A stretch of 64,000 nucleotides of DNA from Lytechinus pictus (lineage: Eukaryota). The stretch spans positions 19,592,001 to 19,656,000 of the forward strand of contig NC_087260.1 in NCBI RefSeq assembly GCF_037042905.1. The letters are read 5' to 3'. Below the pieces are notes generated by a model. That model saw only the letters and a program-made list of their open reading frames with translations. It was not told where the DNA came from and searched no databases. Shown here in pieces: positions 1-64,000 of this stretch; within the stretch, counting starts at the first letter, position 1; each line of letters opens with the position of its first letter. Made by a program: the position numbers and the translations under genes.

Positions 1-96
1 TAAGTGACATGTCAGTCTTTTGAACAGACGTCATCTGGAGTTAGTGATACTGCCTTGTCCGTCCCACACCTGTCCCTTCTCGAGGTACATACTCAC

Positions 97-294
97 CTTT
101 TCTACCAAATGTTCTGTGACGACGTCCCTCAGTCCCGTGTATAACCTTTCGCCGTGCTTATGGAGCACCATTGTGTACGCATTTCGGTAGAGCTCCTCAA
201 AGCTCAGGCCACTGTTGTTTTTTCTCTGTATTTCCTGGATGGCATTCTTGAGCAGGTTCCAGATGCTGGACACATACTTTTCATCCATGTTTGT
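97..294 (-). CDS. CUL3: Cullin-3, coding exon 2 (198 nt, phase 0/0); the gene continues beyond the left window edge
   Basis: Translates as [66 protein letters not shown], the cullin-3 N-terminal repeat. Flanked by a tttcAG acceptor (296-295) and an AAG|GTGAGT donor (96-95). Confidence 0.97.
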
Positions 295-2060
295 CTGAAA
301 ACAAAGGGAAGAAGTAAATGCATTATTCATTTGTACTTTACACTACGTCTACTATACACCCATTTAACGTATCCGTATCAGCCAACAGGGTACTTGTACA
401 TGTACTGTATGTACTGTATGTAGGCTCACATGCAATGACATCAACATTCCATTTCAATTACCCAAATCCAACATGTACATGTAGGCCTACATGTACAATT
501 TATACATGTACCAAGGATATTTTCCAAATATGTAAACCTTAGTTGGTCAACATAAATATTTAAAAAAATTAGTTCAAACTAAAGATGTGCATGTAACACA
601 CAAGTAAAACTACGGTAGAAAACACTACAAAGTGCATTACATGTAGTGAAGTTAGTGGAAATTATTAGTATTCTTAATTTTACCCGTACTACATTTGGAA
701 GTAAAATAAAGGGGGGGGGGTTGGGCTAGAACAACTCAATATCCATAACCTGGATCCTGTTTTTAACTACATGTATGTACATGTCTATGTATGTGTGTGT
801 ACTTGTAATCACCAAGAAAATGTAATTCGTTGAAAACTGTAGTTCTCATTAGATGAAAACAGAACTCTCTAAAGCTTTGTTGTACTTAGCTTTGCCATCC
901 TAGGAGTAAATCATGAAGCATCATCGCATTACTCATTTCAGGCATGATATTTCCCTTGAAAAAGAATCTGAAAAATAGCCAAGGGTGGCTAAGTCCCCGC
1001 CGGAGTCCGAGAAGCCCCTGTCGGGGTTACAAGCTCTTGCATAGTGAAATTGATAGTGATTTTTCAAGGTAAGTCTGCATGATAGCTTTATCATTTAACT
1101 TGAAAAAGCAGTAAAAAACTGCATGAGAATGTTCTTGGGCAAAGGATTTCACGTAAAAAAACTAAAAATCAAAAATTAGAAAATCTGAAAAAATATCATG
1201 CCTGTCTTTTTAATGACAAATTTGCTCTGAACCAATGAAATGCAAAGATTTCATTGAATGGCAACAATGTCATACAAACTGTTATGCAATACTGTAGGTC
1301 CTGGGACAGGTTGGGGTGTTAACTTGGTAAAAACACATATTTCTTTTTTTTTTTTTTGAACATTTGGTGAAACTGTACTTACATGTACATATACATGTAT
1401 TATCTACATGTATCAAATAACATGAACACATGTACATGTAGGAGAAGTGAGGGGGGGGGGAACGATGTCCAAACACCAGTTAAATCTATCAAAAAAACTG
1501 TCTATTTTTTCATATCTGGGTTTCCTTTAAAAAAAAAAGGAGTAGCAGAAATGACTGAAAGTTTATGCATCAATTGTCTCATATTACTTTCAAACAATTT
1601 AATGTCCAAACGCAAGTTAAATCTTCACGTCTCGCAAAAACTATTATCTTTTCTTTTTTTTATATCTAGGTTTTCTAGCAAAAAAAAAAGAGTAGCAGAA
1701 ATAATTGTTTCGTCTAATATTACTCCTGTCTTGATATTGCCGACTTGTCCAGATAAACGACCCGCCCGGGCCATATCGTAACCTTGTTCATAGAATGAGT
1801 GCGCCCGGGCACACAACTGGGTACATGTACCTGACGAGGTATATACCCAGTTGTTGTGTGTCCGGACAGGTTGTGTGTCCGGACGATCAATTTTAGAAAG
1901 TCATTTGGAAAAAATTACAAGCGAAGTGTCATCAATTTTTAGTACAAAATGTGAGGAAATATTATAGAGAACAAAATATAAGATGATTACAACTATTGAA
2001 TTCATATTTTTAGTGTAATCTTAAGACAAAAAAGAAGGCTTCAAAAATATAAAGTATCCG

Positions 2061-2094
2061 GAACAGGCGCTCTAACCGACTGAGCTACACTGCC
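2061..2094 (-). pseudogene. tRNA 5'-half fragment (tRNA-derived SINE head or tRNA relic) in CUL3 intron 1
   Basis: Minus strand reads GGCAGTGTAGCTCAGTCGGTTAGAGCGCCTGTTC, an acceptor-side strand plus D-arm/A-box. No T-arm follows. Confidence 0.6.
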
Positions 2095-2452
2095 TCCACT
2101 AAGTAAGACTCTAAGACTCTAGAAAATGGACAAACAATAATATAGAAATTGACGCAAAATATCAGCTGGGCATGAACGCTTTGTCTGTTTAGCCTTTGTC
2201 TAGTTGGTCAATTGTTGTCTAGACTGACTCGAGAGATCCTAGGCCATTTTTTTTCCATAAAAATTCCATGTTAAGTCCTAAAAGGCTAAAGTAATTGTTG
2301 TCTGTTGTTGAGTCCCGGCCCCCCCCCCCCCCTCAAACACAAATTATGTTTTTGCAATCCCAATAACACCTTAGTTCTTGACTTAATAAAAATAATAAAC
2401 ATTCTACGATAAACAATCTGTGTAACTTAGATATCTGAATTGCAGAACATAC

Positions 2453-2518
2453 TGGAAAGGCACGAATCCTCATTCGAGAGTCTTTCTTCGGCGGTGGTGC
2501 TTTCATCGAGTTACTCAT
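2453..2518 (-). CDS. CUL3: Cullin-3, coding exon 1 (66 nt)
   Basis: MSNSMKAPPPKKDSRMRIRAFP carries the conserved CUL3 N-terminal MRIRAFP. The ATG is in a good context (gccaacATG). The CCA|GTATGT donor is phase 0 and joins exon 2 in frame. Confidence 0.95.
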
Positions 2519-3325
2519 GTTGGCGACGTTGTTCTGGATAATTCAAAAATGACAGGAAAAAAAACACAAGACAAGTCAAGTGTCAAGTCAGTCTACTTGC
2601 AACAGTTTGAGGGCTCTTTTCTGTAGAATTTCCAGAGCCTATGAAAAATTATTCAGTGGAGTCATATTGGATCATGCCACTTCAATTGAGGCATCCGAGT
2701 ATATGAAATAATTGTTATATTTTGAGAGTTTGTCGAATCTGGTGCAACCATAACACGGGTGATTCACTGCATTGCGTTCACTGTGTTTACGGATGTAGGC
2801 GAGCTCGAAGACTTGTTCTTCATGGACTCCGCTATTGCTGCACCTTCGTTTTATGTGGATTCGCGAATTCTATTTTGGAACAGTGACTCAGCTGGGTAGT
2901 TTATTCTGAACTAGTTTCATCGAATCTCCGGACATCTATTTGAAATTTCATGATGGGTCACTGATAAAGTGTAGTCGAAGGCTCAGGATATCCTCCAAAA
3001 AGGTACTCACAGTACGCCAAAAGTGCAAAAATACGCACTTTTCTGACAATATTTATAGCATTCAACACATGAACGAAGCCTCAACACTTGACCCGATTTG
3101 TACACAGTTGGAGAACTACTTTCTTCCACCAAAATTCTTTGCCCCACATTTCTTTTCGAAAGATAATAGCAAGTAACTTTTCATATTTTCAACCAACTGT
3201 GATTGCTTTCTTTTGATTGTGTTATATTCTATCTCCAGATTCAGATTTGATTCAGAGAACTAACGATAAGCGAATGGATATTATTTTACAGTGAAGTGCA
3301 ATTCGCCTCTAGTATTCCACGGTTG

Positions 3326-3354
3326 TGACGTCATAGGTCATGACCATCCATTGG
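3326..3354 (-). promoter_or_regulatory. Candidate CUL3 promoter cluster: CRE (TGACGTCA), IR0 nuclear-receptor-like palindrome (AGGTCATGACCA), CCAAT box
   Basis: Motifs seen directly at 3326-3333, 3335-3346 and 3350-3354 (ATTGG), about 0.8 kb upstream of the CUL3 ATG. Function is inferred. Confidence 0.45.
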
Positions 3355-4181
3355 GCCTACTCTGCAAAATATGTTTTGCTGAATTATGACAAAACAAAAG
3401 AAAGAAGAAATGGAAAGGGGGGAAAAACAGAGATAAATTATTCAGGCAAATGGCAGTTCCAATGAATACCAACAAATAATCTGAAATATATATATATATC
3501 AGTTAACGATATGACGACAAAAATTCAAAGGCGAATTCATCTTAAACGTATTTAGGTGAAATATAATACTTCAAATGGTAGGTAATTCTCTGTAGCCTAC
3601 CTTCAATATATGTCATTGTTATAATTAAAAAGCACTGAAAACTGTAAATTGTTATGCTTATAGATATTTATAACTCTATAGAGAACTCTAAGATTCAGCT
3701 GTGCCTTACATTCTAATAATGATACAAAAATAGTGATTGGTTGTATTTTTTGTTGATTATTTAGATTTTTGTGCTTTATATATATGATAAACCGTGAATG
3801 TGATTATATATATAATTTTTTTACGTAAATCGTGGATTATGAGTAAAAACATTTTTAAAGTGATAATCCTTTCAAACACTCAAAGACGAAACTGAGTTAT
3901 ATTCAGATTTGAAAAAAAAATATTGAATAAAAAATGGCTAACACAAATTATGTGTCTACATAGTCACGCCAAGAAACTTTTTTTTTCCAAGCAATCATGT
4001 TAAACTCTGCATGGATATTGATTTTCAATAAATCTAATTTGCAAGTGTCACTCTGATGCAGCGGCTATTCACTTTTTCCATATACAAATATAATATTAAA
4101 TTTGCACACCAACATTCTCTAACAATAATTAAGGAAAAGAAAGAATTAGGAAAACAAACTCTACACATTTTAGCTGACAAG

Positions 4182-4778
4182 CAGGGGCGGCTATCCGGGG
4201 GGGGGCACAGTGCCCCCACACGTACTTTTTGAAGCCCTGAAAAAGTGCCCTTTTTTACGCAAGAAGAATGCCCCCTCACGAACGTTTGCATGTTCCCCTT
4301 TCACCTGAGGAGGACCCGTTTTAGGTGTTTGCCCTTTCTCGTATAAGTGCCAATTTTATTTCGCAAAATGCCCCCTCTCAAACGATTTATGTGCCCCTTT
4401 TACCTGAGAAGGACCCGATTTGTGATTGTGTCAGAAATTTGCAATTTCTCGAATCTTTGCCAATTTTTACCAAAATGCACCCACACGAACGTATTCTGTG
4501 CCCTTTTTACCTGAGAAGGACCCGTTTTAACGGTGTGAGCAAGTGCTCCCTGATATTGTTGGCTAGCAGCCCCCCCCCCATTTTACCCAAGAAAGGTGCC
4601 CCTCACGAATGTGTTGTGTGCCCCTTGAAGGACCCGTTTTATGTGTGAACAAGTGCCCCTTCCTTCTTCTTTGTGTCCTATTTCGTATTAGTCCCCCTTT
4701 TTACCCAAGCAAGAAAGTGCCCCACACGAACGTGTTCTGTGCCCCTTTCACCTGCATGAGAAGGACCCATTATAACGG
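4182..4778. mobile_element. G-tract-containing non-autonomous DNA element (CAGGGGCGG terminus) with about five internal ~120-bp subrepeats
   Basis: Starts CAGGGGCGGCTATCCG(n). A unit like TGCCCCYCACGAAC...TGYGCCCCTTTyACCTGAGAAGGACCCG recurs about five times. The right terminus was not found. Confidence 0.55.
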
Positions 4779-4783
4779 GCTCG

Positions 4784-4905
4784 GTGTAAAAATGACACTG
4801 AGGTAAAAATGGCAGAGGTAAAAATGGCAGAGGTGGTGGCAGAGATAAAAATGGCAGAGGTAATAATGGCAGAGGTAAAATGGCAGAGGTAAAAATGGCA
4901 GAGGT
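4784..4905 (+). repeat. 15-bp minisatellite (AGGTAAAAATGGCAG)n
   Basis: Direct tandem units are visible. Confidence 0.9.
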
Positions 4906-5155
4906 CATATTGGAATAGGCCTAGGTAAAATCGTCTTAAACCCCCATGCAAAAAATGAATAAATAATGAAAAATAATAGAAAGGGTCACATCTTTAAAAT
5001 CATCTAGATAGATCGTCTGCACCAAATTGATAATCTTTTGGTTGGAATATCTTATTTTTTCTGGACTCTCATGGACGGCCTTCTCATGTCAAATCGCTGT
5101 ACTAATATTCAAATTTGAGGCACACTCTAGATCGCAATTGTATTTAATTCATTAA

Positions 5156-5610
5156 AGGGGAAGTCCAACCTCACATAAAATTCATTGTAGAATAGCAGAA
5201 AATAGTAAAATGATATTGGTGAGGGTTTTAGGAAATCCATCAAAGATTAAAAAGCTATACTTTTATACTTTTATGATAACGTCATTTGCGAGCAGTTTTC
5301 CCATATTTGGTGTATAAAAAAATCAATGAAATGTAATTTTCTAGAAAAAAAATCAAAATGGTTTTTATTGTTTCTTCAGTAGGCCTATATATCAAGAGAC
5401 AAATCATTTCACTTACGCTCCTGAAATATTTTTTAAAAACAATTACGAACCATTTTGTAGTGCGTAAAATGTCATGGGACAGTTTCCCATATATGACGTC
5501 ACAGACTAAAACTTAAACTTCTAATAACTTTCTTGATCTTTGATGGATTTTTCCTCAAGCCTTCACCAATTTTCTGCTATTTTTATTGTTCATTAGGGCA
5601 AACTACCTCT
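5156..5610. mobile_element. Degenerate MITE with TTAA|AGGG left end (Kolobok-like)
   Basis: TTAAAGGGGAAGT left end. Imperfect long inverted arms: ATTGGTGAGGGTTT...AAATCCATCAAAGAT versus ATCTTTGATGGATTT...AAGCCTTCACCAAT. Confidence 0.6.
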
Positions 5611-5828
5611 TCAAACAGCCCCCAGAGAATGGTACCTATATATAAGAAACACCCATAAATTTAAATCCCTAATTGGCTACACATTTCAAAATTCATGAGG
5701 TAACAGTGACCATAATACACTAGTTTGGGAACCTGACATCCACTTGGACTATAGCTGCAATGAGGTATTGCTCTAAAGACTGAACAATAATTGTAACATT
5801 TACATTTAATTATACGTATCACATTAAT

Positions 5829-6057
5829 CAGGGGCAGATCCAGGATTTTCCAAGGGGGGCACATTATTTTTCCTGAAAAATGACACGCAAAAACAGTTTT
5901 CCACCTACAACTTAAGGTAATTCGTCCACAAAAATAATAAGCAAGCAAAAAAAGTCCTCGCTTTAAAAGGGGGACACATTTGAGTTAGAACCGCACATTT
6001 GCTAAGATTTTAATTGTACCTCTCAAGGGGGGCACGGGCCGGCTGTGCCCCCTGGAT
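5829..6057. mobile_element. hAT-like G-tract MITE (CAGGGGCAGATCCAG... ...CTGGAT)
   Basis: Terminal motif is related to the element at 12676-12910, in opposite orientation. The right end abuts a LINE tail. Confidence 0.55.
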
Positions 6058-7056
6058 TTATTTATTCATTTTATTTATTGATATATTCATATTCCACAAG
6101 TCATCAAAGTATCTTTCGTAATAAATCATTTTTACAATGAAAAGATGCATCAACTGCATAACACATACAGGATTGAAACGTATACCAATGAAATGAAAAA
6201 AAGTGGAGGGGCATACTAAAAAAGCAAAGCTTGTAAAATGTAGACCCCCTATCAAAATTGTATACAAGGGTAATATGATATAAGTATATAGTAAAAATAA
6301 TCAGCAAAATTCTATAAATTTACATAGATAGAAACACTGTAACACAAATGTTTATACACTATATACAAAATTAAATATTGACTTTAAAATAATCAACACT
6401 ACCGTGCATGGATAAGCATGAAGTTCACAAAATATTTGATTAAATCAATAAGAATTCAGAAGAAATTTTTTTATGAGTAATTTAAATCGGTTCAGATTAG
6501 CTGCCTCTTTTATTACTCTGTCCAGAGAATTCCAGAGTTTTGGTCCTGTGAAAAATAGTTTTGCTAGAAAATACTGTTCTACTTTTAGGTATAAGTGATA
6601 GTCATTTGACTGTCTCGTATTATGAATGCAAAGTATTGTTTCTCATAAATTTCTTTTGTAGGCCATTAGGTACACTATTTCTATTTAGCTGATACATGAA
6701 TTGGAATAGTTGTAAGCGGTACAGGTCACTGACTGTAAGGATACGTTTCTGACGAAACAATTCATCCGTATGAGCTCTAAAGGACATATTGCATATTATT
6801 CTCAGTACTTTTTCTGAAGTAGCAAGACTTTATTGAGTCTCGTTTGAGAGGCATTACCCCATGCCAGAATCCCATAATTAAGATATGGTAAAAATTATTG
6901 CACAATATAACATGAATAGCGCCTGTGCTGGAAGAACGTTTTTAAGCTTATTGATGACTCCAATATTTCTTGCCACAGTTTTGCAAATATTGTTGATATG
7001 AGCATTCAACGTAAGCTTGTTATCAATAGTAAGACCTAAAAATTTTGTTGTTTGGA
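6058..7056 (-). mobile_element. 5'-truncated CR1/L2-type LINE: C-terminal part of ORF2 (frameshifted) plus 3' UTR and A-rich microsatellite tail
   Basis: Minus translation TTKFLGLTIDNKLTLNAHINNICKTVARNIGVINKLK, then a frameshift, then PYLNYGILAWGNASQTRLNKVLLLQKKVLRII and later GPKLWNSL. These are typical CR1/L2 post-RT motifs. Confidence 0.9.
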
Positions 7057-7485
7057 TCCGCCAGTGACATCAATATCTATTCATCATGATCCATCATGAT
7101 GTGGAAATAAAGAAAATTACTTTTATTACAGAATGTTCAATTATTTTTTGTTATCCAGCTTAAATTATGAAAGTAGTTTGAAGTAGACCCGAACTTGTTT
7201 GTTTCAGAGGGTTAATGGCTGCACACATTGATGTTTACATTAAAAAAAAATCGTTGGGTTTGCATGTGAAGCGATGTTCTGCTTATAACTTAAGATCCTT
7301 TCATCAGTCACTAATTGAAATCATTTTGGCAAGAAAATGCTTGAGTTTAGTCATATAAATGACAAAGTATAGACTTAAAATGACGAAAAACAACATAATA
7401 TTTAATCAGTTCTTATAGCCCATTTCGTCGACAAGAGTCCGGTCAAGGATGATAATTATTATGACGTAGCCTATCTTTATCATCT

Positions 7486-7557
7486 TTACCTCCGCCATTT
7501 TTACCTCTGCCATTATTACCTCTGCCATTTTTACCTCTGCCATTTTTACCTCTGCCG
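7486..7557 (-). repeat. Second array of the 15-bp AGGTAAAAATGGCAG minisatellite, opposite orientation
   Basis: (TTTTACCTCTGCCAT)n is the reverse complement of 4784-4905. Confidence 0.88.
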
Positions 7558-9636
7558 TTAATCTACCAATAATCCTTGCTTCATGAGTCATGTGAGTGGG
7601 GTAGATAAGCGAACATATGGGGGGGGGGGATCTTGCCACCTCAACAAATTTCTCACGACGAAAAAAAAAGAGAAAAGGAAAGAGAGACGGGTGAAATATG
7701 ATATTATTTTCTGAATTTTAATTGTCAAAATCTATCATAAAATTTGATTTNNNNNNNNNNNNNNNNNNNNNNNNNNNNNNNNNNNNNNNNNNNNNNNNNN
7801 NNNNNNNNNNNNNNNNNNNNNNNNNNNNNNNNNNNNNNNNNNNNNNNNNNNNNNNNNNNNNNNNNNNNNNNNNNNNNNTGCTCAGTCATCTATTCTCCTT
7901 TTTTTTTACTTCCTTATATAACAATTATTTAATTGCTATTTTTATCTCCTAAATAAATATATATTAATCTTGAAATTAATTTTCTGTAATCCTCTTTTAT
8001 TTTCCTAGATTATTATATTGCATGATATTATGTCTATATTCAATGTAGCCTATAGTTAATTTGACATACTTTACTTTAAATAATGATATGCATTTCAAAT
8101 AACTTATTTTTCATAATGACAGACATGACCGAAGCTACACTACAAAGTAATTTTTGTTGTAGTTTCTTGTTTTATGGTTTTTTTTTCTACTACGTAGTAA
8201 TTTTGAAACTTAATCGAAAGTTATAATTCTTTGTCTTGAATTTACATGTGCTCAAATTTATTGTATTCTAATTTGTTGTTCATTGTGTTGTCGGTCACTC
8301 TGTTTTATTAATCTTTGAATCATGTATGTTTTTATTGTCAAAATGTAAGATTTATGTTTTTGTTCGTTTGTACTGCCCCTTTGTAAAACAGGCTAGCAGG
8401 TGAATAGGGCTTTTACCGTGAATAAATAAATGAATCAAATCAAAGCAATATCTTGCTAAATAAATGATGCGAGCGCGAAGCGCCAGCTGGAAACGTTTGC
8501 TATCCAATATGAAAACGGGACATGTATTCACGTTTTCAACGTTTTTAATAAAGAACGAATTGTCTATTACAGAGATCAAATTAATACGAGCGCGAAGCAC
8601 GAAACTGAAATTTTTGATCCACACGGAATCGTCGCCATTATAAGAAGTACTTGTTATGCACACATCAGATGCGTGTTCTTCGCTAATGGGGCAAATTCTT
8701 ACTCTTTTTGAAGTCCAAGTTAAAGAAATCAACTCTTAAAACCTAAAATCTGGACCAGCGCCACCTCTTGTTTAGTAAAATGGAAAAAAAGGTGGCGCAT
8801 ACTTTTCTCGCAGGAAATTTTGAAGTGCCCTGACAAGAATGACGAGATGTTTTTTTTCCTCATTTGTCTGCCGTTTTGTTTTTAATATATTTTCAATTAC
8901 ACATGTTTGTTTTTATTGTAGGCCTGCATGTTTGTTGTTTTTTTGTGGGGGAAGAGGGGGGGGGGTCGAAATCCATAAAAATAACAGGTTGTCTCGACGT
9001 AGATAGACTATTCATGAAAATAATGAAAAACAAACCAGGAAATGGCCAAGTTGTCTTTTAAAACATTTTAAAGTGTCGGAAATGTAATCAAATTAATCTT
9101 CCTTTAGTGGTTAAATATCAGAAATCCCATGGCAACAAATTCGGGCTGTATCGAATTTCAATTTCAGTGTTGAAAATCATTAGAACATGTAAAATTTCAA
9201 TCGGTAAATCCCATGTAGGGCCTACAATTATGAGAACAATATAGATCATTCTTTAAACCCTTTATCTCTCTTATTATTATGCTTTGCGTAATCTTTCATT
9301 TTCTTTTTGTGTATTTGGAATTATATTGAATGATCCCTGGGCCCTCTTTTTACAGGGGGTGCTGATGTGAATTTGAACAGCAAAAAAAAAGGGGGTTTCA
9401 ACGCAAATTCAAGGTAATTTTGGTCCCGAGGAATTGGACAAGCAAAAAAAAGGGGGAGGGGGGTTCACAACAAAATGTAGGTAATTTCCGGTACATTTTT
9501 CAATTTCGCCACATCTACCAGAATTCCAGGGGGTGCTGCCTATAGAAAATAACACCAAACCCGCTTCCCCGTAGGGCCATGAATGATCAGTGAGTATTCA
9601 GCGATCATTAACCTCTCTCGTTTTCTCCCCTTTCTA

Positions 9637-9918
9637 CACTGTTAAAAACAAACCTGATTTTACAGAAAAAAGAAGATTTTGCAGAAAGCAATAACAGAAT
9701 CATTCTGTAAATTCAGAAAACAGGATTTTTTTCCTGCAATTTAACAGAACAGGTCTGTTTAAAAAGGGGAAAATGGTGTTTTATTTAAGGAAATTTGTAA
9801 GATTCCATACACCAAATACCAATTTCCTGTAAGATTACGCATCTGGTAAGATTACAGGTGTTCTCGAGACTCTGCTGCAGGAACTTCTTTTTATTTTAAG
9901 GATAAATTTCTAACAGTG
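9637..9918. mobile_element. CACT-terminal MITE, TA target duplication
   Basis: TA|CACTGTTAAAAA ... TTTCTAACAGTG|TA. Confidence 0.85.
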
Positions 9919-10127
9919 TATATTTTATTAAAAGGAGGAAATACAGAAAAAAATCAACTGATTGGAGGACCCCCCTCCCCCATTTGAAGGTGAATTCAAT
10001 GCATAAAACTTGAATTTATAAATCACACAGGGTACAAATTTTAAACAGTATTTTTTTTTATCTCTTCGAAAATAACAATGTCATATTTTCTTAATCCTCC
10101 TCTTGTCTAAACCCCCTCCTAAACGTA

Positions 10128-10296
10128 AATAGTGAACAGTAAACCTTGTGGATTCAAATATAAATTTAAAAAATTTGAATTCAAATCTTTTTGAGATTTA
10201 AAAGTTAATCCTTAAGATTTAAGATAAATTCAAAGTTCGGCTGGTCACTATTCACAGCCGATCTGGATTTATTTTAAATCCTTGGAATTTAGAGTG
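10128..10296. mobile_element. Left-truncated copy of the 13774-14004 MITE, inserted in a ~58-bp minisatellite
   Basis: Close match to 13818-14004, ending GGAATTTAGAGTG|TA. Confidence 0.85.
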
Positions 10297-12675
10297 TACT
10301 CTATATCGAGTATTAATAACCCTCCTCTTGCTGACTTACCCCTCCTCAAACGTACCCTATATCGAGTAAAATAATCCTTCTCTTTCTTCCCCCTCCTCAA
10401 ACTTACCATCCTCCCTACAGCTTTGTCCCCATCTTCGCCATTCATCCCCTTTTTTTCAGGAAGTGATTCGACCCTTTCAGGAAGCGGATAGTAAGATGAA
10501 CTATTTGGAAAGACATTCTGGCACTATGGAGATGATTCACGCTTCTAACCCCCCCCCCCCCCGCTCAGTATACCCCTTCTCTGTTCCCCCAATTCACAAT
10601 TAAATTGACTTTCATCTTCCTGGGTTTGAAAGTTACTGCATTCGTGACACAATAGCTCCATAGTGAAACGATGCTTTACCATTATTGATCTCAAGGTGTA
10701 TATAATATTGTATTACTGTAGCCATTCTGTCCAGTTTTTTTTTATTAACTTCCTTTGATACCACCACATTTTAAGAATATGTCTTATTTGTAGATTTTTG
10801 GGGAGTTAATCGCTCTACAGAAATTAATTTCGGGATGGACCAATCTGAAGTGTAATATTTACACCTCTGCATTTCCTTTAATTAAGACACTCATTTTCCT
10901 GCGGAACAAAAATTATACATGACAAGTAACAAGACAAATAATGTATTCATACGGCCATATAATTTGCAAAGGAGTAAAAAATGACAAATCAGCGAAATAT
11001 TACTTATTCATTGATTTATCGTTCAATTTAAAAACGAGCAATTTTATTTTTATAGTTTTGTAAATATTGTGATGATGAAAACTGATTGAAATGGTAAAAC
11101 ATCTTACAGATTTGACAATAAAAAATATTTTGTTGTGGCGAAATGACAAAACTTTANNNNNNNNNNNNNNNNNNNNNNNNNNNNNNNNNNNNNNNNNNNN
11201 NNNNNNNNNNNNNNNNNNNNNNNNNNNNNNNNNNNNNNNNNNNNNNNNNNNNNNNNNNNNNNNNNNNNNNNNNNNNNNNNNNNNNNNNNNNNNNNNNNNN
11301 NNNNNNNNNNNNNNNNNNNNNNNNNNNNNNNNNNNNNNNNNNNNNNNNNNNNNNNNNNNNNNNNNNNNNNNNNNNNNNNNNNNNNNNNNNNNNNNNNNNN
11401 NNNNNNNNNNNNNNNNNNNNNNNNNNNNNNNNNNNNNNNNNNNNNNNNNNNNNNNNNNNNNNNNNNNNNNNNNNNNNNNNNNNNNNNNNNNNNNNNNNNN
11501 NNNNNNNNNNNNNNNNNNNNNNNNNNNNNNNNNNNNNNNNNNNNNNNNNNNNNNNNNNNNNNNNNNNNNNNNNNNTCATTATTCTTATTATTATTTTTAT
11601 TATTATTATTATGATGATTATTTTCATCATTATTAGTGTTGTTGTTGTCGCTATTATTCATATCATTATCATTAATGTTTTTTTTTTTTTGGGGGGGGGG
11701 GGTGAGAAATGCCCCCTCCCTTTGCCAAATGGACGGATATTATACACGAAATCAACCTACAAAATAACGTAGTTTGTCTGGCGTATATGATGTGGTTATA
11801 CTCTGTAGGATTATTAGATTTAGAATGTGGTTTTTGGTGGAGAGCTAGCCCGTCATACATAACAGATTCTAGATATGCCGGAGGAAATATGTTTTGGGAG
11901 CAGTTGGTGAGTGATGTTATGTACCCCTTACCAAGTGACTCCCTGCATGTGGGGCGGCGGTAGATGGGGGCAGCGCCAGCAGGGGTATGACACCCCTCAG
12001 ATTTATTACTAAATAATAATAATAAGACCTTTGGCAAAATGGAGAAAACAGAAGAAAGGAGAAAAAGATGTTAAAATAGTTTCATGAGTCGTGTTACTCT
12101 GTATTCAATCAAGAAAAGAGCCTCCTTATTAAAATACCATGGGGCCCTTTGCTTTCATACCCCGAACTATAGTATCGCACGCACATCACCCTTTTTATTC
12201 ACACTCCCAAAATATCACAGCCAAACTTCAATATATTAGCGTATCAAAGGGAAGCTCTGAGCATCTGAGTTCTAGGAACTTGTAATAGTATATTGATTTT
12301 TTGGGGGGTTATATTCTTTTCCCTTTTCAATGTTAATACCCCCCCCCCCCCCAACAAAACAATGAAGGGGGTTCACATTGTAAACGTATCCTCTCCAAGA
12401 TTTTAGCGCCCGATTTTTCCAACTTTTGCCTCTTTTGTGTTTGGCGCCCCTAAGAGTGGCACTTGCTTCTGCATGACCCTCTATAGATACATCAAGGTAA
12501 ACATACCCTCTTGTCAGAAAAAAAAATAACTTGAATAATGTCTTGATTTATCGTCCTATAATTCTCTGTAAATACCTTACTACCATGACTACATCTTCTT
12601 GAAAATTGCTTTGCAAATAATTTTGATTGCAAATTCGAATGTAATTGATAAAAAATCTTTACATCGGGAATCCCC

Positions 12676-12910
12676 TAGTGAAGGATCCAGGTAGGGGCAC
12701 ATCTGGCCCACCCCCCCCCCCCTTCGAGAGCCACAAAAATATTATGTCATGCATATACGCAAGTGAGGACCCCCTTTTTTCTGCTTGTTAAATTTTTCCT
12801 GGAACAAAATGACCTCGATTCGGTATTGAAGACCTTGGGGGGGGGGGGGGGCTTGTCAAATTTTTCCTGTACAAAATGCCCCCCTTTCGAAAATTCCTGA
12901 ATCCGCCCCT
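12676..12910. mobile_element. hAT-like G/C-tract MITE (GGATCCAG ... CTGAATCCGCCCCT)
   Basis: Imperfect TIRs; same family as 5829-6057. Confidence 0.55.
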
Positions 12911-37462: not shown

Positions 37463-38929
37463 TACTGCCCTGTAGCCAGGATATCCGAACATTTTCGAAT
37501 TTGAATTGAAACAACTCAGATGCTTTTGAGTGTTACATTTTCAGCTGGGCGATATCAACACCATTGCCATTTCATTTAGAACTATCCAGGCACGAGGAAC
37601 GATTTTGGAGCTATTCTGGGGAGGTGTGTGCCGTCCGTCTAAAATCTATCACCTCTGGTGCGCTTCCTGCCACTCTATTTCAGAAAGTGTTCCATTTTGC
37701 GTCATGTGTTTAGCGATGATTACGTAATAAATTTTGGTATGAACCTCTCGATGGGGATTGTGAGGATCTCCTGACACCATTACATGCATCGCGCCTCTAA
37801 TTCGACACACATGCCTGGCCTGGGAGACAGTCCATTTATTTTCTCACACGCATATGCAGGAGAACCACCATTGGCCCGGCGATCCTTGAAGCGGTTTTCG
37901 ACATTAACTGGTGATCTAATAGGACATAAACACCCTCGTCATCCCGGTATTGCTCTGACCGACAGGACCTGTCATCACGTAGAGCGATGTCAGATTCGAT
38001 ACACGGAATATAATTTTTCGCGATGAATATTTGAATTCAACTGAGGACCGAGTTTTTCCCTTCATGAAACATGGTTTTGGGTTAAACATGAATCTAAGTA
38101 GGATCATGTGATCAAATAAAGAGGAGGTGACTATGCAAAGTGGTGTTACTTTAGTGATAAAAAAAACAAATGTGCAAGATTGATGTGGGTTCTCATGTAA
38201 TGTGCATTCCTGTAACTACTTTGGTTTTTACAAGGAGCTATATAGAACATCATCCCTGGTTTCCCGCACCGTCTAGAAGTCAACCGTGCAAGAGTTCAAA
38301 TTTTGGCCTTTTCCTGACAGAAATTGGATGACAAAAGTTGTGTCACCTTGCCATTATTATTCATAAGCGAGACGTCTAATCATATTGAATTAAGATCGCG
38401 GGGCCTCTTTAGGTCCCGGTGGAGCTTGCACTTGGCGTTGGGAGTCATTCTGTGTGTTCAAGACATTGATGTCTGCGTAGGGGTTGAATTGAGATGACCT
38501 GGATCACCAACCGAGCCCGGAAATATACACAACGTGAGTTGGTGAGGTTTGGGCATTCACGGAGATCGTAAAGACATTTATAGTTGCACACTAGGAGTGT
38601 ATTTTCAAACACGGTACACAGTTGTACCTCACAGGCCCCATGAATATGAACTCTACTTGGAATTAACATGGTGAATGTGTTTTTTTTTCTATGGATGTTG
38701 ACAATTGATTTTTTGCGGAGGAAAACAAGTGATAATTCTCAATAAAGGGTTTGCGATCTGTTGTGAGGAGCCAGCAGGTAACATGTCTGTGATGTTTTTA
38801 GAAGTCTAGTGGAAACGGTGATAAGGGACGCCTAGTGTGAACTGGGGGTTAAGGTCTTGGTCTGAGTAAGAGGATCATAAAAGGGGTGGAGGCGAGCAGA
38901 TCTGGGGGATAGTAGCCCAAGGGAAAAAG

Positions 38930-40747
38930 ATGGCAGGACGGGACCTCGTAAACACTGAAGGTAAGATTGACATTGAGTTGTCGCAGGAAAGGAGCGACAC
39001 TGCTGATAATGATCAGCTGGGAGTTCCACCCCAAACGGAGGCCAGGAAAGAGAGAGATCTGACACAGAATTTCGATCACATTTATTCTCATGTTGCCACC
39101 GACCATGAACGCAGGCGGAGCAAAGACAGCGACCAGTACAACACGCTGTTCGACTCGCAGATCGAACTGCCCGACTTGAATGACTTGATCGACAGCCCGC
39201 TAGTGCCTGAAGTCCCCAGAGACTTCACCTTGACAAGAAGTTCGTCTGGTATTGTGTTCGGGGGCGATGGGAATACGGTTCAAATCGAAGAAGATTCGAT
39301 TCATAGTTTTGACACAGAAGGCGATTCTCGCTCTTTATTGCTTAACGACACTCTCACTGAGGTTTCAGAAATGTATGCTAGCGCCACCACTTGTCCTGGC
39401 TCGGACAATGAAATCTATGCATCGCCCGATGACGAACACATAGAACCCGTATATGAGGAGATTCCTTTCTTGAGAAATCGCAACCGCGATCAACCAATTG
39501 CTCGATGTTCGGCAGCATCGAATGAGGGTTCACCTCAAGGGGAGGACAATCCAGTCGACTGCCATCTAACGACGAAACCGAGAGAGCCTGCACCGATTCC
39601 TGACACATCCGCACCCCCTGATACTGGGAGAGTTCCTGAGTGTGACGTCATCTATCAGAAAGTAAGTACTTCAAGCAGCCGAAGCACTTCAAGCTCAGTT
39701 GAGTCGAAACCACGGGATGACACAATGGCATTTTTCAAGCGCTCTTTCGCTAAGGTTCGACTAGACTTACTCTTTAGGAAAAAGAAGAACACAAAATTTG
39801 TGGAATGCGTTGAGAAAGTTATCGAGGCCCGACGTAGTGGATGCATTGATGAGGAAGGGAATTTTGTGCAAGCTTTGGATGAACAATTAGCGAAACATGC
39901 CAAAGAGACGGCGAAGGATAAGAAATCCAAGGAGAGTGGTGGTGATGGCGGTGAGAAACGATCGGAGGATGAAGTGAAGCCTCCAGAGCTGGGGGTTTCG
40001 AACCCCAACTACCGGGAATCATATCCCTTGCCCGAGGAAGACGATGGGTCGGAAGGGTACGCTTCAGCTAGTGAGATCGAGACAGTAGATTCTTCGAACA
40101 GTAGTAATTCTGGCCCAGAGAGAAGCCCGAGACTTTCTGGAATTCTCAGCAACAGGAGTTCGCATCATGAATCTTCCGAAGACAGCGGCGATGTCGATGG
40201 TGACGGGAAAGGGAAACGTGTATCCCGTCGTACCTCCTCTCGCCGCGTCCGATTCTCCGACGAAGTCCAGGAATTCGAACACATCCATCTCTTGGGTAAA
40301 GAGGACAGAAGTTTCGTGTTGTCGTCATCGGACGACGAAAGCGTGAATGATGACGATGTTTGCGTTCTAAGCTTGACCAGCAAGATTTCTCTTTTTGAGA
40401 ACATGAGCAAAATGAAGGACCCTTCAAAACTTCATCCAAAGCTGACCAGGACATCAGGGCATCGTCACAGTGACCCAGGTCCAACCAGAGACTCCATGAT
40501 CCCCGATTCTAGCGAATTTACAGACAGCAATGACGGAAAATGTAATAAGTTAGGTTCCATCACGAAAGCCAGGGTACAGGTCTTCGAGAAACTGTCAAAC
40601 ATGAAGCATGGAGAGGTGGTACCAAAGCCGAAACCCAGAACGAGTTTGCTTGAGATCAGAATGAACCAGACAAAACAGAAAATTATGTTTTTTGAGCAAC
40701 TGAAAAGCGGACAAAATTTGCTCCTTCATGAGGAGGACGGGGAATAA
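38930..40747 (+). CDS. Uncharacterised 605-aa single-coding-exon protein, predicted disordered, rich in short linear motifs
   Basis: 1818-nt ORF that is GC-richer than its flanks. Strong Kozak context (AAGATGG), in-frame upstream stop at 38867, and three AATAAA signals at or just after the stop. S/D/E-rich composition; no folded domain recognised. Confidence 0.85.
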   Translation: MAGRDLVNTEGKIDIELSQERSDTADNDQLGVPPQTEARKERDLTQNFDHIYSHVATDHERRRSKDSDQYNTLFDSQIELPDLNDLIDSPLVPEVPRDFTLTRSSSGIVFGGDGNTVQIEEDSIHSFDTEGDSRSLLLNDTLTEVSEMYASATTCPGSDNEIYASPDDEHIEPVYEEIPFLRNRNRDQPIARCSAASNEGSPQGEDNPVDCHLTTKPREPAPIPDTSAPPDTGRVPECDVIYQKVSTSSSRSTSSSVESKPRDDTMAFFKRSFAKVRLDLLFRKKKNTKFVECVEKVIEARRSGCIDEEGNFVQALDEQLAKHAKETAKDKKSKESGGDGGEKRSEDEVKPPELGVSNPNYRESYPLPEEDDGSEGYASASEIETVDSSNSSNSGPERSPRLSGILSNRSSHHESSEDSGDVDGDGKGKRVSRRTSSRRVRFSDEVQEFEHIHLLGKEDRSFVLSSSDDESVNDDDVCVLSLTSKISLFENMSKMKDPSKLHPKLTRTSGHRHSDPGPTRDSMIPDSSEFTDSNDGKCNKLGSITKARVQVFEKLSNMKHGEVVPKPKPRTSLLEIRMNQTKQKIMFFEQLKSGQNLLLHEEDGE

Positions 40748-40796
40748 AGCACAAACCTCAGAAAATAAAGCAAAAATCTTATTTGTCAAGAATAAA
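40743..40796 (+). terminator. Clustered polyadenylation signals
   Basis: AATAAA at 40743 (overlapping the stop), 40764 and 40791. Confidence 0.55.
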
Positions 40797-41796
40797 CTTA
40801 GGATCCCAATTCAAACTTGTAGAGTCTTTTCAAAATACTATGTATATTTCCTATACCTCAAGACATTTTTAAAATTTGTTATACATGAACATGGAACATA
40901 TTTCTGTTCTCATTCTATGTCACGGTGTTTGATGTACAAACGGCAATAATGATTAGAATGGTATGAATTCACGTGTGCACCTTCTAACGAATTTGAGTTT
41001 GCCAAGGCATGATTTGCTTCTGTCAGCTTCATAATATACTGTGCCAATTTCCACCAATTATCAGCCTTAGCTGTAGGCAGGAAACCCACACCACTGTTCT
41101 AACCCATTCTCCTGTCAACGAACACCCCTTCCGACGTATTAAATGGGATCATAACAAGGAAGGGATGCACACTTCGGGCAGACAATTAGTCGGAAAACAA
41201 ATGTCTTCCTCTCGGTGAGCTGTGATGCTTCGACACTAATACTGAAGCCAGTGGTCACCCACTTCAGGTAGCAATCGGTAAATGAACCTATGCGGATTAC
41301 TTTGAAGGTTCTTCCGATTAGCTCCAGTAGCAGGTGTGCAGAGAGACAGGGGGAACTGGTAGCGGAGCACCATTATGATGTCAGGTTGATCACCTTTCCT
41401 GAGCAGATCGCACACAAATCTCTGGTACCTGGAATTAAGAAAGACAACCTGGTTGGGCGGATATGAATAATCAACCCATCATGTTGGGTAATGGTAGGGG
41501 GTTGACCGACCTGGGAATCCTATTGTCGATGCTAAATTTAGAAGAAATCAGAAGCACGTGCATTTGTGGATTAGAATTTGAAGCTCGATGAGCTGCTCGG
41601 ACGGCTTCCGTGTAATGGAGAGGGTCTTTAAAAGCAGGTGTTGCTATAATTGCTGTCTTCCCTACCAGATAATTCGTCACTGGTGTCATTCTGGTATACA
41701 TGTACGCCCCTTACAATATGCAATGTCCCTTACGTATTTGATGATATCTTGTCCAAGGAGTGTTGCTTGATTATTGTCTGTCGCATGCAATTTCGA

Positions 41797-41989
41797 TCAC
41801 TGTATTGTTGACGCGGATCTGCCTAAACTGACGCAACAATAAAATGACCGCATGCACTAATCAAGTATCTTGAGGTTATGAATCGTCGTTCAACAAATCT
41901 GATGTTTGATACTTGATCAATTAAGCTTTGGCGCAGTTGCTCATGCAGTGTTGCGTCAAAATGCAGTTCTGCGTCAATAATGTAGTGAC
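41797..41989. mobile_element. Old palindromic MITE
   Basis: TCACTGTATTGTTGACGCGGATCTGC...TGACGCAACA / TGTTGCGTCA...GCAGTTCTGCGTCAATAATGTAGTGA. Confidence 0.65.
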
Positions 41990-42073
41990 GCATCGTATAC
42001 ACTAGGCATTAGACTGGGTGATGAATGGAGAGGGGAAAACCAGTGAATAGGTAACCACTCCTCCCAATCCACA

Positions 42074-42187
42074 AAGCTACAGCCACACCAACGAAACCGA
42101 CTCTAGACCGACCAAATCTATTACGTTGTTTTCAATGACATGTCATCGGTCGGGTTGGGCCGATTCTGTTGGTGCGGCAATAACTTT
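42074..42187. mobile_element. ~115-bp palindromic MITE family; related copies at ~44016-44140 (inverted) and ~45045-45148
   Basis: Shared AAGCTRCAG.CACACCA...GAAAC.GACTC...ACCGA ends and a TTACGTT...CAATGACAT core. Confidence 0.65.
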
Positions 42188-42539
42188 AGAGCAGACTAAG
42201 GGCAGATGCATCCTCTATTATGATTCATGTTTAATTATCATGTTAATCATGGAATTTCCAGTCGGACACATTAATCAAAAAGGGAATTAAGAAAGGATGT
42301 AGATGTTCATTTATCTCTTTCCTTTGTCTACCAAGATTAAGATTTAGTTGATTACGAAAAGTCATTATCGATTGCCTTGTGTGTGTGTACATGTTTTAGA
42401 TCTTTTATAATCGTTTGCACTTTGTGTAATGGGGCTAATGCCTTTGAGATGACAATGACAAGTATGATCTAGATGGTTCGCACTTTGGAATCAAATACCG
42501 AGATCCTTCTGGGGAAGCAATATGAAACATTTGATATAT

Positions 42540-42770
42540 TAATCGCTACAGGGTATCCATTTGTCTCGCAATCTACTATGGTCAACAAGGAAATTCGTGA
42601 TCACTCTCGCTAAAAGTGTTCACTAGCTTTCTAGGAAATTCGTGATCACTCTCGCAAAAAGTGTTCACTAGCTTACAAGTTCACGAGCTTTCGAGTGCCG
42701 CTGCAACTCTTTATCATTTCCTTGTTGACCATAGTAGATTGCGAGACAAATGAATACCCTCTAGCGATTA
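42540..42770. mobile_element. MITE/foldback with ~55-bp near-perfect TIRs and an internal direct duplication
   Basis: TAATCGCTACAGGGTATCCATTTGTCTCGCAATCTACTATGGTCAACAAGGAAAT and its reverse complement at 42716-42770 (2 mismatches). Confidence 0.88.
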
Positions 42771-45700
42771 TTTCAGTCCGCAATAATGAACCTATTTAGT
42801 ATTTGATATATTTTCAAGACGTTTCGATATCAATCTATAATTACTTAATATGTGAATATCAACTTTACCATGGTTACAGTTAAGCATCTAAAATGTAATT
42901 CCACATTCAAAACACTTGTCTTTATACCTCTCATGTGCAATCATAATGCCTTTCATTTTTTTCTTCAAATTTATAGCTTATCATATGGGGGGTGACGTTT
43001 TGGCGAAACAGCCATCAGATAGAAGTGGTGCAGATCAATTTGATCTTTAAACCATGCAATATCTCTGATAACAGTGTATTTACTGGAGACAATGTGCAAT
43101 ACAAAGATATATATTCGTGTTCAATAATTACATCTGAATTCATTCGTGCAATTATATATGTTGACGGCAAGAAAGTAGTCAAGTTTTCTGTTCGTCCCGA
43201 GGTCGGGACCGAATCAGGTAGCAGTAGCACAATTCCTGAAATATTTGAAAGAGAATTTCCAAATGAGTCATCATGCAGAAGACAATGTGCAATAGTAAAA
43301 TTCATGAAATGTATTGAATGTTCAAGGACGTCTTTCAAATTCACAAGTGCAATATTGATATCTGGGTATGAATCATCATAAAATACTTTCATCATTTCAC
43401 TGCTAACACGCTAAATGTATTAAGTTCATTCTTGAGTGATATAAAAATGGGAGTATGTTGATTAAGCATTGCCATCTGAAAACCTTAACATGAACCCTTG
43501 TTCAGGGCATTCATGATAATAAAAATGTGATGACCAATTCTGATTTCTTTTCGATCGTTAGAATGCAGTGAAGCATAAAGCTGCTTCCAAAGACTTGTCC
43601 TTTTTATAAATGAATGTCCTTAGTTTAGTGACATCACTGACGCCAAAAACTCGTGACTTTGCTACTTACTGTACTCATACTTCGACAGAAGGAATGATTG
43701 AAAGTTATTGAAGATGATTCATTCTCAAATCTAAAGTAATGATCAAAAAGAAAATGTTACCACAAAAGATTTGACCACCAGGCACCGTGGGACCACGGTG
43801 AGACACAGCATGTCCTTTAATCCAATTTACCAATATCTTAGTCACCGGGACAACCTCATTGTCCAAGAGGACGGCTCAATGTCACGAAATTATCTTCTTT
43901 AATATGACACAGAGTGAATGAAATAGTATTGTTCATATTTTAGACATATTTTGACTACTTTCCGCGATGATGACGAATTCATCGAGATAATAAATCATTT
44001 CTCTTGTCAATTTATAAGCTGCAGTCACACCACCGCGTTACGATGAAACTGACTCCAAACCGATCGATGAAATGTCATTGGAAATAACGTAAAGGGTTTG
44101 GTCGGTCTGGAGACGGTTCCGCAGGTGTGACGATAGCATAGAGGTTCACCCACACGGTCAATGCTCCTAAGAAGTTGAGTCACTCCGACATTCGCATGAC
44201 CTCATCGACATGACGAACATAATCCCATAATGTATTTTCGTGAAAGGAGATGTCAACGCAATATCGTCTGGCATGTGATGAAATGTGATTGTTTTTCTTT
44301 TTGGCAAAATAAGATTTCTACTTCTTCAATATTGTTTTCGAACCCCTGAGTCATTCTGATAACCACATTTTCATCCGCGAGAAAAATTACTCGCATTTTT
44401 TCGATACCAGTAATCGAATTAGAAATTAACAATAATATTTCAGATGTTTATGAATTGAAATTAAATTCTATGTTTTTTCAATGTATACGTATGTCATATA
44501 GACATGTGTGTTGTAAATGCTGCTACTGAAAATAGGTACAGGATGTCTTTTTTAAAAGGATTAAATTTCATTTATCTATATTTTGGTTTTATCAGGGCTT
44601 ATGTGATGTGCCTTCCCGAATACTCGTATGGCTCATCTTGGCCACCAGATATAAAACCCTTATGACTCTGTGTTGATGAATGGTGTTTTTTAATGGTGGG
44701 CTTTTTAGAATCTGTAGTCTTTAAATATATTTGAAAACACTTTCAGATCGATCGCAACTCTTACACTAATCCTAACAAATGGACTTCAGAGACAAGAGTT
44801 GAGATCAACCCCACAGATATTAAAACGGGTTCTTGGGGTTGGTCATGTCTGCACCCTCATAAATGAGGTCTGTGATGGCAGTTGTGAAACGGACCAGAAA
44901 TCATCTTACATCAATAATAGTGTTTCTGTGTGCTATACCCTAGAATAATGGGCTGTCAAATGCCATATCAGCCCCTTGACACCGTATAGTTGCGTCAGAC
45001 ACAATACATGGCGCATTGGGTCCGATTTTATGCCTCATGCAGTTATAGCAAGGAAACGAACTCCACACCGACTAAAGCTATTTCGTTATTACTAATGGGA
45101 AACCATCGGTCGCTTTTTGAGTCGGTTTCATTGGAGTAACTGTAGCACTACAAGGACTTTCAGTCCACTAAGTTTGCAATGGGCATAAAAGATATACGAA
45201 CATTGCCTAAACATAATTATGTACTCATGAACCATGATGATTCATTGGTATCGTTAACAGAAGATACACCTGCAGTAGGTTTAATGAGGCGATGATAATC
45301 ACCTAAGTCGTCTTGATTGCTCATTACGAAAATGATAGCGGCATCTGATGCCATCCGATGCCGCCATCTTCCGGGAGACGAAGCGCGTGCTATTGTAGTA
45401 TTTCACACTCTACGCAATGTGATAGATGACAAGTGAGACTAATTAGTCAAGACCTGGAGATGGGGTCAGGAAACGGTTCACATAAAGGAGAATGAAGGCA
45501 TTCGACCCAGGCATCATTGCAAATCGGAACTATTTACTTGTACTTCTAACCAAGAAGCGAGGGCAAGTAGGGGTGATGCATTCATTAATCACTTAAACGC
45601 TGCCTTTGTCATCACTCGTGTGGCATAACTCTGCTTCCTTGTCTCTGCGCTGTGAGAAAATATGATAAATGGAATCAATTTATGATGGGCGTTTGGCGAA

Positions 45701-48700
45701 CAGGTGCACCGTGTCATAAATTTGTTTAGTCATAAATGGCCATGGATTGGTTAAAAGTTGGTTGGTCACGTGACTTTTAATTTGACAGCATCATCTCAAC
45801 TTGGTCCTTCGCAGAACAACTGACGCGACCTACGGTTACCCTTACAAGTATCCCTTTGGTTATTTGTTTAATAATATTATTTACGACCTGGATAGAATAA
45901 CACATTGCGATATCACACTTTCTTTAATGCAATTAAATCAAAACATTTCATTGAACGCTGTAAAACATGAGAGTTTCTAAACAAAACTCTGTGGATACAA
46001 ACACCACAATCACCCATTTGAACTTATCAATTTAACCACGTTCTTAGATGGTAATTCCTGAAGATTTGATGAACAAGTGGGCGAGAGGTTTTGGATCAAT
46101 TCCCTAGAACATTTCTGAGGCAAGTGTTTCCTAAAGAAGATTCTCCTGTCCGCTCAATGAAACAGCAGAAAATTTTGACCATGAAGACAAATAAAGAAAC
46201 TTCCTTTTCTGCTAAAAGTACAAGGACAAACAGTTTAAGATGGAGGAAAACAGGATATATGTGAGTGCACTTGAAAAGAGATACAAATTGTATCTACAGG
46301 TTTCCTGATGTTTCTATAAAATATTGACTTTATTTATAATTCTCTTAAAATTATTTGGACAAATACCCAGTGGCCTCTGAGTCAATGAAATGTCATCATA
46401 ACCGTTGAGATTTTTTTTAAACGTCAGACAACTTTCTTCGTGCCTTATCATTCCCAGAGATATGTCGTGTTTGAATCTTTCCAAATGTACCTGTTACTAA
46501 CACTTAACATCCGTTGCACTAGAAGCGTCACTTTGATTGACCCATGAAATGAGCGAATTGCCAATATGAGGGTAATAAACCTACGTATGTATGCGCCAAT
46601 AATAAAACGGCAGAAATGCACATCAGTGCTGATCCAGTATGACTTCACTTTCACATGGTGATTTGCGTATTTTAGCATCCACTTCGTAGATGCTTTTTGA
46701 AGCTTTGAGAATCCATTGAAAATGCCATTCAAATCACAATGGGCAGATTAGAGGTCATTGTCGAAAGTTGGTGGACCGGGACAGCACATCGTCTTAAGAT
46801 TCGGACCCGACGGAAAATTGCAAATTTGTCGTTTCTCCAGAGCCCAGGATGACACCGCTGTTTTAATTCCACAATTTTCGACAAAGGCTGCTTTGTTACG
46901 AAGGGCTTTTGACAAAAGATTAACAGCGTAATATATAGCGTGTGTGAAGTGATTGCAAAATTATTATTATGACAAGCTTTGACGCAGTTGACGCAGGAAA
47001 ATAACGCTTCATGTGCAACGGAGTTAAAGAAAAAAAAAGTAGAGGCATCTCTCCATTAACTCAATTAACCATATTATCTCCATGAATGACTTATATTTTG
47101 CTTTTAGTATAAGTATAGATACGATCATAATAGAAACTCACGCATTCTCTCTTCGTAACTATGAAACAGATTAAGCAATAGGCATGTAATATCTAATACG
47201 TGAAAATGCTAATGTTTTAATGCGTAACTAGAAAATTTCCTTTAGAGAAATGACTACTTTTATATTTCGCTGTTAGCATAAGCTTAGAAACGAAAATAAT
47301 AGAAACTCAGTTTTATTTAACAATTACGTCTTCTAACTGATTTTAAGAAAGTGTACTAGATTAGGCTTGATCCCTAATCATTTTGCTTCCAGCATTTTTA
47401 CTTTTTTGCAATTGATATCGTCTAAAGCGCTTTAATATAATCGCATGTTCTTCCTTAGACGCATTGTCAGCAATGTAGTAGTCTGAAAATTGTCAGCATT
47501 CCCTATTTTCACCACTCTGTCTACTAACATTAGGTAACACTTCATTTTGTTCAGGGAGATGGTTATGAAGGGGTTTGTATTTTTCAGCACGTACAAAACT
47601 TTTTTTGTGACTATGTTCTTTGCCTTGAGCTAAAAGCAAATTAAAGCAAAATATGTCGCGTATTAAAGGATTAAAATGAAATTTGACAGTCACAAGATAC
47701 AGAGAAAGCCTACCATATTAAAACCACATACCAATAACGCTCGTTTATACTGAATGTTTAGTGGAAATATCGCAAGCGGTGTGTCACTGATTGTTCATTT
47801 GGATTGTTGCGGTTCAGAATAATTTCCCTTTCGTTTTCCTCATAGTTATAAAGTTTGAACTCTTGAGACGTGAAAACAACTGTCACTCAGTGAACTATTG
47901 TGTTTTCAAGACGTATGTTGTGATCCGTCACTCACTCTACCGCTGGTTTACCATGTCGTTGCTTCACCCCACCCCACCCCATACCGCCAGAAACACAGTG
48001 TTGATGGCTATTCTTGAATGCGCAGGAACCTGTATATTATCTGTCTCTCTGATAATCTTTAGAGAAGGAAGTCATTTTGACATACGCCAGGTACGCGGGT
48101 TCTTCGGCGCTGTGACAGCCGTCTATGATCATGAGATGACTGGCGCAGGAAGTTCAATAATCAGGGTCACATCTTCGAGGAATCTAGGTAAAAAATAGCG
48201 CGGGAAAGAATTAACGTGGTAAAGTCTCTGGATAAAGCACGGACAGATGATGCGTAAAGCCATGTTTGTGGCCTAACCAAGGAGGTATTATTATTAGGGC
48301 TCCTTGGTCTAAATGGACGAAAATATACCGTCAAAGACTTTGGGAGGATGGGCTAGCAAAAAGTGTAAGACCCAAATCTGAACTAATGAAGGAATCTGCA
48401 TATCGAAATTTCACTTAACTTATCAGTCAATACGTAAGTAATTTGTATGGCTATGTTAATTCAATCATGTTTTTCAAGACAAGCTTAAACAAAGGGGTTC
48501 TCCCTATTTCATTTGGGACTGTCCCTCCATAGGGATAGTCCCACTCAGAACTAAGCTTAACTTCGCTTTAATAGAAAGGTCAACGCTTCTGATTTGTTGC
48601 TGTTGAGTGACGTTGTTTTGTAGCTTGGGCGTGGCCGACGTAGTGTCCAGGAGCATTTAGGATGAGGGTGTCCAGTGTTATGCAGTCTAGCTTCGGTTTT

Positions 48701-51700
48701 AAAGAAGGGGGTAATAACCACGAGTATACTACCGTCATCTTCGTGGTATGGGGACAGCCAGACAGCTCTCAAGACTTTCTATGTCCATTTCAGACACAGT
48801 AGTCCGCGAGGCTGCTGATTATTCTGTTGAAAAGAGAGACCAAGGCCTTAGAAAAACGATCCGTTGGTCTCGTCGCATTTCTTGAAAATTTTGCAAGACT
48901 TGCCATTTCGTCTTGTGGTCTTTCAGCTCCATGGCTTTTAGTCGCCCTCTAGGCCCTAATGATGACATTAGTAATTGATAATGACATATACAATGATATA
49001 CAAATCCATTTTGAAATTGGACTTGGGGTGGACCGTGGAAGTATAGGGTAAAGAGAAGAAAAAGAACATTTTGAAAGCTGAAAATTTATGTTAAGTTTGT
49101 AACAATGTCAAAATGATTACAACAGTTTCATTTACATTATTAAGATACAAGAACACATCATCGGAAACGTCGTCAAACAAAACATCTGTTCATAATTTTT
49201 TCGTTGCTGTGATATCATTTTATAACGCCTCCTGCTGCAATTTCATTATTTAAAATTACAAAAGATTAATTATAATGCTTGTTTCATAGCCCTGCCCAAG
49301 AGAACTTTCTTTGATTAATAATGTCGTAAATAATTCGTCATCCCGTCTTGTGAAATGGTGCCAAGCGCGAAAACTGGGCCAACATGACAAATTAATTGCC
49401 CAGGATATTAAAATATCAGTAGACCGCATACAGGGACTCCTGATAAGAACATTCATGGTATTAATCACAAATTTTAAATAGAAATGTCTTGGTCTTTCCA
49501 AGGCCAAAAAGAGTTGGCATACTTAAACTGTGCTTCCAACCTAACGCATATATACGCGTATGCCTATGGCTCTGATTCAACAAGTGCTGGCAAAGAGCAA
49601 GGCAGGGGAAAGATGATAAAATGTATGACAATAAAGTGAAAGATGCAATAACAATAGATTTCATTACAACTGACCATGACAATTCACATGTATTTAATGT
49701 ATATTCTATTGTAAAGAATGCTGTAATTTCATGTATCATTCGTATTCAAGAATATAATTTTTAAGATGTAAAAAAAAATCGTCACGGATGTGCTCATCTT
49801 GCTATTTTGTCTTTCATTGCCTTATTTCTGTTTATCCAAACTTTTCTTCAGAGGATACCTTATATATGTATATGTGTCAGGGTTTTTTTTACGTACGTTT
49901 TCAAAGTTAGTATATTTTGTAAAGTTGTATACTATTGTTTCAATTTGTTTTTAGCAACAGAAGGTGTATATATCCAAACATTGATAGTTTTCTATGCAGA
50001 AACCACATACGGTTGTAATATTTTGGAATAAATGATTTGTATTTTGTACAAAATCTTGAATTGAAAACGGTTAATTTTGTAATGATGTTTGATCGAAAAA
50101 GTGAAATATGCAAAGGATGCAATAGGATTACTTTTAAGAGAAAAATGAGAAGGAATGACATTGGTATGATTGGATAAAAAATAGAAACGAAAAAAAAAGA
50201 ATAATATTGGGATGAGAGAGAGAGAGCAAGAAAGTGAAAGAGAAAGTATTGGGGGTAAAGAGAAGAGGCGGAACGAAATACACAAATACAGAGGAAGAAA
50301 AGTAATTAAAATAGAGTTAGAGAGACAGATAAAGAGAGAGGAAGGAGAAGGCGACAGAGATGGAGAGAGAGGGAAAGTGAGAGATGGGGGGGGGGGGGAT
50401 AGAGAAAGATACAGACGGAGAGAGACATTTTATTTTCAGAATGAAACAGAAATGTGATTGAAAAGCAATTCCACACTAAATCAGAAATAAATGCTGAACA
50501 AAAAAAAAAGAAAAGGAGATTTGCAAAGACCAACACGCCATTTTTATATTCTATATTTATATCTTGGGAAATTGCAGAATAAAATTATGACGCATTTCTT
50601 AAATGCCCCTGCCAAAACTTTAACAATTATTAGGATTACCATCCCAGTTTTTGTTTTAACTCTGAGATGTCTGCCAAAGAGCCGTGATACGTTGACTAAT
50701 AATTACAATCAAAGGTTGAAATTATTACCTGGATACGATACAAGATCCCGTTTTCTCTAAAAACTTGGGGGTCTCGCGATCAAAATATATTCTTTGATTA
50801 TTGTGTCACATTCAACTTTTTCTTTTAATTATATGTTTTATTGTTTCAAATCAAATCAAATCACAAAATTTACATATAATTGACAGTCATTTGAGAAAAA
50901 AATAGAAAAGATACAAAAAAACAATTCAAGTACCAATACACAGCGCACGAATTCGATCAATAAGATAATTGAATTCACAATGAAGTGAGTTTGAAGGGGC
51001 ATACATTTAACCTTCGCTAATTCAAGGTACTCCGTGATATCGGGCAGTTAATTTTATTTTTTCCGTGTCCCGCTATTTTGTCCATGTTCTTCCCTCATTA
51101 ATTCACATCAATGCTATTCATTCTTTTTTTTAAACCCTTATTTACCACAGTGGTGGCAGAGTGTCAAACTCGGGTGTTAGAAGGAAAAGTGGGTTATTAT
51201 TTGGCGGACAAAATATTTTGTTATCAGCATCTGACGTTCCAACACTTATGTAGGAACCGTTTAAAAATTTTCTTCCAGTGATTAAAACTTTCTTCGAATT
51301 GTTATTACTCACTGTCAGAGATCATGTAATTCTTTCAACATATGTATGATTTACTGTTTACGATGATGTGATGATTAAAAACGTTGACAATTCTCTGTTT
51401 TTGGTTTTTTCTGGGACGCGTTGGAATGGAACAATTCATTGATTCATTCGTTTTTTTAATCTATCTTTTCGATTAAATATTCATGTACTGGAGCAGCTCG
51501 TCATTCTCTGAAACAATAATGGATTCGCCCCTGTTGGCTAACCTTGAAACGATGATGGTGTACGGATGCAGCTGGTGGCCGTTGTATCACTCAGACGAGT
51601 TAACGAGGTTCCTAGGAGGCTTGATTGGAGAGGGAGGGAGTCTTTCAATGAGGGCATGACCATCATGAACATGTTAGCCCTACATTCTCAAGGATTTCTC

Positions 51701-53600
51701 TTCAATCATGATAATGTTTTCGGGCACGTTTCGCACATTTACTAGTTAATTTGCTTAATTTACTCGTTTCTGCCTTATTCCCCGATTTCCCCTCGCCAAG
51801 ACAAAGGATAGTTAAAAGCTGCCAACAATTAAATAAGTAAGAAGAATCAGTTTAGATATTGTTAGGTCAGATCTTATACAGATAAAAAAGGGCAAAGTAT
51901 GTTTTATTACCCATTTTGCATTTCCAAATATTTCATACAATTTTCTTGCTCAATCAAACTAAAAGAGGTTAATTTTATATAAAGCACATTGTGTAAGTAA
52001 TTTTGAAATTCCACAGTGATGACTTAGAGAGTGCACATAAGACCTGGTAGTGTTTTGAACCTTTCGTCACAAGAGTCCGTTGCATTAACCACTAACCCAA
52101 GTGAACTCGTAAACCCACTGATGCAGTCGTGCTGTGGCCGGAGGCATTAACAAATCTAATGATATACAGCTATGAATCAGACCGTCTTGGGTCACCCTTA
52201 AATGCAGCTGTTCGGTTCAGCAGGGTTGCCCAGTCCATAGTTAAAAGGGGTCCCTGTAACACCGAATGTAGGAGGGCATGGGGTGAGATACCTGTTGGTC
52301 TTTACTTTAATCCAAATAAACTAGGCAACATATAGGCATGTATTATGAATACGGTTCAACTTAAAATAATTCTGTATCAGTTCAACATAGTTGACCCCTC
52401 GTATGAGGTCTTTCATTTTTTGTTTCTGTTATCTTGTCCCTTCCTTATTTCGCGATTCCGTTGTGGGGTTCATGGGCTACCCCACTGCAGCTGTTGGATT
52501 TTGTGACTCGATTTGAGTCTGACTAAATTCCCCCAAAAATGTAAATGGATAAGAACTGACAGGTTCAACCCCCAAGTCTAACGAAGAGGATGTGAGATAC
52601 AAGTGAATATCACGGAATTCTTTCGAATTATTACTAGATTATTTACAGAATCCGAATTTAAAGAGATAAAGGGGGAGAAGTTTTGAAATTAGCTTCACAT
52701 AAGTATTTCTTGACATCAGCTGCCCTGGTGGTGTTTCATAATTTTAAGCACGATTGAAAATCTGTTCTCTGGTACTGCCTGAAGTCTCGCGTAACTAGAG
52801 AAACAGCTTTATGGAACTAACGAGGAATTATTTTTCTGAGGGGAAGAGGGGGAGATGAGACCTTTTAGAGGAAGAGATGGAAGAGAGAGAGAGAGGGAGA
52901 AAGATTGAGAGAGAGAGAGAGAGAAAGAGAAAGAAAGAAAGACCGAGAGGGAGGGAGAGGGAGAAAGAGATAAAGAAGAGGCTGTGATTACACAAAACTT
53001 GGAAACGTTGATATAGCGATAAAACAGTGCTTGTAATCAATTGAACAGTCATTTTGAGGAAGTGTTGATTCTTGAGCATTCTGTAAAGGTTCCCTAACCC
53101 CCCTCACCCCAGAATGCACACAGGTAGCTGTAACAGAGTGGGTCAATGTGCAAAGTCAATCCTTAATTGCGTGCTACATTCTTCGTCAAGTTTTCAGTGA
53201 TTACCCATTACCATTCTCTCCATTGTGACACGGATAACCCATGTACACCGGGTACATTCACTTGGTTTTATAGCTCACGTCGACAGATGATTTCTTTCGC
53301 ATCCTTTATACATGGCATCCTCGTTTCGAAGTACAAGTCAATGTTTGAATTGCTTGACGAGATTCATCAATATAATGAAGAGGAGTTTGGTATTACTCTC
53401 TTAGTCCCATTTTCGTAGACAAACTGTTCTTTGCTTTCCGTGTAACTCCCTAAACACATACAGCCACCCATCTACACTTACAACTCGCATATCGATGTAA
53501 ATTAATAAAAGTTTGATCTTGACTTGATTGGTCAAAAGGCATTGGTCAAGCCTTCATTGCATGCGAACCTCTTTATCACAGAATAAGTCTTTGATCAATG

Positions 53601-55190
53601 ATCAGTTACTACTCTCTCCATTAGGACACGGATAGGGCGAGTATTCGTGAACACTCACGTCGTTAAGGTCAACCTAATCCGCTGTCAAATGAACATTATT
53701 AGATTTGCGGTTTACTTGACCGTACTGACAGTTCCCCTCGCACCTTAATATCCGATTTCAGAAGAAGAAGTCAAAGATCAAAGTTTAAAATGTAGGCTGA
53801 AGCTTTGCTTGAGAAAAACACGATATGAATGAAGAATTTTGTGTTGATAATTTTTGAGAAAGTATTGAGCAAGACCATCTCAATAAAAAAAAATGTTGCA
53901 CACATTTACTATTTCTTTTGTATTTTAATAACTATGAAATTCCAACTAAGGTTTACATATAGAAAATAAATTAATATATGTAAACTTGGAATCAAGCTCG
54001 GCATATGATTTTCATCAGTTGCTACTCTCTCCATTAGGACAAGGATAAGACGAGTATTCCGTGAACGCTCACGTCGTTAAGGTCAACCTAACCCACTGTC
54101 AAATGAACATTTTGGGATTTGTGGTTTGCTTGACCAAGTTGACAATTTCTCTTGCACCCTAATATCCGATTTCAGAAGAAGAAGTCAAAGATCAAAGTTT
54201 AAAATGTAGGCTGAAGCTTAACTTGAGAAAAACATGATATGAATGAATAATTTTTGTTGTTGATAATTTATGAGAAAGTATTGAGCAAGAACATTTCAAT
54301 AAAAAAAATTATTGTACACATTTACTCTTTCTTTTGTATTTCGATAAGTATGAAATTCAAACCCGGGTTTACATATAATGTAGAAAACAAAATGAAATAT
54401 GTAAACTGAGAATCAAGCTTGGCAGATAAGCTTCATCAGTTACTACTCTCTCCATTAGGACAAGGATAATGCGAATATACCATGTACACTCACGTCGTTA
54501 AGGTCAACCTAGCCCACTGTCAAATGAACATTATTAGATTTGTGGTTTACTTGACCGTGTTGACAGTTTCCCTCACAAGCCAAAGTTTAAACTTCCTTCA
54601 TGGGATTTACACATATAATGAGAAAAGTGGTGTTAATATCTTACTTCTACTTCTCTCGCACCCCTGTATCCAATTTCAGAAGTAGAATTCAAAAATCAAA
54701 GTATAAAACGAGGGCTGAAGATCTGCTTGACAATTCCTCGTACGAATCAAGGACTTTGTGTTGATTAAGCCCATCTTTTTAGAAAAGGAAAAGAAAGAAC
54801 ATCTAAACAAGCTGAAAGGCATTAACAAAAAAATCCTACATAACACTAACACCTTAACTTTTTGTCAAAAGATGGATCTGAAAATAATCATTAAAAAAAG
54901 GAATGAAAGGTTGTTTCCGCTAAATTTAACAAAATTTGTCTAAGCAAATGCTGGTTATATGCAAGTTCGAGAGGTAATTTAGTCATGCAGTCACTATTTA
55001 TTTTATACTTAATATAAAATAAAAGAAATTTAAATTTCTAAGATTTGATAATAAAGAAGCTCTTACTTAAATCACTGTAATTTAGAATGAGGATTTCACA
55101 TATTAAGAGTGAATTCAAACCAGGGTTTACACTATAAAAATAAAACTGAAATATGTATACTTGGAATCAAGCTTGGCAGATGATCTCAAT
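53601..55190. repeat. Tandem duplication, ~415-bp unit, three copies (starts 53601, 54014, 54435)
   Basis: Each unit begins ATCAGTTRCTACTCTCTCCATTAGGACA. The third is more diverged and expanded, and ends in a matching GAATCAAGCTTGGCAGAT near 55165-55182. Confidence 0.92.
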
Positions 55191-56696
55191 TACCGCAAAT
55201 AAAGATAAAATCACAGTAATATATAAAACAAACATTGGGATATTATTTGCAATATAAAACAAGTAAGTACGGTTACCGAGTGAAGATTTTCCCATTTTAA
55301 CACCCGTTCTTAATCTCTATAATAAACCCTGAATGGTATCTCAATGGCGGCTAGGATACTGCACGTATCCATTTTTACAGGTCAGCAAATTATTTGGTCA
55401 CGCAAATGTCCACTAAAATTCAAGGCTGACCTGACTGATGGCTAAGAGACCTGGCAGTGTCCACCAAGAAACGGAAATTGTTGATTTCTTTTTCTAATTA
55501 TGGGGATAGGATAAATACTTAAGGGACTGAATATTGTGGTTATGTCCAAATGAAGGTAAATTATAGTTTCAATACTAGTAATTAATGCCTAAACATGAAG
55601 AAACAAAGTCAAAGTACCGAATTTGTTCAAAACTGTTTCTGTTCAACATGCTTTCTCATCGTGTAGTGACAGGGGAATCGGGTAAGGTGTAACTACACCC
55701 ATGGTTTTTCAAGCAGAGCGATGAAACATTGATATATATTTTTTTAATATATAAAAGTAATAATAAGAAAAAAATATTAAGAATAAAAAAGTATTAGCAT
55801 TCGAAAAAACAGCAACACATCATATAATTCATTCGTAGTCATAGAGAAATCATGAATAAAAAGCAGATTTGCTTTTTCCACATTCTGCATAAGTGGAGAT
55901 TTCACACGGCTCGTTTAACATGAAGACGTAATATATGTTTACATTATTCAAAATTGCCATCTTACGTTGGAACAATATCAGCAAATATATACTTTGGAGG
56001 CTTCCTTCGTTATTTTCAAATTTATACTATGACTTTAAAAACCGATGTAACTGAAATACGTGCTATCATATTATACTAGTCTAAGTCAAAGGTAAGGTTA
56101 CCTTTAGTTCTATCATTCTTTGGGGTTAAACGGAATTATCAATTTCAAACGATTCCGTCCAAAGTTTATCTCAATTATGAATCATTTATTCATTTCCATT
56201 TTCGATATTTCATATTTCGATCTCGCCAATCTCTAGAATCTTTGAGATCTATTTTCTACAGAAAGCGAAATCTAAACGATGTATTAGACATGTTAAATGA
56301 GTGATTGCGTGATGCGATGGTCCGTCTCATACATGTCATATTACATCTATTGAGGTTTTGAAGAGAAATAAAGAGCTATATGACTTGCAGGTAAGATTCT
56401 CTGATTAACCAGTATCAAAAATCTTGCGGTATTTGCTCCTGTAACAATATTGTTTCAACCTTAAATAAGTGAGCTACAAGTCATCTGCCTTAAGGTTACT
56501 TTTTAATTACGTTGCAAATCGTCATTAAAAAAAAAGACATTCTCCACCCTGGGCTAGTGTAGTAAGGGTTCGTAGCATGAGCTTTCCAGGCGCATATGGG
56601 CATTTCCGCGAACAAGGTGGAATAGAACATGTATTTATTTAAATATGTTGCTGGTTTTGTTGCATATCACACTTTAATTCTGAGAAAGTAGTCTTA

Positions 56697-57101
56697 AGGC
56701 CACCGCACACCTTACGACTGTTCATGATCCGATTTTGGAACAAATCGCATTTTGCTCATTTTCTGAAAATGTGAATGGAACATATCATTTTATTTGAGGT
56801 AAAAACTAATTGAAAGAATACTAATATAACCATTTTGAAAGATTGCAAGCCTTTCTTTTGGAGTAAAGGCCAAATTAGTTTCAAATTGTAGCCAATCGTA
56901 CGACTGCTATGACGTCATTACGACTAGATATTAAAGTTGCGTTTATTCTAAGAAGGATGATAGCATAGTCACAGATCGTAAGATGATTTCGAACATTACA
57001 CAATAAGATATTCCAAGTCTCAATATAGCATCAAATTCTACTACGTATATTCCAAAAATTGAGACAGAGTCGCAGACCAATCGTAAGGTGTGTGGTCGCC
57101 T
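56697..57101. mobile_element. PIF/Harbinger-like MITE, TTA TSD
   Basis: TTA|AGGCCACCGCACACCTTACGA ... TCGTAAGGTGTGTGGTCGCCT|TTA. Confidence 0.88.
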
Positions 57102-60100
57102 TTAGTAATCACTTCGTAATATTTCATTCAAGTTTCTAAAACCATATATACAGATGCTTCCCAGCCACAGTATGTTGATTGAATATTGCAAAAAACTAGG
57201 AGTCATTCATTTCAGATAACGGCAACTACCATGGTAACAGAACTCAACAGCCAATCACAATCCAGGATACAATGGTAGTTACAATAATGGACAAAGTTAA
57301 AATAGTTGCCGATATCTTTATGAAATGGGGGTCCTTGTCCTTCAGCCTGTGCCCAACGCCATTACATACCTCTGATTTTTTTTTTCTTACAAAAAGAATC
57401 TTGGCTTAAAGTAGCTGTGCCTAAATCAAAGGCCTTTTAGCAAGCTTCGGGCGATCTTTCTTGCGTGTGATAAGGATCGAAGCAGTTTTTCTCTCTACCT
57501 TCCTTAACTCGATATCGTATTTAATATCTGTCATAAAAATCAGACAATCTTGTCGTGAAATTTCGAGGACCCAGTTCCCTTCGATGAAACATTGCGTCCG
57601 GTGTGACGTCACGACGGACTTGGGCTTCCTGTCTGAGTCTGAGCACTTCCTTTTATGGCCTGAGAATGTTCCTTTTTGAGGGTGTCATTGGATTTCAAAA
57701 TGTGAAAGTTGGAATTGGTTCATGTTAAAACTCTAAACGTTCTCTGGTCAATTTTAACTGGTAACTCAAGCATGACATAAGTTAGTTAAGGTAGATGGCA
57801 TGAAAAACAAAAACAATCAGCATGATTAAGAGGAGTCATGATAGACAGGGGCGATGTAACATGGTCTCGCTAATCTTCCGTAACTTTCCCTCTACCCCAG
57901 TAACTTACATCTTAATGCTTTATTTTGGTTTTCAAATTAACGTCGTGCTTCCTACTTTTGCTATGAAAATATAAAAAGCATATCTATCTCTCTTCAGCAT
58001 CCAATAAAAAATGCAAAGAAAAGTATGGCTTTTGAAAAGGCTTAAAACACATATCTGTTGTCAAAGAATTATTCGTTCTAGTGATATGAAAATTTAAAAG
58101 ATAAAACAGGCGATATATAATGATTCTTGGCAATGTCTGGTGTTTAATATCATTTCATCTCTTTGGCAAGGAGATAGTACTACTAGGTATTGAAATATCT
58201 TCTCCTGTTATGCACTACTTGAATATATCAAATAAAAATCACTTACTTGAATAAAGCAATTGCAATTCGTATATGAAATTTTTAATGCCAAACCGTTACA
58301 GTTTTAGAGATTCGTGACTGACAACTTTCAACTAGTTAACATTAATACGGGTATTTGATGAATCTTATTTTCATCTCTAAGGATAAAACGAAACCATCAA
58401 TAGCATCATTATGCATGACTATGATCAGCCTACACATCTGAGTAATAAACGGTATCCCTTTTTGAAGATTTTATGTGATTTTTGTAAGAAAATAAAAGCG
58501 TACTGAACCCACTAGTGATGATTTAAGTAGCTAACACTAGTGTACATATGTGGGGCTATATGTAGTGATTGTTTGAATAATCATGGGACTAACTTTGTCA
58601 ATGAAACTTAATCTATCTTGAATTAACAGAAGTTCTGGCTCCATCAATTATTGTATCTTAAATTAGATAGAAAGGGGATTTATTTATGTATCGCACAATT
58701 CATTTCGAACGTCTACATGTTTTAGTTATCAAAAGCTATTTTGTGGGATTAATCGGATGGTTGTTTGAAAATGGCTAATACAACTCAGATTCTTGTTGGT
58801 TAGCGGCAAAAATGATAGCTGAGAAATGAGAATACACAGTTCAGATGCTGGCGGATTATTAAGATATCACATTTTATCACACTTTGGAGACAGTTTCAAC
58901 GCCTCCGAGAGCATGTTTAAACTGATGATATATGGCAAGAAAAAAAATGCAATTCATACCTAAATGTAGCAAGATTACTACCACTCCTTGCTACGTAATT
59001 TCGACCTAACCTTGTAAGCGGAGAAAATCAGATAACACCGCGGAAGAAAATAAATGAGCCTTAACTTGAAACAGAAGAAGAACCAATTTACACCATCAGT
59101 TATGATCAGATCCAGTTTTCCTCTGTAAGTTTTAAAGACACAATTCGGAATTAGTAAAGATGATAAATAAAAACTGAAAGTTTTCATTCCCATTTGGTTT
59201 CTTTTCTTGACAAATCACAGTTCGGTGGAATTTGTTGAAGAGGTTCTATTTGGCAAGTTGGGGGAAATGTCTTTGCTTTGGTTGTTTCACAAATATTAAC
59301 GAAACTTGCTACACCCTAACAACATTAATAATGAGCATGAATCTCAATTTCTGCACAAAAAAGTCCAATAATCTGTTTCCATGTTATTGATAATTTTCTA
59401 CTAAAACGATGGATCATTTTTGGTCGAAAGTTGAAAATTTGCTTCTTGATGAAATGCATTCCGAAAATTTTCAAACTGCACGATCAATGACACGGTGAGT
59501 TATAGGCTAAATGGAAGTCATTAATTATCTTTTAAATTAATAAATAAACAAAACGAAAACTGATCTGCCGTATACAAGAGGACAGAAGTTCTGATGATTT
59601 AAAAGAAAAAAAAATCAAATTTCAGAATAACATTCTATTACTGGATATGTTACCTTTAACATTTCACCACGTTGAAATTCCTAACCGGCGTTTTGAAAAT
59701 GATGATTCAACAATTTAGTTTTCATAATGTACATTATCTCTAAACATGAACAGCTTCTTTTAAAAATTAGTTCCAGACAACTGTTGGTCATTATCATAGA
59801 ATGCCCCAAAGTGGACTTTAACTTCGAACAGATAGAAGACCAATTTACACCATCGGATCGGGTTTTCCTACGTAATTGTTCCGAAGAGGAACGTTTTGTG
59901 CCGATTCATGCCGATCTGTCATCGTGGTGAAATGCATACTCCAATAATTTCGTTTTCTTCAAGTTTCCTCAGATGAATGGTCAGTCCTATATTAATCTAC
60001 GGTGGATTAAAGCGGATTACCATTTTTGTGAAAAGTTTCTTGTCTGGCGCTTGTTTAGATAAAGATAGAAGAATCGGTTGGTAGAGTACTTGCCAAGAGG

Positions 60101-63100
60101 CGAAAGTCACCCATAATGGTTGACCTGCATCTATCGTCCGAGTGAAACCCGAGCTTCTGAAACATCTCTGTGTACATTTTTTTGTGTTCTCTGTAGTAAA
60201 AAGACAAGAGTTTTGAGGATTAGATTTTTGGCAAAGCACACTATTTCGAAAGAAATAAAATCGAGAAAGCAAAGCGAGCGCGTGGAGTTAAAAATGACAT
60301 TTATTCATTCATTTTCCGTCAGAAAAAATACAAAATGACTTGGCTGCTCTGACACCAAGTCCTCTTGAAGTCCATCACTACCCTTACTCATCCTTCCCCG
60401 TCATCTTTTATTTATCTATCATTTTGGCAATCTTTATGCCACTCTTTCAACATATTCAATAACTTTCTAATTTGTATAATTATATCTAAAGCAAGAACAA
60501 CAATCGCAAAATTCATGACGAAATTTCAACAAGCACTGCAGTAATGTCATAACGATACGCCATACAAAAAAAATCATTTTCAATATTTTTTTTTACTTTT
60601 CAAAGAATGACACAACTCTTGTAACAATGTATATTGTTTATTGTAATTTATCTATCAAGCATATTATGAATTTTCTTTGTTGAAATATCGCCCCTATTCT
60701 ATGAAGTAAGCATGTATGTATGTTTTGTGTGAATGTTTTTTGTATTATTCTGAATGCTTCCTGTATCCGAAATAACCAGTTGCCCGTAAAAGCACTAGAA
60801 CATCTACTCTGTAAAACTTGTAAGTCTGCTGCAAGTGCATATTAGTATAATGTTCTGCATTGCATACAGCATGATTAAAGTTTGCTCTATCCTTAAACTA
60901 ATACATACATCTTTGGGGGTCACAAGACAGCACGGAGTGTTAATTGACTGTCGACTTGAAACTGAGAAATACCGGAAGATTCAATTTCCTAGAGTTATTT
61001 AGGAGCGGAAGAGTGGAGCTGAGAAGATGTTTTTCGAGCTCTGTATCAAGGCAGAAGACATGTACCCTGTCTCCGACGATATTAATAATTTTGTTCGTTT
61101 GTTTAATTTAAGAAATTCTGTTCGGATTGGGATTTAGAGTTCGGTTTCCTTTGACGCCTACTGAAAGGCGCTATACAATGCAGGATGATCGCGCTTTGAA
61201 GTTGGTTCCATGCACTATTTTTGAAGTGAACGATTTATTTTATCTATTCTATTTATCAGTTCATTTAATCATTTACTTATGTATTTATTTACTTATTTAT
61301 TCATTAACAAATTCAATAATTTATTTATTTTCTTATTAATCAATTAATTAATTCCTTAATTAATTAATTAATTGGTAATTAAATAATTAATTTATCAATT
61401 AATTAATCAATTAATTTTATTTGAACATGGTGGTCCCGTCAGCATTATTAATTTCCAGGAGACCAGGCAAACAATTATATTACAACATTAAATTTATTGA
61501 ATAATATAGACAAAATAGAACGCATTAATAGGGCCTACATAAAAAATGTACCAACAAAAGGGTTTAAGACGAGTGTGGAAAAAAACCCAAAGCGAAATAT
61601 ATAAGGAAGACAAAATTTCAATAAGGAAATATAATTACAAATCAGCGAATGCATTCTTACAATAAAATATCAGCTCAGAATATATGTTAAACTAATGTAA
61701 AAAAACCAAATCAATAATTATTTGCAAACAATAAATAGGAGGGCAACCATTAGCATTTAACCTTGACGGATGGTATAATGATATTCATATTTATATAGAC
61801 ATTAAATGACTGTCATGGTAATCACAATTCTCTTTTTTATATTTAAGGATTTATTGAAAATATTCCAACATAATCAGCACAAACTTACAAATAAATCAAG
61901 AGAATTGTGGTGAACCAGTAGAAATACTATTACTTCAATTACTAATATTTCTGTAAATAAGAAATTAGCAAGCTATAACAAAGTGGTGATGTTAATACTC
62001 ATGATAAATGCAACCAATTTACCTCCACTTATAAGACCTTTTTTTCAAAGTCACTTTAGACAACTTTATTATCACTTTAACAATTATTAACAGTACAATA
62101 GAACAATTTACAGACAAATACACGTCGTGAATAATTATAGATAATGAAAGGGACCATATTCGAGTAATGACAGATGATTTTCAGATAAAGAAGATTATGA
62201 ATGCGTTTTCACAGTCATGATTATGACTCAACATAGTCTTTAATTTGTTTTATTCACACAATTTCCACATTTTGTTTAAATTATGATTTAAATTGGAAAC
62301 ATAATTCTGATAATGCAAAGCACTTCATTGGCATCCCTGCTTGAGTTATCTGGCCCATTTTAAAATCACAAGTAATTGCAATATCATCATTTTTAAACCA
62401 CTTTCAGTTTCACTTATATATTGTTCTAAGTGGGTTAAGGAAACACAGTTAAGATGTCTCTTGTTCATCTCTTGGCGATGAAACAAGTGGTTTGTCCCCA
62501 GATACTTTATTTTACGTCAGCAAAACTTGATTTTTAATCCCTGTACAATGAATAGTACTGTAAATCGTGGATCGAATACAAATTAATTTCACAGACAAGG
62601 TTTCAAAACTTCTGTTTAAAGAGAAATGGATTGTTAAAGTATAACCTGGATAATGCAGATAGATCTCAATTTAGAATAAAAAGAAATAATTTTGTAATTT
62701 CATGGAAGCCCTTTCATTAACGATACCAACATTTTGACTGAACTCGGAACGTTGTCGCCTGCCTCTCTNNNNNNNNNNNNNNNNNNNNNNNNNNNNNNNN
62801 NNNNNNNNNNNNNNNNNNNNNNNNNNNNNNNNNNNNNNNNNNNNNNNNNNNNNNNNNNNNNNNNNNNNNNNNNNNNNNNNNNNNNNNNNNNNNNNNNNNN
62901 NNNNNNNNNNNNNNNNNNNNNNNNNNNNNNNNNNNNNNNNNNNNNNNNNNNNNNNNNNNNNNNNNNNNNNNNNNNNNNNNNNNNNNNNNNNNNNNNNNNN
63001 NGGGCATGAAGGGCAGGGCCATTGCCATAACTGTCCGAACCCAAGGCAAATTGCCGACAAGCCCAAGATAGTCATGACCTCCAAGGACAAATCAAATAAA

Positions 63101-63557
63101 TGATAACTTTCATCGAGGCTGAGACGGAGCTCGGGATCACAACGGGTTTTCTAATCAAGAAAAGTTATATCAATCGACTTATTTTTACCTTCTTGTTTCT
63201 GAAAAATTTCTTGACCTCGTCAGAGGACCTACCCCGAGACCGAACCAAGACCAAGGCCAATGTCCAAAACCAAGAACGTTAGATCTACGGTGTCTAGGCC
63301 AAGGTTGAAGACTAGACGCCCAAGGCCGGTCTCCATGAACACCACACTAGTTAATAAATAGTTCTGATAAGAATGTTTATGTCAGACAATTAATGTGCGA
63401 TCGTTTTAGCTCCTTGAAACATGCCAGCCATGAATTAGACAAATGAAAATAGTTGTTTATGCTTTGTGGCTGCTCTCTCACTCCCCTCCCACTCTCTTTA
63501 GATTTATTTGCACTATTTGCACTGAAAAAGAAAATTATGAAAACGTATTTCCTTATA

Positions 63558-64000
63558 TCAAAATGCATCACAAAACAGGTCTGAACAATCGCAATTTCGC
63601 AATCTTATTCTGGTGATATCATCCAATCGAAAACAGCCATAACATTCTTGTTTCTTCAAAAAATAATTTTGCACTATTGAGATTGAAAGCAGGCTTTCGT
63701 GAGAGCTTTTGAGATCCACTATAGATTCCACGACACGGTGTATTTTTATAGAAGTGGACCTTATTAATTTGTGGATATTCTTATCAGAATTGAAGATGAC
63801 AACTTCTGATTTTCTTTCCTTTACGTATGTGTCATATTGACTTGAATTAAACCAAGTTACCAAGCGAGAAAGTGCAGTGCAAATCGTTTTTGGCCAACCT
63901 AGAGCTCGTTTTATCGAATTCTGCAAGTGTGAATCATCCAGGTTCCTAGCGATTTCAATGTCTTTCTTAGTCTTGGACAAAACTTTTGTTTGAACAATTA
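63558..64000 (-). other. Possible coding or pseudo-coding exon entering from the right edge (weak LRR/NLR-like flavour)
   Basis: At least 140 open codons in AT-rich DNA. The segment ITRIRLRNCDCSDLF loosely fits an LRR LxxLxLxxC pattern. No firm homology. Confidence 0.3.

Follow-up and report, generated by a model that had tools for sequence, protein, structure and literature searches.

A conserved intronless gene of Lytechinus pictus that may encode a PP1-and-actin docking scaffold

The stretch of Lytechinus pictus DNA analysed here (the window, 64,000 nucleotides) holds what is almost certainly a real coding gene, an open reading frame (ORF) of 605 codons on the forward strand. We give close to an even chance to the whole interpretation, in which this functional gene lacks introns and encodes an intrinsically disordered scaffold that docks both PP1 and actin. 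The conserved parts of the protein are short docking motifs only, including an RVxF motif and three Lifeact-like motifs, and it is therefore probably a new echinoderm-only phosphatase-targeting scaffold. It represents a new family within a known functional class. An earlier note, made from the sequence alone, had read the protein as an adaptor targeting PP1 to cortical actin under tyrosine-kinase control; this interpretation is partly supported.

Gene structure, selection and transcription

The ORF opens with an ATG at 38930, and the nearest upstream in-frame stop is a TAA at 38867-38869, 61 nt before the ATG. No other ORF in the window comes near it in length; the runner-up, of 227 aa, lies in simple sequence that is open in several frames. 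Assembled contigs of two species span 38183-41987 collinearly and without joints. In the diverged species the sole indel inside the ORF is one of +3 nt, which keeps the frame, and indels of 1-2 nt start directly after the stop codon. This is consistent with the single exon described in the earlier note, and the orthologue and paralogue ORFs are likewise single and complete. The contig data leave room for an untranslated exon upstream of the ORF. The gene and the conserved blocks beside it are:

38930..40747, forward strand: intronless 605-aa coding sequence with its stop codon (ORF, upstream in-frame TAA, collinear contigs, dN/dS 0.087)
36806..37577, no strand assigned: single-copy conserved non-coding block, candidate regulatory region or 5' UTR (conservation, one genome copy)
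41025..41667, no strand assigned: single-copy conserved block after the stop, probable 3' UTR (76% identity to L004)

Conserved blocks reach up to 2.1 kb upstream of the ORF. The block at 36806..37577 is 80% identical to the other urchin despite a dS of 0.78 and is present in one copy in the genome. It has no codon periodicity, its gaps are frameshifting and all its ORFs are of 72 aa or less. The block following the stop codon also has one genome copy, and the same contigs cover it and the ORF.

Serine makes up 12.9% of the protein and aspartate and glutamate 9.6% each, with a net charge of -36, so that the description acidic and serine-rich holds; tryptophan is absent. Compared with the orthologue of another urchin, dN/dS is 0.087 overall at a dS of 0.78, with 0.09 in the N-terminal and 0.084 in the C-terminal half. 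Both halves are under strong purifying selection, the outcome of one of the checks proposed in the earlier note. The 811-Mb genome has two loci with this ORF, the paralogue lying 1.7 Mb away, and since there are only these two copies the ORF is not a transposon. A transposon or retroelement ORF was likewise rejected on the few dispersed copies and the missing Pfam domain; neither a transposase, reverse transcriptase or integrase nor any other Pfam domain was matched in the window protein at E<=1. Pfam, PDB and copy count matched neither a transposon ORF nor a known gene, two of the outcomes that had been named beforehand as fatal to the adaptor interpretation.

Evidence for expression of the locus is weak. 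The RNA-seq check proposed earlier gave no positive result: two raw runs carrying the same species label, of which about 8.7 and 8.3 million records were read (some 6% of either run), had no read on the ORF. The contigs covering the ORF come from runs presumed, by guess, to be RNA. Two runs cover the ORF and leave the flank 37300-38087 uncovered, which is the pattern expected of transcripts. Contig depth steps about tenfold from 4 nt before the Met266 codon. A splice acceptor at 39721 was rejected as the cause of this step, as there is no AG at that position.

An echinoderm family made of short motifs

A profile searched against 1.84 billion representative proteins matched 10 of them, and the sole record with an organism name is a hypothetical protein of Holothuria. 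Exhaustive profile searches place the whole family at about 12 clusters. The family appears to be lineage-restricted, all its members so far being echinoderm-type sequences, as had been anticipated. Its clusters closest to the window protein are the orthologue clusters P0001 and P0002, presumably of urchin origin. The ancestral core spans the last ~340 residues, from Met266 (MAFFKRS) onward, which is exactly where the short family members begin. This core comprises six conserved blocks separated by variable linkers predicted to be disordered, and identity is 0.55-0.92 in the blocks versus 0.05-0.30 in the linkers; conservation peaks on the motifs, a point singled out for checking in the earlier note. 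Different echinoderm classes share the motif blocks.

No Pfam family was found in the window protein at E<=1. Seven relatives gave none at E<=0.1 except sub-threshold matches to the unrelated families DUF4685 (E=0.03) and TFIIA (E=0.007), and a profile search of PDB sequences gave no match at E<=10. Mean pLDDT of the AlphaFold models is 55 in the core and 43 in the N-terminal half, and the core model is disordered save for helices whose positions coincide exactly with the N-module and the FE motifs, three in number. Calling the protein domain-less was evidently correct. Feature matches in the ESM Atlas (unnamed arthropod clusters and, weakly, the actin-associated families CRACD DUF4592, LIMCH1 DUF4757 and Shroom ASD1) reached at most 0.81, which is below the noise level, and were discarded. 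A literature search with the motif strings found no paper. The features of the core are:

39725..39868, forward strand: core start, with Met266, an amphipathic helix and a polybasic run, followed by the KVIEARRSGCIDxxGN module (identity 0.67)
40001..40012, forward strand: NPNY, residues 358-361 (NPxY in two urchin paralogue groups only)
40013..40075, forward strand: acidic motif RxSYPLPEEDDGSEGYASASE, residues 362-382 (highest conservation in the family, identity 0.92)
40241..40267, forward strand: RVxF-type PP1-docking motif RRVRFSDEV, residues 438-446 (invariant, strict pattern, region of pLDDT<50)
40373..40408, forward strand: actin-motif-like helix 1, LTSKISLFENMS, residues 482-493 (predicted helix 482-493)
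40463..40483, forward strand: RHSDPGP motif, residues 512-518 (kept only in both urchin paralogue groups)
40562..40597, forward strand: actin-motif-like helix 2, TKARVQVFEKLS, residues 545-556 (predicted helix 540-556)
40670..40705, forward strand: actin-motif-like helix 3, TKQKIMFFEQLK, residues 581-592 (predicted helix 573-595)

The core begins with MAFFKRSFAKVRLDLLFRKKKNTK, from Met266 (nt 39725), which is the central hydrophobic and polybasic segment recorded previously. Helices are predicted at residues 266-281 and 289-302 of this N-module, and the Met266 codon has an A at -3 and a G at +4. The cortical location once proposed for the protein finds no support past this N-terminal amphipathic, polybasic helix. 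The NPNY motif is present as reported, but outside the two urchin paralogue groups the family members lack it. A PP1/actin model leaves the two best-conserved blocks, the N-module and the acidic motif, unexplained; they are without known counterpart and could be docking motifs of a new kind.

The RRVRFS string pointed out earlier (residues 438-443) is invariant in the family, and [RK][RK]VRFSD[DE]V is found in every member that covers the region, with a block identity of 0.80. It lies in predicted disorder, the disordered and conserved context that defines RVxF-type sites. The strict pattern, [HKR][ACHKMNQRSTV]V[CHKNQRST][FW], is matched once versus 0.04 expected in shuffled sequence (P=0.04). 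RVxF-like strings arise by chance in about 4% of shuffles. The site is somewhat more likely than not to dock the PP1 catalytic subunit. A SILK motif (SGILS) was rejected because it has no K/R and is restricted to the orthologue group of the window protein. FFAT and beta-TrCP degron readings were dismissed by eye, and a 14-3-3 mode 1 site was discarded on its Arg at -2, not -3.

Three C-terminal IxxFE repeats had been described, and all three are present, conserved and predicted to be helical (ISLFE at 486-490, VQVFE at 549-553, IMFFE at 585-589), but the second starts with V. The three predicted helices share the form xxK(I/V)xΦFExΦS and stand isolated in an otherwise low-confidence model, in keeping with the disordered context of such motifs. 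Helix 1 has an unvarying K, I, L, F and E in A1/A2, and its F-E pair differs in two members (P0008 with YFE, P0009 with FFN). F-E and S are invariant in helix 2, as are T, K, I, FFE and L in helix 3, where pLDDT peaks for the whole model (83-87). All three repeats of the window protein have Phe at P8 and Glu at P9, a pair that the whole family keeps in repeats 2 and 3. Position P1 holds Leu in the first repeat and Thr in the other two; P4 is always K/R and P5 always I/V.

The Lifeact/ITPKA-type actin-filament motif, published in 2026, reads VxxLxxxFE with key positions P1, P4, P8 and P9 (PMC13364712). The listed variants include some with K/R at P4 and I/V at P5 (IKQKISQWE, VNQKVGMFE, IRQRISSFE) and some with T at P1 (TSNIRANFE, TRGLKAKFE) (PMC13364712). 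LTSKISLFE, TKARVQVFE and TKQKIMFFE of the window protein resemble these; their departures at P1 and P4 also occur in listed human motifs, though outside the core consensus. Variants in ITPKB, DENND2C, IL16, cortactin and HCLS1 likewise combine K/R at P4 with I/V at P5 or else carry Thr at P1. The likeness extends to the isolated helix in disorder, whose P8-P9 pair is an invariant Phe-Glu, to hydrophobic residues three positions to either side of the Phe, and to a Ser at P12 as in Lifeact. In contrast, the P4 Leu of the canonical motif is missing in all three copies. The relaxed actin-motif pattern is matched four times versus 0.55 expected in shuffled sequence (P=0.002). The fourth match, FSDEVQEFE, was rejected as an actin motif, since it overlaps the RVxF and lacks family conservation, and so was an LC8 TQT anchor before repeat 3, as TQT is found in only two members. 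For binding of the FE helices to actin filaments the odds are slightly below even.

Motif-positive orthologues of the proteins traced in that study were absent outside vertebrates, and the motifs are mostly vertebrate-restricted (PMC13364712), whereas the FE helices are kept between two echinoderm classes. Neurabin-1 is listed with three motifs and neurabin-2 with two (PMC13364712, Table 3).

The N-terminal extension and its tyrosine motifs

Residues 1-265 precede the core and carry the following features:

38930..39724, forward strand: N-terminal extension, residues 1-265, predicted disordered (in P0001/P0002 only; dN/dS 0.09, pLDDT 43)
39119..39367, forward strand: best-conserved block of the extension, residues 64-146 (nearly invariant in orthologues at 63% overall identity)
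39410..39469, forward strand: tyrosine motifs EIYASP (Y163, YxxP type) and VYEEIPF (Y175, YEEI type) (orthologue alignment)
39647..39664, forward strand: VIYQKV tyrosine motif, Y242 (VIYQ.V invariant among orthologues)

The cluster of tyrosine motifs described at the N terminus is real, with six tyrosines (Y52, Y70, Y149, Y163, Y175 and Y242), but it is confined to the two closest orthologue clusters and absent from the members that start with MAFFKRS. In the orthologue alignment Y163, P166 and YEEIPF are all invariant. YEEI- and YxxP-type sites are assigned to SH2 docking by general SH2 specificity, and once phosphorylated these motifs in the 265-aa disordered arm could recruit SH2 proteins. 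Tyrosine-kinase regulation is not supported as a family trait, as the short members lack this arm; because the extension is found only in the two closest clusters, such control would be a clade-specific addition. Searched alone, the N-terminal half gave no further homologue. Kinship with the N-terminal extension of P0007 was rejected, the two extensions being unrelated.

The proposed scaffold and competing interpretations

We infer the binding events and the cellular location of the scaffold as follows. The ancestral unit of ~340 aa from Met266 would be a string of short docking motifs. Its N-terminal amphipathic helix and polybasic run, followed by the small helical module, may anchor it to a membrane or a partner, and the acidic motif with its Ser and Tyr residues may dock some further partner. 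The canonical RVxF would dock the PP1 catalytic subunit, and three induced-fit helices of Lifeact/ITPKA type would bind the side of the actin filament, three weak sites together giving avidity. The protein would then hold PP1 on actin filaments, as neurabin and spinophilin do, without PDZ, coiled coil or SAM.

Neurabin and spinophilin are marked by a PDZ domain and a C-terminal coiled coil, with a SAM domain in neurabin-1. Pfam found none of these PPP1R9 domains in the window protein (E<=1) or the seven relatives (E<=0.1). The likeness to neurabin-1/spinophilin (PPP1R9A/B) lies in an RVxF-type PP1 site with several actin-filament motifs in a disordered region, and in the predicted job of holding PP1 on filaments. 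However, sequence homology is nil, and the motif order is reversed, with the RVxF first and the actin motifs C-terminal; the N-terminal amphipathic, polybasic module and the invariant acidic motif belong to the present family and not to neurabins. Phostensin/taperin (PPP1R18, TPRN) and Phactr1-4 are disordered, actin-binding PP1 regulators too. Their PP1-binding arrangement is unlike that of the window protein, and neither the Phostensin and Phostensin_N Pfam domains nor the RPEL repeats of Phactr were matched in it or the seven relatives. The lack of any Pfam or PDB match bears out the earlier judgement that the protein is neither neurabin/spinophilin nor phostensin.

PP1 specificity rests on a few hundred mostly disordered partners, many of them lineage-specific and unrecognised. 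If the proposed scaffold is real, these partners would be joined by a family confined to echinoderms and recognisable by its short motifs alone, with one RVxF and several Lifeact-type motifs in an independent, probably convergent neurabin-like design. It would also have a direct bearing on the recent claim of a de novo origin of such actin motifs, mostly late and in vertebrates.

That the protein is a conserved disordered scaffold whose FE helices, acidic motif and N-module bind non-actin partners (cytoskeletal, membrane or signalling), with an RVxF that may or may not recruit PP1, is a rather unlikely alternative. The non-hydrophobic P4, the Thr at P1 in two repeats and the lack of an assigned partner for the best-conserved blocks (acidic motif 0.92, N-module 0.67) speak for it, as does the lack of a match to any known family anywhere; short amphipathic helices, moreover, are promiscuous. 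What favours actin is that the motif is repeated three times, each a predicted isolated helix that keeps F-E in nearly all members and comes close to listed actin variants, and that neurabin offers a precedent for PP1 with actin motifs.

We consider it very improbable that the protein corresponds, after strong divergence, to PPP1R15 (GADD34/CReP), in which a membrane-binding amphipathic helix, a KVRFSxxV-type PP1 site and actin-contacting helices together make up an eIF2-alpha phosphatase. According to a review of PPP1R15, an amphipathic helix stands at the N terminus of these proteins, KVRF occupies 555-558, Phe/Ile residues farther on contact G-actin, and an Arg/Trp pair after the RVxF is required for actin-dependent activity. 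PPP1R15A/B (GADD34, CReP) and the window protein thus share a parallel architecture of N-terminal amphipathic helix, mostly disordered chain, PP1 site of the form [KR]VRFS[DE]xV and downstream helices; they differ in that PPP1R15 has G-actin as a cofactor, engaged through another helix. The [KR]VRFS[DE]xV string is the same as in GADD34, and the Pfam PPP1R15 model matched nothing elsewhere in the genome at E<=0.1, a search that is no proof of absence. Set against this, the functional core PF10488 was not matched in the window protein (E<=1) or seven relatives (E<=0.1), and no PPP1R15 chain was found in PDB at E<=10. The family alignment has neither the Arg/Trp ~15-25 residues past the RVxF nor the RARA motif, the window protein having no Trp at all, and the spacing from RVxF to first helix is different. 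A literature search for sea-urchin GADD34 found nothing useful. Still less credit is due to the notion that the ORF belongs as one large exon to a longer gene whose other exons encode domains such as PDZ or SAM, the lack of domains being an artefact of looking at one exon. The contigs would allow an upstream exon, coding as well as untranslated, and there are the conserved blocks upstream, but an in-frame stop precedes the ATG, the ORF closes with its own stop, orthologue and paralogue ORFs are single and complete, the upstream block is without coding signature and the contigs are jointless over the region. A non-functional ORF, arisen by chance, as a pseudogene or from a transposon, has a negligible chance: the empty raw RNA runs and the lack of a known domain can be cited for it, yet it is effectively refuted by the low dN/dS, motif blocks conserved across echinoderm classes, two genome copies only and coverage on the ORF next to an empty flank.

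As an extension of the PP1-and-actin scaffold, two products may be envisaged, a short form from Met266 and a long form whose YEEI/YxxP arm is phosphorylated by Src/Abl-type kinases, so that tyrosine-kinase signalling, such as that at fertilisation, would switch a membrane-anchored scaffold on or off. We regard this as unlikely; the short form is hinted at because of the depth step just before its codon and the relatives starting there. If true, it would provide the first non-vertebrate triple actin-filament motif, in two echinoderm classes and independent of neurabin. For cortical actin and for signalling by Src-family kinases, the eggs and embryos of sea urchins are a classic system, so the protein lends itself readily to testing.

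The PP1c and actin genes in the genome are split by introns, that of PP1c into small exons, and the largest single actin exon checked is an open frame of 191 aa. Two intronless metallophosphatase ORFs were rejected as PP1, as one resembles a purple acid phosphatase and the other an ApaH-type enzyme.

A single-exon gene under selection

The open reading frame (ORF) is preceded by an in-frame TAA at 38867-38869, and the next-longest ORFs of the 64-kb window do not exceed 227 aa and lie in stretches open in several frames. G+C is 0.44–0.46 at the ORF against roughly 0.26–0.40 in the rest of the window.

Features of the ORF and its protein
38930-40747, + strand: ORF, ATG to stop, 605 aa
Residues 1-265: six N-terminal tyrosines, including EIYASP (Y163), VYEEIPF (Y175) and VIYQKV (Y242)
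From Met266: MAFFKRSFAKVRLDLLFRKKKNTK
Residues 358-361: NPNY
Residues 438-443: RRVRFS
Residues 486-490, 549-553 and 585-589: FE repeats ISLFE, VQVFE and IMFFE

The motifs named in the earlier note are all present at these positions, with Val for Ile in repeat 2 of its "three IxxFE". The protein is acidic and Ser-rich, as had been described (12.9% Ser, 19% Asp+Glu, net charge -36), and lacks Trp.

The dN/dS comparison suggested earlier was run against L004, a 5.4-kb contig from another urchin species that aligns with the ORF and with some of the flanking sequence and encodes the related protein P0001 (85–88% identical). Constraint was strong, with a dN/dS of 0.087 at dS 0.78 (Nei-Gojobori). Taken separately, residues 1-265 (0.09) and residues 266-605 (0.084) gave similar values, so both halves are translated and constrained. 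In contigs of sequencing run X4, from a third organism about 3.5% diverged, the single indel within the ORF is an in-frame insertion of GAC, and indels of 1–2 nt begin 124 nt past the stop codon. Wherever genomic context was returned for a lineage, one ORF holds the whole coding sequence. Complete single ORFs in relatives, together with contigs running over the ORF without joints, bear out a single coding exon. The genome holds just one further related locus, 1.7 Mb downstream on the same contig, so the ORF is not a transposon, an explanation the earlier note had considered. The ORF is a real gene under selection.

The paralogue (G000:C16:21343473-21344756 in the L. pictus genome; L002:934-2217) is a 427-aa single ORF that carries a Gln-rich and basic insert and retains FNPTAFLERNRR, lost from the window gene. 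Within the ORF, AAA|GTAAGT at 39656-39669 (codons 243-246) is a strong splice-donor consensus; contigs show no spliced form. A 43-nt copy of ORF nt 527-569, which encode EIPFLRNRNRDQPI directly after the YEEI motif, lies on the same strand 4.8 kb upstream (34640-34682; 97.7% identical), with AG before it and GT about 35 nt after. The segment occurs only in these two copies across the 811-Mb genome, and the upstream one may have arisen by a stray micro-duplication or be what is left of a tiny exon.

An ancestral core and a restricted N-terminal arm

The first protein search found seven relatives. Profiling with the C-terminal part retrieved ten proteins from 1.84 billion representatives, and a broader profile added one more from 5.8 billion sequences. 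Database records exist for only two members, a hypothetical protein from the sea cucumber Holothuria leucospilota and one UniParc entry; restriction of the family to echinoderms rests on these two records and the absence of other matches.

Pfam searches (the protein and seven relatives) and PDB searches gave no match, and scores of an ESM Atlas feature search were at noise level. AlphaFold2 with the family alignment gave the core (the C-terminal ~340 aa from Met266) a mean pLDDT of 55, with helices predicted only at 266-281, 289-302 and 316-331, in and just after the N-module (an amphipathic helix and polybasic run), and at 482-493, 540-556 and 573-595. The latter three coincide exactly with the FE repeats, the third reaching pLDDT 83–87. 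The N-terminal arm (residues 1-265) had a mean pLDDT of 43 on a shallow alignment. The protein is thus predicted to be mostly unfolded which, together with the lack of Pfam and PDB matches, justifies the term "domain-less".

Four related proteins of about 300–400 aa (P0004, P0008, P0009 and P0010) start at the exact equivalent of Met266, which points to the C-terminal part of ~340 aa as the ancestral protein. Only the two closest orthologue clusters carry the 265-aa arm. P0005-P0007 have an N-extension of their own, to which the arm bears no relation; searched alone, the arm yielded no homologues. Among orthologues, five of its six tyrosines are invariant with their contexts (HIYS.V, D.YN.LFDSQ, Y..P, YEEIPF, VIYQ.V), and residues 64-146 form a long block conserved better still. 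YEEI is the textbook ligand of Src-family SH2 domains; (I/V)YxxP belongs to the Abl-substrate and Crk/Nck-SH2 type. Given the limited distribution of the arm, any regulation by tyrosine kinases would have been added later and would lie outside the core function of the family, a narrower role than the earlier note proposed.

Conservation of blocks in the core (mean pairwise column identity, one sequence per lineage)
N-module: 0.67
Acidic motif R-x-S-Y-P-L-P-E-E-D-D-G-S-E-G-Y-A-S-A-S-E: 0.92
RVxF block: 0.80
FE repeat 1: 0.55
FE repeat 2: 0.56
FE repeat 3: 0.73
Linkers and tail: 0.05–0.30

Conservation was expected to peak on the motifs, and does so at all six blocks (0.55–0.92 vs 0.05–0.30 in linkers and tail) but not at NPNY: NPxY, like RHSDPGP, is retained solely in the two urchin paralogue groups. 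The motif FNPTAFLERNRR is common to the remaining family and absent from the window's own orthologue group.

Putative PP1 and actin contacts

RRVRF satisfies the strict RVxF definition, a pattern that arises in 4% of shuffles. It lies in predicted disorder, with basic residues upstream and Ser and acidic residues downstream, and [RK][RK]VRFSD[DE]V is found in all members covering the region. Its invariance across lineages whose linkers diverged beyond recognition is what a working PP1-docking site usually shows, and the motif is probably one.

The FE repeats (LTSKISLFE, TKARVQVFE and TKQKIMFFE) resemble the Lifeact/ITPKA-type actin-filament motif (VxxLxxxFE) in P8 Phe and P9 Glu throughout and in a hydrophobic P1 in repeat 1. 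They differ at P4, where K/R is followed by I/V at P5, and repeats 2 and 3 also differ in having Thr at P1. Repeat 1 additionally agrees with Lifeact itself at P5 Ile, hydrophobic P11 and P12 Ser. Among 124 motif instances in 103 human proteins published in 2026, K/R at P4 with I/V at P5 occurs in IKQKISQWE (DENND2C), VNQKVGMFE (ITPKB) and IRQRISSFE (IL16), and Thr at P1 in TSNIRANFE (cortactin) and TRGLKAKFE (HCLS1) (PMC13364712). A relaxed pattern gave four matches where 0.55 were expected (P=0.002); the fourth match overlaps RVxF, is not conserved and was rejected.

We infer that the core would tether PP1 to actin filaments. Neurabin, with three motif instances in neurabin-1 and two in neurabin-2 (PMC13364712), would be functionally analogous, though unrelated as a protein. 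Reported single-motif affinities are 2–12 uM, so three copies would work via avidity. The amphipathic, polybasic helix at the start of the core may contribute membrane association. The genes for the candidate partners, PP1c and actin, are divided into small exons in this genome.

The main alternative is that the FE repeats and other motifs bind partners other than actin. Much less likely, the protein could be a diverged PPP1R15 (GADD34/CReP), whose layout of amphipathic N-terminus, KVRFSxxV and helices contacting actin it resembles, and the Pfam PPP1R15 model has no match in this genome, a weak negative; the defining PPP1R15 core, Arg/Trp pair and RARA motif are all missing from the window protein, however. 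That the ORF is part of a larger gene, or not a gene, is unlikely in view of its stops, the intact ORFs of relatives, the evidence of selection and the lack of coding character in the upstream conserved block. We favour a new protein family with a putative place among disordered RVxF-type PP1 targeting subunits with actin-binding short motifs. The observation in the earlier note was confirmed, and its interpretation, a tyrosine-kinase-regulated adaptor bringing PP1 to cortical actin, is supported in part.

Expression and flanking elements

The ORF and an apparent long 3' UTR are spanned without joints in two runs whose sole label is "RNA?"; their depth on the flank at 37300-38087 is zero, the pattern expected for transcripts. 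Two library-recorded RNA-seq runs (~6% of each sampled) gave no reads on the ORF. This is weak evidence of expression, which is probable and is not ubiquitous.

In run X1, contig depth is at most 5 over 38876-39663 and about 50 over 39721-43200. A contig terminates exactly at 39721, 4 nt before the Met266 codon, a site that is polymorphic (C>T in X4) and has no AG splice acceptor. The ATG of Met266 sits in a favourable context, with A at -3 and G at +4. The step may mark an internal transcription start from which the short ancestral protein would be made, or it may be an artefact of assembly.

Two single-copy non-coding blocks, 36806-37577 (80% identical to the other urchin; no coding signature) and 41025-41667 (76%), are conserved despite near-saturated synonymous sites (dS 0.78) and are candidate cis-regulatory or UTR elements. 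A MITE-like dispersed repeat at 42540-42770, whose 55-nt terminal inverted repeats are 96% complementary and separated by 121 nt, gave 785 first-look candidates genome-wide. It accounts for the sole pile-up of RNA reads, and for the "opposite strands" joints, in the vicinity of the gene. A tRNA-Glu (CTC) gene lies at 18892-18963 (+; Rfam score 59 bits), and an actin-family gene of at least three exons (G000:C16:19555533-19557841, -) about 34 kb ahead of the window start.
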